Shown piece after piece: positions 1 to 64,000 of a DNA stretch of 64,000 nt. Within the stretch, counting starts at the first letter, position 1; every line of letters begins with the position of its first letter. A program made the translations under genes and the position numbers. The stretch lies in the IMG/VR virus record IMGVR_UViG_3300020331_000002; one strand, written 5' to 3'. Below the pieces are notes generated by a model, which was not told the DNA's origin, made no database searches, and saw only the letters and a list, made by a program, of their open reading frames with translations. The stretch comes from a virus. Lineage: Duplodnaviria > Caudoviricetes.

Positions 1-203
1 TTAATTAATTCAACCCATTCACTAGCGGTTATGAGTTGCTCATCAAACTTAGTCGCAAAAGTCTCGACTTTACCGTAACCGAAACCCGCAACGTTTACCC
101 CACTTGCTGTTCTGCTAGCGACATCACTTATTAGCTTCTCCACAGTTTCCTGAAAGCCATTAAAGTGTTCGTTTTCAATTAAATTGTTTATATTATAACT
201 CAT
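1..203 (-). CDS. Virion structural protein, 5' part only (runs off window); paralog of the 213..1304 product
   Basis: Manually translated: MSYNINNLIENEHFNGFQETVEKLISDVASRTASGVNVAGFGYGKVETF...ITASEWVELI. Its GFGYG...I.A.EW motif matches GFGYG...IRAAEW in 213..1304. Not in ORF track. Confidence 0.75.
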   Translation of the reverse strand, partial: MSYNINNLIENEHFNGFQETVEKLISDVASRTASGVNVAGFGYGKVETFATKFDEQLITASEWVELI

Positions 204-212
204 ATTCTACCT

Positions 213-1304
213 TTAAGGTGGCGTAATAACGTCAGGTTCTGCTTCATCCAAAGCAGTCATAAGGTTTACTGTAGGGGACGGTGATGGTGCGTTAGTGTCA
301 ACGCTTGTCGTATGATCGACATACACAGTAAGCAAACCGTCTGAATACGTTTCGCCAGGCTCACTGATAAACTCAACCTTAAATTGAATCGTATACGCTG
401 ATGCAGGTATAGTGTTTAGTCGCGCATATACACGAACAACATCCTGACCATTATCATAATCGCCTACCACCCTGTATATTTCCCGCCAAGCTGTCACACC
501 GCCTGACATTATTCCGTAGAAACCGGATCCTAGTGTTATTGTACCGAAACTGTCGCCTAGTTCACGGTATACTCGGTCTGCGCTTATTACAATACGCCCG
601 ATATCTTCCAAGCGTTCTTGCCATATAGCATTGTACTCATGGGTGTAAAAATAGTTTTGTTCGTACGGAGTGTCGTAATATACAGTACCGTCCGGAGTGC
701 CGCCAGACTTTTCGAACTCAAGCAGTATTTTACTACCTGTGTTAAAGTAGTGACGCATTTCGTCAAAGTTGTTGAATGCGAACTCAAATTCCAGATTTAT
801 TTGATCAGTCCAAGGCCGGGTTCTAGACTCAGTAAGCATAGTTCCGCCAACTGTGGTTAAAGACTTCGCAGGTGAAAGCTCAAAACGATTAGCCCTTACA
901 TATTCCATCACAGCAATCATACCTTGCTGGGCATCATCATACGAGATGACATAATCACCTACGTTTACTATGTCGGGCATCTCACTCACGGTGCCTTGGT
1001 GTTGTACAACTCTATCAATGGCAACTAATAATGAAGTCCACTCAGCTGCACGAATAATTTCGTCGGTTTGCTTAATGGGAATAGTCACAGGAGATCCGTA
1101 GCCGAACCCGCCTTCTAGTACGCTAGAATTGCCTTGGTTACTGTCGCCTATAACTTCGTTGATCTCAGACGCCAATAAGTTGAAGTCTTCTGCGCGAATG
1201 ACCCCTTCTGGGTGATACGTCGTATCATAAGCAAAATTTTGATTAGGCGGTACATTTCTTTCGTCGCCTGGCACGTAAGGTGTGCGCAATGAATCATCGG
1301 CCAT
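213..1304 (-). CDS. Virion structural protein (baseplate/fibre-associated family)
   Basis: 363-aa ORF preceded by late motif CTAAATA (1335-1341, minus), at the end of the baseplate operon; GFGYG motif and F.F.F.NFDEMRHYFNTG motif. Confidence 0.7.
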   Translation of the reverse strand: MADDSLRTPYVPGDERNVPPNQNFAYDTTYHPEGVIRAEDFNLLASEINEVIGDSNQGNSSVLEGGFGYGSPVTIPIKQTDEIIRAAEWTSLLVAIDRVVQHQGTVSEMPDIVNVGDYVISYDDAQQGMIAVMEYVRANRFELSPAKSLTTVGGTMLTESRTRPWTDQINLEFEFAFNNFDEMRHYFNTGSKILLEFEKSGGTPDGTVYYDTPYEQNYFYTHEYNAIWQERLEDIGRIVISADRVYRELGDSFGTITLGSGFYGIMSGGVTAWREIYRVVGDYDNGQDVVRVYARLNTIPASAYTIQFKVEFISEPGETYSDGLLTVYVDHTTSVDTNAPSPSPTVNLMTALDEAEPDVITPP

Positions 1305-1358
1305 ATAGTCACTAAACCCTTTAATCTTTTCGTGTATTTAGTGACTACCGGACCGATA

Positions 1359-2162
1359 TTATTTACATGAAGGTTTCTTCACAGGGAATAGAGCAGGGCA
1401 ATAAGCAACATCATATCCAGTTGTCACAGTGCCTTGGACGGTCTTGTTGTTTAGAATCTCAATATCAGTGTAGACAAATACATTGTCCCATTCGACCCTA
1501 GCATCAATTTTGATACGCACGTATTTGCCATCATAACGATAGACGGTTGTGCGCTTGCTGCCGATATCCATTATACCGATATTATGTCCTGTACCTGCAT
1601 ACGATGTGGCAGCGTCGCCGAATCGTAAACGAACAGTGCCTACTTCCCTGTCAAACTTAGCTAGTTCAGTAGAGTAGAGCGACGAGGCTAGACGACTACC
1701 ATCGATAGTCACAGCAAGGAATCCGCCCAATTTAAAAAAGTTCTTCATATGTTTGAAATCATCAAACACATAAGTCGCATGTGATCCAAATGTAGACTTG
1801 GGATTCTTGTGCTTCATAATCTTTAGCTCACCTGGACCGGTAGCTGCGATGTATGACGCGCTGACTTTTAAGCCCTTGCCAGCTTCTTGTTGCTGCTCAA
1901 AGTGTTGCGAGATTGTTTCTATGTTTCCGAGCATGGTGCTTTTTTCAGGCAAGCCAAGTAGAGTCAATAGCTTTGCGACTTCTCGCTCGAAATGAGCGCA
2001 TGCATCCGCGTCAGCCTCTTTTAAAGGCGACACTAGAGGTATCGGCTGTGCGCCGATACCTCTAAACTTGTCTGCTTTAGTGATTGGCTTTTCAGAATCA
2101 ACCACTAATTTGTTGAACAAGATGGCACATGTATTATATTCAGTACCATGCACGTTGTACAT
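1359..2162 (-). CDS. Virion structural protein, diverged paralog of 213..1304
   Basis: FDDFKHMKNFFKLGG resembles FNNFDEMRHYFNTGS of the neighbour; TAATG coupling with upstream gene. Confidence 0.6.
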   Translation of the reverse strand: MYNVHGTEYNTCAILFNKLVVDSEKPITKADKFRGIGAQPIPLVSPLKEADADACAHFEREVAKLLTLLGLPEKSTMLGNIETISQHFEQQQEAGKGLKVSASYIAATGPGELKIMKHKNPKSTFGSHATYVFDDFKHMKNFFKLGGFLAVTIDGSRLASSLYSTELAKFDREVGTVRLRFGDAATSYAGTGHNIGIMDIGSKRTTVYRYDGKYVRIKIDARVEWDNVFVYTDIEILNNKTVQGTVTTGYDVAYCPALFPVKKPSCK

Positions 2163-2956
2163 TATAGCACGAACCTCGTAACAGCTTCAACAAGTTTTTC
2201 ACCCTGATCACTTGATCGACCAAGTGCGCGGCCGATTACTTCAGGAGAACTGCGATGGCCAACTTCTGCACAACCTGGGTATTTGCGCGAAGCAACCAAG
2301 TAATCACCTACAAGAACTTCACCGACCACACGAACAGGAACTCGTCCCGCAAGAGCAACAGGTAGCCATTCATCTGCGCCAGTCTCTTCAGTTGCATTCA
2401 TTAAGAAAGCAGGTGCCGTTGACACTACGCCGAACGGAACGTCGCTACTTTGGCCGAACTCGGTGATTTCTTTTTCGCCACCAAGCATAACGATGGTGCC
2501 AGGTTCATACACTTTGTCCGCATGATATTTTTCTGCAATATCCGCGTAACGTGCGCGGGCTGCCGTACCGGAGAACTCTTGGGCGTATACAGTACAGAAT
2601 TCTAATGTACTTGACCCGATATTGTGTTCGCCGCCTGAACAGTTTTGTGAAGGTAAAATGTTACCGTCAAAAATATAGTTCTGACCTTCTTTAAACGGGA
2701 AACTGATCCAGTCACTACCTTTACGTAGCTTAAATTCAGACTCAGCAATATCCCACCATGTTTGCCCTTCTGTCGGGTTAAGAGGTTCGGATCCGCTAGC
2801 TGAGTTTTCAAGAAGTTGTAGCATGGCTTTCATAACATGCTCGCCGTACCCGGTTGTGTTACGGCCCACTAACGGGATTGAAAATTGTTCTGTATCAACT
2901 GTGCTGTCGTTGATAGTGACAGCGCGTCCATCACTTAAATTAATTAGATATGCCAT
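2162..2956 (-). CDS. Virion structural protein with C-terminal autoproteolytic/chaperone-like (peptidase G2-type) domain
   Basis: ARYADIAEKY...YEPGTIV..GGEKEI...GVVST.PAFLMN...VALAGRVPV.V.G....GD.LV is a C-terminal motif typical of phage tail and fibre proteins. Confidence 0.6.
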   Translation of the reverse strand: MAYLINLSDGRAVTINDSTVDTEQFSIPLVGRNTTGYGEHVMKAMLQLLENSASGSEPLNPTEGQTWWDIAESEFKLRKGSDWISFPFKEGQNYIFDGNILPSQNCSGGEHNIGSSTLEFCTVYAQEFSGTAARARYADIAEKYHADKVYEPGTIVMLGGEKEITEFGQSSDVPFGVVSTAPAFLMNATEETGADEWLPVALAGRVPVRVVGEVLVGDYLVASRKYPGCAEVGHRSSPEVIGRALGRSSDQGEKLVEAVTRFVL

Positions 2957-2964
2957 GATTATCC

Positions 2965-3555
2965 TTAGCTCATTTGCACTCGTATAGTGTATTCAATTTC
3001 TAGTATTCTATTAGCTGATTTCAACACTGGGTGAAACCTAACGTGACTTAGCATTATGCCGCTTGAGTCTTTGAGTGCTAGTTCATTGAAAACGTATTCG
3101 TTATTAAAATCTGTTAAGTCGTCCAAATCCAATTGGTTTCCGTATGCGTTGCCGTCTTCGTCTACTTGTTCAGAATTAGGTTCACCAGATGCCAAGGTTA
3201 CCACTACCCGTAAGTCGGCATTAGCGCCGTTTACTGTTTCGACGTAGCTGTCCGGACCACTGTTCTGCACGTCTTTTTGGTATGTTTCGTTATAAAGCGC
3301 GGCTTGCTCGTCATACACTTCACTGACATTGGGCTCCGCGTATAAAACGGTTCCGTCAGTCTGTATGCTTGCGCCGCCGTTACCGAAAGCCATATACCTA
3401 ATATGACCACTGTCATCACCGGATAAGGCACGAACGATAGCTGCGCTCATATTACCGTAGTGAATAGCGTTTGATTTACTAACTAATACTTCGCCAGTAA
3501 TTTTATCACGCACTGTCAAATGCCCGTTCATTGGCAGTTCAGCTATATTAAACAT
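2965..3555 (-). CDS. Conserved baseplate-associated structural protein
   Basis: 196 aa; GHLTVRD..TGEVLV.KSNAIHY.NM, MAFGNGG, F.ELAL, HVRFHPVLKSANR...IEYTIRVQ; within baseplate operon. Confidence 0.6.
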   Translation of the reverse strand: MFNIAELPMNGHLTVRDKITGEVLVSKSNAIHYGNMSAAIVRALSGDDSGHIRYMAFGNGGASIQTDGTVLYAEPNVSEVYDEQAALYNETYQKDVQNSGPDSYVETVNGANADLRVVVTLASGEPNSEQVDEDGNAYGNQLDLDDLTDFNNEYVFNELALKDSSGIMLSHVRFHPVLKSANRILEIEYTIRVQMS

Positions 3556-3557
3556 TG

Positions 3558-3707
3558 TTATCCTCTACTTTTAACGATTGCGGTTCCGGACTCTTTGTCT
3601 CTAATTAAAATAAAATCTTTGACGTCGCCCTGGAATTTATCGTTCGGCTTTGTTTCTTTATTGCTATTTAGCCCGGAAAAACCCGGGCTATTGTTGTCTT
3701 TATGCAC
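3558..3707 (-). CDS. Small 49-aa protein resembling the N-terminus of the downstream structural gene
   Basis: GTG start after AGGGA SD: MHKDNNSPGFSGLNSNKETKPNDKFQGDVKDFILIRDKESGTAIVKSRG. ILIRDKESGTAIVKSR parallels LTVRDKITGEVLVSKSN of 2965..3555. Below ORF-track cutoff. Confidence 0.5.
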   Translation of the reverse strand: MHKDNNSPGFSGLNSNKETKPNDKFQGDVKDFILIRDKESGTAIVKSRG

Positions 3708-3719
3708 TATAAATCCCTT

Positions 3720-6700
3720 TTAAAGATATTTATAAGTGATAGGATTAGCTGCGCCTGAACTCTTAACGAACGATTCCACACCGCTGTCAAATTCAAAGCT
3801 ATCGCCTGTATAAAACACGTCAGGGTCAACAAATTGTGTATCAGACACAAACTGTATTCTGGAACCAGGTGCATGGTTTGCTATACTTGTGCTTAACTGG
3901 CCTCGCTTCAATCCGTAGAAAGTAGTATGCGCGCCATCGTAAGCAATATTCGAGTAACTAACCATCTCACCGTTTATCCAAAAACGTCCTGTATTACCTT
4001 GACTTGTGTAATCTCCTTCAACTTTTACGCTGTATTTATTACTCGGCAATTCGCTGGAAGACACAGTCGCAGACGCGTTGCCCATTACAAATACCTGGTG
4101 ATCACTTGTCTCATCAAGCAAATACCGATACGCGTAGTTTGCGTCACTAAACGACGATTCACTCACAATTACCAACCAGCTATTGACAGGAATAGTAGTG
4201 TTATCAAACGTTATGCTCGCGTCAGTGTCCCATGGGGTACTATCCCACCTATGCACATACTCGCCGTCAACATACTCATCCCAAGGCTCCGAGCGCACGT
4301 TGTCGAAGAAGTCGGATAATTCTTCTACTATCCACTCGGTTGTAACATTAGGCGACACGTTGTAACGAGGTACTTTCCTAGCAACATAAACCCGTGATGT
4401 AGAGCTATCAACGTCAGCAAGAGTTAGGTTGTCACTTGTCACTTTTACATACTCAATTATATGAGAAGGGTTAGTTTCAACCGTAACAACAAGCGCGTCA
4501 TGTACTTCAATTGGCGCTATGCCAGACATAAGGTCTTCACGTGTCATAGGGTTAGCAAATGAACGCGACTCGCTTGGACGAACATCATAAATTTCAACGA
4601 TATCGCCTTCATGTAAAGGCACAATTACGCGCAGAACTTTTTCAGTCGCATCATAATTGAACATATTAATTTCACGTCCATTAACGAACACAAACGGCCC
4701 CATTACGTCTACAACTTGGGTCGTAACGTCAAATTCAACCACAAACGTTTGGTTCATTTCCGGCTTATACTCAATGTGCATATACCCGGCATCGCTTGCG
4801 CTCATCAAGCCCGGATCGTTCTCATCAAATGTACCAAACTCGCCAGAGTCAATAGCGTAGACACGACCTGCGTTAATGTCATTAACACGATCAAACGAAG
4901 CCTCGTCATAGGTCAAGCTAGTCACGCTTCCGTCGTTAGGCGGAATATCACTTACACTTTCTGACCAAACTCGGTTAATGTTTATCGTAGTCGTAGTAAC
5001 AATGTCTTCAAGCCCAGCTATTTCAACCAAGCTATCATCATCACGGTTAACCGTATAAGCAGACGAGAAGTTTCTTATCTTAGTTCTATACGGTTTCACA
5101 TCTTCAATATACGAGCCCAGTAACTCAATGTTATTTGGTGTTGTAATAGCCGGTGTGTCGAACGTATTGCCGGTTTGGCGCACGCTTACATACGAAGTCT
5201 TAAACAACCAATCAACGTGATCCTGTTCGCTCATTACATAAACAAATGCAGTGAATACAGCACTGTTCATATATTTTTCAGTGTCGCCAACAAATATGTA
5301 CTCGCGCAATAGATCCATAAGGAGTCTAAGTTCAAGTCGTAGTTGGTGGCTATATTTACCAGTCCATGCTCTTGGTAAAATTTCCACTGTTTCGTTTTGT
5401 ACAGCAACAATCTCAAAACTACCAGTTGAGTTAACTTCGTAGACAGTGTAATTTGCATTGACTACTGGTTGAACTCTTACCTGGTCCCCAGTTACGAGCC
5501 TAGATTTCAGGGCACTTAGTTCACTCGGCGACTTTACTAAACGAGTAGGATTAACATTCTCAGCGCTATACCCGTCAGCATACCATACACCCCATTGCCA
5601 TAAAGTACCCTCTTGCTCTGCTAAGAATAAGTTCCATTCAGGATAATCAGACCTAATACGTAGGTTCTTAATGTTTTCATTAATATCCTGGAATATAACC
5701 TTACGGGCAGCAAATACGTCTTTAAACCAGCTTTGGCGAGGCGTATTAGAGTTACCGTATTTTTCGTAATCACCAAGGGAAGGATCAGGAACCATCAAGT
5801 ATGAATCCGTGCTCTTGGCGCCTGTTACTGCTTCTATTTGGGTTGGTAAATCAGGCAGTGCACTAGACGCATACGATCCCACAAACTGTGCAGGCACATC
5901 CGGACTTGTTTCATAAACAAGACGCACATACGAGTCAACCGGATGCTCTACCACGTCAGTGTCTTGATATCCCCTGTCCAGCCCAATCAGCTTTATTTTC
6001 CCGTATTTAGACTCGTTGCCATCGGCGTCGACAATCACCCGAGTATTGTAATAAATGCGTTCGCCGTTTAGTTCAATAACGCCACGAGACTCAGGGAATC
6101 GTGTGTCGTACCTATCAAGTAAAAGACTAGTAACGTTTCCGGTTGTTAGCTTGGATTCAGTGTAAGCGAAACCGTCTTCACGTAAATTATAAAGACCTTG
6201 TTTAACTTCGTCCCAACCAGTCGGCTTAGTTATACCGGTAAACGAGTCAATGAACTTCTCCCAGTGCGCTTCTGGCAACTTAGTATCCGAACCATCTTCG
6301 TTTATAATCACCCATTCAGTGTGATTTTGGTTATGTGTTTCTTTATACTTGTAGTTTATTTGGAACGCGGTGTTTCTATTGCGTGCTACGCTAGACACGT
6401 TAGCAAAAACAAAGCTATTCCCATCAACCGCGTAACTAGATGTCTGGTATGAAATCGCAAATGTTTCGTTTGGCTCAAGAACACTATCAAACTCAAGGCC
6501 GCCCTTAACCACACGCCAGTTATGGCCGTCACCGTAGAACTTGCCGTCGCGCAATCTAAACACGCGCACGTCACTGATCCAGTCTGCACCTAAATCAATA
6601 AAGTTACCAGTCTCATAATCAGTAGTAACCTCTACATAACGGTGGCGTCTATCAACGTCATTTTTATGGTCGTTAATAGGCGAGAACCAAATATAGTTCT

Positions 6701-9700
6701 GCTTCGTAGGCGTTAGTATCATACTCGCAACTTGGTACACACTCGCTGTTCTATTAGGCAATGAACCCGCAATCGTTGTTTTTCCCGACACCCAGAAGTA
6801 ATACTTGATTACAGACGCTTTGGTTGCAGAGTTGTACACTTCACGTTGAGTGTATTCGTTTATGTTGCGTGGTGTTCCTGACCCACTGTACTGACTAGGC
6901 GGAACGTCACTTTCGATCCACTCGTAAACAGCCGCCTCAGAACCAGGGAATACCGCGCCCCAGTAATCACGGCGTTCATAGATACTGCCTTGCTCGTAAT
7001 ACAAATAAGCCATCTTAGACGTGTCCCACCAAACTTGACCAATATTGTCTTGATCAAATAAGTTATTGAAGTCAACATGCTCATATACATCCGAGTTGGT
7101 GTATTTGGCTGGGTCAGACGTCATGCGCCACGTTACATTCTGTTCGACTACTGTTGGTAGCAAACCTTTAAAAGGATCGTATACAGGTAACAAGAAGAGC
7201 GTTTCTGCGGTCTTTTCGTCATATAAAAACGCTTGGTCAAACAAATGCGTGTTGACTAACGTTTCTCGCTGTCTTATCGTGGTTTGTACCACATCGTTTA
7301 CCACAGCTTGTATTTCGTACGGCACAAACACGTTGCCTCGGAACTGATAAACAGCCCAGTCGTTCTCGCCAGCTGCGTGATCCACCCATGCTAATTCACC
7401 CTCTAAGAAAGGACTGTTAGCTGAATACACTTCCATGTCATTTCGTGTGTCAAATCTGCAAGATTCAAAACATATAACCCGCATAGTAAGGACTGGCGCA
7501 AACTCGTCTAATTCATCAATATCAGCGTTTTCTAGTAACACGGTATCAGCAGCGGTTAAGTCAGTGCCCGCTAAGTCGCGATATAGTGCATATCTACGAG
7601 TATAGCTAGTCTCTTTCTCGCTCGTTTCATCTATCACCGGTTTGACAAGTACTTGTTTTCCTGCAATATTGCGACGTGGTGACTCCGTATCTAAGCTTGG
7701 GTCAATAGTCACTAAACGACTATAAAGCACGAATGCTTCGCTTGATACTTCACGCGCAAAAACGTCAAACAAGTCAACGTCAGTTTCAAGATACCAAGTA
7801 CTACCGGACTTGAATACTGCTGAGTTTTGTTGAGTTAGTAACTCGGTGGCGCGCAGAACGTCCCAGTCGTCTTTTGCATTGCGTGCTAGCCATAGCGTGT
7901 CACGAGATTCAACACTCTCATTACCTTCGCTGTCGTAAGTGTAATTCACACTAGGAATAGCGGGTTCGCTATTATAATCAAAGACTTGTTCAACATTAAA
8001 CGCGGTGTAGTCTACATCACGTATATGAACGTAACCCGCAGTTGGCATATCGTAATCAATTACGTCGGTTTTAGGGAACAAATCTATCGGGCTAGTGTTC
8101 ACCGGACGGCGGTGCCAGCTATCAACACTATCTTGGTCAACTACAATAATATTATCCTTGTCGCTGTCATTATCAGACAACCCTTCAAGGGTAGCAACCA
8201 TGTCATCTTCCCAGGCAATATCAGTATCATCCCAAGCATCGGTGCCAAACCCGCCGATGTCGAATGAATCTGAACGAGAAACAATAACAGTCGGTGTCTT
8301 GGTATAGCCTTCACCCGAGCTAACTAGAGTAACATCGCTTATTCTGCCATCTTCGCTTAGTTCGCACTTAGCAGTTGCCCACACTATATGCCCCGTATCA
8401 TCAGGCGCAGGGATTATTCTAATATGCGGAGGTGTTGCGTAGAACTCTTCTAAGTCAACAATCTCAATAGAGTGCACCTTTTTATGATCAGTAACCGGTG
8501 TATCTATCAACACAGCTTGCGGGTCACTTACTACCTTTTCCGACGATAGTAAAATATCAAAGCGCTGGGTATTATTAGTTGCGCCGAAGTCGCCTACCTT
8601 AACAGCCCATTCTTCGTTTATGGTGATATTTTCTGACGCGTCTGTATCCAGGGCACGCAGGATCTTGTCACTACTAGTAACCGTTCCTTTTTCTTGGATC
8701 ATGCCACGATAAAACTCGTACTGTGCGTTGTCTCCCAGGCCAAGCGCAGTCAAATAATCCTTACTATCGTAGCCTATCAGGTGTCGTGCTGCGTTAGTAA
8801 TACCAGATCTGTCTAACACGCTTTCACTGTTATGGTAATCACGGATACTTGACGTGTTGTTTTCCAAGTTAGTGATAAGAGACCCAGACTCAGTTATAAT
8901 ATATCCGGGCGCTTCTTTCTTACCGCTCCAGCCAAATGATCTAAATCCGTCAAATATGATGCGCTTCTTTCTTTGCTGCAATAAGCCATCAAACATAACA
9001 TCGTCAAATACGGTTTTGTTATCAAACACAACTACGTGTTCGGAATCCTTGACCCCAAACCGAGCAAAGAAAATACCCGCGTCCTCACTCGCAGTTTCAA
9101 GTGAAATATGCTTTTCGGTACGGCCGAACACTATTGCACTGCGACTAAGCGGCAGGCCAGCTTTGTTTAGCACAACAAACTCACTTGACTTGTCACTTAC
9201 TACAGGTACCGGGTAACCTTGGTCAAATGTTACCGACACCTTTGAGCTTATCGGACTCAATGCCAATAGCGAGTTATTTTCCCAGTTAGACGCTATCCAG
9301 TTTAGTAACTGTTTAGAGCTCTGAACAAAGTCTCTACGTGCTGATGTTACTGGATCACGTTCTTCAAAGTCAAACCCAATGCCATTTAAGTAAGCACCGT
9401 AGCCTATCATGAAGTCTACCAAATCCTGTACAGATGTGAACTCGTGGCCATAGTTTATGCTCAGCTCGCTTGTTGAATCACGCTCTGGATATACTTGCGC
9501 AGACACTGCGTTGATTTTAGGTAGCTCACTTAATGCAGTCCATAAAGTAGGATCAAATACCTGACTATAGTGAGTGGATTTAGCACGGTAGTAAGTACCG
9601 TTCCTTTCTATAATTGAACCAATATTGTACTGCTTATCTTCAGTATAGGTACTAAAAGGTGCGTCTTCTCCACCGCCTTGTATTGTGTAAGACCTGGCGT

Positions 9701-12700
9701 CAGACAGCTTGCCGTAATATTTGAACCAAGGAGACTGAACGTCATAACCATAAACACGGAACGTGTTGGCTCTAACCTTACGAACAATAATACCAGAATA
9801 TGCTTTGACGTCGTATACTTCACTGTCTAAAATCACAGTGTCAATGTTTTCCGACGGCACGTTCAAGTTTGCACCATCGCCTGATACGTTTATCGAGCTT
9901 GTCTTGTAAGTTGTGTTTTCAGGCACAGTAAACCCGCCCATTTTATGGACTAGTTGAACACGCGCATTGCGTACTTTCTGGCCTAGTAATTCTGACACAT
10001 TCTTATTGTTGCGATCTAAGTAATCAGATAACCATTGCTGGTACCCGTAACGAGATACTACTTCGCCATCGCGTACTTCGCCATGCACTACTAAATCAGA
10101 ACGCTGTACACGTTTGCCGGTTTCGTTAAACACGATTTGTTCAGGGCTACGGCTTGACGCAGTAATGTTCACAGTGTCCCACATCAAGTCGCTGAACTTA
10201 GCAGGCTTAGTCAACAACATAAGACGCATAACTTCAAACGGATATATAGAACTCATTCTCCAGCTTTCTTCAGCAGGAGATCCGTCTCCGAAATTCCAGT
10301 CACGGGTAAATGTTGATGCTTTTGCCAGGTCAGGGTCACTCACTAATCCCAACTCATACGGAGTTTTTAAGTTGCCGTCATCGTCAACTGGGATTTCAGT
10401 AAAGCCCATCTTCTTAGACTTAGGTAGTCTTACGTTCGTAACACCTGTGATTTCGTCCCACATTGCGGTGTTTCGTGCGCTATAATCAGTACCGTAAATT
10501 GAAGTCCAATCACCTGGTCTGTCGGAAAACCCTAAACATTCCCAAGGGGTAAGGTGCGGGGTAGTTGTGCCGTATCTGTAACGATACATACCGCGCCATG
10601 AATTGGGCATATTAGTTTTCACTTTAGCCGCATCGTAATTATACGTCCACTCATTACCTTCTTGGTACTGTGCATTCTCGCGCCACTGTATGCCGTTATC
10701 AGTAGTCCATGTGTTAAAAGGTCTAACTAATATTTCATTAATCTCTTTGCGGGAAAACTCAGTTTTTCTTAACTGGTTTGGCACAATGTCGTTAACCAGT
10801 AGCGGCGGTGTATAACTACCATCAACTAGAGAGTTTTTCTTGTATTCATCTCTGATATTGTTGTAAATTCGCTTCTCTAACTCCAACAATAACTGGTCAC
10901 GCACATCGCCATAAACAGGCGTCTTACTGCCGTCATGGCCTAAAATGTAGCCGTTTTCCGGCTTGTTAAACTCGCTAGGCGGTGTAACCGGTGCTTGGCC
11001 AGGGAAAGGAATACTTTCGTCATATACATAGCGTGGTTTGAATACAGGATAAAGACCTAATGTACTCGGCGTTGCAGGTATACGAGATGACTCCAGGTTA
11101 CGATAAACACGGATTGTCAATTCACGATAAAGTGTACTCACGTCACGGTAGTACGGATCAGACGGATACGTATCTGGGTCATAGCGCTCGCGCATGTAAA
11201 CGTCGGTACCAAACAACACATAGTCATCACCCTCAGTCAACACACGCTCGGCGAATCCATAATCGCGCTGAGCGTTTGAATCCAACAACTTCTCGATAAT
11301 TATAAGAGTAGAGCGCGTATCATCGTAACCAGATATGTCAGTTAGCGTCGGATTAATTGCGTCATATTTAACGAAGCCTTCACTCATCTGCGCCGAGCGC
11401 CTAAACACTGACGGATCACTTAGCTTGAACTCTTCATACACTGACCCGAACGGAAACATATACGTATTATTATAGGTGTTGTATGACACTGATCCGTCAA
11501 GAACAGTAGTAACCGCCTCGTTAAATACGCGGTCAATCACGCTAGTATTTTCTAGATCCAAGCTTTGTGATATTCTAGTTAAATCACCAGAGTCGCTTAA
11601 ATCCTTAACAGCTTTTGTGAACTTATTTTTAAACCTAACGTAGTCGCCGCCTGCTTGTTTCATAGCAGGAATGATCGGCATGTCTTTGCTGTTGGCAGTA
11701 AGCATAACAGACAGTAGGTTACTTGAACTCTGTCTAATATATTTGCCGCCCGATACGTCTTTTGAAGAGTTAAAGTACTGGTTCTTCTGCCCGTAGCGGA
11801 TCGCCCCAGTTTCAGTATGGGTGGCTAGAATGCTTAAGAAGTGCGGCATCAAGTCATTAACAGATGCTTCGACTACATCTTCATTGTTGTAGTTGGTCTC
11901 TAATGATGACGGCACTTCATAAAAAGCACTTGTGTTGTCTTTTAATACTTCATCACTTTCGTACTGGACAAAAATAGTATCGTTATCTTGCGCGGTGTCA
12001 GGGAAGTTACTGAAACGCAAGGTGCGCTTGTTCACGATACGATAGCGATTAGAATTAAGCTTAGTGCCGTTATGGAATACACTAACCTCATCACTGTAAT
12101 TTACAGGATGAATAAGCTGGTAATCTGTCTGCGACAAAAGGATTTTCTTAAGTTCAAGTTTCGTTTTAACCGATCTTGATTTAATAGTTATATTATCGTT
12201 TGCAGATGTAGGCGCGTCAATAAACACTTGGTCATTTACAACCGAGTAAACATCCGGAGAAAGCCTCTCGCCGTTTATTTCTATATCGACAGTAGTTGGT
12301 TCAGGCACCAAAGATAAAGTTAATACACGAGTGTCTAGGTCGTCAGTCGCTACAAATTGATCTACAATTGGTTGTTTTTGTTTATCACCAAGTGACCAGA
12401 AGTTTTCATACGTACCTGCTGCGGCAAATCCGTTACGAGCAGTCGGGTATCGTTTGAAATAATAGTAGCCAGGAATCTCTACACTCTCTGTATCGGATTG
12501 AACGTAAATTCTATCCTTATCCAAATTAGCAGTGAATACAATGTCAGTAATCTGACCAATACCTGTATAAGTAAGGTACTTGCCTACTTCGGTATTAAGC
12601 ACTGAACTGAATTCATTTACTTTGTAGCTGAATAACTTACTGCCCGAGAATATCACATTCGGAATATCTTCTATACGACGGTTTTCCAAGCTATCCGAAT

Positions 12701-14234
12701 TATAAAGACTGAAAAGCGGATCTTGGTTAACGTCGTATTTTTGTTGACCAGAGTGGAGCAAGCCAGCGCGAAGCTCGCTTTCGGTATCAAACAAACTGAT
12801 GCGGTCTTCAGTCGCCTCGTATACATACCAAAATAAATCTTTGCCACGGTCAGCCACAAGCTCACCGTCACGTACGGTGACTATGTCGTTGTTAAGGAAT
12901 CTATAACGGCTATTACCTGACAATTCCGGGTGTATGACAACAGGCTCGAAGTCAAGTTGCACCATGCCTTGGCTGTCAACTGTACGGCTAATAACACGAA
13001 ACACGTTGTCGCGTCCGCGATATCTACTGTTGGCTGCGGCCTTTAGTCTATCAAGGTTGTCGTCATGCCAGATACGTGATCCTTCGTTTGACTCAGACAG
13101 GGTAACGTAATCAGTACCAGATATAATATCAATCGGCGAACGCAATACGAACACGTTGTCTACTTTAGGGTTAAACGTGCCGATACTATCGACAGACAAA
13201 ACGTTGTCGACATATCGTAACCAATTAGAACCGGTGTGATATAGTTCAATATCCTTGGTGAACTCTATAATAGGCATACTTGCGCGTTCTGCAAAAGTAA
13301 ACAGCGATATATCAGTTGCTTCTTGTTCGTTTAGCGCTTTTTGCTGTGCTGTGATTGAATCAATATGCAACCAGCCATTAGTGCGAGACCACGGGTTTTT
13401 ATCCTTGGCGCCGCGTTCAATAGTAATATAGTCTTTACCGATTACTGATTCTATAGCGTCCCATGCATTGGTGTCCCAGCCATCCGGACCATCATAGATG
13501 TTAATATCATACGTGTTCGGCGGAGTGCCTCGAGTTTCAACGCCGATTTTAGTAGCATTTTCATCCCAAGGCAGATACTCCCATGGATCAACCGGTAATA
13601 CTTGTTTCTCTACTTCTATAAACTCAACATAGCTACCGATGCCTTCCACGATGAATTTTTTTCCAGCGTAATCACCAGCGGCAATGTTAGTAAACTCAAC
13701 TACCATGCCGTTTAGCATGTCAAAACCAGCAAGGGTTAACGACGTACTACCGACTAGGCCGGCAATATCAACATCAGTTAAGTCCGATACTTTAATTGCA
13801 GGCATATTGTTATACAAGTCAGAGAACCAGTAATACCAAGTGTGGTTTACAAACTTGTCAACATCAATTGGCGGAGACCATACGTACTCGTCTGATTCAA
13901 ACAAGCGTTCATGATTCTCGATATTGCCACCGTTACGCTGCAAATACGCAAGGAAGTCCATATACGACTTAATATCAGTCGGCGTAGTACTTGTATCAGT
14001 GCCCGAAATTACGCCGGGCTCTAGCTGATATGCGTGCCTAAATTTGCTTAGCTCTGGTTTATAATAATCCGAAGTATTGTCATAAACACTGCCTGGACGC
14101 TGGCCAATATATGCCTGGAAATACTGTCTTTCTTGTTCACTAGATAATTGGTCTATAGTTGAACTAAACAGTTTTTCCATTACCGGGGTTCTGTTAACCG
14201 CCGGTAATTTATTGATGTTGTTATTTTTAGCCAT
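3720..14234 (-). CDS. Giant baseplate wedge-type structural protein (3504 aa, gp7-like position)
   Basis: Directly downstream of gp6-like gene; I.DVTLVSSGEGYTKTPTVIV beta motif, two GE.I.Y...L.GL.RG...H..GS motifs, several W-D rich motifs. Confidence 0.65.
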   Translation of the reverse strand: MAKNNNINKLPAVNRTPVMEKLFSSTIDQLSSEQERQYFQAYIGQRPGSVYDNTSDYYKPELSKFRHAYQLEPGVISGTDTSTTPTDIKSYMDFLAYLQRNGGNIENHERLFESDEYVWSPPIDVDKFVNHTWYYWFSDLYNNMPAIKVSDLTDVDIAGLVGSTSLTLAGFDMLNGMVVEFTNIAAGDYAGKKFIVEGIGSYVEFIEVEKQVLPVDPWEYLPWDENATKIGVETRGTPPNTYDINIYDGPDGWDTNAWDAIESVIGKDYITIERGAKDKNPWSRTNGWLHIDSITAQQKALNEQEATDISLFTFAERASMPIIEFTKDIELYHTGSNWLRYVDNVLSVDSIGTFNPKVDNVFVLRSPIDIISGTDYVTLSESNEGSRIWHDDNLDRLKAAANSRYRGRDNVFRVISRTVDSQGMVQLDFEPVVIHPELSGNSRYRFLNNDIVTVRDGELVADRGKDLFWYVYEATEDRISLFDTESELRAGLLHSGQQKYDVNQDPLFSLYNSDSLENRRIEDIPNVIFSGSKLFSYKVNEFSSVLNTEVGKYLTYTGIGQITDIVFTANLDKDRIYVQSDTESVEIPGYYYFKRYPTARNGFAAAGTYENFWSLGDKQKQPIVDQFVATDDLDTRVLTLSLVPEPTTVDIEINGERLSPDVYSVVNDQVFIDAPTSANDNITIKSRSVKTKLELKKILLSQTDYQLIHPVNYSDEVSVFHNGTKLNSNRYRIVNKRTLRFSNFPDTAQDNDTIFVQYESDEVLKDNTSAFYEVPSSLETNYNNEDVVEASVNDLMPHFLSILATHTETGAIRYGQKNQYFNSSKDVSGGKYIRQSSSNLLSVMLTANSKDMPIIPAMKQAGGDYVRFKNKFTKAVKDLSDSGDLTRISQSLDLENTSVIDRVFNEAVTTVLDGSVSYNTYNNTYMFPFGSVYEEFKLSDPSVFRRSAQMSEGFVKYDAINPTLTDISGYDDTRSTLIIIEKLLDSNAQRDYGFAERVLTEGDDYVLFGTDVYMRERYDPDTYPSDPYYRDVSTLYRELTIRVYRNLESSRIPATPSTLGLYPVFKPRYVYDESIPFPGQAPVTPPSEFNKPENGYILGHDGSKTPVYGDVRDQLLLELEKRIYNNIRDEYKKNSLVDGSYTPPLLVNDIVPNQLRKTEFSRKEINEILVRPFNTWTTDNGIQWRENAQYQEGNEWTYNYDAAKVKTNMPNSWRGMYRYRYGTTTPHLTPWECLGFSDRPGDWTSIYGTDYSARNTAMWDEITGVTNVRLPKSKKMGFTEIPVDDDGNLKTPYELGLVSDPDLAKASTFTRDWNFGDGSPAEESWRMSSIYPFEVMRLMLLTKPAKFSDLMWDTVNITASSRSPEQIVFNETGKRVQRSDLVVHGEVRDGEVVSRYGYQQWLSDYLDRNNKNVSELLGQKVRNARVQLVHKMGGFTVPENTTYKTSSINVSGDGANLNVPSENIDTVILDSEVYDVKAYSGIIVRKVRANTFRVYGYDVQSPWFKYYGKLSDARSYTIQGGGEDAPFSTYTEDKQYNIGSIIERNGTYYRAKSTHYSQVFDPTLWTALSELPKINAVSAQVYPERDSTSELSINYGHEFTSVQDLVDFMIGYGAYLNGIGFDFEERDPVTSARRDFVQSSKQLLNWIASNWENNSLLALSPISSKVSVTFDQGYPVPVVSDKSSEFVVLNKAGLPLSRSAIVFGRTEKHISLETASEDAGIFFARFGVKDSEHVVVFDNKTVFDDVMFDGLLQQRKKRIIFDGFRSFGWSGKKEAPGYIITESGSLITNLENNTSSIRDYHNSESVLDRSGITNAARHLIGYDSKDYLTALGLGDNAQYEFYRGMIQEKGTVTSSDKILRALDTDASENITINEEWAVKVGDFGATNNTQRFDILLSSEKVVSDPQAVLIDTPVTDHKKVHSIEIVDLEEFYATPPHIRIIPAPDDTGHIVWATAKCELSEDGRISDVTLVSSGEGYTKTPTVIVSRSDSFDIGGFGTDAWDDTDIAWEDDMVATLEGLSDNDSDKDNIIVVDQDSVDSWHRRPVNTSPIDLFPKTDVIDYDMPTAGYVHIRDVDYTAFNVEQVFDYNSEPAIPSVNYTYDSEGNESVESRDTLWLARNAKDDWDVLRATELLTQQNSAVFKSGSTWYLETDVDLFDVFAREVSSEAFVLYSRLVTIDPSLDTESPRRNIAGKQVLVKPVIDETSEKETSYTRRYALYRDLAGTDLTAADTVLLENADIDELDEFAPVLTMRVICFESCRFDTRNDMEVYSANSPFLEGELAWVDHAAGENDWAVYQFRGNVFVPYEIQAVVNDVVQTTIRQRETLVNTHLFDQAFLYDEKTAETLFLLPVYDPFKGLLPTVVEQNVTWRMTSDPAKYTNSDVYEHVDFNNLFDQDNIGQVWWDTSKMAYLYYEQGSIYERRDYWGAVFPGSEAAVYEWIESDVPPSQYSGSGTPRNINEYTQREVYNSATKASVIKYYFWVSGKTTIAGSLPNRTASVYQVASMILTPTKQNYIWFSPINDHKNDVDRRHRYVEVTTDYETGNFIDLGADWISDVRVFRLRDGKFYGDGHNWRVVKGGLEFDSVLEPNETFAISYQTSSYAVDGNSFVFANVSSVARNRNTAFQINYKYKETHNQNHTEWVIINEDGSDTKLPEAHWEKFIDSFTGITKPTGWDEVKQGLYNLREDGFAYTESKLTTGNVTSLLLDRYDTRFPESRGVIELNGERIYYNTRVIVDADGNESKYGKIKLIGLDRGYQDTDVVEHPVDSYVRLVYETSPDVPAQFVGSYASSALPDLPTQIEAVTGAKSTDSYLMVPDPSLGDYEKYGNSNTPRQSWFKDVFAARKVIFQDINENIKNLRIRSDYPEWNLFLAEQEGTLWQWGVWYADGYSAENVNPTRLVKSPSELSALKSRLVTGDQVRVQPVVNANYTVYEVNSTGSFEIVAVQNETVEILPRAWTGKYSHQLRLELRLLMDLLREYIFVGDTEKYMNSAVFTAFVYVMSEQDHVDWLFKTSYVSVRQTGNTFDTPAITTPNNIELLGSYIEDVKPYRTKIRNFSSAYTVNRDDDSLVEIAGLEDIVTTTTININRVWSESVSDIPPNDGSVTSLTYDEASFDRVNDINAGRVYAIDSGEFGTFDENDPGLMSASDAGYMHIEYKPEMNQTFVVEFDVTTQVVDVMGPFVFVNGREINMFNYDATEKVLRVIVPLHEGDIVEIYDVRPSESRSFANPMTREDLMSGIAPIEVHDALVVTVETNPSHIIEYVKVTSDNLTLADVDSSTSRVYVARKVPRYNVSPNVTTEWIVEELSDFFDNVRSEPWDEYVDGEYVHRWDSTPWDTDASITFDNTTIPVNSWLVIVSESSFSDANYAYRYLLDETSDHQVFVMGNASATVSSSELPSNKYSVKVEGDYTSQGNTGRFWINGEMVSYSNIAYDGAHTTFYGLKRGQLSTSIANHAPGSRIQFVSDTQFVDPDVFYTGDSFEFDSGVESFVKSSGAANPITYKYL

Positions 14235-14237
14235 AAA

Positions 14238-17200
14238 TTATGATCTTTTTCTCATATTACCTGGTGTGAGATCGTTTACAATCTCAACGTTATCAACTGT
14301 GGCAGTCGATATAAATAATTCGTTTGTTTCAGCCTGTACTTTAAACAAGTCACCAAATGTGCCAGTGGCTTTTTCGGGAACAATAACAACAGAACTAATC
14401 TTTGTAGACAAACGTTGATGTATGAATGCCGACAATTCAGTGTAATAAAAGCTATCACCGAAATTCCAGTTAGAAATTTCAAAGTATTCATCTATAGCCT
14501 TTATAACTTCTGTTTTAATTTCGTTATCGCTTACCACTACGCCTGGTATTTTAACTACTAGGAATTTCGCTTGGTGTTCTTTATTAGCTTGTGTTCCGAA
14601 TAGAGTTTTAAATTTAGCAGGACGAAATACAATCTCGTCACTCATCATTTTATACTCTTTTAAGTCACCAAACTGTATACCCAATTCACGCATTGTCGGG
14701 TAATCAGGAAACTCACTAGCACTACCGTTTGATCGCTTCCAGCTCTGCACTTGTGCGTAATATCCACTCGTCAAAACATACATATCAACTATGTTACTTG
14801 GACTAGGATCTATACGGTGATCAGTTGGCGCATAATGGATCCATCTAAAGTAAACAGGAAGCGTTTCATCGCTAAAGGTATTTACCGCAAATGATCTGCC
14901 CCTTTTTGCCGAATACGAAGTAGATTCAACAATATTTGACGTAACCGTTTCGCCGTCCGGAATATCATCAACGTGTTTAATTAACGGCAAAATATAAAAC
15001 TTATCTTCAGACTCAATATAAACAACTTTGTTCTCGAAATTACGAGCAACTGTAAATTGGGTACGTCTATCAACTGCACCGCTTGACACTATGGACGCAA
15101 ACAAAGTCATATAAGAGTAATCAGGCATCGTGATCATTTTAATATTACGAATACGCTGGCCGTTAAATTCAATATTAGTCCAGTCAATTAAGTTAAGTTG
15201 GCTAGTTGCGGTAATATTAACAATGCCGCCTACTAATACATTTTCAGTCTCGTTTCCTTGGTAATCAATTACAGACTCAAACGCAACTTTAGACGCAAGT
15301 GGCACAAAGTTATCAAACGCAAGTGGGTTTTCACTCACGCCATCAGCGTTTAAATCCGCGGGTGTTATTTCCACTCGTCGGTTATTAACTGAACCATCAT
15401 CGTTTAGATACTGTTTCACCACGTTAAAAATAATATCATTACCTAAACGAGCACCGTCGCTGTAAGTAATTGTAACGGATGATTGACCGTCAGTTACAGG
15501 CGGTAACGAATCCAAATCACTGTCCGATACTTTTACAAAACCGTTACTTGCTTCCATAGAAATATTAGTAAACGCGCCTGTTTTAGTAAGCGTCACGTTA
15601 CTGCTATTACCTGGGCGAGTCATCACAATAATATTATCCGTGGTGACTGTCCCGTTGCGCCATACCACTTTTGTTTCAGTACTTTGTAGTACGCCGAAAG
15701 AATCATATCTCGGTATTTTCTCTACCGATCCAACCCATGTTTCACTAGGGTAAGGACTCGTGTTATCAGCAGTCAATACAATTTGGTCTCGACGAGCACG
15801 ACCGGTATATAAATCAATCGCAGGATTGTCGCCATCATAAAAGAATGCCGCTTGCTGGTAGCTTTCAAATACATAACGATCGCCGCGTGTAATTACCCTA
15901 TACTTCGTTAGGTTATTTTCTCTAAGTGATTCAAAATAAATTAACCAAGAGTTTTCACCAGTAATTTCAAAGTCAGCATCAGGGTCAGCTATATTTTCAA
16001 TAATATACCATTGTTCTTCAATGATGTCGTAACCTAATCCAAATGACTTGGTATTAATTATATTCTCTATAATGTTGATCCCAACACTGTCAGTGATATT
16101 TGAGTTGTCGCCGACTGTGCTTGACACGGTTTCATAAAGACTTGCGGTTGTTCCGTCTACTCGTTGTTTAATTCCAGTAAAATATGATGAGAAATCAATA
16201 TTCATTCTAGGAATGATACGAGTTAATATGTAGCCGGCTGGTACCTCTTTACTCAACGTAATCGGACCACGGGTTTCATTGTCCGACGGGATACCAAAAC
16301 GAGTCAGTCCGGTTACATTCACATGTATTTTATCAAACGAATCGTTCGGGTTCACAAACGTCAATGCAGCGCCTTGTTTGATATTAGGCAAAATGCCACC
16401 ATAACTATTTGTATCTTGCGAGGACAAGGTCACGTCACTGTTACCTCGTCTAAAATATAAGTAGCCATAGTTATATTTGCTCAAGCCTGGTTTTGTTTTC
16501 CAAAGCACAGGGACTTCAGTATCAACGACAAAAGCGTCTAGACCCGCCTCTGGCAAATAACTCGCAAAGAAAAAGTTTCGTAAACGATAATTATCCACAA
16601 ACGGCGACACTCGGTTGATTAGCAAATCCCGCACTGGTATCTTATTACTCTGGGATGCGGCGACAGGAATATCAAATATCTCTTGTTCTGGCTGATCACG
16701 TTCAATAAACAATACCCCGTCGTCGCCTGCTACGCTTAAATTCTTGACATAGCCTGTCGGATCCGCTGTGTTAACGTATCTACTATGGCCGGCATACGTG
16801 CGGTTCACAGCGTGAAGCTTTTCAATCTCGTTACCTTTTTGTAGAGGTAGTGAGTTGTAATCTTCGCCGTTAACCATACGGTTTTGGGTGTAATATACTG
16901 CCGGAGCGCGTTGCTTAATATTCTCAGTTGTTTCAGACGGTGCGCCGTTATCTACTGTATATTCCAAGCTAGCAGTTACCGTAAGTGTGTAGGTTTGTTG
17001 GTCCTTACCGATATAACGAAGCGCTATTTGGATATTGCTAGCGTCACTAGGACGGATAATAACATTTTCGTTCTGTGACTGGCGGTACCATACTCGGTAG
17101 TTACCTTTAGGCATCTCGCCGTTTACACCGTCGCTGAATTTCAAACTAACGGTGTCGTTCAAGTTAGTAATTTCAGAATATATCTTACGCTCAGATGCGC

Positions 17201-18170
17201 TTATACCGTTGTAAGAAATGTTCGTGCCAATATCAGTCGGTACTTTAGTCCATTTCTCAATAACTTCTTGAGTAGAACGATCTATTCGCTGGAAATAAAC
17301 GTCTTGGTTATTGATATTCTGCTCATTGATATCCAGAATACGGTTAGGCACAGGCGATGTAAATTCAAAGCTAGACGACGTCAGACTGCCTTGTTTGAAA
17401 TATAAGAAAAACCCGTTGTTAATTGAGCTAGTGCCTTGGCCGTCATTCACATACAACATATGAAACGGGTCTGCTGGATCCGGGTGTCTCTCATAAACAT
17501 AGCCACCGTCGTCAAAATTGGCGTTGGTGATGTTAAGTGGCAATGATCTACCGTTAACGTTGATATCGACTGAGTAGTTATCTAGCGCGGTTTCGCTTGT
17601 GTTTACTGCGTATAGCTCAGTAGTTTCGCCGCCTACTTGGCCTGACTTTAGCGGCCTACCAAATTGGTTGGTTGTTAGAAAAGCTGCGTTTAGAATACTG
17701 GTGAACTGCTCAATTGAATCACTGTTATTCGCATCGTCCCAATATACGTTTGTGCCTTTTAGATTGCGACCAGCTGAGTCATATACGTCTTGGCTGGTTG
17801 ACACTGATCTAACGCGCAACAGACCACGAGCAGGTATATTACGACTAGCTTCGTAACTAAGCATACGAGCAAGACGCACAACAGAGTCACGACGCTCGGC
17901 GGTGTCGAGAAAGTTTTCACGAGTGTTCATATCAGTACGTAGCGCCATTGACGTTGTTACAAAGGCTAACAGGTCTACAATAGCAATTAGTTCTGAACTT
18001 TCCACGAAGTCATTGAAGTCTTCCGGATAGTGCTCGTTTATATACGACAGCAAATCACGTTTGATGCCGTCGAAATCATAGTTTGTGAAGTTAACGTCTT
18101 TAAAACTGCGAAAGACTTTTAGGTAGTCCTCTGCCGCAAAAAGTGTTGATTGACGTAAGGGTTGTGACAT
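14238..18170 (-). CDS. gp6: Baseplate wedge protein, T4 gp6-like
   Basis: N-term YDFDGIKRDL..YI...YPEDFNDFVESSE..AI.DLLAF...RTDMNTRENFLDTAERRDSV.RLARMLSY; ET.E.IKQRAP..YYTQNRMV..EDY; follows gp25. Confidence 0.88.
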   Translation of the reverse strand: MSQPLRQSTLFAAEDYLKVFRSFKDVNFTNYDFDGIKRDLLSYINEHYPEDFNDFVESSELIAIVDLLAFVTTSMALRTDMNTRENFLDTAERRDSVVRLARMLSYEASRNIPARGLLRVRSVSTSQDVYDSAGRNLKGTNVYWDDANNSDSIEQFTSILNAAFLTTNQFGRPLKSGQVGGETTELYAVNTSETALDNYSVDINVNGRSLPLNITNANFDDGGYVYERHPDPADPFHMLYVNDGQGTSSINNGFFLYFKQGSLTSSSFEFTSPVPNRILDINEQNINNQDVYFQRIDRSTQEVIEKWTKVPTDIGTNISYNGISASERKIYSEITNLNDTVSLKFSDGVNGEMPKGNYRVWYRQSQNENVIIRPSDASNIQIALRYIGKDQQTYTLTVTASLEYTVDNGAPSETTENIKQRAPAVYYTQNRMVNGEDYNSLPLQKGNEIEKLHAVNRTYAGHSRYVNTADPTGYVKNLSVAGDDGVLFIERDQPEQEIFDIPVAASQSNKIPVRDLLINRVSPFVDNYRLRNFFFASYLPEAGLDAFVVDTEVPVLWKTKPGLSKYNYGYLYFRRGNSDVTLSSQDTNSYGGILPNIKQGAALTFVNPNDSFDKIHVNVTGLTRFGIPSDNETRGPITLSKEVPAGYILTRIIPRMNIDFSSYFTGIKQRVDGTTASLYETVSSTVGDNSNITDSVGINIIENIINTKSFGLGYDIIEEQWYIIENIADPDADFEITGENSWLIYFESLRENNLTKYRVITRGDRYVFESYQQAAFFYDGDNPAIDLYTGRARRDQIVLTADNTSPYPSETWVGSVEKIPRYDSFGVLQSTETKVVWRNGTVTTDNIIVMTRPGNSSNVTLTKTGAFTNISMEASNGFVKVSDSDLDSLPPVTDGQSSVTITYSDGARLGNDIIFNVVKQYLNDDGSVNNRRVEITPADLNADGVSENPLAFDNFVPLASKVAFESVIDYQGNETENVLVGGIVNITATSQLNLIDWTNIEFNGQRIRNIKMITMPDYSYMTLFASIVSSGAVDRRTQFTVARNFENKVVYIESEDKFYILPLIKHVDDIPDGETVTSNIVESTSYSAKRGRSFAVNTFSDETLPVYFRWIHYAPTDHRIDPSPSNIVDMYVLTSGYYAQVQSWKRSNGSASEFPDYPTMRELGIQFGDLKEYKMMSDEIVFRPAKFKTLFGTQANKEHQAKFLVVKIPGVVVSDNEIKTEVIKAIDEYFEISNWNFGDSFYYTELSAFIHQRLSTKISSVVIVPEKATGTFGDLFKVQAETNELFISTATVDNVEIVNDLTPGNMRKRS

Positions 18171-18174
18171 GCTG

Positions 18175-18540
18175 TTAAATTCCTGTATTTTCCGTATATT
18201 CTAGGTATAATTGGTCGGTTGTTCCCAACGGATCGTAATTGATTGTGGCCGAGATCAAGATAGAATGATCGCCTACTTGTGCTGACACTGACACCACGGT
18301 AACACGCGGATCTCTGCGCAATATTAGTCTGACTTCATCTTCTATGGCGTCTACTACTGCCTGTTCGTTCGGTTCTCCCAAATACAGATGCAGGTTAGAC
18401 CCGTAACTAACGTTACCGATCCTTGATCCACGTCGGGTTGTCAATTCATTTAGAATATCGCGCTTCACTAATTCGGCATCCGTTAATGTGTACGGCCCCG
18501 AAGTTTTGTTAATTGTACTGAGTCCTTTGAATCTAGCCAT
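18175..18540 (-). CDS. gp25: Baseplate wedge subunit, gp25-like
   Basis: LTD.ELVKRDILN.L.TRRGSR...YGSNL...L.EP...IEDEV..IL.RDPRV; CTAAATA late motif at 18567-18573 (minus). Confidence 0.9.
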   Translation of the reverse strand: MARFKGLSTINKTSGPYTLTDAELVKRDILNELTTRRGSRIGNVSYGSNLHLYLGEPNEQAVVDAIEDEVRLILRRDPRVTVVSVSAQVGDHSILISATINYDPLGTTDQLYLEYTENTGI

Positions 18541-18596
18541 AGTCCTGATATCTTGCTCTTTAAGGATATTTAGTTGAAAAAAATTTCAAAAATATC

Positions 18597-18625
18597 TTGA
18601 CAGGATATTACTTTGGCACTATTAT
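18597..18625 (+). promoter_or_regulatory. Sigma70-type early promoter
   Basis: TTGACA-N17-TATTAT preceded by A/T tracts. Confidence 0.75.
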
Positions 18626-18672
18626 AGTTTTTACTTTTTTACTTTTCCACAATAATAAGAGGTTTAAAACCC

Positions 18673-18936
18673 ATGTCAGTTAAAAAGTTAGCACAAGAGA
18701 TCACTGATCTTCACTCTCGCTTTGCAGACTACAACAAGAAACATCCTGGACGTCGGTTCCATATCATCAGAACCGGTAATAGCAACCGCCCACAGTTGCA
18801 CTGGATCATTAACGAATTCGGTGTTTACGATTCAAAGTCGAAGAAGTACATTCTGGCGTACATTAATCATTTTGATGCTCCTAGCGCAGTTGAAGAGATG
18901 CGCGAACTAATCACTTCGGCTGAAAAGGAAAAGTAA
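18673..18936 (+). CDS. Hypothetical protein (87 aa), counter-oriented insertion in the baseplate operon
   Basis: SD GAGG, own sigma70 promoter and terminator. Confidence 0.75.
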   Translation: MSVKKLAQEITDLHSRFADYNKKHPGRRFHIIRTGNSNRPQLHWIINEFGVYDSKSKKYILAYINHFDAPSAVEEMRELITSAEKEK

Positions 18937-18949
18937 GTCGAAGTTAGGT

Positions 18950-18978
18950 AAAAAAGGCGCTTAAAAGCGCCTTTTTTT
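18950..18978. terminator. Bidirectional intrinsic terminator
   Basis: AAAAAAGGCGC-TTAAAA-GCGCCTTTTT between convergent genes. Confidence 0.85.
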
Positions 18979-20938
18979 ATCCCCGTTTATCTGTCTTGTA
19001 GTCGGGATACCATTTTTCTACATCACCTGTATTTTCATGCTCCCTGCACGGCTCACGTGTCATAAATCGTTTAACGATTGTTTTGATTTCTTCTGACATG
19101 TAACTCAACGAAAATACCTTATTGCCGTCGGGTTTCAATTCACCCAATACGTTGTATTTTTCATTTAATTCAGCAAGTTGTATTTCATCAGGCTCGATAG
19201 GATCGACTACCATTTCTTCGTTTACGTCTGATCCCGTGCCAGCTGCGCCTACACCAGATGCACCGGGCGACACAACGGCAGCAAGGAAGTTAGGTGAGCC
19301 ATTACCATCCAAAGTGTCTTTGACGTTCTGTGCCTTTACCGAACCAGCCAAGTGCGTAGTACCTTGCAAACCTATTTTACTAGCGTTAAGGCCTACTTCT
19401 GAAGCATCTATGGTAGACTTTCCACCTGAGGTAACACCAACAGTACCGTCAGTTGTAATGCCTATTGATCCTGCCATGTTTATAGTTGAACCGGAGCTCT
19501 TAATAGTCGTAGTATCACCAGTCACGCGCAACGACGGCGTCTTAGTTGTTATGTGCTGCTCTACTTCTGTAACTGAGTTGCCTTCTATTTTTACGGTTAC
19601 GTTTGCTTCTGAGTATGTATATGAATCCATTCTGTAAATTGAATGGGTGTTTTTACGGTACTCGGTTTTTACTTCATCTTGGTAAACAAAGTTTGATTTC
19701 TTCTTGATGTCACTGCGCAGATCGTTTTCAACATAAATGTCATAGTCGTTGTTAGCTTGTATCTTGATATTGCCGCCTTGGCCTTCTAGTTCCTCGGCAA
19801 CTTCGCCTTTATCAGAACCTTTGTAATCTTTAGCGGCTTTCAATTGCATATCGCGACCAGCTTCAATATTAATATCCCTGTCGGCACGCAAGTTAAGGTC
19901 TTCATGGCTTCGAACACTTACTGATTTTGCACTAAAGATATCTACATTGCCTGTTTCACTTAATTGTATCCAGGCATTACCATCACGGTTGTTAATGTAA
20001 ACAATACCGTCAGTTTCACCTATATAAATCTGTGCGCCTGAACGGGTACGTAATCTCACAAACTCCGAGCCTTCTTCATCACTCAAAACAAATTGTGAGC
20101 CACCCTTTCTACGAATAGGTACTTCTTGGGTGTCTTCTAACTCAGGGTCTAATTGATGCTTGGTAGTTGACTTATATATTGCCTCGCTTTTTGACTGTGA
20201 GAAACTAGGCTTATTACCCTTTACGGCATAATATTCTGCATCAGCTGCGGGGTCAGTTATGCGCGGGCCAGGCGTATTCATACCATATATTTCAGCTGCG
20301 TTTGACGTCATAGAACCAACACTTGTAGGCCCCCTAACTTGGTCATGTATCAAACCACTTTTGCGCAAGCCTGCAGAAAGATACGGCTGAATAGGACGAT
20401 TCTCATCTCTAAAACTCTCTGTAACAGCCGAATAGAGTTTATTGTACTCTGCAACGGGCAACGGTGTACTTTCTGAATTGGTACTGTCATAGAACCCGTC
20501 GCGTCTTTTATTGGGTTCTTTGGCTGTAACTGCGGGCACCATATTATGTGAGTGGGCTTCTGGTATACATGCGAACCAATATGCTCTGGTAGTTTTACCC
20601 ACAGCCAACGCAATTAATACTTGGTTATTAATATCAGGCGGCACAGCCCAGAAGCCGTAGCTAGACTGAGTATCAACATACGACTGGTGATCGTTACCGA
20701 TCCAGTCTAACGGGGTTGATCCGGCGAAAGGGCTCGCGTAATGACATTTTATCCACCCGTTCCTGTCGCTTGGTGCTGAGCCCGAAAGCTCAGGCACGTA
20801 CACCATCAAGCTGCCGTTTCTACGAATGTCACGGTTGTCTTTAACTTGCCCTACATAAATGCTTTGGTTGTTTTTACCAGGATAATGATCACCGGAATCA
20901 GTAATCATATCCGGCTTGTTATTCTTTACACTTCTCAT
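18977..20938 (-). CDS. gp5: Baseplate hub / tail spike, gp5-like (OB-fold plus beta-helix, no recognisable lysozyme domain)
   Basis: GQVKDN.D...GSLMVYVPEL, YASPF.GST, SYGFWAVPPD..NQVL, then RTRSGAQI...SETGNVDIFS..SVSVRS..DLNLRADRDINIEAGR repeats. Confidence 0.85.
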   Translation of the reverse strand: MRSVKNNKPDMITDSGDHYPGKNNQSIYVGQVKDNRDIRRNGSLMVYVPELSGSAPSDRNGWIKCHYASPFAGSTPLDWIGNDHQSYVDTQSSYGFWAVPPDINNQVLIALAVGKTTRAYWFACIPEAHSHNMVPAVTAKEPNKRRDGFYDSTNSESTPLPVAEYNKLYSAVTESFRDENRPIQPYLSAGLRKSGLIHDQVRGPTSVGSMTSNAAEIYGMNTPGPRITDPAADAEYYAVKGNKPSFSQSKSEAIYKSTTKHQLDPELEDTQEVPIRRKGGSQFVLSDEEGSEFVRLRTRSGAQIYIGETDGIVYINNRDGNAWIQLSETGNVDIFSAKSVSVRSHEDLNLRADRDINIEAGRDMQLKAAKDYKGSDKGEVAEELEGQGGNIKIQANNDYDIYVENDLRSDIKKKSNFVYQDEVKTEYRKNTHSIYRMDSYTYSEANVTVKIEGNSVTEVEQHITTKTPSLRVTGDTTTIKSSGSTINMAGSIGITTDGTVGVTSGGKSTIDASEVGLNASKIGLQGTTHLAGSVKAQNVKDTLDGNGSPNFLAAVVSPGASGVGAAGTGSDVNEEMVVDPIEPDEIQLAELNEKYNVLGELKPDGNKVFSLSYMSEEIKTIVKRFMTREPCREHENTGDVEKWYPDYKTDKRG

Positions 20939-20939
20939 A

Positions 20940-22967
20940 TTATTCGTCTACACTCACGTACCAACTAGCAGGCCTTACAAGATTCAATGTTTGTGTGAAA
21001 TTACCTTCATCAAATACATGTGTTACTTCTAAAACTCGATATACATTAGTCATGGCCGGGTCGGGTTTTGTGCCCGGTTTATTCTCGTATGCCAAGTCCT
21101 TTTTCATATTATTAACTTGTAGATAAATGTACTGATCGTACGGCAAATTAAAACTAAGCCAATCAGGATCGCCTTGTATTTTAATCTCACCTGTTGCTGC
21201 GACATCAAAGTCTTCAAACAACTCACGAACAATACTTTCGCTTTCAATTATTACGCCGTCGCGGGTGTCTCCTATTACCCCGTGCGACTTTTCTTTCTGG
21301 TCAGCTATATCATATACATACGACGGCACTGTGTTGAAAAACTCCGCGTCGCTACTGTGAGAAGGGGTTGATTTAGTTGTTACCAAATTAGCAGAAGGCG
21401 CAGTGTCTGATTCAGCTGTGGTCCTTACGTCATTTGTCTGTGCCTTTTTGCCAGGCGCGTTAACCGAGTTCATAAATTTACTAAGGTTATCCGGGCGCAG
21501 AGCTCTATGCCATGTGAAGTCAATCTCAACGTCAAAGTCAATTACTGATTGGTTTTTACCAGTAAAAATATAGTTGTATTGTTTATAAAGATATACACCG
21601 TATTGGGTGTATTCGTTACTAAGCAGAGACTCTTTCTTAAAACGTGCCGGGCCAGTAACATCGACTCGTGCTTTTCTACGCTTGCGCACAATATAATAAT
21701 AGTCGTAAATGTTCCTATTAGCGTCTTCTGAATACGACACTGGACGCACATCAGTCTCAATAGTGTAGTAATCAACACTAGATAAGTTCCCTGACTTTTC
21801 CTTTTTAGGTCGATCCACTACCGCGTAGTGCAGGCGAGTATGCTTCATTAAACTACGAATAACAGTAACAATATCAGTCTTGGAATTAACTTTAAGGTCT
21901 TCTATATTGAAAGCTTTATTTTCAGTAGACTTGGAGTTAATTGCGAATTCCAATTCTTGGTCGTTAAACCCTTCAAATATTACGACTGATTTCTCGCGCA
22001 ACGAACTCATAATAATATTGTATTTTAGTTCGCCGTCTGATTCATCAAGCACACGCTGGGCTTGGTGCTTAGCAGTTTGACCTATCTTTTTAAACAGTTC
22101 GCCTTCTTCATAGTTTCCGTTACTGCCAGTGGCACCTAAAACATCCTTGATAGATTTCATTTTCTTTAGTTCTTGGGACGTTATAGTAACTTCATAATCT
22201 AGATCTACTGCGGTTTTTTGCAGTGCGAGCGAGTTAAGACCGACAAGCTCTACTTCGTATTGCGAGCCGTTAGAGTCCATCTTAGTACGGACCCTAACTA
22301 CTTTAAATCGTATTGTTTGTTTGGATATTTGATCAGTACCGAACTTCACAACTTCAGGCGCGTTGGTTGTAGAACGTCCTGTGAACCAGATATTAAGATA
22401 CGTAGGCACTGATATAGGACTGGAGCCTAAATCCAGCGTCTTAATACCCTCTATGATTTTTTCAGGCAGGGTGCACCCGTTGGGCTCAGTAATAGTCATC
22501 CGCGCTTTTACAGAGGGCATGCTACTTTCAGAACCAGTAGATGTATGAATCGTAACTAACTCGAACTTAGAAATGATCAGTTCGCTGGCGCCGGTTTTAG
22601 CAAGTACGTATTTAGAGTCGTCAGGTAGGTTCCCTACCGTTGTGAGGTCATCAATAACAGAGTACCGATCCATACGTAGATCACCCGCAGCGTCCAAGTC
22701 CAATTTAGCCATGAACCATTCAAGGTTATACATATTTGTGTGGTATTTGTAAAGCGGATTGCCGTCGTCTAGTACTTCGCTACTTTGTTCCCTGTCTGTT
22801 TGAGTGATATCATCATCAAGAGGTACGTTTTGTCGGCCGCCTGAGTTCTCGAAAGCAGTAACTTCTTGACGTCTATTACTTTCATCAACAAGCGGTGAAA
22901 AGTCATTCCCCGTTTCTGTCACAGTGAACGGATTAAACGGATTCGGTTCTACTTTATTATTGCTCAT
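20940..22967 (-). CDS. Baseplate hub / tail protein (gp27-like position)
   Basis: 675 aa upstream of gp5; NPL.KY.T.MYNL at N-term, KIQGDPDW...Y.VLEVTHVFDEG.FTQ.L.L.R at C-term typical of hub proteins. Confidence 0.6.
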   Translation of the reverse strand: MSNNKVEPNPFNPFTVTETGNDFSPLVDESNRRQEVTAFENSGGRQNVPLDDDITQTDREQSSEVLDDGNPLYKYHTNMYNLEWFMAKLDLDAAGDLRMDRYSVIDDLTTVGNLPDDSKYVLAKTGASELIISKFELVTIHTSTGSESSMPSVKARMTITEPNGCTLPEKIIEGIKTLDLGSSPISVPTYLNIWFTGRSTTNAPEVVKFGTDQISKQTIRFKVVRVRTKMDSNGSQYEVELVGLNSLALQKTAVDLDYEVTITSQELKKMKSIKDVLGATGSNGNYEEGELFKKIGQTAKHQAQRVLDESDGELKYNIIMSSLREKSVVIFEGFNDQELEFAINSKSTENKAFNIEDLKVNSKTDIVTVIRSLMKHTRLHYAVVDRPKKEKSGNLSSVDYYTIETDVRPVSYSEDANRNIYDYYYIVRKRRKARVDVTGPARFKKESLLSNEYTQYGVYLYKQYNYIFTGKNQSVIDFDVEIDFTWHRALRPDNLSKFMNSVNAPGKKAQTNDVRTTAESDTAPSANLVTTKSTPSHSSDAEFFNTVPSYVYDIADQKEKSHGVIGDTRDGVIIESESIVRELFEDFDVAATGEIKIQGDPDWLSFNLPYDQYIYLQVNNMKKDLAYENKPGTKPDPAMTNVYRVLEVTHVFDEGNFTQTLNLVRPASWYVSVDE

Positions 22968-23236
22968 ATTTGAATGTTGTCTCTGTTTGGAACTTTTATG
23001 CTTAGGCCAGCCACGAAGTCGTGTATAGGGTCTTCTAGCAAGTCCTTGTTATGTTGCCAAAAAACCCAGAATAGTCGCTCGTCACCATACAATTCACTAG
23101 CCAGTAAATCAGGGCGTTGGTGATGCGCATTAGAAATGACTATCGTTCTGTCATCACGGGATTTAGCTATACTAACCGGCTGCCACAAATCGCGATAGAA
23201 ATCGCGAAGGGGAGTGTTTTTATAAGGGTTACTCAT
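22964..23236 (-). CDS. gp53: Baseplate wedge gp53-like (LysM-like) protein
   Basis: RPDLLA.ELYGD.RLFWVF...N...L.DPI.DF.AG..I.VP motif. Confidence 0.8.
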   Translation of the reverse strand: MSNPYKNTPLRDFYRDLWQPVSIAKSRDDRTIVISNAHHQRPDLLASELYGDERLFWVFWQHNKDLLEDPIHDFVAGLSIKVPNRDNIQI

Positions 23237-23847
23237 TAGTAGAATCCTTTAATTGCGTTTTGTCCAGTTGCGTATTGTTCTATATCAAAATCAGTGAGTG
23301 ATTCGTTTGCAGGGTACACCGGAGACAGGGTAATGTTTATGGTGGCTTTTACTTGTACTCGACCGTACTCGGTATCCACATAATCAGAATCCTGGTTGTT
23401 AATCGGCACGACAAAGTTCTTCATAACTACCGGTACTTTATTGTAGATGAAGTCGCCGTTAGAGCTAAACTCTAATATCGGCGGCGGGGCGCCTGCGCCT
23501 TGACTTTTACCTATAAAACCTTTAGTCACTGTTCTACAAAACTGGATCGCGCCTATAAAATAATGCGCTTTGTGCTTGGTGTTGTTTACGAACGGTAGCA
23601 CCACTGAAATGTCGTTTACTGCACTACGTTTCCAAGAATATATGTTATGATTGGTATGAACCAAGTCGTTGCTGGTGTAGTCAGCCTGAGCACTGATGTT
23701 TATCTCAGGCGGTAGCAAAAACGCGATGCCGTTCCTTGATTGATCAGGGTTGGCTTCGTTTCTGGACGACAGGAAGCTCATGGGTTCTTTCCCAAACCAC
23801 TCCCCGTATGCGTCGTTTTTTATAAATAGTCCACCTTTGCCGATCAC
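23236..23847 (-). CDS. Tail tube initiator / baseplate-tube junction, gp48/gp54-like
   Basis: P.I...A.ADY....LVHTN..IY, GAPPPIL.FS..GD.....VPVV...F.V...D.DY; late motif at 23868-23874 (minus); GTG start. Confidence 0.7.
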   Translation of the reverse strand: MIGKGGLFIKNDAYGEWFGKEPMSFLSSRNEANPDQSRNGIAFLLPPEINISAQADYTSNDLVHTNHNIYSWKRSAVNDISVVLPFVNNTKHKAHYFIGAIQFCRTVTKGFIGKSQGAGAPPPILEFSSNGDFIYNKVPVVMKNFVVPINNQDSDYVDTEYGRVQVKATINITLSPVYPANESLTDFDIEQYATGQNAIKGFY

Positions 23848-23885
23848 GTTAATACTCCATTTTCTAATATTTAGCTATCAAAAAG

Positions 23886-23915
23886 TTGCATTCTGTTTGG
23901 GATCTATGCTATAAT
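23886..23915 (+). promoter_or_regulatory. Sigma70-type promoter for the gp55-47-46 operon
   Basis: TTGCAT-N18-TATAAT with extended TGn. Confidence 0.65.
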
Positions 23916-23980
23916 GTAGAAGATATCTTCCCGTGCACAGATGCGGAATAAAAACAATAATAATAAAAATCGAGGATATA

Positions 23981-24781
23981 ATGTCAAACACCGATAATTC
24001 GCACTACCTGAAAAACCGCGAAATGACAGCGGAAATCAACAAGTGCAAATACACCTATTGTCATTTCATTTCACCAGAATACCAGAGATACGAAGGAATT
24101 CTCGAGGGTTCGTATAAGGACATTTTCTCTAAAGCCGTAGACGATGATGGGGTTGAGTTTCAGCCACATATTGTAAAAGCTGTTAAACGGTACGCTAAAA
24201 ACAAGCGCAACGAAACAGGCCAAGTAATGGCTGTTGAAGATGTAGACTTAAGCGATGTTGTTTTCAGAGTAATGACTGATGAGCACATACCTACCGACGA
24301 GACAGGCGAGCCTATAAAACTTAACTTCCCTGCTTTCAAGCATTACATTGTAACTGACTTAGAAAAGGAAGAGGTTAAAGAAGTGGGTAAGAGCCACCAC
24401 TCAGACGAAAATACGTTTTCGATGACACACGGTAAAACTTCCAATAAACTGGGAGAGATTTACCTACTTATGGTTAATCGCTATGGAGGCCGCTATAACT
24501 GGCGCGGGTACTCTTATCTCGATGATATGAAAGGCCAGGCACTTACTCAATTAGCAAAAGTTGGTTTGATGTTCAACGAAGCTAAGGGCACAGATCATCC
24601 AAACCCGTTTGCTTATTACACTACTATTATTAAACGTTGTTTTAGCAAAGTAATAAAAGACGAGAAACGAGTGAGTGAGATTCGCGACAGCTTGTTAATG
24701 GACGCAGATCGTGATCCTAGCAACGCTAAGCAACTTGAGCTTGAATCAGCTTACCGTAACCGCTACAGTGAGGACGACTAA
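23981..24781 (+). CDS. gp55: Late transcription sigma factor, T4 gp55-like
   Basis: YL.NREM.AEI.KCK..YC; NWRGYSYLDDMKGQAL.QL...GL.FNE.K...NPFAYYTTII..CF; upstream of gp47/gp46 as in T4; ATG 23981 has GAGG SD (track start is upstream). Confidence 0.8.
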   Translation: MSNTDNSHYLKNREMTAEINKCKYTYCHFISPEYQRYEGILEGSYKDIFSKAVDDDGVEFQPHIVKAVKRYAKNKRNETGQVMAVEDVDLSDVVFRVMTDEHIPTDETGEPIKLNFPAFKHYIVTDLEKEEVKEVGKSHHSDENTFSMTHGKTSNKLGEIYLLMVNRYGGRYNWRGYSYLDDMKGQALTQLAKVGLMFNEAKGTDHPNPFAYYTTIIKRCFSKVIKDEKRVSEIRDSLLMDADRDPSNAKQLELESAYRNRYSEDD

Positions 24782-25803
24782 TGGATTTTCAGCAGTTCGA
24801 AAGATCTATTATTTTTACCGATATTCACTTCGGTTTACGCAACAACTCGGCTACACACAACCAAGATTGTCTTGATTTCATAGATGCGATGATCGCGCAC
24901 GCGCATGCCAACGATTGCGAAACTGCCATTTTTATGGGTGACTGGCACCACAGCCGTAACCAAATAAACGTGAGCACACTCAATTACACACACCGTGCTC
25001 TGGGCAAATTAAGTCAGAATTTCAAGCAAGTATTTTTCATAGTCGGTAACCACGATTTATTTTACCGTGACAAACGTGATATTCACTCAATTCCTATGAG
25101 TGAGTTGTACCCTAATATCATGCCGATTACTGAAATTACCACAGTAGGTAACGCTACTTTTGTGCCTTGGTTAGTCGGTGACGAATGGAAGAAAGTGAAG
25201 AAGATCAAGTCAAAATATATCTTCGGCCACTTTGAAATACCGGGTTTTAAAATGAACAATATTGTTGAAGTTCCTGACCATGGTGAAATTAGTTCGTCCC
25301 ACTTTAAGTACTCTGACTGGGTGTTTTCAGGACACTTACACAAGCGCCAAATCAACGGCAACATTATCTATACCGGTAATTGTTTCCCGCATGACTACGG
25401 CGACTCTGGCGACACTGACAGAGGTTGGTGCACCTTAGCCGACGGTGAAAAACCAGAGTTACACAACTGGGTGGGTTGTCCAAGATTCATCCGTTGTAAT
25501 CTTAGTGAAATCGCAGCGGATCCTGACAAGTTCCTTATTCCAAAAGCGTACATAAAGGCAGTAACTGATGTTGATCTAAGTTACGAGGAAGTTGCGCATA
25601 TGAAAGAAACGTTCCAGAACAGCTTTAATATCCGCGAGTTCAGACTGGTAGCGCCTAGTGAATCAGTTGACGGTGATTCAGAGCTTACACAAGAAGAAGA
25701 ATCCCAAAGTGTTGACGAGATTGTAACAAAACAAATCGAAGACCTTGAGTCTGATTCTTTTGATAAGAAACTACTTTTAGACATTTACAACGAGCTGGGT
25801 TAA
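24781..25803 (+). CDS. gp47: Recombination endonuclease subunit (Mre11/SbcD-like)
   Basis: Metallophosphoesterase motifs FTDIHFG, GDWHH, GNHD, GHFE, SGHLH. Confidence 0.92.
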   Translation: MDFQQFERSIIFTDIHFGLRNNSATHNQDCLDFIDAMIAHAHANDCETAIFMGDWHHSRNQINVSTLNYTHRALGKLSQNFKQVFFIVGNHDLFYRDKRDIHSIPMSELYPNIMPITEITTVGNATFVPWLVGDEWKKVKKIKSKYIFGHFEIPGFKMNNIVEVPDHGEISSSHFKYSDWVFSGHLHKRQINGNIIYTGNCFPHDYGDSGDTDRGWCTLADGEKPELHNWVGCPRFIRCNLSEIAADPDKFLIPKAYIKAVTDVDLSYEEVAHMKETFQNSFNIREFRLVAPSESVDGDSELTQEEESQSVDEIVTKQIEDLESDSFDKKLLLDIYNELG

Positions 25804-25821
25804 CCAGCTCTAGGAGTTACT

Positions 25822-26028
25822 ATGAGTTGCACACATGAAAGGCAAGTTGACCCCGTATGGGTTACGGAAACATGTAGTTGGACAGGCGAAGAAGTTAGTC
25901 ACTGGGAGTACCAAGAACCAGTTTCAACCTTTGTTGATGTATCCACCCATTCATATAAATGCACACAATGCGGCGAAGTGTTTTATTACTCACAACGTGG
26001 GAAACAAATAGAAGAAGGCAAGCTTTAA
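25822..26028 (+). CDS. Small hypothetical protein with CxxC (KCTQCG)
   Basis: SD AGGAG; TAATG coupling to gp46. Confidence 0.7.
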   Translation: MSCTHERQVDPVWVTETCSWTGEEVSHWEYQEPVSTFVDVSTHSYKCTQCGEVFYYSQRGKQIEEGKL

Positions 26029-27818
26029 TGTCATTGAACATTGAATATCTAACTATCAAAAACTTTATGTCGATTGGTAATGTAACCCAGTCTGTACAAT
26101 TTAAAAATGGTGAATTGTATCTTGTACTAGGCGAAAACCTTGACTTAGGCGGCAATGACAACCGTAACGGCGTAGGTAAGACAACTATTGTAAACGCCCT
26201 TTGTTATGTGCTATATGGCAAGCCGCTAAGCGGAAATATCAAGCTCAATAACTTGATAAACAAAACAAACGGCAAGGGCATGATGTGCGGTGTGTCGTTT
26301 ACTAAAGATGGCAAGCGCTATAAAATAGAGCGCGGTCGTGGTCCTGCTGTGTTTAAGCTTTATATCGACGATAAAGAAGTAGAAGACACTGACGAAGACG
26401 ATAACCAAGCACGTGGTGAAAGTAAAAATACCCAGGCTCAAATTACCAAAATCCTCGGTATGCAATACGAAATGTTTCGTAATATTGTTACTATGACAAC
26501 GCACACCGATCCGTTCTTAAAGATGCGTCCAATCGAACAGCGCGAAATTATTGAAGAACTACTAGGTGTGACAGTACTGTCAGAAAAAGCCTCGTTACTT
26601 GCTGACATGAAGCGCAAAACTAAAGAACTAATTCGAGATGAAGAGGTTCAGATTAACGCTGTCAAGAAGTCTAACGAAACTTTCCAAAGCAACATTAAGT
26701 CACTACAAACTCGCAGCGTTGCATGGGAACGGTCCAAACAAAACAATATCAATAATTACGCAAGTGAATTAGAAAAGCTTGATAATCTTGATATTGACAT
26801 CGAGCTAGAGGGTCATAAAACACACGCAGAAGCTCGCGAACACGCGTCAAAAGTAACTTCTGTTACAAACGATTTAAGATATACAGAGGGTCAGATTAAA
26901 CGACACGACACTGCTATTAAGAAAGCGGAAAAGCAGTTAGCAGGACTAGATCATTCTGAAGAGTGCCCTACGTGTAACCAAACAATTGGCGCTGACATCA
27001 GGGATCGTTTACGCGATGAAGCTAATCAAACAATTGAAAAGCATGCAGCCGAGATCACTACATTAAGTGAAACTTATGAAAAACAAGTTGCTGAGCTTAA
27101 CAAGTTAAATGAAAAGCAATTCATCAAATACGATCTTGAATACAGCTCGTACGAAGAGGCGCTCGAGCACAAGAGCAAGATTACAGCGCTAGCCGACAAG
27201 CTCGAAGATGTAATTAGCTCAGAAAACCCGTACACTGATCAGATACAGCAACTCCAAAACGAGGGTATCCAAGAAATAAACTACGATACTCTTAATGAGT
27301 TAACTAAGCGATTAGATCACGAAGAGTACTTGTTTAAGCTGATGAACAACAAAGACTCGTTTATTCGTAAAAAGGTTATAAATCAGAACCTGGCGTTCCT
27401 TAACTCGCGTCTTAAGTCATATTTGGATCAACTATCTTTACCACACCAAGTTGTATTCCAAGCAGATCTGAGCGTCGATATACAAGAACACGGACGTGAC
27501 TTAGACTTCGATAACCTTAGCAGGGGTGAACGAACACGTTTAAGTCTAGGGCTTTCTTGGGCTTTCCGTGATGTTTTTGAACATATGAACACGTCAGTAA
27601 ACGTCATGATGATCGACGAACTATTGGATAATGGGCTAGACGTTAACGGTGTTGAGTGTGCACTTCGCACTCTTAAAAACCATGTTCGTAACTCTAATAA
27701 GTGCGTACACCTTGTATCGCACAGGGATGAGCTTGTAGGGCGTGTTAACAACACCATTAAGGTAATTAAAGAAAACGGCTTTACCACAATAGAAGACGAA
27801 AGCACCACTGACGCTTAA
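26028..27818 (+). CDS. gp46: Recombination endonuclease ATPase subunit (Rad50/SbcC-like)
   Basis: Walker A NGVGKTT, zinc hook CPTC, signature LSRGE, Walker B MIDE, H-loop VSHRD; start ATG 26028. Confidence 0.93.
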   Translation: MSLNIEYLTIKNFMSIGNVTQSVQFKNGELYLVLGENLDLGGNDNRNGVGKTTIVNALCYVLYGKPLSGNIKLNNLINKTNGKGMMCGVSFTKDGKRYKIERGRGPAVFKLYIDDKEVEDTDEDDNQARGESKNTQAQITKILGMQYEMFRNIVTMTTHTDPFLKMRPIEQREIIEELLGVTVLSEKASLLADMKRKTKELIRDEEVQINAVKKSNETFQSNIKSLQTRSVAWERSKQNNINNYASELEKLDNLDIDIELEGHKTHAEAREHASKVTSVTNDLRYTEGQIKRHDTAIKKAEKQLAGLDHSEECPTCNQTIGADIRDRLRDEANQTIEKHAAEITTLSETYEKQVAELNKLNEKQFIKYDLEYSSYEEALEHKSKITALADKLEDVISSENPYTDQIQQLQNEGIQEINYDTLNELTKRLDHEEYLFKLMNNKDSFIRKKVINQNLAFLNSRLKSYLDQLSLPHQVVFQADLSVDIQEHGRDLDFDNLSRGERTRLSLGLSWAFRDVFEHMNTSVNVMMIDELLDNGLDVNGVECALRTLKNHVRNSNKCVHLVSHRDELVGRVNNTIKVIKENGFTTIEDESTTDA

Positions 27819-27833
27819 ATCTTATTTCTTGTT

Positions 27834-27859
27834 AAAAAGGCAGCTACGGCTGCCTTTTT
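27834..27859 (+). terminator. Intrinsic terminator
   Basis: AAAAAGGCAGC-TACG-GCTGCCTTTTT (cUACGg loop). Confidence 0.9.
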
Positions 27860-27906
27860 CATGTATACTAAATACCATACAAAGTATGCTTTTTTAGGTG
27901 ACATAA

Positions 27907-28734
27907 ATGAAAATAAATGAAATCACTGAAGGTTATAGTTACCTTCCGAATATTGACAGAGAGCGCTACCAAGAGCGCGATGGTCTTGAAGGACCTATAA
28001 TGACTCGCAGCGGTAAGGTTGTATATTACGATCCTAAAGCCGGACAACACTATGATCCAGATACCGACATTTATTTGACGTACGACGAATTTAACGCATT
28101 AGATAATGCTACCGGGCCCAAAGCAGAAAGCATCGGTGCGCCTCAGCGTGAGCCAGAACCAATCGAGGACTGGGAAGAGGATCTAATTGACCCAGCTACC
28201 GGTGAATATTACGACGATTTGGACGAAAGCGACAGTGCCGAAGATCTGTTAAAAGACAAAAAGTGGGCTGACGAGCGTTATATAAAACGTAGCAATGAGT
28301 GGTTGGCGCACGCTAAAGAAAACTACAGCCCGGTTTCAATAGCATATATTAAATGGGTAATAGCTAACGGCCATTTGGTTCCTAATTCCGAGTCTGTGTT
28401 TTTAAGCTGGACACGGGCAATGAAAGTTCCTAAGTCTAGCGCAAGCCAAGTATGGGGTGAAGTTTTTAAAACTAAAATGAGTCCCGTATTGCTTTCCAAG
28501 CTAAGTGAGTCTATCAATGAAACTATCGATGCCGAGGGAGAAATCGTAGAGCTTTACGCCAAGTTAAAGGACTGGCGTGCATCTGCGCTAGCCGGGTATG
28601 CCCGAAAAGTAGGGGTTCCGGACGACGTAGTTGACCCGATCAAGCGCGACGAAGAGGATCTTCTAGACGAAATCATGGGGCATTTATTCGGCGATGACTG
28701 GATGATAGTCCTTATGAATAAAGGGTTAGTGTAG
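27907..28734 (+). CDS. Hypothetical late protein, possible internal head protein
   Basis: CTAAATA at 27868-27874; N-term MKINEITE; GLEGP..TRSGKVVYYDPKAG.HYDPDTD.YL domain. Confidence 0.7.
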   Translation: MKINEITEGYSYLPNIDRERYQERDGLEGPIMTRSGKVVYYDPKAGQHYDPDTDIYLTYDEFNALDNATGPKAESIGAPQREPEPIEDWEEDLIDPATGEYYDDLDESDSAEDLLKDKKWADERYIKRSNEWLAHAKENYSPVSIAYIKWVIANGHLVPNSESVFLSWTRAMKVPKSSASQVWGEVFKTKMSPVLLSKLSESINETIDAEGEIVELYAKLKDWRASALAGYARKVGVPDDVVDPIKRDEEDLLDEIMGHLFGDDWMIVLMNKGLV

Positions 28735-28746
28735 TTTTTAAAACTT

Positions 28747-28847
28747 TTGAAATTATTTTCAAAAAGGCCTTGTGTTTGAATGTCATTTTGCTATTATAAC
28801 GATGTAGGCAATAATGCAGACAAACAAACACAAGGTAACAAATTATG
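28747..28847 (+). repeat. Promoter-leader-RBS cassette, copy 1 (about 100 bp)
   Basis: Near-identical to 29283..29382; contains TTGTGT-N16-TATTAT (TGn extended -10), leader, AAGGT SD and ATG. Confidence 0.9.
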
Positions 28848-29222
28848 AAAAACGCAATTGTATTAAGAACTAATAAATCTCAATCAATCCTTAGCCGCGG
28901 CGCTTACTTGTTTGATGCGAACGCTAATTTAATGTTGGCCGGTGAAAAACAAGAACTAGACCATACAGTTCGTTTTAACGCTAAACAAATCCAAGCAATA
29001 GCCGACACTGTTGGTGGCGTTGCTGCGATTATTGTAGTTGACGACATTGTAAAATACAGCAAGCCCGGCAGCCCGCTTAAAACAGTTGCTAAAAAACGCA
29101 AATACTTACCTGATGTTGACGGCAAGTTCCGCTTTGTTAAGGCATGGAGCCAAAGCAGCGACGTTAAATTGGTAACATCACGAGTACACGCAAAGCAAAA
29201 ATGCGCTGAAGCCACTGCGTAA
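28845..29222 (+). CDS. Hypothetical early protein (125 aa)
   Basis: Starts at the ATG of cassette copy 1; followed by terminator. Confidence 0.8.
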   Translation: MKNAIVLRTNKSQSILSRGAYLFDANANLMLAGEKQELDHTVRFNAKQIQAIADTVGGVAAIIVVDDIVKYSKPGSPLKTVAKKRKYLPDVDGKFRFVKAWSQSSDVKLVTSRVHAKQKCAEATA

Positions 29223-29245
29223 ATTAACAAAAACTTTTTATAATC

Positions 29246-29267
29246 AAGCGCCTTCGGGCGCTTTTTT
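29246..29267 (+). terminator. Intrinsic terminator
   Basis: AAGCGCC-TTCG-GGCGCTTTTTT. Confidence 0.9.
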
Positions 29268-29282
29268 GTTACCTGAAATAAA

Positions 29283-29382
29283 TTGAAATTATTTTCAAAT
29301 AAGTCTTGTGTTTGAATGTCATTTTGCTATTATAACGATGTAGGCAATAATGCAGACAAACAAAACAAGGTAACAAAATATG
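29283..29382 (+). repeat. Promoter-leader-RBS cassette, copy 2
   Basis: Differs from copy 1 by 4 substitutions and 1 indel by manual alignment. Confidence 0.9.
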
Positions 29383-29613
29383 TCAAAATTACTAAAGAAA
29401 ATTAAAAACGCGCAAGTAGCTGACAATAACGGCGTTGTAGTTGGCACAGTACATAACGTATATGACAACGAAGGTCAAACAGTAATTGTGTACAAGCTAG
29501 TAAATGGCAATGATGACGAAGCCAACTTGAGCTGGTTGCTTTGGAACAATTACTCGTTCACCCGTAACGGTAAAGTACTTGACAATATGAAAATTTTAGC
29601 TGCGTCAGTTTAG
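29380..29613 (+). CDS. Hypothetical early protein (77 aa)
   Basis: Starts at the ATG of cassette copy 2; ends TAG TAA. Confidence 0.8.
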   Translation: MSKLLKKIKNAQVADNNGVVVGTVHNVYDNEGQTVIVYKLVNGNDDEANLSWLLWNNYSFTRNGKVLDNMKILAASV

Positions 29614-29631
29614 TAAATTATCAATTAAAAC

Positions 29632-29653
29632 AAAGCGCCTACGGGCGCTTTTT
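29632..29653 (+). terminator. Intrinsic terminator
   Basis: AAAGCGCC-TACG-GGCGCTTTTT, near-copy of 29246..29267. Confidence 0.9.
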
Positions 29654-29704
29654 CATGCCTGAGTTTCGGTGCTAAATAATAAACACAAACGAGGTTTATT
29701 ACAC

Positions 29705-30220
29705 ATGGCAGTGAACGGAAAACAGAAGGGCAACTCCTTCGAAAGAACTATATCAAATATGCTCAGTGAACGCTTCTGCGAGCACTTAGGACTCGAGCAA
29801 GGGTTTAGACGTAACCCGGACTCAGGAAGCTTCTTTGGGGGTTCTAACAAGTCTAGGGTGGAAACCCACGACACCGACTTCGCTGTTTATGGTGACCTCA
29901 TTTGCCCACGTTCCTTTATTTTCAGCATTGAATGCAAATCCTACAAAACACCACCTACTCTAGATTCCATAGCCAAACAGTCTGTTAAGCAATGGGATAC
30001 CTGGATTAGCCAAGCCGAGCAAGACGCCGAGATGGGCAATAAAGAGACCTTACTCGTCGTAAAATATAATCGTACAGAAATCATGTGCTTCTTGAAAAAG
30101 AGCTTTCATGCTACTTCAGAATGGAAAGAAATTGAAGGATTCGCCAAATACAAGGACTATATATTAATGAGTGTTACAGATTTCTTATCAGTATCTGATG
30201 AGAAATTTTTTAAAGAATAA
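29705..30220 (+). CDS. Holliday-junction resolvase-like PD-(D/E)XK nuclease (T5 D14-like)
   Basis: GKQKGNSFER, FRRNPDSG.F.GG, GDLICP..F.FSIECK; late motif CTAAATA 29672-29678; start ATG 29705. Confidence 0.8.
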   Translation: MAVNGKQKGNSFERTISNMLSERFCEHLGLEQGFRRNPDSGSFFGGSNKSRVETHDTDFAVYGDLICPRSFIFSIECKSYKTPPTLDSIAKQSVKQWDTWISQAEQDAEMGNKETLLVVKYNRTEIMCFLKKSFHATSEWKEIEGFAKYKDYILMSVTDFLSVSDEKFFKE

Positions 30221-30229
30221 ATTTTTAAA

Positions 30230-39376: not shown

Positions 39377-40492
39377 ATGAGTGTTAACAAAGTTTTAAAA
39401 AATGCTCAACTAAGTGAGTCTGATCGTAACATGGTTCAAGAAGCATGGGACAAACAGATCGCTGAGGCTCGTAGTTCAATTGGTGCTGAGCTTCGTCGTG
39501 AGTTTGCTCAAAAATATGAGCACGACAAGTCAACAATCGCAGAAGCTGCTGAAAAATTCGTTAGCGATGAATTACGCGAGGCTATGACTCGTATTGCTAA
39601 TCAAGAAAAAGAGCTAAGCGAAGCCAAAGCGAAGTTACAAAAACAGAATGCTAAGCAACTAAGAGCTATGCAGGAATTTGTGCTTCGTAAGCTTAAAAGC
39701 GAAGTTGGCGAGTTGCATGAAGATCGTAAACGTATGAATGAGTCAGTTAAGAAAGCGAATGAATTCATTAAAGAATCTATCGCTAACGAGTTAACTGAAT
39801 TCGCTCAAGATAAGAAAGCACTTAATGAACAACGCGTCGCGTTGATCAACGAAGGCCGCGCTAAGCTGCGCGAAGCCAAAGCGAAATTTATCGCTCGTGC
39901 GAGTAGCAAGACATCTGAACTAGTAGAATCAACCCTACGTTCTGAATTGACTGCTCTTCGCCAAGACATTGCCGAAGCTCGTGAAAACAAGTTCGGTAGA
40001 AAAATATTCGAGGCATTTGCATCAGAATTTGGTGGCTCTCTACTTGTAGAAGGCACAGAGCTGGGCACTGCTAAGAAGGCAAACGCCAAGGCATCTCAAG
40101 CGATTAAGAAACTGTCTGAAGCTCAAAACAAGCTTAAGACGGAATTAGAAATCACTAAAGATAACCTGGCTCGCACCCGCAAGATGAACGAGATGTTATC
40201 TCCACTTAGCGGGCGACAACAATCGGTGATGGAAGGTTTGTTAGAGAGTGTTCAGACTAAAGATCTGGATAAAGCTTTCAAGCGATATCTACCAACTGTA
40301 TTGGGCGAACAACAACAAAAACCGTCAGAAGGACGTTCTAAACTGTCCGAACGCAGAAACCGCAATTCTACTTTAAGTGCCAGAGATGGCCGTCGTAGAG
40401 GTGCTGAGTCTCGTCGGAAGCAAGTAAACGAATCGAATGATGACGTAGAATTGAAAGAGATTACACGACTAGCTGGTATCAGCAAAGTTTAA
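39377..40492 (+). CDS. gp22: Prohead scaffolding protein
   Basis: Coiled-coil E/K/A-rich, FGRKIFEAFASEF; between protease and capsid. Confidence 0.88.
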   Translation: MSVNKVLKNAQLSESDRNMVQEAWDKQIAEARSSIGAELRREFAQKYEHDKSTIAEAAEKFVSDELREAMTRIANQEKELSEAKAKLQKQNAKQLRAMQEFVLRKLKSEVGELHEDRKRMNESVKKANEFIKESIANELTEFAQDKKALNEQRVALINEGRAKLREAKAKFIARASSKTSELVESTLRSELTALRQDIAEARENKFGRKIFEAFASEFGGSLLVEGTELGTAKKANAKASQAIKKLSEAQNKLKTELEITKDNLARTRKMNEMLSPLSGRQQSVMEGLLESVQTKDLDKAFKRYLPTVLGEQQQKPSEGRSKLSERRNRNSTLSARDGRRRGAESRRKQVNESNDDVELKEITRLAGISKV

Positions 40493-40529
40493 GTCTCTAC
40501 ACTAATTAAGAATAATCAAGGAGAATAAG

Positions 40530-41714
40530 ATGAGTAAGGTTCTTAATGAGAATTGGGGAGTTACCAAGAACGCTTTGCTGGAAGGCCTTCAGGGTTCTGT
40601 TCGCAAGACTACTGATGTAGTACTGGAAAATGCTCGAAAGCAAGCGCTTAGAGAAAGTGCCACGCATGGTTCAACCGGTACTGGTAATATCGCCACTGTA
40701 AACAAAATTATGCTTCCGTTGCTGCGCCGCGTTATGCCTAGCACGATTGCAAATGAAATCATGGGTGTTCAGCCGATGACTGGTCCGGTAGGCCAAATCC
40801 ATACTCTACGTGTAAACTACGCAGAAGACGGTGCTGGTTTTAAAGCTGGTCAAGAAGCGTTTAACCCGTTTGACATCGCGAAAGCGTACTCAGGTAACAA
40901 CGTAGCGAACTCGTCTACGTCGCCACTACCTGGTCCAAGTTCAACTGCCTCTATGGAAGGTGAACCTGGTCGCCGTATGTCTGTAAACATCTTGAAAGAG
41001 ACTGTTGAAGTTAAATCTCGTAAGCTATCTGCGAGCTGGACTTTCGAAGCTGCACAAGATGCTGAAGCTGTTCATGGCATCGACATCGAAGCAGAAATCA
41101 TGGAAGCTATTGCGCAAGAAATCACAGTTGAAATCGACCAAGAACTACTTGGCCGCTTACGCAACCTAGCTGGCGCACCTGCACAAAGCTACGATCAGAA
41201 CGCTGTTTCTGGTACTGCTACATTCGTAGGTGACGAGCACGCCGCTCTTGCAACTATGATGAACCTTGAAAGTAACTTGATCTCACAACGTACACGTCGT
41301 GGTGTTGCGAACTTTGCGGTAGTAAGCCCTGTGGCACTAACTATCCTACAGTCTGCGACTACTTCTGCGTTCGCACGTACCACTGAAGGTAAGTTCGATG
41401 CACCTCTTAACACTAAGTTAGTTGGTACTCTGAACAACGCTATGAAGATCTACGTAGATCAGTTTGCGTCTTCTGACGAAGCTGTATTACTAGGTTATAA
41501 AGGCAACGAGACTGACGCTGGTGCGTTCTACTGTCCTTATATCCCACTTCAATCAGTTGGTCCAATTATTGATCCTACTACTTTCCAACCAGTAGTAAGC
41601 TTCATGACTCGTTACGGTTACGTTGAGTTAACTAACACTGCAAACTCTTTCGGTAACGCAGGCGACTACTACAGCCGCATCGGTATCAACACTTCTAACT
41701 TGTCATTCTTCTAA
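40530..41714 (+). CDS. gp23: Major capsid protein
   Basis: IMGVQPMTGPVGQI.TLR, RKLSA.WT.EAAQD...HGID.EAEI...AQEI..EID.E, FYCPYIPL, MTRYG. Confidence 0.96.
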   Translation: MSKVLNENWGVTKNALLEGLQGSVRKTTDVVLENARKQALRESATHGSTGTGNIATVNKIMLPLLRRVMPSTIANEIMGVQPMTGPVGQIHTLRVNYAEDGAGFKAGQEAFNPFDIAKAYSGNNVANSSTSPLPGPSSTASMEGEPGRRMSVNILKETVEVKSRKLSASWTFEAAQDAEAVHGIDIEAEIMEAIAQEITVEIDQELLGRLRNLAGAPAQSYDQNAVSGTATFVGDEHAALATMMNLESNLISQRTRRGVANFAVVSPVALTILQSATTSAFARTTEGKFDAPLNTKLVGTLNNAMKIYVDQFASSDEAVLLGYKGNETDAGAFYCPYIPLQSVGPIIDPTTFQPVVSFMTRYGYVELTNTANSFGNAGDYYSRIGINTSNLSFF

Positions 41715-41731
41715 GAGTGATTTGTTGAAAT

Positions 41732-41760
41732 TAAAAAAGCCGCTTTCGAGCGGCTTTTTT
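41732..41760 (+). terminator. Intrinsic terminator after capsid gene
   Basis: AAAAAAGCCGC-TTTCGA-GCGGCTTTTTT. Confidence 0.9.
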
Positions 41761-41782
41761 GTTGCTCGGAATTCTGTTAGTA

Positions 41783-41813
41783 TATAAATAACTATAAAGG
41801 AGGACGTATGTAA
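41783..41813 (+). promoter_or_regulatory. T4-type late promoter TATAAATA followed by strong SD and ATG-TAA start-stop element
   Basis: TATAAATA 41783-41790; AAGGAGG 41797-41803; ATG 41808-41810; TAA 41811-41813. Confidence 0.6.
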
Positions 41814-41931
41814 ATCGTAGAAGATAGAAAACTAGGAAACCCAGTTAGAGAACCGTAAGGAATTTTCTTGCGGTGATATAAATTGTGCTGTATTGTGTGT
41901 AACACCTGAAAACTATACATGGATTATTACA

Positions 41932-42270
41932 ATGCAGCCTTATGTGTATTATGGCTACGGTATTAAACTAGGCGAAGTTACTGAAGAAGAGTTTGACCAA
42001 ATAGAAGATGATGACTTTTTTCAAATTGCTTGGTTTAGTGACGGTTGCCGTGAGCAAGATTCCGGCATTGCATTTATAGACAATGCGTATCACTCACCAT
42101 GGGACGAAGACACTACGGAAAAACCTTCCCTGTCTTATGCTGTTGATACCGGTGATATTGACTCAGCGCGTATGAAGTATTTGCCGGAGTTACAAAAAGT
42201 TCTTGACCATCCGATGGTCAAAAAGTATAATAAGCAGATTAAATTTTACGTTTGTTGTACTGAAGTTTAA
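41932..42270 (+). CDS. Hypothetical acidic protein (112 aa)
   Basis: Likely ATG 41932 (MQPYVYYGYGIKL...); track start is an upstream TTG. Confidence 0.7.
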   Translation: MQPYVYYGYGIKLGEVTEEEFDQIEDDDFFQIAWFSDGCREQDSGIAFIDNAYHSPWDEDTTEKPSLSYAVDTGDIDSARMKYLPELQKVLDHPMVKKYNKQIKFYVCCTEV

Positions 42271-42280
42271 CAGTAAATGT

Positions 42281-42351
42281 GGCCCTGATTTGGCATAAGT
42301 AGCCGGTCTCTAAAACCGCGAAAGTGGGTTCGAATCCCGCCAGGGTCACCA
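42281..42351 (+). tRNA. Compact 71-nt tRNA with CUA anticodon (amber suppressor / tRNA-Pyl-like architecture), encoded CCA
   Basis: Acceptor GGCCCTG/CAGGGTC + A + CCA; T-arm GTGGG-TTCGAAT-CCCGC; anticodon arm (G)CCGGT-CTCTAAA-ACCG(C); short D-arm ATTT-GGCAT-AAGT. Confidence 0.85.
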
Positions 42352-42373
42352 ACCTAGTTTACAAGGATATCTA

Positions 42374-42502
42374 ATGGTAATTCCTGTTGTCAATATTTAT
42401 TGCATCAACTCGCCGTTCATTTGCTCGTTCGGTGGGCTATGCCAATATACAACATCGTCTGGTGGCTGCCATTACCCTGGCCCGTGCAAATTTAAAGTAT
42501 AA
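42374..42502 (+). CDS. Small Cys-rich protein (42 aa)
   Basis: SD AAGGA; MVIPVVNIYCINSPFICSFGGLCQYTTSSGGCHYPGPCKFKV; below ORF-track cutoff. Confidence 0.55.
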   Translation: MVIPVVNIYCINSPFICSFGGLCQYTTSSGGCHYPGPCKFKV

Positions 42503-42517
42503 TTAAGGAGAAACGTC

Positions 42518-42895
42518 ATGCGTTAGAACACTCAAAAACCATCACTTAAAATGTGGCGCTGGGGCAACGATAAGTTCGCCACTGGCTATAGAATATTCAC
42601 TTTATTCCATTCCAAAACACTCGGTATCGACTTGTATCTATTCAGGTATCCCGAGGGCTCATTCATTCCTAAGCATAAAGATCCTAAAACAAACGGACCT
42701 ACTACTCGTATAAACTTAGAACTCCGTAAAGCTCAGCAGGGCGGTGTTTTCAAGTGTAAGCGTAAATGGTCGTTGTTTGATAGATTACACGTCTTTAGAG
42801 CAGATAGAGACTATCACTCTGTGTCTAAAATAGAGAAAGGCTCTCGTTGGGTTTTGTCTTTAGGGATAGCAAACGTGTTCAAGAAACCGAGATAA
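42518..42895 (+). CDS. 2OG-Fe(II) oxygenase-like protein; the SD-supported start (42518) has an in-frame TAG at codon 3, internal ATG at 42551
   Basis: HxD (KHKD), distal H (YHSV) and R (GSRWVLS) pattern; AAGGAG 42505-42510 then ATG CGT TAG AAC ... in frame with ATG 42551. Confidence 0.7.
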
Positions 42896-42899
42896 TCGT

Positions 42900-43241
42900 C
42901 TATTTATTGGAAGTAATAATCAAGAATAAGCCGAGTGTGATGAATAACATACCGGCTACTTCTTGTATGTTGACTATCCTGTCTTTAAAAATCATTGTTT
43001 GGATAATTATTGCGCATAAGAATGAGCATCCTTGCGCTACGAGCGCAAGGGCTGGGTAACTATAATGTGATGATCCCGTACTGTAAAAATAAGTATATAA
43101 CCCGGTAGCAAGCCAAGTTATCGGAACGCATAAAAGTGATATGTAGAGTGAGTCTTGTAAATTGTTACTTCCTCTACTTATCGCCCATATGTTTGGAATC
43201 TGAACGAGTATTGACGCGCATAATATCGTTAACCATATCAT
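42900..43241 (-). CDS. Small multi-pass membrane protein (SMR/DMT-like, about 4 hydrophobic segments)
   Basis: 113 aa, four hydrophobic stretches, ends ...QEVAGMLFITLGLFLI; own sigma70 promoter. Confidence 0.65.
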   Translation of the reverse strand: MIWLTILCASILVQIPNIWAISRGSNNLQDSLYISLLCVPITWLATGLYTYFYSTGSSHYSYPALALVAQGCSFLCAIIIQTMIFKDRIVNIQEVAGMLFITLGLFLIITSNK

Positions 43242-43270
43242 TATTATTATATCCTTGATAAACCCCGTTG

Positions 43271-43299
43271 ATTATATAAGGTGCGCGACAATTAGTCAA
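43271..43299 (-). promoter_or_regulatory. Sigma70-type promoter
   Basis: Minus strand TTGACT-N17-TATAAT. Confidence 0.8.
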
Positions 43300-43342
43300 T
43301 AAAATGCTAAATAGACATATATAAAGAATAAGGTACCCTTTG

Positions 43343-43990
43343 ATGAGATTCCAAGATATTAAAGAAGCCCGTAGAACTGGAGACGGTATTTCTTATAAAG
43401 AGAAAAAAGTAAAGGGTGAGCTGGACCGTGTTATAGCCGAATTGAGCGGTAAAGAATCACAAATGTTCACCGTTGCTGCTAAATACTATCGTAAGATAGC
43501 TCAAGAAGAAGAAAAAATTAAAAGAGCACGCGATGCTCTAAATGAAAAAATGAAGCAACGGTTCGATACGCTTTTTGATCCAACGGATGTGATCTACACT
43601 CGCGTAATCGAAACGGCTAGCTTAACCGTTTCAATGAGTAAGAAGTCTGAGAAAACCACCCAAACGGTGACAGACGTAGACGGCTTATTCGAAGACCTAT
43701 TAGGCCTTGCTCCTGAATTAGCTGACAAAATCGGCCAGTTACGAGAGCAATACGTGAAAGTTGAGAACAAAGTTACTCAGTCACGTCTAGGCAAACCGAA
43801 GTTACACGATCCCAAGGAATCAGTTGACAACGGCGAAAGTGCACTCGCGGAAGGAGTGCTTGATAGTATCGTCGACTCTATCAAAGCTTACGCTATTAAA
43901 CTGATGAATTGGATTAGTGACTGGGCGCGGGGGTACGACCGCAAGCTTGATTCAATCAAGTCTAGAGCACAGGGCGTCGGAATCCTGTAA
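43343..43990 (+). CDS. Hypothetical late coiled-coil protein, possible internal head protein
   Basis: CTAAATA 43307-43313; N-term MRFQDIKE. Confidence 0.7.
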   Translation: MRFQDIKEARRTGDGISYKEKKVKGELDRVIAELSGKESQMFTVAAKYYRKIAQEEEKIKRARDALNEKMKQRFDTLFDPTDVIYTRVIETASLTVSMSKKSEKTTQTVTDVDGLFEDLLGLAPELADKIGQLREQYVKVENKVTQSRLGKPKLHDPKESVDNGESALAEGVLDSIVDSIKAYAIKLMNWISDWARGYDRKLDSIKSRAQGVGIL

Positions 43991-44021
43991 CGTACCGAAT
44001 TTACTCTAATCGGTAATATTT

Positions 44022-44042
44022 AGGCCCCCTTGTGGGGCCTTT
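44022..44042 (+). terminator. Probable terminator hairpin
   Basis: AGGCCCC-CTTGT-GGGGCCT followed by TT. Confidence 0.6.
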
Positions 44043-44108
44043 CCGTATCACTTTTCCAGCCTCGCCTTAACTAAATACTATGAAAATATATCAGGGAATG
44101 AATAACTA

Positions 44109-47100
44109 ATGTCCTATGAATTTAATATCAATGGCGGCACGCGTTTTGTACTAACTAACGGTGAGTCATCAGGGATTGAAAACATTCGGTTAGAAGGGTC
44201 TGTTATTATAACAGAAGACTTAACTGTGCTAGGTAATAACACGGTTTTGGAAACTTCAACCGTAACAATTGAAGATACAATTATTACTATAGGCCGCGGC
44301 ACTGCTGAACTAGACCCGAGTGATGCGTTTTTGTCTGGCGGCTTGATTGTAGAAAGGCCGTCAGGTGAGAATCATAAAGGACTTTGGTACACACCTTCGG
44401 CGGCTAGTTTTATATTCGGTGAAACAACAACAGACAGTGAAGGCCAAGTTGCCGAGTTAAGTCCGGACGCGTATACTAATGTTTCCATGGGCCACTTAAC
44501 TGTGCATTATAACGCTGACGGCGCTGCTGATGCGTACATCGGTGATCCTTCAACTAAGTTTACCTCTTCGGGTACAGTGCAATTCGGTAAGCTATCTAAT
44601 GCTGAGTCAACGAACATACAAGGCGAAAATGCTTCTTTTGAAAATCCCAAAGACGTCCGCGTCAAAACAGGCGGCGCTGTACGTGAAGAAGTTCGTGTAG
44701 AGGACTCTAGCTTTGGTGAATGGCGTGTTCGTACTTCGTCGCTAGTTGGCGCAGCTGGATCAGAAATCGTTTATGACCAAGACCTTTATATGGGTAACGG
44801 TGAGTTCACTTACAATGGTGATACTGTACTTACTATGGGTTCTGGCGACTATGTTGTTTCTATTAACGACTTGCAAGGCGTAGTCGAGTTTAGGTTATTT
44901 GACTTACTAGACGTCGAAGGCGATCACCAAGAGTTTGCTGGTGCACCGAGAGAAGACGGTAAGTACTTGAAATTCAACGCTAGTGAAGGTGTTTGGCTGC
45001 CGTCTTTTATTACTCATATAAACGAGATAGAAAACGTTAACGCCAACGAGATTGCAGGCCGTGTGCTACAATATCGACTAGACTCATCTGACGGTGTGTA
45101 TCGTTGGATGGAGTCTACTGTCGCTATGCCTGAGAAACTGTTCCAGCTATTGGATGTAGACATGTCAACTGAGACAGAAGCCGAACCCGGTCAGTCTCTT
45201 ATATGGTTTGAAGAAGACGAAGTATCCGGAGCAGGCTTCTGGCGCCCGTCATTCATCCCTAGTATACACTCAATCATGGATGTAGAAAGCACGCTGCCAG
45301 ACGCCGGAGACGAGGGTAAAGCCTTAATCTGGAATAACACAACAGGAAAGTGGGTTTTAAGCGCTACGAGCTTTGTAGAGGTATTAGACGACCTTGCTGA
45401 CGTTAATGGTGTGCTTAATCTTGACGACAAAGCGTTTCTTAAGTATGACTTGGACAACTCGCAATGGGCGCCTGGTTTTGTAGACGACATCGGCGAGATT
45501 ACTAATGTTAGGGAAATGTCAAACGGGCTGTCGCAGGACAACAATCTTCTTAAATACAACTTCAGTGACCAAGTTTGGGAAGCCGGTATAATCGACGATT
45601 TAGCTGAAATCGGCAACGTCTATATTCCTGATTACGGTACTGTAGAAGAAGGCCATACAATTAAGTGGGACGTGGTAAACGCTCGCTGGGTCACTGGTCC
45701 TTCTCTGTCCAGGCTATTTGATGTGACTGATGTTAAAGAAACTGAAGGCTCAATGGCGGAAGGCCGTTTCCTTGTTTGGCGCGCTAACGGGCCAGACGGT
45801 CCTGGCTGGTATCAGTCTGACATGTCTCAAGTGCAAGTCCTAGATGACCTGAACGACGTTATTATCGATCAAGGCGATTTATCAGACGGTAAAATCCTGC
45901 GATATAACAGCTCTTTGTCCCAATGGGAACCGGGCATTATACAGCAAATTACCGAGATAGGCGACGTTACAATTGATTATGATCAGCAGTCAGTAAACGG
46001 CATTAGAGATCAACACGTATTAAAGTGGAACGGTAGTCGCTTCGTAAACGGGTTTGTCAGTAAAATATCAGACATTGAGAACGTCGACGCTGTTGACAAC
46101 CCGACAGACGGTGACTTTTTACGTTATGTTGAGAGCACAGGCCGTTGGACTAACAGCCCGATTAACTCAATCGACGAAATAGTAAACGTTCAATTAGGCG
46201 GAATAGCCGATGGAAAAGTATTAGAATGGGATTCGTCTGCGAATGCCGGCCAAGGCGCGTTCGTGCCAAGCGCCGGGTCTCGTGTTGAATATTTCGGTGA
46301 CTTGGTTGATGTTACTGTTCCTGAAGACCCATCGCAAATAACGGTTGGGTCTGCGCTTCGCTTTAACGGTAGTAAGTGGACACCGTACGATTATTCATTC
46401 CCTGAGGCTATCGGTGATATGAATAATGTTATTATCACCGGACCTGTTACCGGCGACGCCCTTTTATTCAACGGTACTGACTGGGTTAATGGCAATATAC
46501 CGCATCCTACTCGCTTAGAACAGCTACGTGACGACGTTGATTTGGACACTCCGCTTAACGGCGAAGTATTAATGTACGATGGCACTAATTGGATTAACTC
46601 AACCGCGGTAGTAGTTGACGTATTAGACGATTTAGATGACGTTGAATTGAACTCACCAAGAGACGATCAATTCTTGCGCTACGACATTGCAGAAGCGCGT
46701 TGGAAAAACCAAACTGTAAAAATTCCATTAAACATTTTGGATCTTGAAGACGTTAATCCTAACTATAGATTACCAGACGATAACCCTTATTATGAAGAGC
46801 CACAAACCGGCGAAGTACTTCGTTATAATGGTGTATACTGGGAAGGTGTTACTCTACCTGTTTATGATCAGTTAGATGATCTATTGGATGTGACTATTAG
46901 TGGCGCAGCCGTTGATCATGTGCTGTATTACAACGGCGCTGGCTGGCAAAACCGCAAGCTAGACTTCATATCTAATATGGATGATTTACTCGATGTTAGC
47001 GCTGATTCACCCACCAACGGCTCTATATTGATTTATGACGGCCCTGCGTCTGAATGGGTTGCGAGTAGTGTAGGCGATTTAAACATTGTAATTGACGATT

Positions 47101-50100
47101 TAGATGATGTCGACACGCTTAACGTACAAGCAGGCCACGTGCTAACGGCTGTACCTAACGGCGAAGGATTTTTATGGACTAACCAACCCCCGGCTTATAG
47201 TACTTTGGGTTCACTAGATGACGTTAACGATGGCTCACGCGCACTAGGCAAATACTTGCGTTATGATGGTACTCGCTGGGTTGCTAGTGAGCTAGTTACT
47301 AGTGAAATTTTAGACTCGTTAATTGAAGAATTATCACTAGATGAACTAGGCGATGTCACTATAGACAATACTCTAGACACCGGTCACATGCTTGTTCATG
47401 TAGAGGGCGTATGGGTTAACCAAAACGTAGGCGAAGCTTTCGGGCAATATGCAACGATAGGTGATTTAGGTAACGTTACCGCTGACGCGCCACTAGCAGG
47501 TGACACAATTGTTTATGACGATGTAACTGGCAGATATGTGTCTGTTAACTTGGTTCAAGTAGTTAAAACTGGCCTTAATCTTGCAGAGCTAGCAGGGACT
47601 GAAAACGGTGAGCAGTATGTATGGGATGCAACTGGCGCCGAGTGGGTAGTTAAGCACTTAGGTGATCCGTCAGGAGAACCTGACGCCGGTAAAGTTCTTA
47701 CTTGGGATGGCACCAAATGGACCACCCAAGATTTACCTGAAGACAAGTTCATCAAACTATTAAGTGAATTAGACGACGTTCAAACCGACGATTTGGCTTC
47801 CATACAAAACAACCAAATACTACGCTGGAATGCCGCGAGTCAGTACTGGGAGAACGTTGATTGGCCTAGTATTTCACTGCACATGTTAGAAGACGTTGAC
47901 TTCGTTACGCCTGATTTGAATGATTTGGTCGCATACGACGGTACTAGGTGGGTTAACTTAGACTTGCCGGTAATTGCAGGCAATGTGCTTGAGCTAGATA
48001 ACTTGTCTAACGTAAATGCTTCTGTTCCTAGCGACCAACAAGTATTGGCGTATAGTGCCGCTAATGGTGAGTGGCAGAGTACTGATATTGCTACGGTTGC
48101 AAATAACAACCTAAATTTATCCGACTTGGCTGATGTGTTTGATGGCGTATCGCCAAGTGGCGAAACCAAATATTTGGCTTGGGACTTTGACAACTCTCGA
48201 TGGAGTGTTAGTTCAGTATCATTAAACGCATTCGCAATCAACGAACTAAGCAACGTTACCATATCGTCACCGGCTGCTGGTAATTTCCTTAGATTCGACG
48301 GTGTAGAGTGGATAAACGATAGTGTGATTATCCCGACTACATTGAATAGCTTGTTAGATGTTAGTACAACAAATCCAACAAATGGCGCTTTCTTAGCATA
48401 TGAGGAAGAGTCGAATGAATGGATTGCTAGGAACTATCTAATAGTTGAGTCACTTAGTGATTTATCTGACGTTAACACAACAGGTGTACAGCCAGGCGAC
48501 ACACTAATATATCAAGGCGGGTCGTGGGTTCCTATCCAATTACCGCCTGTAACACTCGAATCACGTGACTTGACTGATATATCGGATACCGCAGCTACTG
48601 ACGGCCAAGTCCTGTTATGGAACGAATCCGCAGGGAAATGGGAACCAAACAACCTACCGGATCCGTTTATTCCTGAGGTTTTAAACGACTTAAGCAATGT
48701 TAACGTTCCTGCACCGTCGGCAAATGACGTACTTGTATTTGACAACGTTAGTGGCGAATGGATAGCTGCTGCTTTCAGTACTTTGGTTAATGTAGAACTC
48801 GGTCAAATCACTAATGTTTCGTTATCAAACGTTGTTGATGCCCATGTATTGGCGTATAACTCTGCTTCGGGTGATTGGGAGAATACACCGATAGGTTCGC
48901 TAGGGGTCGACGTGGGTGACTTAGGCGACGTCACCGGTACAGCGAGTGCTGATAACCGTTTCCTTGTTTACAATGACACTACTGGGAAATGGGATATTAC
49001 TGAATTCCAGACAATCAGTATGATTAAAGATGTCAATGCAGCTGGCGCAGCAAGCGGTGATGCTCTTGTTTGGAATGGCACGCAATTTGTTCCTGGGTCA
49101 CCAGGCAACGTAAATGCCGAATCACTAAATGGCCAGCCAGCGTCGGCATATTTGCGCTCGGATGAAGCTGATGCAGGCGTAGCACTAGAACTCAGTGACG
49201 TAAGGCCTCTTGCTTTTTCTAGTTCATCAGAGGTTAGAATTGGTGCTGACTCTGCTCCGCGACTTGGTGTATATGCCCCGCGTGTTAGTGTGTTAGCTGA
49301 TAGTATATCGTTGAATTATAGTCCGCTAGACGCTGCTGGTGTCAAATTTGTACCTGACACGGCGCCTGCACTTAGTGAAGCTGGCTTCATGTGGTGTGAT
49401 TCAAGTGATAACTCGTTAATGTTTTATAACGGTACTGAGCAGCTTAATATCTCAAATATAGCAACTCAGAATTATATAGTTAATGACACTGACGGCGAGC
49501 TTACTAGTCTAACTATTACGGCAGCCGAAGCGAAGATGTATGTAGAGGGCACGACTAACGAGAATACACGTTTCACGTTCTCTGACAAGGCCACAGACAA
49601 AGCCGCACTTGTTGACATGGGCGCAAGCATACTAACTGATATCGGCGGCACTAACGGTAACGCTGGCGCTCAGACGGTATCGGTTACTGGTAAAACAGTG
49701 TTGTACAGTGACGCAGGTGACGTGTACAGACGTAACGGATCTGGCACTGATCGATTGGCGACGATTGCCGACATACAAGCTGAAATTATAACAGCTAACG
49801 CGAGTTATACGACAGTGAGTGGCAACTCAGTGGCGCTAAGTGAAGGTAATAGTTTAGTTCGCTACGCTATTCCTGATAACACAACAAGTGTAATGAACAT
49901 CTCTGGCCTAGATCAATTAGAAACTGGTAACTCAGTAGTTATAGCGGCAACGGCAAATACCGTTATATCTAATTGGGGTGCTAACTCTAGATTAAGAATG
50001 GAGGTTACTGGCTTAACAGGTATGTACGTAAATGGCGTATATACGTCAGGCACTACACATATTATTGACTTAAGTGCTACGCCTAATATTACGCTTTACT

Positions 50101-50147
50101 TCTACGAAGACGGATCTAATAAGTACTTTATTTGTCAAGCGTCCTAG
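44109..50147 (+). CDS. Large repeat-containing tail fibre / whisker-like protein (2012 aa)
   Basis: N-term LEGSVII..DLTV.G...ETSTVTIED.II....GGLIVER; about 37 degenerate L.DL.DV....G..L.Y....W repeats; CTAAATA 44071-44077. Confidence 0.75.
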   Translation: MSYEFNINGGTRFVLTNGESSGIENIRLEGSVIITEDLTVLGNNTVLETSTVTIEDTIITIGRGTAELDPSDAFLSGGLIVERPSGENHKGLWYTPSAASFIFGETTTDSEGQVAELSPDAYTNVSMGHLTVHYNADGAADAYIGDPSTKFTSSGTVQFGKLSNAESTNIQGENASFENPKDVRVKTGGAVREEVRVEDSSFGEWRVRTSSLVGAAGSEIVYDQDLYMGNGEFTYNGDTVLTMGSGDYVVSINDLQGVVEFRLFDLLDVEGDHQEFAGAPREDGKYLKFNASEGVWLPSFITHINEIENVNANEIAGRVLQYRLDSSDGVYRWMESTVAMPEKLFQLLDVDMSTETEAEPGQSLIWFEEDEVSGAGFWRPSFIPSIHSIMDVESTLPDAGDEGKALIWNNTTGKWVLSATSFVEVLDDLADVNGVLNLDDKAFLKYDLDNSQWAPGFVDDIGEITNVREMSNGLSQDNNLLKYNFSDQVWEAGIIDDLAEIGNVYIPDYGTVEEGHTIKWDVVNARWVTGPSLSRLFDVTDVKETEGSMAEGRFLVWRANGPDGPGWYQSDMSQVQVLDDLNDVIIDQGDLSDGKILRYNSSLSQWEPGIIQQITEIGDVTIDYDQQSVNGIRDQHVLKWNGSRFVNGFVSKISDIENVDAVDNPTDGDFLRYVESTGRWTNSPINSIDEIVNVQLGGIADGKVLEWDSSANAGQGAFVPSAGSRVEYFGDLVDVTVPEDPSQITVGSALRFNGSKWTPYDYSFPEAIGDMNNVIITGPVTGDALLFNGTDWVNGNIPHPTRLEQLRDDVDLDTPLNGEVLMYDGTNWINSTAVVVDVLDDLDDVELNSPRDDQFLRYDIAEARWKNQTVKIPLNILDLEDVNPNYRLPDDNPYYEEPQTGEVLRYNGVYWEGVTLPVYDQLDDLLDVTISGAAVDHVLYYNGAGWQNRKLDFISNMDDLLDVSADSPTNGSILIYDGPASEWVASSVGDLNIVIDDLDDVDTLNVQAGHVLTAVPNGEGFLWTNQPPAYSTLGSLDDVNDGSRALGKYLRYDGTRWVASELVTSEILDSLIEELSLDELGDVTIDNTLDTGHMLVHVEGVWVNQNVGEAFGQYATIGDLGNVTADAPLAGDTIVYDDVTGRYVSVNLVQVVKTGLNLAELAGTENGEQYVWDATGAEWVVKHLGDPSGEPDAGKVLTWDGTKWTTQDLPEDKFIKLLSELDDVQTDDLASIQNNQILRWNAASQYWENVDWPSISLHMLEDVDFVTPDLNDLVAYDGTRWVNLDLPVIAGNVLELDNLSNVNASVPSDQQVLAYSAANGEWQSTDIATVANNNLNLSDLADVFDGVSPSGETKYLAWDFDNSRWSVSSVSLNAFAINELSNVTISSPAAGNFLRFDGVEWINDSVIIPTTLNSLLDVSTTNPTNGAFLAYEEESNEWIARNYLIVESLSDLSDVNTTGVQPGDTLIYQGGSWVPIQLPPVTLESRDLTDISDTAATDGQVLLWNESAGKWEPNNLPDPFIPEVLNDLSNVNVPAPSANDVLVFDNVSGEWIAAAFSTLVNVELGQITNVSLSNVVDAHVLAYNSASGDWENTPIGSLGVDVGDLGDVTGTASADNRFLVYNDTTGKWDITEFQTISMIKDVNAAGAASGDALVWNGTQFVPGSPGNVNAESLNGQPASAYLRSDEADAGVALELSDVRPLAFSSSSEVRIGADSAPRLGVYAPRVSVLADSISLNYSPLDAAGVKFVPDTAPALSEAGFMWCDSSDNSLMFYNGTEQLNISNIATQNYIVNDTDGELTSLTITAAEAKMYVEGTTNENTRFTFSDKATDKAALVDMGASILTDIGGTNGNAGAQTVSVTGKTVLYSDAGDVYRRNGSGTDRLATIADIQAEIITANASYTTVSGNSVALSEGNSLVRYAIPDNTTSVMNISGLDQLETGNSVVIAATANTVISNWGANSRLRMEVTGLTGMYVNGVYTSGTTHIIDLSATPNITLYFYEDGSNKYFICQAS

Positions 50148-50632
50148 ACGCTTGACTTGTAAAACGTGTTACTTATGCACGGATATGTAGGATATTCGGG
50201 GGCTTCATCAATCATTTGGTGAAGCTTTTTTATATTCTTTTTAGGCCTAAGAGTGTGCGCTACTCCTTTATGTAAAGGCGTAGGCCATTGACCTATATTG
50301 ACCCAGGCATAACTTATATGCTCGTCGTTCAAAATTGGCGTGAATTCGCTTGGTATTATCCAGACGTAAGTGTAATAGAAAAAGTTACTGTCAGCGCCTT
50401 GATAGATGTCAAACGGATGCACTTTTAAGGCAGTGGGTACCTTCCCTATTTCCTCGTGAAGCTCGCGCCTGAGCCCGTCTATTGTAGTTTCGCCGTTTTC
50501 AATCTTGCCGCCCCAAATACCCCATCCGGCTCGTTTGGTATTTGCTTTATTGCGTAGGGCGAAAAGAACACGTCGAGTGTCCTTCGCCACAATAATACAG
50601 CCTGCCGCACTTATTTGATTAGAATTTTCCAT
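50144..50632 (-). CDS. NUDIX hydrolase
   Basis: Nudix box GGKIENGETTIDGLRRELHEEIG. Confidence 0.9.
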   Translation of the reverse strand: MENSNQISAAGCIIVAKDTRRVLFALRNKANTKRAGWGIWGGKIENGETTIDGLRRELHEEIGKVPTALKVHPFDIYQGADSNFFYYTYVWIIPSEFTPILNDEHISYAWVNIGQWPTPLHKGVAHTLRPKKNIKKLHQMIDEAPEYPTYPCISNTFYKSSV

Positions 50633-51993
50633 CGTTCCGGTCCGTATTCGTTTAAGTATGTGTAAACCCAGCCGTTTATTTTATCGTATTTAAGGTGCTT
50701 ATTGCTGCTAGAGACATAAACAAAATCAGTTACGTCTTCGTTAGCCCTGTCCTCGGCAATTTTACGATTAAAAACAATAACCCAGCGACCGTCCTTAAAC
50801 TCGATAATATCATCAGCTTCGGGTAAAGTGTGACAATCAAAAAGCCAATTTTCGCTGTGTTGCGTTAAATCCGAAGTCAGTATATAACGCTGACCTTCAG
50901 CAGGCTCTGGCAAGCCGTTTCCTGGTTCTGTTTTATTCGGGTTAACAAGCCTATCAACATTCGGTAACGTGTTGGTAGGCAACGTTGTTTCGTCTAATTC
51001 GATCCCAATAATGTAAGAGTTACTAGGCATTTCTGTAAACTTGAAATAAATGTCGCCTTGTTTATTAGTAGGAAAACTCGCAACGTTCACAACCAAAAAT
51101 GATTCCAGACCAGTCTGGTAGAATGATTCCTTCCAATTTACGGGTTTCCCTTCTCGGTCAAATAGCCCGGCCTGCATGTCATGTAAGCCGTCGACTCCTA
51201 TTTTGATGTAGTAGTCTTCGGCACGTACAATTTGTGTCTTGCGCTCTTCAAACTCCATCACACCGGCGGCTGGATCGTAAAACTTAGACATCTCTTCTTC
51301 TGAAATCTCTTTAGTAACATCCAAGCTCAATACAATATCCTCTATTAAACGCGAGCGCGTAACCTTAGCCGGCGGACTGATTTCAATAGGCACGTTGAAT
51401 GTTAGTGACGCATATTCGCGCTCTTCATCAATTTGGTTACCTATTGAACGGTTAGTCCAGACAATATCATCCAAGCGTATAGAAGTGATATTAGACCAGT
51501 CCAACATATTTGAATTTTGTTGAATTACCACATCTGGGTTAAACACCATAAGTATTTGCTCAATAATTTGCATCTTAGTGGTTGTGGTATTTGTTGAAAT
51601 GTCAAGCTGAATAGTCAAGTTATAAGGCGCTGTCATATGGCGCTCGACATCTATTTTGTTTCCCTTGCCTGACCTGTCGTACCCGTCTTCTGTATGGCGC
51701 TGCTCAACTACAGACACAGTAGACGTGTGAGTTTGATGCTTTCTACGCTCAGGCGCTGGCTTTAGGTCTACAATGTAGTAACTCATAATAACGCCCGGTA
51801 AGATAGAGTTCTCACTATTCTTGTTAAGAATTTGTGCTGCTTGGCGTTGCATGTCGCCGTAAATGATAGGAACCTCGTGTTCGGTGAATATCCCGTCACT
51901 GTTGGGACCTGTCTGATATCTTAGGAAGCTGAACGTCCTCATAAACTGTATCAGATAACGTCTTATTTGCTTATCATAAAAGAATGTGTTCAT
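50611..51993 (-). CDS. gp15: Tail terminator / sheath stabiliser, gp15-like with C-terminal extension
   Basis: FFYDKQIRRYL.QF.R.F, VPI.YGD, PYNLT.QLDI.T......QI.EQIL..FNP. Confidence 0.85.
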   Translation of the reverse strand: MNTFFYDKQIRRYLIQFMRTFSFLRYQTGPNSDGIFTEHEVPIIYGDMQRQAAQILNKNSENSILPGVIMSYYIVDLKPAPERRKHQTHTSTVSVVEQRHTEDGYDRSGKGNKIDVERHMTAPYNLTIQLDISTNTTTTKMQIIEQILMVFNPDVVIQQNSNMLDWSNITSIRLDDIVWTNRSIGNQIDEEREYASLTFNVPIEISPPAKVTRSRLIEDIVLSLDVTKEISEEEMSKFYDPAAGVMEFEERKTQIVRAEDYYIKIGVDGLHDMQAGLFDREGKPVNWKESFYQTGLESFLVVNVASFPTNKQGDIYFKFTEMPSNSYIIGIELDETTLPTNTLPNVDRLVNPNKTEPGNGLPEPAEGQRYILTSDLTQHSENWLFDCHTLPEADDIIEFKDGRWVIVFNRKIAEDRANEDVTDFVYVSSSNKHLKYDKINGWVYTYLNEYGPERWKILIK

Positions 51994-53102
51994 TAGTCTT
52001 CCTTGGGTTTAACCACGCTACTCAGAGCCTGACGTTGTTTGATAGTAGTGCCGTCAGTCATCTTGTCTGTTTTGTCGTTATCTATGAAGCTGTCTGTTAC
52101 GCGGTTAGCCGCAGTCCACGGCTTCTTAACATAGTCGATTGTAATTTTCTTAAACTTCTTGCCTTGTTTTTGATACAATGTTGCAGGCGAAAAGTCAGTG
52201 CGCAAAAAGTAGTCACCGTCTTCCATTTCTTCCGGGAACTCGTCGCCCTCGCCAAACACTTCTGTACTATGAGGCGGAGCACCATCACCTGATCCGTAGT
52301 AGAATTTCGGATCGCCGTTATCGTCTTCGAATATATAAAGGTGTTGCGATGTGGTGACAAGTGGATCACTAGGCACGTAGCTTTCTGCTTCTTCAAGACC
52401 AGATTGTTTTATTTCGTCTAACGTTGATTTGCCGCTAATAATACTGGCGAGTGTTAGCCCGCCGTCGTCGACACCTGCCACATCTTGGTGACTACCGTGC
52501 CCGGACTGGTCAACATCAACTGGTATTTTGTTGCCGTCTGCGTCTAGTACAAACGTAATGCCAGACGAACCTATGATGTCGGAGTACAAATCACTAGCTG
52601 AAAGTATTTTAGCTTTTATGCGCCAAATATGTGGCCACCACCTCGGATCGTATCCGGTGTCTGACTTGTACCCGTCTTGCACAACGAAAAATTTGTTGTA
52701 CGCCGGCGCGTCTTCGCCTAAGGCAAAATGCTCTCGTAAGTGTGGCAACTCTAACACGTCACCGTTCATTAGTTTTCTTCCCAGGACGTCAACCATTTGG
52801 TTGATGTGGAAGTCAATTACAATAGTGTCGTTAGACAGCATGAAGCCGAACTGGGTTAAGTCAAACTCAGTATCATTCGGCGTATACGATCCCGGCAATT
52901 CGTAAATCGCATCATCGTACTTCCTGTTTCTGTTTTCCATGAAAACAACGTCTTCAATAGTTGACTCGTCTCCCTGGCTAGTACCTGCGTATTTGTGGAT
53001 AAAGACACCTGTCCCGCCCACTTCAAAGTTTTCTTTTATAACGCGGTCTAGAAAATGGTAATCGCTGGTCTTTTTAGGATTCCATAGCTTGAGTTTCGGC
53101 AT
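51993..53102 (-). CDS. gp14: Neck / head completion protein, gp14-like
   Basis: DY.FLDR.I.E.F..GGT...IHKY.G, IEDV.F.ENR.RKYD..IY, FDL.QFG..L.ND, LGRKLM.GDV.ELPHL; ATG 53102 with CAGGA SD and GTAAATA motif 53129-53135. Confidence 0.85.
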   Translation of the reverse strand: MPKLKLWNPKKTSDYHFLDRVIKENFEVGGTGVFIHKYAGTSQGDESTIEDVVFMENRNRKYDDAIYELPGSYTPNDTEFDLTQFGFMLSNDTIVIDFHINQMVDVLGRKLMNGDVLELPHLREHFALGEDAPAYNKFFVVQDGYKSDTGYDPRWWPHIWRIKAKILSASDLYSDIIGSSGITFVLDADGNKIPVDVDQSGHGSHQDVAGVDDGGLTLASIISGKSTLDEIKQSGLEEAESYVPSDPLVTTSQHLYIFEDDNGDPKFYYGSGDGAPPHSTEVFGEGDEFPEEMEDGDYFLRTDFSPATLYQKQGKKFKKITIDYVKKPWTAANRVTDSFIDNDKTDKMTDGTTIKQRQALSSVVKPKED

Positions 53103-53145
53103 TGTAAATTCCTGAATATAATTACAAGTATTTACCAAAAAGGCC

Positions 53146-53173
53146 TTGCACATTGGCGGGTAGATGTTAGAGT
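53146..53173 (+). promoter_or_regulatory. Probable sigma70-type promoter
   Basis: AAAAAGGCC-TTGCAC-N16-TAGAGT with TGn; the AAAAAGGCCTTG context also occurs in cassette copy 1. Confidence 0.5.
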
Positions 53174-53203
53174 TAGATTGTAACCAAAAACAAGGTGAAA
53201 CTT

Positions 53204-53554
53204 ATGACAAAAGCGACTAATAAAATTGTAATACACGGTATCGACGACGCCGAGATTGTATCCAGACAATTATCTTTAGGGGTAGCACCACGCGAAGAGG
53301 TTGAAAAATTTAAACTCTTCATTAGCGAAAAACTAAAAGACGATCCTGAGTTCCTTTCTATTTGCATCGTGCGTTTTGATCCTGTACTGTACGGTACGTC
53401 GATAACAAGCAAAGAGCACAACGACAAAAATGATGTTGTTATTGATGTGAATGTACTACGTGCGCTTGCCGTTGTTATGGATCGCGCCTATCCTGAAATA
53501 GCCAAGGTCCTACGAGCAGAAGCACAAATTAATTTCTACAGAGTTGGTGACTAA
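53204..53554 (+). CDS. Hypothetical protein (116 aa)
   Basis: ATG 53204 after AAGGTG; TAATG coupling to uvsE. Confidence 0.7.
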   Translation: MTKATNKIVIHGIDDAEIVSRQLSLGVAPREEVEKFKLFISEKLKDDPEFLSICIVRFDPVLYGTSITSKEHNDKNDVVIDVNVLRALAVVMDRAYPEIAKVLRAEAQINFYRVGD

Positions 53555-54558
53555 TGACAGTTCAAAGAATTGGCTACGCCTGCAAATATGTTGTGGACGA
53601 CAAAGCCGAATACAAACGTTTAAATCAGCGAGCAACGACTAGGAAAAAACTGATGTCGTTGCCAGTACCTGACGCCCGAGCGCTAGTGCGAGAGATTGTT
53701 GAGCACAACATTAACTCAATGGCGCTACAGTTTAGTAAGTTAGCGACAATGCCGCTTGCCTTGCGTATGTGTCGTATAGGGTCGGAAGTAATCCCGCTTT
53801 ACAGTCACGAGTATTTTAGTGATGTATTGTACCCTGAAAATGACGAAGCAACGGTCGAATTTAACGAATTCCTGTCAGCGGGGCTTTATGCTGTTGGCGA
53901 GTTTGCGCGGGCAAACGACATACGCCTGAGTTTTCATCCAGGCCAATTTACCGTACTCGCAAGTGACCGATCCGACGTCGTTGAAAAGTCTATTATTGAG
54001 TTCGAGTACCACGCGACTGTGGCTCGTTTAATGGGTTACGGCCGTGAGTTTCAAGATTTCAAATGCAATGTCCATTTATCAGGCAAAGGTGGCGTCCCGG
54101 TCTTCCGTGAAACATTCGAGCGCTTGAGTCCCGAAGCCCAACGCATAATTACGATTGAAAACGACGAGTTCACAAGTTCACTTGACCGCTGCCTGGAAAT
54201 AGCCGATCTGTGTCCTGTCGTGCTTGATGTACATCACCATTATATTAACTGCGGCCAGTACATACAGCCAGAAGACCCGCGCATAGAAGAAGTTATAGCG
54301 TCCTGGCGCAGCAAACGACCGGTACTACATTACTCGGTATCGCCTGAAGAATATGTGCCCCAGACTACCGGTTTCCCTTCGCTTTCGGAGTTAGTTGAGT
54401 CCGGTATACCTCGTAGTAAGTTAAGAAAACATAGCGACTTTTACCATAACACATGTATGAATAAATGGATAGCGAAATTCAGAGACAAGTTTGATATAAT
54501 GTGCGAGTCCAAAATGAAGAATGTAGCTTCATTCCAACTTTACGAATCCATAAAATAA
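53554..54558 (+). CDS. uvsE: UV damage endonuclease (UvdE/UvsE family)
   Basis: RIGYACK, RLSFHPGQFTVLAS..DVV.KSI.E.EYH, CNVH, ITIENDE, VLDVHHH, P.LHYS, H.D, DIM.E.K.KN. Confidence 0.92.
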   Translation: MTVQRIGYACKYVVDDKAEYKRLNQRATTRKKLMSLPVPDARALVREIVEHNINSMALQFSKLATMPLALRMCRIGSEVIPLYSHEYFSDVLYPENDEATVEFNEFLSAGLYAVGEFARANDIRLSFHPGQFTVLASDRSDVVEKSIIEFEYHATVARLMGYGREFQDFKCNVHLSGKGGVPVFRETFERLSPEAQRIITIENDEFTSSLDRCLEIADLCPVVLDVHHHYINCGQYIQPEDPRIEEVIASWRSKRPVLHYSVSPEEYVPQTTGFPSLSELVESGIPRSKLRKHSDFYHNTCMNKWIAKFRDKFDIMCESKMKNVASFQLYESIK

Positions 54559-54603
54559 CACGAATGGATCTTGGTAAATATAAACAAAAACCAAGGTCCG
54601 ACA

Positions 54604-56304
54604 GTGAAATATATTGTAAAAGTTGCACAACCCTATACCATCGATGAGGTGGTATCTGAGTTTGGATTATCCGTTGTTAAAATCCTACAAGCTGTCAGTG
54701 GCTATTTGATTATTGACGAAACGGATAATGAAAAAATAGTTGAAATGCGAAAATCAGGGAAGTTTCGCATTATTGACGCTGAGCGCGAAATATCACGTTT
54801 CCCCGAAGAACACAACCAACCAATTGAAAACATTGAGTCACAGGATTCCACATCTGACTCACAACTACCTGCAGTGAAATATTGGCATCTAAACGCAATC
54901 AGTAATACTGCCGGCGCGACTTCGGTCTATGAAGAATACGACTTTAGACTAGACGGATCCGGTACTGATATATACATAATTGATTCTGGCATTAATCCCG
55001 ATCACCCTGACATAACGGGCCGCGTGTTTTCTGTACCGGGTGTTGATTCAGATGTAGAATACAACTTAACTGATACTGACGGCCACGGGACTACGGTAGC
55101 CATTTTCGCGGCCGGAATTAACGCAGGCATCGCACGCGGTGCGCACGTATGGTCAGCAAAGTGGGAAACCACTAATATCCAAATAGCAATAGCGCTTGAT
55201 GCGGTATTAGCGCACCATCAAAATAAAAGTAACGGTCGCCCAAGTATCGTAAACATGAGTTTCGGCACAAATGTTACGAGTGATAATCCTTATTATCACA
55301 GTGACGAGCCTGATAATATTAAACCTTTTGACGAGTACAGTACTGATATGGCTAAGGCGATGATTGCTGCAGGCATGCATGTTGTAGCGGCTGCCGGTAA
55401 CGGGTTTGAGAATAAAACTAACGGCACCTTTTTGCCGATGTTGGCAGAACTAATCAACCCAGCCCAGGCGAGTATTACCTCAGATGTAATTACCGTAGGC
55501 GCCACAAACACTGGCAGATATACAATTGCCAACCAAAGTCAAGAAAGTCCTAATAACGAAATGTCAGTGTTTTCTAACTACGGCCGTGCTGTTACTATTT
55601 CGGCACCGGGACATCGTTTGCCTCATTTGCGTTACGATCAAACGTATCATTTTGACTTCTCCGAATACGTGGTGTCAAGTGGTACTAGTTTCGCCGCACC
55701 GTTGGTTGCTGGGGTAATTAGTTGTTGGTTGCAAGAAAAACCATCCGAGACCCCTGCTAGTATAAAATCACAATTAGTGAGTATAGCGTCTGACGGGCTT
55801 ATGTCCAATTTAGGCGGCACGCATGAAAACACAGACGGTGTAATTGCATGGGGCGGTGATATAATACAGGTAGAAGACACAAGCGAAACGGACGTTGAGT
55901 ATTCGGTTTACGATTATCAGATTGATCTAACTACACCGAATAAAATTCTATTCAACCCATGGCAAACGTATACCCCTGTTTATAATAACTCTAGTTTAAG
56001 CCAGATCAGCGGGGACACGGACGGGAATATCGCACCAGTGGATCTTGCAGCCGTATTTCAAACGATACTGGGAGAAGAGCCCTACGGTGTCCAGTACAAT
56101 TATGACGGCGGTATACCGGGCGTGACTATTGACTCCGGCGGTACGTTATCTGGTACGGCAGTGCCCGCTGGCGAGCATACGTTAGAGATTGAATTCACCA
56201 ACGGTTACCAAACATTCACCCGTGTATTTGATTTGACTATCCCGTCTATATATGATACGGAGTGGGTAACATTCACTGGACGATTGACTGTGGAGCAAGC
56301 ATAA
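54604..56304 (+). CDS. Subtilisin-like serine protease (S8) with prodomain and C-terminal Ig-like region
   Basis: Catalytic D (IIDSGI), H (DGHGT), oxyanion N (AAGNG), S (SGTSFAAP); GTG 54604 after AAGGT; GTAAATA 54574-54580. Confidence 0.9.
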   Translation: MKYIVKVAQPYTIDEVVSEFGLSVVKILQAVSGYLIIDETDNEKIVEMRKSGKFRIIDAEREISRFPEEHNQPIENIESQDSTSDSQLPAVKYWHLNAISNTAGATSVYEEYDFRLDGSGTDIYIIDSGINPDHPDITGRVFSVPGVDSDVEYNLTDTDGHGTTVAIFAAGINAGIARGAHVWSAKWETTNIQIAIALDAVLAHHQNKSNGRPSIVNMSFGTNVTSDNPYYHSDEPDNIKPFDEYSTDMAKAMIAAGMHVVAAAGNGFENKTNGTFLPMLAELINPAQASITSDVITVGATNTGRYTIANQSQESPNNEMSVFSNYGRAVTISAPGHRLPHLRYDQTYHFDFSEYVVSSGTSFAAPLVAGVISCWLQEKPSETPASIKSQLVSIASDGLMSNLGGTHENTDGVIAWGGDIIQVEDTSETDVEYSVYDYQIDLTTPNKILFNPWQTYTPVYNNSSLSQISGDTDGNIAPVDLAAVFQTILGEEPYGVQYNYDGGIPGVTIDSGGTLSGTAVPAGEHTLEIEFTNGYQTFTRVFDLTIPSIYDTEWVTFTGRLTVEQA

Positions 56305-56306
56305 GT

Positions 56307-57365
56307 ATGATAAACAGAATAAAGAACTTTTTTAAGAGTCTTATATCTCCGCCTAAAAAGGAAGGATTAATCCTAAACGCCAAAGCAGAAATTCTGTCTA
56401 ATTGGTCGTTTATTATTAGCGGAGATCGTAACCCTGCTAAGTCGACCAATAATTTTGCGGCAGTTCAGTTCAGGACTTCAACTGGCCAAGTGTATGTAAA
56501 CGATCACACGGATTCGGATATGAGCTCTCAAACCGGGTATGTAAGCCGTGCAACATTCATGAACGTCAACGACACTAGTGATTTCAGTGACTATTATATT
56601 TGGGTTACTACTGAAAATTTCGACACGTTCAGCAACACTGCACCTGAAGAAGAAAAAACAACTCGCTGGCAACCGTTAGTTGATTACACGTTCAGATTTA
56701 GGTACGACCCAGAAGTGCATAACTCAAGTGCGTTTAATAGTGTGTGTAATGTTTATGTGGTCTACTCGCCTTTCGGTGAGCCTACCTCGGTGCCATTTGG
56801 TATGGATTTCAACGGAAGAATAACGTTTAATTACACCGAGGCTAAAACACTAACAGTTAACCCGAACATTCGCGATCACTATATATTATCCTCTTCGGGT
56901 AAGGAGCTACAGCCGCAGTCTTCTTTTTACATTAGTTTGACTGAGCTTAACTTAGCAGCACGCGGCCAGTATGGAGATGAATACGCCAACCAGATCGTTG
57001 CTGATAATACTCTTTTGGCAGGCGCAAACTCTAACCGTAGCTCAGCAACACTAAATGAAGAATGGCAAACAAACGAAAACGCCGGCGTGGTGTATTGTTA
57101 TGTAAAGAAAATTAGCGGTGTAACCACCCATATGTCAGAGGGCTCGACGAGAATCAATAAGTGGTTCACGTTACCGGTATCGGGGTCGCCGTATGAATAT
57201 ACAGTAAAAGGTCATACTAACGGCACTGAATCATATCTCTTGTTTGAAATATACATATCGACATCGTTGCCTAATTTTGTGCCTGGCACGTTACGAGCAC
57301 CGGAAGAAAGTAGCGAGTATTTTAGACTTTGTAACGTGACCCTGTATTCGCTAAAACATACCTAA
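56307..57365 (+). CDS. Hypothetical beta-rich structural protein (two related domains)
   Basis: ATG 56307; S/T/N/Y-rich; between protease and gp13. Confidence 0.65.
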   Translation: MINRIKNFFKSLISPPKKEGLILNAKAEILSNWSFIISGDRNPAKSTNNFAAVQFRTSTGQVYVNDHTDSDMSSQTGYVSRATFMNVNDTSDFSDYYIWVTTENFDTFSNTAPEEEKTTRWQPLVDYTFRFRYDPEVHNSSAFNSVCNVYVVYSPFGEPTSVPFGMDFNGRITFNYTEAKTLTVNPNIRDHYILSSSGKELQPQSSFYISLTELNLAARGQYGDEYANQIVADNTLLAGANSNRSSATLNEEWQTNENAGVVYCYVKKISGVTTHMSEGSTRINKWFTLPVSGSPYEYTVKGHTNGTESYLLFEIYISTSLPNFVPGTLRAPEESSEYFRLCNVTLYSLKHT

Positions 57366-57381
57366 TATAAGTGAGTAACTA

Positions 57382-58119
57382 ATGTCAAATCAAAAAAATA
57401 AATTAATAAAACAACTTAAACTTGAACTCGGTTCACAGATGATTGATGTCGAGTTAGACAAAGAGCACTACGAGCTGGCAATAGAACTCGCTATTGAGAA
57501 AATGCAACAGATTTCCGATGGTGGCGTGGAAGAAAGTATCTTGTTTATAACAGTACAAGAAGACATGGGTCTATACCAGCTACCCGACGAAGTAAAGCAA
57601 GTTCGACACGTACATCGCAGAGGGTTAGGCCACGCTGGGCAAACAATCACCTTCGATCCTTATGAAGCCAGCTTTATGAACATGTATATACTGAATAACA
57701 AGCAAACAGGTGGTCTTGCCACTTGGGAGTTAGCACACCACCATTTAGAAACAATGGGGCGACTGTTAGGTGCCGAGGTTCCGTTTATATTCAACCGTTC
57801 TAATAAGACGATTCACTTTCAGCGCAAGTTTAGGCGCGACGAAGAACTTATGTTGACTGTGGATAATGTTAAACCGGAGATCGCAATTTTGACTGATGGT
57901 GATAGCTTGCCTTTTGTGCGCAAATATGCACTAGGAAAATGCAAGGTAATGTTAGGCGAAGCGCGTGAGAAGTTTGCAACGATAGCAGGCCCCAACGGCG
58001 GAACTCAATTAAACGGCTCTCAGCTGAAAGCAGAAGGAATTCAAATGATGCAAGAAGCGGAGGAAGACCTTAAAAATTTACAAACAGGTAACGCGGGTTT
58101 GCCTGTTATTATAGGGTAA
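57382..58119 (+). CDS. gp13: Neck protein, gp13-like
   Basis: LGS.MIDVELD.EHY..AI..A, Y.LP.EV..VR, Y..A..K..LGEAREKF..IAGP.GG..LNG..LK.E. Confidence 0.9.
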   Translation: MSNQKNKLIKQLKLELGSQMIDVELDKEHYELAIELAIEKMQQISDGGVEESILFITVQEDMGLYQLPDEVKQVRHVHRRGLGHAGQTITFDPYEASFMNMYILNNKQTGGLATWELAHHHLETMGRLLGAEVPFIFNRSNKTIHFQRKFRRDEELMLTVDNVKPEIAILTDGDSLPFVRKYALGKCKVMLGEAREKFATIAGPNGGTQLNGSQLKAEGIQMMQEAEEDLKNLQTGNAGLPVIIG

Positions 58120-58121
58120 TT

Positions 58122-58709
58122 ATGAAATCAGGTATCATACATAACTCAAAAGACTTGAACAATGACGTAGTTGGTTCCGGTTATGAAGTCTCTACGTATG
58201 TTTTGAGCGGCGACGCTAATAATACTAACTCATATACCATGATGCGATTTTCTATGACTGAGGTGTTATTGGAAGCCGGCGGCATAGGTGAACGTGGCGC
58301 TGAGCAAGTACGCAAAAACGGCACACAAATTGGTACAACCGTTAACGGCTATAGACAAGTATCTGAGATCTGGAACAATAACTCAAACCCAACTAGCACA
58401 TTGTGGTACTATGTGAAGGTCACTAATGAAGACGAACCTGGCTGGCACGCAGGTGAAAACCTAACCGATGCTTGGAACCCGTTAACGACAACAACCGGAT
58501 CTAGATTTATTACCCGGCCTACTAATACAGGCCGAAACGCTAGATCAATAAGCATAGTAGAGCTTGAAGTTTACGTTAGGGCATCTGCGTCTAAACCTAC
58601 GTTTACCCCGGGCACGTCTGGCGAACCGGTGTTTGATGAAAACTATGTGAAAATATGTGACGTTCTCTTGCGTAATACTTGGGAATACGAAGACAGGTGG
58701 CAGTTATAA
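58122..58709 (+). CDS. Hypothetical beta-rich protein related to the C-terminal domain of 56307..57365
   Basis: E.W..N......W/Y.YVK......W..L...E.Y...S.P.F.PGT...E...Y..IC.V.L shared pattern. Confidence 0.6.
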   Translation: MKSGIIHNSKDLNNDVVGSGYEVSTYVLSGDANNTNSYTMMRFSMTEVLLEAGGIGERGAEQVRKNGTQIGTTVNGYRQVSEIWNNNSNPTSTLWYYVKVTNEDEPGWHAGENLTDAWNPLTTTTGSRFITRPTNTGRNARSISIVELEVYVRASASKPTFTPGTSGEPVFDENYVKICDVLLRNTWEYEDRWQL

Positions 58710-59212
58710 TGAAAGAAGGATTTACGTTTAATTCTAAAGGACCGGCTTTAGTTATGATGAGCGAGTACTACACCGGCGACGCCATTTTAGGTGTACCAGG
58801 CGACGGTATTATTTTTACAAGCGGTAGAAACTGGGTACCGCAATATCCGGGAGGCGGCGAATGGGAACCAGGCGGGCAATTTATAACTGTGCTGGACAAC
58901 CCCGGTTCTTATCTTATCTCTGAACAAGTCGATGGCGATACTATAGAGTTCGCAGCAACAGGCGGAGTAAACGTAAAAGTATATGACGGCGCGCGACTGA
59001 TCTTTGACGAAGACGGTCCGTTTGTGATGAACCACGAACGCGTATTTGATTCAGGCTCCGGGCAATACACCAACATAAATGAAGAGTTTTACGAGAACTG
59101 GACCGAGACTGCCAATACTGACTTCCCCTACTCAAGAAGGCTTACTTATAACACTGACCATCAAAGTGATGCAACGAATAAACATTGGCAAGTGGTGATT
59201 ACTCATTTATGA
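58709..59212 (+). CDS. Hypothetical protein (167 aa)
   Basis: TAATG coupling, ATG 58709. Confidence 0.65.
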   Translation: MKEGFTFNSKGPALVMMSEYYTGDAILGVPGDGIIFTSGRNWVPQYPGGGEWEPGGQFITVLDNPGSYLISEQVDGDTIEFAATGGVNVKVYDGARLIFDEDGPFVMNHERVFDSGSGQYTNINEEFYENWTETANTDFPYSRRLTYNTDHQSDATNKHWQVVITHL

Positions 59213-59760
59213 ACACTATAGGAACTAAAACGAAATTGCAATTGGCTTCTGGCGAGTTAATTAATGCGACTGCCCTGCGTGCAGGCGATATGTTACGCAC
59301 TATTAAGATAAAGCACTTGCCTGCTATAGACTCGCCTGAGTTTTTATCATGGCGCACGGACGAACTTGAATTAGAATACACAGAGGCAGAAGTAGTCACG
59401 CTCAAAACAGTGCAAGAAAAAGTTGAGATGATTAACATCAATAACGATGTATGGCTTTCGCCTGTTATGTTGGTGTTGATCAAGCGCGAAGAACAGTGGA
59501 TGTGGTCACTAGCATCTGCCCTAGTGCCAGGAGACATTATTGTAGGTCATGATCGACAAGATATAAATGTCTTATCAGCCCATACTTGCGAAGAAAACTC
59601 TTCCATTAACGTAATGACATCCGTAAATAATAGTGCGATAGTTGGGTGTAATGGCTGTTTTGTGATATTTACACAGGTAGCCGGCGGCAAATTAATGCAG
59701 TTTGGCAACAAAGTATTAGATCAAGACGCTCTTGCAGCAATGGGAATGACTATCGAGTAA
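59209..59760 (+). CDS. Stand-alone degenerate Hint (intein-like) domain protein
   Basis: GTK..LQLASG.....L.AGD.L, V.LIKR...W.W..A..LVPGD.I; ATGA overlap, ATG 59209. Confidence 0.6.
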   Translation: MNTIGTKTKLQLASGELINATALRAGDMLRTIKIKHLPAIDSPEFLSWRTDELELEYTEAEVVTLKTVQEKVEMININNDVWLSPVMLVLIKREEQWMWSLASALVPGDIIVGHDRQDINVLSAHTCEENSSINVMTSVNNSAIVGCNGCFVIFTQVAGGKLMQFGNKVLDQDALAAMGMTIE

Positions 59761-59781
59761 ACTTACAATTTGGAGTTCGTC

Positions 59782-60153
59782 ATGAAATTTATGAAACGAG
59801 TACGTGTAGACAATACTAATACTGATTATGGTTATATGGTATATGGCGGCGGTACAGTAGTGTACTGTGATGACTTGGACGACTTGAACAGAGATCTTTA
59901 CATGCCTGTTCAGAATGTTAGCTCGTATGATGGCAACGTGCCCTTGGTGACAGACTTGCAGAAGTTTGCAAATCTGAATGACTTAGAGGTGGTACCAAAC
60001 TGCGACCCTCATATGGACACATACGAACTCCATGATCGTAACAGAAACATAAAGTTTGTGTTGACTGATTACGATGATGAAAAGATGTTTATGCACCTGA
60101 TGTTGACTGGTAATCCGTCAGTTAAGCTAGAAATGCCTGCAGAAGTGGATTGA
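59782..60153 (+). CDS. Hypothetical protein (123 aa)
   Basis: GGAG SD, ATG 59782. Confidence 0.7.
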   Translation: MKFMKRVRVDNTNTDYGYMVYGGGTVVYCDDLDDLNRDLYMPVQNVSSYDGNVPLVTDLQKFANLNDLEVVPNCDPHMDTYELHDRNRNIKFVLTDYDDEKMFMHLMLTGNPSVKLEMPAEVD

Positions 60154-60178
60154 CAGCCTTTTTAAAATAATGTATAAT
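60150..60178 (+). promoter_or_regulatory. Consensus sigma70 promoter
   Basis: TTGACA-N17-TATAAT. Confidence 0.85.
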
Positions 60179-60207
60179 GGGGCCTAGTTAAGCGGAGAAT
60201 AATAATA

Positions 60208-60846
60208 ATGATAATTGCTTTACTAGGCTTCATCGGTTCAGGCAAAGGAACCGTTGGTGAGTGCCTTGTCGAAGAACACGGCTTCGTCCAAGAAAGTTTT
60301 GCCAAACCCCTAAAAGACGCAGTTTCCATCCTATACAGTTGGCCTAGGCATTTACTGGAAGGCGACACAACTGAATCACGCGAATGGCGCGAACAACCTG
60401 ACTCGTATTGGTCCAGTATAATGGGCCGTGAAATAACCCCTCGTTCTGTTTTACAAAGTTTCGGAACCGACGTCATGCGTGAGCATGTGCATACTGACTT
60501 CTGGGTCAAAAGCATGCAAAAACGTATAGCGGACCTCCCTGAAGGCACAGACGTGGTAATTACCGATTGTAGATTCAGAAATGAAATCAAAGCAATTAGG
60601 GATATGGGCGGCAAAGTTGCACACGTCAATGATGGCAAAAAGCGTGACTGGTTTTATATAGCACACCGCGCAGCTCAAGGAAACCGACAAAGTATTAAAG
60701 AAATGGCTGAGTTAGGTATCCACCGTAGCGAGTGGGATTGGATTAATACTGACCCTGATATTATTATTAATAATGTCTTTGAAGAACGTAACGATCGCAG
60801 CTTACAACTCTTTAAACAAGAAATAACCAGAAAGATATTCAATTAG
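60208..60846 (+). CDS. gp1: Deoxynucleoside monophosphate kinase
   Basis: P-loop GFIGSGKGT, SFAKPLKD.V, TPR.VLQ..GTDV.R, VVITDCRF.NE. Confidence 0.93.
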   Translation: MIIALLGFIGSGKGTVGECLVEEHGFVQESFAKPLKDAVSILYSWPRHLLEGDTTESREWREQPDSYWSSIMGREITPRSVLQSFGTDVMREHVHTDFWVKSMQKRIADLPEGTDVVITDCRFRNEIKAIRDMGGKVAHVNDGKKRDWFYIAHRAAQGNRQSIKEMAELGIHRSEWDWINTDPDIIINNVFEERNDRSLQLFKQEITRKIFN

Positions 60847-60849
60847 GTC

Positions 60850-60878
60850 TTGTAGATGAGTGGTGCCTGCGCTATATT
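60850..60878 (+). promoter_or_regulatory. Probable sigma70-type promoter
   Basis: TTGTAG-N17-TATATT. Confidence 0.5.
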
Positions 60879-60905
60879 ACATATGTTAATGAAGTAAAGG
60901 TAACT

Positions 60906-61526
60906 ATGATGAAAGATTTAATTGTTTATGTCCACGGCTATGGCGGCAGTAAAAATTCAAGCACTGCTGCCAAAATTGCCGAGCACATGCAAGAGATAAG
61001 CAACGGCGAAGTCGAAGTAGTGGCACTTGACTATGAGTACATGAACCCGACCAAAGCGTTGAAAAGCTTGCACGATCAAATAGCCGAAATGGCTGACCAA
61101 TACAGCAACATAATCGTGCTTGGTAACTCTTTAGGTGGTTATTACGCTGACTTATTGGCTAAATTTTATCCTGAGTTAGTTGACATATTATTGTTAATCA
61201 ACCCAAGCTTAAATGCCCCTGAAAACTGTGTAAAGTATATCGGTGAAGTAGTGAACTGGAAAAACAACAAGTACACTATTCGCGGTAATTTCGCACAAGA
61301 GTTGGCTGACATTGCGCACGGTGCTCCTGAGAGTTACGCGCCGGAAATGCCAGCTGTGGTGTTCTTGGGAATGGCAGACACCGTCGTTGACCCCAAACAT
61401 ACAGTCGCAGTTATGAAAGAGCGTGCTGAAATTGTGCGATTCAAAGGTGAAGGTCATGTGCTAAATATTGATAGAAAAGTAGTTGAAAGAATCTACAAAG
61501 AAATCAATATAAGTCAGACAGTATGA
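60906..61526 (+). CDS. Alpha/beta hydrolase, YqiA/YcfP-type esterase
   Basis: YVHGYGGS, nucleophile elbow GNSLGGY, INPSL, D.VVDP, GEGH. Confidence 0.85.
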   Translation: MMKDLIVYVHGYGGSKNSSTAAKIAEHMQEISNGEVEVVALDYEYMNPTKALKSLHDQIAEMADQYSNIIVLGNSLGGYYADLLAKFYPELVDILLLINPSLNAPENCVKYIGEVVNWKNNKYTIRGNFAQELADIAHGAPESYAPEMPAVVFLGMADTVVDPKHTVAVMKERAEIVRFKGEGHVLNIDRKVVERIYKEINISQTV

Positions 61527-62083
61527 AAATAAACCAAATAATTACCGAAACAACCGATAACCTTTTCAATACAGCGGACGACTTGCCGTCTCGTAAGGCC
61601 ATTGCTAATTACGTTTATGATATGCTCCAAAAAAGTTACCAGCGTATCGGCGGACTGAAAGGGAGCGGTTTCGCCAGCCCTGAAGATATGGTGAACAAAA
61701 TTCCTTTTTGGAAAGTGTTCCGTCGCGGCAGTGATATCAAAGCTGTAATGATGTACAAGGACAAAAACGGTCGTAAACGCGTTGCTACTGGCTCGGACGG
61801 TTCAGACGATGCTAAGGCATGGATAGCTGACCAGTTTTTGCAAGACGCTAATGGCCGCTCCTTCGCTGAAATTAGTGGGCCTAGCTTAGGCTTCCATAAG
61901 AAAACGCTAGGTGATACACTCGATGACATAAGCTTCACACATGATCAGGTTCGTGCGGCGCTACCCGGCGCCGAGATTCGTCCTGTTCCTGGCAGCAAGT
62001 ACGAGTACCAACGTTCAATTAACGGTGAATGGATAACAAAGCGTATGGTAGGCAAGCCCGGTAATAAGCTGTTCCACAAGTAA
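61523..62083 (+). CDS. Hypothetical protein (186 aa)
   Basis: ATGA coupling; N-term MKINQIITE; LQKSY..IGG.KGSGF. Confidence 0.7.
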   Translation: MKINQIITETTDNLFNTADDLPSRKAIANYVYDMLQKSYQRIGGLKGSGFASPEDMVNKIPFWKVFRRGSDIKAVMMYKDKNGRKRVATGSDGSDDAKAWIADQFLQDANGRSFAEISGPSLGFHKKTLGDTLDDISFTHDQVRAALPGAEIRPVPGSKYEYQRSINGEWITKRMVGKPGNKLFHK

Positions 62084-62116
62084 AACAGATTATTTAGTCC
62101 AAAACTCCCAAAAAAG

Positions 62117-62144
62117 AAAAAAGCCCGTTTTAAGACGGGCTTTT
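62117..62144 (+). terminator. Intrinsic terminator
   Basis: AAAAGCCCGT-TTTAAG-ACGGGCTTTT. Confidence 0.85.
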
Positions 62145-62157
62145 GTTTGCCTGGTAG

Positions 62158-62164
62158 CTAAATA
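62158..62164 (+). promoter_or_regulatory. Late promoter motif CTAAATA
   Basis: Same heptamer precedes most structural operons in the window. Confidence 0.7.
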
Positions 62165-62202
62165 CCGGAGTAAAAACAAAACCTAATAGGGAGTAATGAA
62201 TA

Positions 62203-64000
62203 ATGAGTTTGGTTTCACCAGGCGTACAAGTAGACATTATTGATGAATCGGTTGGTTCAGGCGCAAGCAACGGCACCGTGCCTTTAATTGTGTTGGCTAC
62301 CGAAAAAGATAAGCTAACACCGGCTGGCAGTGAAATCGCCGAAGGTACTACTGACGCATATGCAGGTAAACTGCAATTGTTTACATCACAGCGCGAAATT
62401 CTACAAGCAATGGGCAACCCTAAGTTTCATAAACTTGGCGGCACTTCGTTACATGGATACGAGTTAAACGAATACGGCTTACTAGCCGCTCACTCATACC
62501 TTGGTTCTAACAACCGTGTTTATGTTGTGCGTGCGCCAATTGATTTGGCTGAGCTACAACCGCTTGACGAAGCACCTACAGGTGCACCGCAAGCAGGTAC
62601 TCACTGGCTTAATCTAAACGGATCTCGTATCGGTATTAGCATTTATGACGGTAATACTGGTTCTTGGGTTCCGCAAGAAGTTGAGTTTATCGCCGATGCA
62701 AGTTCGCTTGACGCAAATGGCGTTCCGCTTTCATCTATCGAAGGTGATATCGGCCAATACGTTTGTGTTGCTGGCGTAGTAGCCGGCGCAGCCTCAGGCC
62801 GTGAAGAGAACCGTATTTTCCGTAGAACTGCTTCTGGCTGGGAATTACTGGACACTTCTGCAATAAGCGAAAAGCTAATTTTCCGTAGCCATACTAAGCC
62901 TCCGTTTGTTGATGAAATGGCTTCAATGACAGTTTCGGCACAAGGCTCAGGCTACAGTGTCGGTGACCGTATCGGGCTTTCTGAAACTGCTGGTACTGGT
63001 AGATTGTTAATGGTTGACGTAACTGGCGTTGACTCAAGCGGTGCAGTTACCTCGTTTGAAGTTGTGTCTTATGGACGTGACTACTCTGGCACCGGGATTG
63101 TGTCTACCCAAACAAGCGCATTGCAATCTAACGGCAGTCCGTCAGCCGGTACTGGATTTGAGATTACAGGTGATACTCTTGCATCTGGTGATATTTGGAT
63201 TAAGACTAGTGAACCTGACTCTGGCACAAGCTTTGATATGAGTCTTTACGACGGGTCTGTAAGTCAGTGGATTGAACTAAGTGTACCTGTGCACATGTCA
63301 CGTGACGCAGCTACCAAAGCAGGTTCTACTCCGGTAGCGGCTGTATACGACTTTAGAAACGAAGCACCTGGCACTGGTACTCTTGTTGCTGACTTTGCTA
63401 TTATGCGCCACAACGGACAGGGAGAAACAGTAGTTGAAGGCACGGTAACGGCACCTACAATCGGTGCAGGTAGTACATTGACTATTAATGGTTACGATGT
63501 TGTATTAACTGGCACTGACGTGGCGTCTGCCGTAGTAGACATCACTAACGCTAGCATTCCTGATATCAAAGCTAAGCACGAAGGTGGCAAGCTGTATATT
63601 ACGAACAAGAAAGGTTACGACATCAAGTTAGTCAACACAGCCGGTACACCGACTACTGATCTTGGTTTGGAAAACACTTCGTTCTCAGTAACTGGCGGAT
63701 TTGTCCACAGCAACTGGGACTACCTTGACTATGTAGCAAGCGACAACGAAGAACCGTTCCAAAACCCAAGTGACGGTACTCTTTGGTACAGTGAAAACTT
63801 CGGTGCTGACATTCTTGTTAACAATGGCGCAGGCAGCTGGGAAGAATTCCAGGGCACTGTATATATGCAGCCAGCACTGCCGCAAATTGGCATAGTACGC
63901 GGCGACTTATGGATTGATACTGATCAAATTGAAGATTACCCGGTAATGTATCGTTACAATGGTTCATCTTGGGATAAAATCGACCCAACTGATCAGACTA
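62203..64000 (+). CDS. gp18: Tail sheath protein, 5' part (runs off window)
   Basis: Manually translated MSLVSPGVQVDIIDES...LFTSQREI.Q..G.P.F...G.ELNEYGLLAA.SYLG..NRVYVVRA; absent from ORF track because there is no stop in the window. Confidence 0.9.
   Translation, partial: MSLVSPGVQVDIIDESVGSGASNGTVPLIVLATEKDKLTPAGSEIAEGTTDAYAGKLQLFTSQREILQAMGNPKFHKLGGTSLHGYELNEYGLLAAHSYLGSNNRVYVVRAPIDLAELQPLDEAPTGAPQAGTHWLNLNGSRIGISIYDGNTGSWVPQEVEFIADASSLDANGVPLSSIEGDIGQYVCVAGVVAGAASGREENRIFRRTASGWELLDTSAISEKLIFRSHTKPPFVDEMASMTVSAQGSGYSVGDRIGLSETAGTGRLLMVDVTGVDSSGAVTSFEVVSYGRDYSGTGIVSTQTSALQSNGSPSAGTGFEITGDTLASGDIWIKTSEPDSGTSFDMSLYDGSVSQWIELSVPVHMSRDAATKAGSTPVAAVYDFRNEAPGTGTLVADFAIMRHNGQGETVVEGTVTAPTIGAGSTLTINGYDVVLTGTDVASAVVDITNASIPDIKAKHEGGKLYITNKKGYDIKLVNTAGTPTTDLGLENTSFSVTGGFVHSNWDYLDYVASDNEEPFQNPSDGTLWYSENFGADILVNNGAGSWEEFQGTVYMQPALPQIGIVRGDLWIDTDQIEDYPVMYRYNGSSWDKIDPTDQT

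What the first reader, a model, noticed from the sequence alone, without database searches (positions are those of the whole stretch)
42281..42351. Miniature amber-reading tRNA (CUA) with tRNA-Pyl-like architecture in a standard-code phage
Fold: GGCCCTG / ATTT-GGCAT-AAGT / A / GCCGGT-CTCTAAA-ACCGC / GAAA / GTGGG-TTCGAAT-CCCGC / CAGGGTC-A-CCA. It has 71 nt, no connector between acceptor and D stems, no U8, a 5-nt D-loop, an interrupted anticodon stem and a CUCUAAA loop. These features are known from Methanomassiliicoccales-type tRNA-Pyl. However, the discriminator is A (tRNA-Pyl has G) and the T-loop is canonical. The anticodon arm is also one base from the bacterial tRNA-Trp arm CCGGTCTCCAAAACCG. 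The long genes here contain no in-frame TAG, so this is not genome-wide recoding. It could be a targeted suppressor, a way to corrupt host termination, or a decoy for anticodon nucleases. The charging enzyme is unknown; none is in this window.
Basis: partly seen in the sequence, partly recalled or inferred. Interest (0 to 1): 0.82.

Follow-up and report, generated by a model that had tools for sequence, protein, structure and literature searches.

The report
Dedicated amber tRNA beside its gene
This is a real, undersized UAG-reading tRNA gene of a 310-kb marine phage that uses the normal genetic code, and it very probably exists to read one UAG codon, at position 3 of a small oxygenase gene 170 bases downstream; the same tRNA-and-gene pairing recurs in about 35 other large phages, three of them cultured.

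Summary
The 71-nt element at 42281-42351 is as described: 7-bp acceptor stem, canonical T arm, CUCUAAA loop with anticodon CUA, A73 and an encoded CCA. Standard finders miss it (ARAGORN default finds nothing; Rfam tRNA scores 28.4 bits against a cut-off of 29) because the D region is too short.

It is not an assembly error. The same CTA stands in seven other assemblies and in metatranscriptome contigs of two studies.

It is not tRNA-Pyl. The discriminator is A rather than G73, the variable loop has 4 nt, GG and TTCGA are present, and the 310,672-bp genome has no PylS.

The next-but-one gene (42518-42895, a 125-codon 2OG-Fe(II)-oxygenase-like protein) starts AAGGAG-N7-ATG CGT TAG. An early in-frame TAG (codon 2-8) is kept in 35 distinct homologues, including Xanthomonas phage XaC1 and Vibrio phage nt-1. 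Nearly all of them carry a tRNA(CUA), usually within 100 nt.

The genome is otherwise standard code, and I found no other TAG client. My best reading is a dedicated suppressor that gates this one gene. The charging enzyme and the inserted residue are unknown.

The scan had already noted the gated oxygenase on this same DNA (e1-5319561). I reached it independently.

The parts
42203..42231 (+). Sigma-70-like promoter TTGACC-17 nt-TATAAT (11 of 12 matches), about 50 nt upstream of the tRNA. It is a candidate promoter for the tRNA, small ORF and oxygenase unit.
   Evidence: Consensus scan: 5 sites in 1.5 kb against 3.8 expected, so this is weak on its own. It shows 0 of 29 differences in five strain variants that differ by 3.5-5% nearby.
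42281..42351 (+). The 71-nt tRNA(CUA) gene. Acceptor 42281-87 / 42341-47; short D region 42288-42302; anticodon stem about 42303-07 / 42315-19 with a C.C mismatch or a bulged C; loop 42308-14; anticodon CTA 42310-12; variable GAAA 42320-23; T arm 42324-40; A73 at 42348; encoded CCA 42349-51.
42374..42502 (+). A 42-codon Cys-rich ORF between the tRNA and the client gene, with AAGGA 6 nt before its ATG. It is present only in this phage lineage.
   Evidence: 4-17 differences in 129 nt among strains
42505..42510 (+). Shine-Dalgarno AAGGAG, 7 nt before ATG 42518.
   Evidence: the only SD of score 6 among all 'start, early stop, long open frame' sites in the genome.
42518..42895 (+). The client gene: a 125-codon mini 2OG-Fe(II)-oxygenase-like protein (phrog_13746), starting ATG CGT TAG AAC.
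   Evidence: The invariant H53-x-D55...H100...R110 is the 2-His-1-carboxylate triad plus the 2OG-binding Arg; the model has pLDDT 86.7.
42524..42526 (+). The in-frame amber codon (codon 3), followed by A.

Best explanation
The element is a working amber-suppressor tRNA with a shrunken D region. Its job is to decode the single UAG at codon 3 of the oxygenase gene 170 nt downstream.

Proposed sequence of events:
1. The tRNA is transcribed, possibly from the conserved TTGACC-17-TATAAT site at 42203-31, as part of a longer RNA that also carries the 42-codon ORF and the oxygenase gene.
2. It is cut out by host RNase P and 3' exonucleases. The CCA is already encoded.
3. It probably receives i6A37, because it has the A36-A37-A38 motif.
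4. It is charged by a host synthetase that relies mainly on U35, A36 and A73. Lys, Tyr, Gln and Leu are all possible; the residue is unknown.
5. Ribosomes starting at ATG 42518 meet UAG-A, a context known to favour suppression over RF1. They either insert the residue and make the 125-aa enzyme, or terminate after two residues.

Oxygenase output is therefore tied to the supply of this one charged phage tRNA.

Shown: the tRNA-like gene, the conserved TAG, their co-occurrence, purifying selection on both, and the absence of other clients.

Inferred: expression as a mature tRNA, charging, the actual readthrough, and the purpose of the gate.
For: 1. The client exists. AAGGAG-N7-ATG CGT TAG is followed by 122 open codons. 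Public gene callers had already read the same gene in four ocean contigs 'with TAG=Q'.

2. The stretch after the TAG is translated. The leader KPSL[KR] is kept between the window and L093 through Ser TCA/AGT and Leu CTT/TTA codon-family switches. In L093, nt-1 and many others no start codon follows the TAG.

3. The TAG is conserved. There are 33 distinct leader peptides with TAG at codon 2-8, plus nt-1 and L104, at 38-65% protein identity. More distant homologues in Pseudomonas phages D6, Phabio and Lu11, Ralstonia RP31, Burkholderia FLC9 and Vibrio SJSY21 start normally without it.

4. The tRNA and the TAG gene co-occur. All 15 TAG lineages from IMG/VR and GenBank carry a tRNA(CUA) on the same strand.
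   - 13 are small (67-71 nt) and lie within 700 nt, mostly under 100 nt.
   - One is full-size and lies 1.9 kb away.
   - One is full-size and lies 60 kb away.
    Most of the metagenome lineages show the same pairing. Four whole genomes with TAG-less homologues gave no CUA tRNA.

5. Context. The base after the TAG is A in 29 and G in 4 of 33 leaders, never C or T.

6. Selection. Among five strain variants:
   - the tRNA has 1 difference in 71 nt, and it preserves the pair;
   - the neighbouring ORFs have 3-13% differences;
   - the oxygenase in L009 shows 13 synonymous changes against 1 non-synonymous in codons 1-121, where 79% of random changes would be non-synonymous;
   - TAG is kept in all five.

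7. There is only one client. Start-plus-early-stop sites number TAG 3, TAA 7 and TGA 2 genome-wide. The two other TAG sites are a gene junction and an antisense frame.

8. Contigs from RNA libraries of two studies span 41904-43300 with no difference.
Against: - No direct evidence that the RNA is matured, charged or used. The metatranscriptome data are contigs and may contain DNA.
- The gene fails both standard tRNA detectors.
- Its D region has no agreed fold. It lacks the 4-5-bp 'distal helix' that 16 of 23 family members have, so this copy could be a degraded one.
- In this phage an in-frame ATG (42551) lies 9 codons after the TAG, about where some homologues are annotated to start. Re-initiation could therefore give a nearly complete protein without suppression.
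- Four leaders in two lineages (L148/L149/L177 and L155/L156) have TAA at the same place, and I found no UUA tRNA within 10 kb. An early stop can evidently persist without a matching suppressor nearby.
Confidence: 0.8

Rival explanations
1. A decaying tRNA relic with no present function. The oxygenase would then be made by re-initiation at ATG 42551 after a two-codon mini-ORF, or not at all.
For: - It scores below threshold in ARAGORN and Rfam.
- It lacks the family's distal helix.
- An in-frame ATG lies 9 codons after the TAG.
- TAA variants elsewhere have no suppressor in sight.
Against: - There is 1 pair-preserving change in 71 nt across strains that differ by 3.5-5% around it.
- ATG 42551 has no ribosome-binding site, whereas ATG 42518 has AAGGAG.
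- The oxygenase is under strong purifying selection with the TAG kept.
- Most homologues have no start codon after the TAG.
Confidence: 0.08
2. A general modifier of termination, or a decoy. The tRNA would weaken UAG termination on host or phage messages at large, or soak up host anticodon nucleases. The TAG in the neighbouring gene would be incidental or only a reporter.
For: - Phage tRNAs that counter tRNA-targeting defences are known (my own knowledge).
- 27 of the 260 long ORFs end in TAG, so substrates exist.
- Other jumbo phages (XacN1, RsoM2USA) carry CUA tRNAs with no identified target and no homologue of this oxygenase.
Against: - The tight physical and phyletic linkage to one TAG-bearing gene.
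- No long in-frame extension lies behind TAG-ending ORFs beyond what TAA and TGA show.
- Distances to the next in-frame stop do not differ between TAG and the other stops (p = 0.53).
Confidence: 0.05
3. A tRNA-Pyl-like orthogonal tRNA that brings a non-standard amino acid to UAG, charged by an unrecognised enzyme.
For: CUA anticodon, G1:C72, compact D region, and an interrupted 6-layer anticodon stem in one possible fold. One relative (L138) has a continuous 6-bp anticodon stem and a 3-nt variable loop.
Against: - A73 instead of the universal G73; 4-nt variable loop; GG and TTCGA present (criteria from PMC7609411).
- No PylS and none of four other synthetase families in the complete genome.
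- The position of the TAG drifts between codon 2 and 8 in a variable leader. The residue inserted can therefore hardly matter for catalysis.
Confidence: 0.03
4. A tRNA-shaped processing signal. The fold would recruit RNase P or RNase Z to cut the late transcript downstream of the major capsid gene, without ever being charged.
For: It lies 570 nt after the gp23-like capsid gene inside a transcribed region. Rfam's second-best match is the mascRNA model, at 22 bits.
Against: - This does not explain the invariant CUA loop or the encoded A-CCA end.
- It does not explain the co-inheritance with a TAG codon in about 35 lineages. In most of them the pair sits in a tRNA cluster, not near a capsid gene.
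Confidence: 0.04

Closest known systems
CUA suppressor tRNAs reported in standard-code jumbo myoviruses: Xanthomonas phage XacN1 (PMC5852040) and Ralstonia phage RsoM2USA (PMC8504454)
   Same: They are phage-encoded amber-anticodon tRNAs in large gp23-type phages that do not recode their genomes. Their authors also state that no synthetase or genome-wide recoding explains them.
   Different: In those papers no target gene could be named; XacN1's authors read through 18 terminal amber stops and found nothing. Neither phage has a homologue of this oxygenase. Here the target is an internal TAG at the 5' end of the neighbouring gene, and the tRNA is undersized.
Stop-codon recoding in phages with suppressor tRNAs (TAG read as Gln, 'code 15'; bioRxiv 10.1101/2021.08.26.457843; PMC9523058)
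   Same: A phage-borne tRNA(CUA) makes UAG readable, so expression of the TAG-bearing genes depends on that tRNA.
   Different: There, tens to hundreds of mostly late genes carry many TAGs. Here one small gene carries one TAG near its start, and TAG still ends about a tenth of the long ORFs.
tRNA-Pyl and mammalian mitochondrial tRNA-Ser(UCN) (PMC7609411)
   Same: Compact core: few or no connector bases, a small D loop, a lengthened anticodon stem and a short variable loop. tRNA-Pyl also has the CUA anticodon and the CUCUAAA loop.
   Different: A73 instead of G73, a 4-nt variable loop, no PylS, and a canonical T loop. The likeness is one of shape, not of family.
Laboratory amber suppressors of E. 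coli such as supF (tRNA-Tyr CUA) and su7 (tRNA-Trp CUA, charged with Gln) (my own knowledge)
   Same: Same CUCUAAA anticodon loop with A37-A38. Reading of UAG in competition with RF1, and better suppression when a purine follows.
   Different: Those are single-base mutants of full-size cellular tRNAs with known charging. This is a natural, conserved, 71-nt gene with an unknown synthetase.
'Rewired' phage tRNAs noted earlier in this scan (e1-5337608 in this genome; e1-5389689)
   Same: In most relatives of this tRNA (16 of 23) the strand before the anticodon hairpin pairs with the strand after it, so the D stem is not a local hairpin.
   Different: The window's own copy does not show that helix. 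Those notes concern sense tRNAs (Arg, Tyr, Ile), not a suppressor.

Membership tests
Canonical tRNA (Rfam RF00005 / ARAGORN) | 7-bp acceptor stem, 5-bp T stem with a GTTCRANNC loop, and a 7-nt anticodon loop with U33 and purine 37 | tested here: met
Canonical tRNA (Rfam RF00005 / ARAGORN) | D arm of 3-4 bp with a 7-11-nt loop carrying G18G19, preceded by U8 and N9 | tested here: inconclusive
   Only 14-15 nt lie between the acceptor and anticodon stems, and position 8 is A. Two competing small hairpins are possible (ATTT/AAGT, pair probability 0.02; GGC/GCC, 0.9).
Canonical tRNA (Rfam RF00005 / ARAGORN) | Score at or above the family's curated threshold | tested here: not met
   28.4 bits against 29; no hit at 'gathering'; ARAGORN default finds nothing.
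tRNA-Pyl | CUA anticodon and G1:C72 | tested here: met
tRNA-Pyl | Discriminator G73 (universal identity element, PMC7609411) | tested here: not met
   A at 42348. It is A in 22 of 23 relatives.
tRNA-Pyl | Three-nucleotide variable loop and 6-bp anticodon stem | tested here: not met
   The variable loop is GAAA, 4 nt. The stem is 4 bp plus a C.C mismatch, or 5 bp with a bulged C.
tRNA-Pyl | Cognate PylRS present | tested here: not met
   TIGR02367 finds nothing in the complete 310,672-bp genome, while the control genome with Pyl passes the cut-off. pylBCD was not searched.
Suppressor tRNA of a recoded ('code 15') phage | Many genes with in-frame TAG; TAG rare or absent as a terminator | tested here: not met
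   TAG ends 27 of 260 long ORFs. In-frame joins across TAG are no more frequent than across TAA, and there is only one early-TAG gene.
Oxygenase-linked phage tRNA(CUA) group (defined here) | Lies on the same strand next to a phrog_13746 homologue that has TAG at codon 2-8 | tested here: met
   167 nt upstream of ATG 42518. The pattern is shared by 15 of 15 IMG/VR and GenBank lineages and by most metagenome lineages.
Oxygenase-linked phage tRNA(CUA) group (defined here) | 67-71 nt, encoded A-CCA end, YUCUAAN loop, and RGG 3-5 nt after the acceptor stem | tested here: met
Oxygenase-linked phage tRNA(CUA) group (defined here) | A 4-5-bp helix between the strand just 5' of the inner anticodon stem and the strand just 5' of the T stem | tested here: not met
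   The window scores 1 bp there. 16 of 23 members have 4 bp or more, against a swap control with mean 3.7 and maximum 9 in 2000 trials. Like L138, the window has a longer continuous anticodon stem and a short variable loop instead.

The most novel reading that the evidence does not exclude
The tRNA and the UAG together form a translational lock and key. A standard-code phage makes one enzyme only when its own non-cloverleaf suppressor tRNA is made, matured and charged.

The oxygenase family sits in tRNA clusters, and in Pseudomonas phage D6 it lies between an RlmN-like methyltransferase and RtcB. The enzyme may therefore itself act on tRNA or on the translation machinery. That would close a feedback loop in which the state of the tRNA pool sets the level of a tRNA- or ribosome-modifying enzyme.

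The small tRNAs would also be natural working bacterial-type tRNAs without a normal D arm.
Probability: 0.3. Interest if true: 0.88.

Novelty: new variant of a known kind. Interest (0 to 1): 0.8.

Why it matters
- Papers on jumbo phages have reported amber-suppressor tRNAs in genomes that use the standard code and said outright that no target could be found (PMC5852040, PMC8504454). For one large group of such phages, this gives a concrete and testable answer: a single UAG placed a few codons into one small, conserved gene.
- It shows a minimal natural form of codon-level gene control: one tRNA, one codon, one gene. This sits between programmed readthrough and whole-genome recoding, and may be a starting point from which recoding evolves.
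- The tRNAs are undersized, mostly lack a normal D hairpin and are invisible to standard finders. If they are charged and used, they widen what counts as a working tRNA in bacteria and offer naturally compact suppressor scaffolds.
- Two cultured carriers, Xanthomonas phage XaC1 and Vibrio phage nt-1 (host Vibrio natriegens), make the experiments straightforward.

Tried and rejected
- **Near relatives in GenBank.** Megablast of the 3-kb surroundings against GenBank phages found no match.
- **Relatives through the capsid gene.** Of 80 loci, only the two 99%-identical ones carry the tRNA after the capsid gene. One of the relatives (the contig of L014 and L109) has the pair in its tRNA cluster instead.
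- **tRNA-Trp origin.** There are only partial 36-nt matches, and no isoacceptor stands out in global alignments. Left open.
- **Function of the oxygenase from its fold.** The model is good (pLDDT 86.7), but Foldseek returns only generic cupin and double-stranded beta-helix proteins. PHD2, P4H and AspH score TM about 0.5. No specific substrate can be inferred.
- **Mid-gene TAG clients.** The three places where TAG joins two long frames are ordinary gene junctions or non-coding frames.
- **Backup stops after TAG-ending ORFs.** No difference from TAA or TGA.
- **Ochre suppressor in the TAA lineages.** None within 10 kb of L177 or in L155. Whole-record search was not possible for metagenome contigs.
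- **RNA evidence.** Only assembled contigs were available. They show the stretch in RNA libraries of two studies, but not transcript ends, strand, level or maturation.
- **Automatic tally.** My second tally script was too strict and mis-registered loci whose match starts at residue 1. I did not use its counts.
- **MAFFT alignment of the tRNAs (A3).** It misplaces the 5' acceptor strand, so I counted covariation on my own segment parse instead.

Full report
**1. What is there**

They form these parts:
- a 7-bp acceptor stem with one G.U pair;
- a 14-15-nt stretch where a D arm should be;
- an anticodon hairpin whose 7-nt loop is CTCTAAA (anticodon CTA at 42310-12);
- four bases, GAAA;
- a textbook T arm (GTGGG-TTCGAAT-CCCGC);
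- the 3' acceptor strand, then A, then CCA.

ARAGORN at default settings finds no tRNA anywhere in the 64-kb window. It reports this one as tRNA(cta) only at an 80% threshold or in mitochondrial mode. Rfam's tRNA model gives 28.4 bits, just under its gathering score of 29, and aligns everything except the D arm, which it skips.

It evaluates at -20.6 kcal/mol against an MFE of -24.3, with pair probability 0.02. The preferred fold pairs GGC with GCC and leaves a 3-bp anticodon stem. The D-region fold is therefore open. The rest of the description is correct.

**2. The genome**

The window is the minus strand of 182684-246683 in a 310,672-bp IMG/VR phage genome with direct terminal repeats. The genes around the element are T4-like late genes: prohead protease, scaffold, a gp23-family major capsid protein at 40530-41714, and a 2012-codon fibre-like protein at 44109-50147.

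The phage has 23 ordinary tRNA genes packed at 21-44 kb. This element stands alone 160 kb away.

The genome uses the standard code. It has 260 stop-to-stop frames of 150 or more codons, covering 263 kb; TAA ends 167 of them, TGA 66 and TAG 27. Frames joined across TAG are no commoner than across TAA.

I found no PylS, Trp/Tyr, Gln/Glu or Lys/Asp/Asn synthetase, while the control genomes all rang.

**3. Not an artefact**

The same element, with CTA, occurs in two IMG/VR genomes (L009, L010), one GenBank metagenome contig (L131) and four ocean contigs from ENA and Logan (L089-L092). Each has one difference, at 42342, which turns U6-A67 into U6.G67.

Over the same kilobase these strains differ from the window as follows:
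- 3.5-5% overall;
- 5% in the upstream ORF;
- 3-13% in the 42-codon ORF downstream;
- none in the promoter-like site TTGACC-17-TATAAT at 42203-31, which lies 50 nt before the tRNA.

Contigs assembled from marine metatranscriptome libraries of two studies cover 41904-43300 without a single difference. A more distant strain shows 73 differences in 1566 nt, and the only one listed inside the tRNA is again 42342; the listing was cut to its best-supported rows. These are contigs, so they show presence in RNA libraries, not a mature tRNA.

**4. The client gene**

Downstream of the tRNA lie a 42-codon Cys-rich ORF and then a gene that the ORF list starts at ATG 42551 (114 codons, phrog_13746, weak 2OG-FeII_Oxy_3 match). 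ATG 42551 has no ribosome-binding site. Thirty-three bases upstream stands AAGGAG-N7-ATG CGT TAG AAC, in frame.

Read with TAG as a residue, the protein has 125 residues. The protein database holds exactly this 125-residue form, 98% identical, from the four ocean contigs, called 'with TAG=Q'.

A 58%-identical homologue (L093) begins ATG TAG AGC and has no other start codon. Between the two, the leader KPSL(K/R) is kept through Ser TCA/AGT and Leu CTT/TTA codon-family switches. That is the signature of selection on the protein, so this stretch is translated.

**5. How widespread it is**

Searches of IMG/VR, of JGI metagenomes and of GenBank phages with the protein gave these results:
- 33 distinct leader peptides of the form M-(0-7 residues)-TAG-(2-20 residues)-[LMW][FWQ][RKQH]W;
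- two more, Vibrio phage nt-1 and L104, that my pattern missed;
- three cultured carriers: Xanthomonas phage XaC1 (ATG AAA TAG ACC), Vibrio phage nt-1 (ATG TAG ACT) and, by similarity, Vibrio phage CZ01.

In both annotated GenBank records the gene is annotated from a later start, and in XaC1 the tRNA is not annotated at all.

More distant homologues (33-48% identity) start normally with no early stop. These are in Pseudomonas phages D6, Phabio and Lu11, Ralstonia RP31, Burkholderia FLC9 and Vibrio SJSY21.

The base after the TAG is A in 29 leaders and G in 4, never a pyrimidine. From established work on E. coli suppressors (my own knowledge), a 3' purine, above all A, favours amber suppression over release factor 1.

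**6. The tRNA travels with the TAG**

Every one of the 15 TAG lineages from IMG/VR and GenBank has a tRNA with a CUA anticodon on the same strand as the gene:
- 13 are 67-71 nt long and lie within 700 nt, most within 100 nt, before or after the gene;
- L101 has a full-size 75-nt one 1.9 kb upstream;
- the phage of L106 has a full-size 74-nt one 60 kb away.

Most metagenome lineages show the same pairing, often with only 3-13 nt between the gene's stop codon and the tRNA. The few without one sit on short contigs.

A model built from the window's tRNA found no CUA tRNA in four complete genomes whose homologue lacks the TAG. In phage D6 its best hit was tRNA-Trp(CCA).

In the window's own genome the oxygenase site is the only convincing 'start, early TAG, long frame' site.

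In L009 the oxygenase has 13 synonymous against 1 non-synonymous change in codons 1-121, where 79% of random changes would be non-synonymous, and the TAG is kept. The gene is therefore in use, which requires the UAG to be read.

**7. Shape of the tRNA family**

Across 11 diverged small members, every acceptor position shows 3-5 different pair types, with 75 of 77 cells paired. The T stem is paired in 55 of 55 cells. These are selected RNA helices.

A73 and an encoded CCA are almost universal, and RGG sits 3-5 nt after the acceptor stem.

In 16 of 23 distinct small members the strand just before the inner anticodon stem pairs over 4-6 bp with the strand just before the T stem, with a different sequence in each lineage. 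When the 3' strands are swapped among members, only 3.7 on average (maximum 9 in 2000 trials) reach 4 bp. Plain energy folding gives this three-helix shape for 7 of 12 non-window members.

So most members have no D hairpin. They have a long anticodon arm that could stand in for the stacked anticodon and D stems, and a GG-bearing linker that could reach the T loop. This matches the 'rewired' phage tRNAs noted elsewhere in this scan (e1-5337608, e1-5389689).

The window's copy, like L138, lacks that helix. It has a longer continuous anticodon stem (interrupted by one C) and a 4-nt variable loop. Its acceptor and T arms are most like those of L134, L136 and L141, whose oxygenase leader is also the closest.

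**8. Comparison with known systems**

tRNA-Pyl is defined by CUA, a 3-nt variable loop, a 6-bp anticodon stem, G73 and G1:C72, and it needs PylRS (PMC7609411). Here G73, the 3-nt loop and PylRS fail, so this is not a member, although the compact core looks alike.

Code-15 phages use the same kind of tRNA but recode many genes. This genome does not.

The nearest published cases are the CUA tRNAs of the standard-code jumbo phages XacN1 and RsoM2USA. No target was identified for either; XacN1's authors state this outright. Those phages lack this oxygenase. The XaC1 paper mentions neither a suppressor nor the amber codon. Five full-text searches turned up no description of the pairing.

**9. What remains uncertain**

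Maturation, charging and readthrough have not been observed, and the residue and synthetase are unknown. The varied acceptor stems suggest recognition through U35, A36 and A73, which would allow Lys, Tyr, Gln or Leu (inference).

The oxygenase model is confident, but its fold matches are generic. The family's habit of sitting in tRNA clusters, and next to RlmN-like and RtcB genes in phage D6, hints at a role in tRNA or translation, no more than that.

Four leaders in two lineages carry TAA at the gate with no matching tRNA in reach. One of these lineages has an ATG seven codons later. The gate can therefore be lost or altered. In the window, ATG 42551 leaves re-initiation as a fallback.

**10. 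Verdict**

The target is the oxygenase gene at 42518-42895. The scan had already flagged the gated oxygenase on this same DNA (e1-5319561); I reached it independently before consulting that note, and my results agree with it.

Noticed in passing
window 41731-41790: Just after the capsid gene's stop codon lies a 32-nt stretch (41731-41762). Contigs of three runs break there or continue into other sequence, at very high depth, which suggests a repeat dispersed in this genome or shared with others. It overlaps a terminator-like hairpin (41744-41771) and is followed by TATAAATA (41783), the T4 late-promoter motif.
   Followed up: no
window 42374-42502: A 42-codon ORF with six Cys and its own AAGGA site lies between the tRNA and the oxygenase gene. 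It is present only in this phage lineage and is the most variable part of the locus among strains (up to 13%).
   Followed up: partly
L089-L092, last codon of the oxygenase gene (for example L089:1578-1583): In four ocean strains the final sense codon AGA is replaced by TAG, directly followed by the normal stop. The gene therefore has an amber codon at both ends and a tandem stop that would catch readthrough.
   Followed up: partly
L148:857, L149:1501, L177:9974-10003, L155:1501: Two lineages of the same gene have TAA instead of TAG at codon 3 (ATG AAA TAA ACT and ATG AAC TAA GGC). No UUA-anticodon tRNA was found within 10 kb. One lineage has an ATG seven codons later; the other has none.
   Followed up: partly
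L101:525-599: The full-size tRNA(CUA) of this phage has C instead of the near-universal U at position 33 (loop CCCTAAA), and a D arm resembling that of tRNA-Trp.
   Followed up: no
L111:1819-1978; L093:802-879 and 1551-1627; L104:649-725: Related phages carry 77-78-nt genes with Leu anticodons (UAA, CAA, UAG) but without the long variable arm that bacterial tRNA-Leu normally has.
   Followed up: no
L112:776-4128 (Pseudomonas phage D6): The TAG-less homologue of the oxygenase lies in a tRNA region between a gene annotated as rRNA large-subunit methyltransferase N and an RtcB RNA ligase gene. This hints that the family works on tRNA or the translation apparatus.
   Followed up: no
window 44109-50147: A 2012-codon ORF matches one PHROG family (phrog_9627) in nine separate stretches and several tail or tail-fibre families weakly. 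It is probably a giant repetitive fibre or decoration protein.
   Followed up: no

What the first reader, a model, noticed from the sequence alone, without database searches (positions are those of the whole stretch)
42505..42895. Amber-gated 2OG-Fe(II) oxygenase next to the phage's own amber suppressor
The only clear SD (AAGGAG, 42505-42510) serves ATG 42518, which reads ATG CGT TAG AAC ACT CAA AAA CCA TCA CTT AAA ATG TGG. The TAG at codon 3 is in frame with the oxygenase, and the internal ATG 42551 has no SD. The CUA tRNA lies about 170 nt upstream on the same strand. A self-contained recoding switch is plausible: the protein is made only after the phage tRNA is processed and charged, giving a timer or host-dependent gate. 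Alternatives are an M-R-stop minigene (lambda bar-like peptidyl-tRNA sink) or reinitiation at 42551. The enzyme has an HxD...H...R pattern and could modify RNA or DNA, possibly the tRNA itself (speculative).
Basis: partly seen in the sequence, partly recalled or inferred. Interest (0 to 1): 0.82.

Follow-up and report, generated by a model that had tools for sequence, protein, structure and literature searches.

The report
Amber-gated phage oxygenase with own tRNA
A marine jumbo phage that otherwise uses the normal genetic code keeps a UAG stop as the third codon of one small oxygenase gene, right next to its own UAG-reading tRNA; at least 26 diverged phage lineages share this pairing, so the enzyme is most likely made only when that tRNA overrides the stop.

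Summary
AAGGAG (42505-10) precedes ATG 42518-CGT-TAG, in frame with a 2OG/Fe(II)-oxygenase-fold ORF that ends at 42895. A 71-nt CUA-anticodon tRNA lies at 42281-42351 on the same strand.

- Early stop: the oxygenase relatives with an early in-frame stop (codon 2-8) form one clade (support 100/99; 25 TAG rows, 2 nested TAA rows).
- No alternative start: about half of these lineages have no start codon after the TAG.
- The linker is coding: the codons between the TAG and the conserved core vary least at position 2 and most at position 3.
- Context: the base after the stop is A in 26 of 28 loci, against 7 of 47 ordinary TAG terminators in this phage.
- tRNA: 25 of 26 TAG lineages carry a CUA tRNA, usually directly upstream or downstream of the gene. 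Five complete genomes with ungated homologues gave no match.

This phage otherwise uses the standard code, and I found no other gated gene in it.

Readthrough itself, the inserted amino acid, the enzyme's substrate and the purpose of the gate are all untested. I found no published description. This scan had already noted analogous amber-gated cassettes, mostly PTH2-like genes, on other DNA.

The parts
42203..42231 (+). Sigma-70-like promoter (TTGACC, 17 nt, TATAAT; 11 of 12 matches) about 50 nt upstream of the tRNA. It is a candidate promoter for the tRNA / small ORF / oxygenase unit.
   Evidence: This is a consensus match only: 6 such sites were found in the region against 5.7 expected. The TAA-variant relatives L054/L055 also carry a TTGACA-17-TATAAT promoter directly upstream of their gene.
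42281..42351 (+). Phage tRNA with anticodon CUA (reads UAG). It is 71 nt long, with a 7-bp acceptor stem, a reduced D arm, the anticodon loop CUCUAAA, no variable loop, a normal T arm, discriminator A73 and an encoded CCA.
   Evidence: Rfam tRNA scores 28.4 bits against a gathering score of 29. ARAGORN calls it only at a relaxed threshold. In 23 distinct homologous CUA tRNAs, acceptor pairs 1-6 are formed in 23 of 23 with 4-6 pair types each, and T-stem pairs in 22-23 of 23. RNAalifold finds compensatory changes in 11 of 12 predicted pairs. The single difference from the 98%-identical relative keeps the pair.
42374..42502 (+). Small 42-codon Cys-rich ORF between the tRNA and the oxygenase gene. 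It is specific to this lineage.
   Evidence: Against the 98% relative, 13 of its 17 differences fall at codon position 3. It has no Pfam match.
42505..42510 (+). Shine-Dalgarno sequence AAGGAG, 7 nt before ATG 42518.
   Evidence: An SD-like motif 6-10 nt before the leader ATG is visible in most of the 28 gated loci listed.
42518..42526 (+). Leader ATG-CGT followed by the gating amber codon TAG (42524-42526). The next base is A.
   Evidence: The stop lies at codon 2-8 in all 27 rows of the gated clade: TAG in 25, TAA in 2. The following base is A in 26 of 28 loci.
42527..42550 (+). Linker codons NTQKPSLK between the TAG and the conserved core. They can be translated only if the TAG is read through.
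   Evidence: Across 28 sequences, the six codons before the conserved Trp have entropy 1.16 / 0.42 / 1.63 at codon positions 1 / 2 / 3. The K-P-[ST]-L-[KR] motif is conserved with synonymous changes.
42518..42895 (+). Full readthrough ORF of 125 codons plus TAA. It encodes a minimal single-domain protein with a 2OG/Fe(II)-oxygenase fold. H53-x-D55 is at 42674-42682, H100 at 42815-42817 and R110 at 42845-42847.
   Evidence: Pfam 2OG-FeII_Oxy_3 matches at E 0.003, below the cut-off; 15 of 27 relatives match, best E 3.4e-7. The AlphaFold2 model has pLDDT 91 and an all-beta DSBH fold. It matches PHROG 13746, of unknown function.
42551..42553 (+). In-frame ATG with no SD. It is a possible minor tRNA-independent start in this lineage. 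In most relatives this position is Leu.

Best explanation
The locus is a two-part cassette: an amber-suppressor tRNA (CUA) and a small 2OG/Fe(II)-oxygenase-fold gene whose third codon is UAG.

Proposed mechanism. Ribosomes load at the SD-led AUG 42518. At UAG 42524, either release factor 1 ends translation after fMet-Arg, or the phage tRNA inserts an amino acid and translation continues to give the 125-residue enzyme. The tRNA would have to be processed and charged, presumably by a host synthetase. Enzyme output would then follow the ratio of suppressor tRNA to RF1 activity in the infected cell.

Shown by sequence and comparison:
- the SD-ATG-(0-6 codons)-TAG-A layout;
- its retention across a deep monophyletic clade;
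- coding constraint on the codons after the TAG;
- the lack of any alternative start codon in about half of the lineages;
- near-obligate presence of a CUA tRNA, usually adjacent;
- standard code in the rest of the genome.

Inferred:
- that the tRNA is expressed, charged and decodes UAG;
- which amino acid it carries. Gln, Lys, Trp and Tyr are the candidates I infer from remembered synthetase identity rules (U35, A36, A73) and from the Trp-like anticodon arm;
- what the gate is for. My best guess is to tie production of an enzyme that acts on the translation apparatus or on tRNA to the presence of active suppressor.
For: 1. The layout is present at the stated coordinates.
2. The same SD-ATG-x-TAG opening precedes homologues in cultured Xanthomonas phage XaC1 (ATG AAA TAG) and Vibrio phage nt-1 (ATG TAG), and in more than 20 uncultured lineages.
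3. The gated homologues form one clade with 100/99 support. A single TAG-to-TAA change is nested inside it.
4. Lineages without any ATG/GTG/TTG between the stop and the conserved core include nt-1, L018, L019, L020, L023, L024, L044, L051, L053, L056, L057 and L079. GenBank annotates nt-1 ORF180 as truncated by about 35 residues.
5. The linker has codon periodicity, with entropy 1.16 / 0.42 / 1.63 at positions 1 / 2 / 3.
6. The base after the stop is A in 26 of 28 loci, against 7 of 47 for real TAG terminators of this phage (Fisher p about 1e-11). From memory, a 3' purine favours amber suppression in E. coli.
7. CUA tRNAs lie directly upstream, directly downstream or within 2 kb in 24 lineages, and 62 kb away in one complete genome.
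8. Five complete genomes with ungated homologues gave no match to the tRNA model. An ungated homologue that sits inside a tRNA cluster has Lys and Asn tRNAs beside it, not a CUA tRNA.
9. The tRNAs show strong covariation.
10. The genome uses the standard code: coding density is the same with TAG read as sense (91.8%), and 47-57 genes end in TAG. There is no excess of TAG-split ORFs and no other gated gene.
11. The stretch 42491-42582 is invariant against a relative that differs at about 5% of flanking sites.
12. Contigs from marine RNA libraries of two studies span the tRNA and the 5' part of the oxygenase gene, with the TAG unchanged. This is weak evidence, because DNA carry-over cannot be excluded.
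Against: - No experimental data exist on expression, charging or readthrough.
- The tRNA has a reduced D arm, scores below Rfam's gathering threshold and is missed by default ARAGORN. Its competence on a bacterial ribosome is therefore assumed.
- This phage, and about 10 of 27 lineages, have an in-frame ATG just before the conserved core, which could support some tRNA-independent synthesis.
- The TAA variant (L054/L055) has no suppressor tRNA within 1.5 kb. If that gene is still active, it works without a matching adjacent tRNA.
- An active amber suppressor should also read through the phage's 47 or so TAG terminators and those of the host. Nothing here shows how that cost is handled, beyond the different +4 context.
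- All gated genes descend from one origin. The 25-of-26 co-occurrence is therefore retention along one clade, not 25 independent events.
Confidence: 0.75

Rival explanations
1. The M-R-stop is an upstream mini-ORF. It brings ribosomes to the unstructured A-rich leader, and the enzyme is made by reinitiation or independent initiation at ATG 42551 (114 aa). The neighbouring tRNA would have no role in expressing this gene.
For: This phage has an in-frame ATG 24 nt after the stop. About 10 of 27 gated lineages have an ATG 1 or 3 codons before the conserved Trp. The TAA variants L054/L055 keep such an ATG and have no suppressor tRNA nearby. The region has no significant RNA structure that would block initiation (z = -0.43).
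Against: ATG 42551 has no SD. About half of the lineages have no ATG/GTG/TTG after the stop. Met at these positions alternates with Leu, as a conservative substitution would. The codons between the stop and that Met are under protein-coding constraint. A coupling mini-ORF could use any stop codon, yet TAG is kept in 25 of 27 rows, and a CUA tRNA is present in 25 of 26 TAG lineages.
Confidence: 0.12
2. The short leader is a lambda bar-like minigene that sequesters peptidyl-tRNA. The downstream ORF is expressed separately or is incidental.
For: The leader is a very short ORF behind a strong SD. In several lineages it is start-stop only (ATG TAG).
Against: Leader length (1-7 codons) and sequence are not conserved, whereas the stop identity, the +4 A and the in-frame continuation are. 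A peptidyl-tRNA sink would need neither an in-frame downstream gene nor a cognate suppressor tRNA.
Confidence: 0.03
3. The phage is partly recoded (TAG as a sense codon, 'code 15'-like), and the oxygenase is only one of many TAG-containing genes.
For: A phage-encoded CUA tRNA is the hallmark of TAG-recoded phages (bioRxiv 10.1101/2021.08.26.457843). One gene caller translated a 98% relative with Q at the TAG (P0001).
Against: Reading TAG as sense does not raise coding density (0.918 in both cases). Between 47 and 57 genes end in TAG. There is no excess of TAG-joined ORF pairs. No other SD-ATG-TAG gate was found in 310 kb.
Confidence: 0.03
4. The compact tRNA is a pyrrolysine-type or other special tRNA that inserts a non-standard residue needed by the enzyme.
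For: ARAGORN labels it tRNA-Pyl purely because of its CUA anticodon. It has a short D region and an extended anticodon stem.
Against: No PylS-like gene was found in the 310-kb genome, while the same search matched, over the family's cut-off, the one control genome expected to hold PylS. The UAG lies at a variable position (codon 2-8) in a poorly conserved N-terminal segment, outside the catalytic core. In six lineages the partner CUA tRNA is an ordinary 74-76-nt tRNA.
Confidence: 0.03
5. The gene is a decaying pseudogene or carries an assembly error, and its position next to the tRNA is coincidental.
For: One relative (L021) has a 1-nt deletion in a G run inside the gene.
Against: The TAG is retained across a clade with terminal branch lengths of up to about 1 substitution per site. 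Catalytic residues are invariant and 12 of 17 differences from the close relative fall at codon position 3. The sequence is identical in independent assemblies and in contigs from RNA libraries.
Confidence: 0.02

Closest known systems
Stop-codon-recoded phages with phage-encoded suppressor tRNAs (TAG read as Gln, 'code 15': crAss-like, Lak and others; Borges et al., bioRxiv 10.1101/2021.08.26.457843; proteomic validation in PMC9523058)
   Same: A phage-encoded CUA tRNA is used to translate in-frame TAG. The proposed logic is also the same: genes holding the recoded stop cannot be expressed until the suppressor is active.
   Different: In recoded phages, tens of late structural and lysis genes carry in-frame stops at many positions, and TAG is depleted as a terminator. 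Here one small accessory gene carries one TAG within its first 8 codons. The tRNA usually lies next to that gene, and the rest of the 310-kb genome uses TAG as an ordinary stop.
'Orphan' CUA suppressor tRNAs of standard-code jumbo and large phages (Xanthomonas phage XacN1, PMC5852040; Ralstonia phage RsoM2USA, PMC8504454; Stenotrophomonas phage Summit, PMC9022506)
   Same: These are standard-code phages that carry a CUA tRNA. The XacN1 and Summit authors state that they could not find target genes.
   Different: Here a specific, conserved target is identified. In XaC1 the CUA tRNA next to the gene is not annotated; in nt-1 no annotated feature covers it and the gene is annotated truncated. XacN1 gave no tblastn match to this oxygenase, so its suppressors may serve a different target.
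prfB (release factor 2) autoregulation through an early in-frame UGA
   Same: An in-frame stop a few codons into the gene makes synthesis depend on the balance between termination and an alternative decoding event.
   Different: prfB uses a +1 frameshift, and its product is the factor that reads the stop. Here the alternative event is cognate decoding by a dedicated tRNA. No link between the oxygenase and termination has been shown.
bldA / TTA control in Streptomyces (gene expression limited by one rare tRNA)
   Same: A single tRNA species acts as a licensing factor for genes that contain its codon.
   Different: bldA reads a sense codon (UUA) scattered over many regulatory genes of the organism's own genome. 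Here the codon is a stop, the target appears to be a single gene, and tRNA and target travel together as a cassette in phage genomes.
Amber-gated PTH2-like genes next to CUA tRNAs in jumbo phages and Acidobacteria
   Same: The architecture is the same: a CUA tRNA beside a small gene with a UAG in its first few codons.
   Different: The gated gene belongs to a different family. In four genomes that hold the gated oxygenase, the PTH2 genes have ordinary starts. This phage has no PTH2 gene.

Membership tests
2OG-Fe(II) oxygenase superfamily (Pfam PF13640, 2OG-FeII_Oxy_3) | Double-stranded beta-helix (jelly-roll) fold | tested here: met
   The AlphaFold2 model has pLDDT 91, pTM 0.82 and is all-beta. 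It matches cupin/DSBH structures at Z up to 10.2, among them the 2OG enzymes PolD (Z 9.5), two PHDs (Z 8.0) and AspH (Z 7.9). It also matches small predicted 'Fe2OG dioxygenase' proteins at TM 0.8.
2OG-Fe(II) oxygenase superfamily (Pfam PF13640, 2OG-FeII_Oxy_3) | HxD/E...H iron-binding triad plus a basic residue for the 2OG C5 carboxylate | tested here: met
   H53, D55, H100 and R110 (with S114) are invariant in 27 aligned relatives. They are also invariant in the 9-sequence alignment.
2OG-Fe(II) oxygenase superfamily (Pfam PF13640, 2OG-FeII_Oxy_3) | Profile score at or above Pfam's gathering threshold | tested here: inconclusive
   The window protein scores 18.9-19.2 bits against a cut-off of 27. 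Of 27 relatives, 15 match at E < 0.01, best 3.4e-7. A profile search against PDB sequences gave only a marginal P4H match at E 0.09.
2OG-Fe(II) oxygenase superfamily (Pfam PF13640, 2OG-FeII_Oxy_3) | 2OG-dependent oxidation of a substrate | not testable with these tools
   This needs biochemistry. The substrate is unknown, and the fold matches give no substrate-specific clue.
Amber suppressor tRNA | Anticodon CUA in a 7-nt loop, with U33 and a purine at position 37 | tested here: met
   The loop is CUCUAAA. CTAA is invariant in the 10-sequence alignment. All 25 partner tRNAs have a CUA anticodon in the anticodon loop; 24 match the YTCTAA search pattern, and L018 has CCCTAA.
Amber suppressor tRNA | Acceptor stem, T arm and a CCA end able to accept an amino acid | tested here: met
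   There is a 7-bp acceptor stem and a 5-bp T stem with a TTCGAAT loop, plus A73 and an encoded CCA. Acceptor pairs 1-6 are formed in 23 of 23 sequences, with 4-6 pair types each.
Amber suppressor tRNA | Canonical cloverleaf with a full D arm, detected by standard tRNA finders | tested here: not met
   ARAGORN at default finds none in the window. Rfam scores 28.4 against 29 bits. The D stem has 3 bp with a tiny loop, or is replaced by a 5-9-nt connector beside an extended anticodon helix. Some partner tRNAs in other lineages are canonical at 74-76 nt.
Amber suppressor tRNA | Aminoacylation and decoding of UAG in vivo | not testable with these tools
   This is inferred only from the conserved in-frame TAG partner gene.
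Stop-codon-recoded (code 15) phage | In-frame TAG in many genes; higher coding density when TAG is read as sense | tested here: not met
   Coding density is 0.918 under both codes. There is no excess of TAG-joined ORFs. Only one gated gene was found.
Pyrrolysine system | PylS synthetase together with tRNA-Pyl | tested here: not met
   TIGR02367 gave no match in the 310-kb genome. The control search scored over the family's cut-off in only 1 of the 14 control genomes.
Lambda bar-type minigene | A conserved two-codon minigene whose effect comes from peptidyl-tRNA drop-off, independent of any downstream frame | tested here: not met
   Leader length varies from 1 to 7 codons and its sequence is not conserved. 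What is conserved is TAG, the +4 A and the in-frame downstream gene.

The most novel reading that the evidence does not exclude
The cassette is a self-referential translational circuit. In this reading, the amber-gated oxygenase acts on the decoding or termination machinery, or on the suppressor tRNA itself. Possible targets are RF1, a ribosomal protein near the decoding centre, and a base of the tRNA anticodon loop. Suppression would then feed back on its own efficiency. The compact tRNA would be a natural, orthogonal-like 'private codon' adaptor that standard-code phages carry for one gene.
Probability: 0.15. Interest if true: 0.9.

Novelty: new variant of a known kind. Interest (0 to 1): 0.78.

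Why it matters
Genome papers on standard-code phages that carry CUA suppressor tRNAs state that no target could be found (XacN1, PMC5852040; Summit, PMC9022506). This cassette supplies a concrete, conserved target. It also shows why read-through scans of C-terminal extensions missed it: the stop lies at the very start of a gene that annotators truncate or miss.

If readthrough is confirmed, this would be a natural one-codon translational switch carried as a portable two-gene module. It would be a simpler relative of genome-wide stop-codon recoding, and possibly a glimpse of how recoding begins.

The compact 67-71-nt CUA tRNAs and the strongly conserved UAG-A context may interest people who engineer suppressor tRNAs and genetic-code expansion.

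Two cultured systems make the hypothesis directly testable: Xanthomonas phage XaC1, and Vibrio phage nt-1 on V. natriegens.

Tried and rejected
- **Near-identity DNA search.** It found nothing in the phage collection. The distant DNA search found only XaC1.
- **Rfam at gathering threshold.** No family matched in the whole window.
- **Genome-wide recoding.** Rejected.
- **Other gated genes in this genome.** None was convincing. The only other SD-filtered hit looks like the stop of an upstream gene with a later start (not examined further).
- **PylS.** Absent from the genome.
- **PTH2.** Absent from this genome. This was a lead from earlier notes of the scan. PTH2 genes are present in four other genomes that hold the gated oxygenase, but with ordinary starts. 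The oxygenase gate is therefore not a side effect of a PTH2 cassette.
- **Substrate clues from structure.** Foldseek (PDB, Swiss-Prot, AFDB clusters) and VIA-align gave only generic cupin/DSBH and protein-hydroxylase-type matches. The PDB profile search gave nothing significant.
- **Cellular homologue neighbourhoods.** The flanks of L047 and L077 were uninformative: MopE-repeat proteins or no Pfam match.
- **RNA structure around the gate.** None is significant.
- **Whole-contig check of the TAA variant (L055).** The record is not held, so I could not look for an ochre or amber suppressor tRNA there.
- **RNA-library contigs.** They cover the locus, but they cannot show transcript ends, strand or expression level, and DNA carry-over cannot be excluded.
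- **MAFFT alignment of the tRNAs.** It misplaces gaps in the 5' acceptor strand. Acceptor covariation was therefore counted with a script anchored on the 3' end.
- **Literature.** Searches found no description of an amber-gated oxygenase or of a single-gene suppressor cassette. The library is incomplete, so this is not proof that none has been published.
Full report
**1. The observation**

One search shows the sequence exactly as described. AAGGAG lies at 42505-42510. After seven bases come ATG 42518, CGT and TAG (42524-42526). Eight further codons (AAC ACT CAA AAA CCA TCA CTT AAA) lead to ATG 42551. All are in one frame with the ORF that ends at TAA 42893-42895. ATG 42551 has no purine-rich motif in front of it.

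ARAGORN at default finds no tRNA in the window, and Rfam at gathering thresholds finds nothing. A permissive scan places Rfam tRNA at 42281-42348 with 28.4 bits, against a gathering score of 29. ARAGORN calls it as a CUA tRNA once the threshold is relaxed. It is 71 nt long, with a 7-bp acceptor stem, the anticodon loop CUCUAAA, a normal T arm, A73 and an encoded CCA, but a much reduced D arm.

The window belongs to a 310,672-bp phage record with direct terminal repeats. The record holds a gp23-type capsid gene and a cluster of 23 ordinary tRNAs about 160 kb away.

**2. The same layout recurs widely**

The nearest cultured relative of the protein is the '2OG-Fe(II) oxygenase' of Xanthomonas phage XaC1, at 58% identity. 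Its DNA reads GGAG, then ATG AAA TAG ACC AAA CCA TCT TTA AAA ATG. The opening is therefore the same. The residues K-P-S-L-K are conserved through synonymous changes, and an unannotated CUA tRNA lies directly upstream.

Vibrio phage nt-1, a T4-like phage, reads ATG TAG ACT CAA AAA CCA ACG TTA. It has no later start codon, and GenBank annotates its ORF180 as truncated by about 35 residues.

Scans of IMG/VR, of metagenome contigs and of species genomes gave many more loci. An automatic parse of all of them found 27 distinct protein sequences with a short leader of M plus 0-6 residues, then a stop, then a linker ending in K-P-[ST]-[LM]-[KR]-[LM]-[WF]-[KR]-W-G. The stop is TAG in 25 and TAA in 2 closely related sequences.

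A maximum-likelihood tree puts all gated sequences in one clade with 100/99 support. The TAA pair is nested inside it. Homologues outside this clade share about 40% identity and a W..GRQ motif. They include Ralstonia phage RP12, Burkholderia phage FLC9 and cellular MAGs, and they have ordinary starts.

**3. Is the region after the TAG translated?**

Across 28 sequences, the six codons before the conserved Trp have per-site entropy of 1.16, 0.42 and 1.63 at codon positions 1, 2 and 3. This matches the periodicity of the core codons that follow.

About half of the lineages have no ATG, GTG or TTG between the stop and the core. Where a Met occurs, as here at 42551, it alternates with Leu at the same position, as a conservative replacement would.

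Most of the 28 gated loci listed show an SD-like motif 6-10 nt before the leader ATG. The base after the stop is A in 26 of 28 loci and G in the other 2. Only 7 of the 47 ordinary TAG terminators of this phage are followed by A (Fisher p about 1e-11). From memory of the E. coli literature, a 3' purine favours amber suppression; I did not check that point here.

Against the 98%-identical relative, 42491-42582 is invariant, while flanking coding sequence differs at about 5% of sites, mostly at third positions. No significant RNA structure covers the gate.

**4. The tRNA partner**

I built a covariance model from eight of the upstream elements. With it I found a CUA-anticodon tRNA in every complete or large genome that holds the gated gene. 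The positions were:
- directly downstream of the gene in nt-1 and in the contig of L021;
- 0.7 kb upstream in the contig of L022;
- 62 kb away, as a canonical 74-nt tRNA, in the 344-kb genome of L023.

Across all loci, 25 of 26 TAG lineages have a CUA tRNA. In 22 of them it abuts the gene on one side or the other. The exception, L053, is a 4-kb contig where absence cannot be judged.

Five complete genomes that carry ungated homologues gave no match at all. An ungated homologue that lies inside a tRNA cluster is flanked by Lys and Asn tRNAs, not by a CUA tRNA.

In 23 distinct CUA tRNAs, acceptor pairs 1-6 are formed in all 23 with 4-6 pair types per position, and the T stem behaves likewise. 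RNAalifold finds compensatory changes in 11 of 12 predicted pairs, and suggests an extended, interrupted anticodon helix in place of a D stem and variable loop. Lengths fall into two classes: 67-71 nt (compact) and 74-76 nt (canonical).

Acceptor sequences are not conserved. A73 is present in 21 of 25, and the A36-A37-A38 loop context is kept in most. Any synthetase must therefore rely mainly on the anticodon and the discriminator base.

The anticodon arm of the window tRNA is closest to that of the phage's own tRNA-Trp. The genome has no PylS-like gene. The inserted amino acid remains unknown.

**5. Not a recoded genome**

Reading TAG as sense does not change coding density (0.918), and 47-57 genes end in TAG. 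ORF pairs joined by TAG are not over-represented. A scan for a start codon followed within 10 codons by TAG and then a long ORF finds only this gene with an SD and no obvious later start. In this phage the tRNA therefore appears to serve one gene.

**6. The protein**

Pfam 2OG-FeII_Oxy_3 matches below threshold for the window protein, and in 15 of 27 relatives. H53, D55, H100, R110 and S114 are invariant.

The AlphaFold2 model is confident (pLDDT 91) and consists of a bare double-stranded beta-helix. Structural neighbours are generic cupins. Among 2OG enzymes they are PolD, prolyl hydroxylases and aspartyl beta-hydroxylase, plus small uncharacterised 'Fe2OG dioxygenase' proteins.

The family corresponds to PHROG 13746, of unknown function. 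It has about 440 clusters at 50% identity in public data. Nothing identifies the substrate.

Many gated members, and some ungated ones, lie inside phage tRNA clusters. That is compatible with a tRNA- or translation-related role, but equally with tRNA islands being hot-spots for small accessory genes.

**7. Local context**

A sigma-70-like promoter lies at 42203-42231 (11 of 12 matches). The order on the + strand is promoter, tRNA, a 42-codon Cys-rich ORF (42374-42502), then the gated gene. The small ORF looks coding, because 13 of its 17 differences from the close relative fall at position 3.

Contigs assembled from marine metatranscriptome libraries of two studies bridge the tRNA and the 5' part of the oxygenase gene without any difference. 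They cannot prove transcription.

**8. Interpretation**

The best-supported reading is that synthesis of the oxygenase needs UAG decoding by the phage's CUA tRNA, so output follows the balance of suppressor to RF1. I put this at about 0.75.

Initiation at ATG 42551 may add a basal level in this lineage, but it cannot be the conserved mechanism. The minigene, pseudogene, genome-wide recoding and pyrrolysine readings each fail a test made here.

Why the gate exists is inference only. The TAG has been kept through deep divergence, although eight of the nine possible single-base changes would turn it into a sense codon. That argues that the dependence itself is selected. A feedback role on translation is attractive but unsupported.

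A caveat on the statistics: the gate arose once. The co-occurrence with the tRNA is therefore long-term retention along one clade, not repeated independent origin. The repeated repositioning of the tRNA (upstream, downstream, or distant, and compact or canonical in form) does suggest continued selection for keeping some CUA tRNA.

**9. Relation to what is known**

The closest published system is stop-codon recoding in phages with suppressor tRNAs (bioRxiv 10.1101/2021.08.26.457843; PMC9523058). There, many late genes carry in-frame stops. Papers on XacN1 (PMC5852040), RsoM2USA (PMC8504454) and Summit (PMC9022506) report CUA suppressor tRNAs in standard-code phages, and the XacN1 and Summit authors state that no target was found. 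I found no description of this cassette in the searchable library.

Earlier AI notes of this scan describe analogous amber-gated genes next to CUA tRNAs on other DNA, mostly PTH2-like genes. I tested that lead. This phage has no PTH2 gene, and the PTH2 genes of four other genomes with the gated oxygenase have ordinary starts. The oxygenase is therefore a separate gated family.

Noticed in passing
window 42374-42502 (+): A 42-codon Cys-rich ORF lies between the tRNA and the oxygenase gene. It has five Cys residues and an AAGGA motif 7 nt before its ATG. Against the 98% relative, 13 of its 17 differences are at codon position 3, so it is probably a real small protein. It has no Pfam match and was not seen in other lineages.
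   Followed up: partly
window 42491-42582: This 92-nt stretch covers the SD, the leader, the TAG, the linker and the first core codons. It has no difference from the 98% relative, although flanking coding sequence differs at about 5% of sites. No significant RNA fold explains this (z = -0.43).
   Followed up: partly
L054:863 and L055:1492 (metagenome contigs, 319,623 bp for L055): In one sub-lineage the gate codon is TAA instead of TAG (ATG AAA TAA ACT...). A strong TTGACA-17-TATAAT promoter lies directly upstream, there is an in-frame ATG in the linker, and no suppressor tRNA lies within 1.5 kb. The full contig could not be searched for a UUA-anticodon tRNA.
   Followed up: partly
L066:750-825 and L066:1843-1912: One locus carries two CUA tRNAs around the gated gene: a canonical 76-nt one upstream and a compact 70-nt one directly downstream.
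   Followed up: no
L044 and L045 (Allohahella sp. A8 chromosome NZ_CP172312.1, 769-776 kb and 822-828 kb): Two identical copies of the CUA tRNA plus gated oxygenase cassette lie 52 kb apart in a bacterial chromosome record. This could be a large prophage, or a phage genome with terminal repeats assembled into the chromosome.
   Followed up: no
L021:~2030 (IMG/VR contig of 137 kb): The gated oxygenase has a 1-nt deletion in the GGGG run of the conserved W-G codons. This is either a frameshift or an assembly error. Close relatives (P0008, P0009) are intact.
   Followed up: no
G000:C1:31632-31711 (outside the window): The phage's own tRNA-Trp is atypical at 80 nt and is found only at a relaxed ARAGORN threshold. 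Of the genome's tRNAs, its anticodon arm is the closest to that of the CUA tRNA.
   Followed up: no
window 42900-43241 (-): A convergent 113-codon gene encodes a small hydrophobic protein with a weak EamA-like transporter match (E 0.004, below the cut-off).
   Followed up: no
L008 (Vibrio phage nt-1, HQ317393.2 90462-90528, minus strand) and L002:1384-1453 (XaC1): The compact CUA tRNAs are not annotated in the XaC1 GenBank record, and no annotated feature covers the one in nt-1. nt-1 ORF180 is annotated from an internal start.
   Followed up: yes
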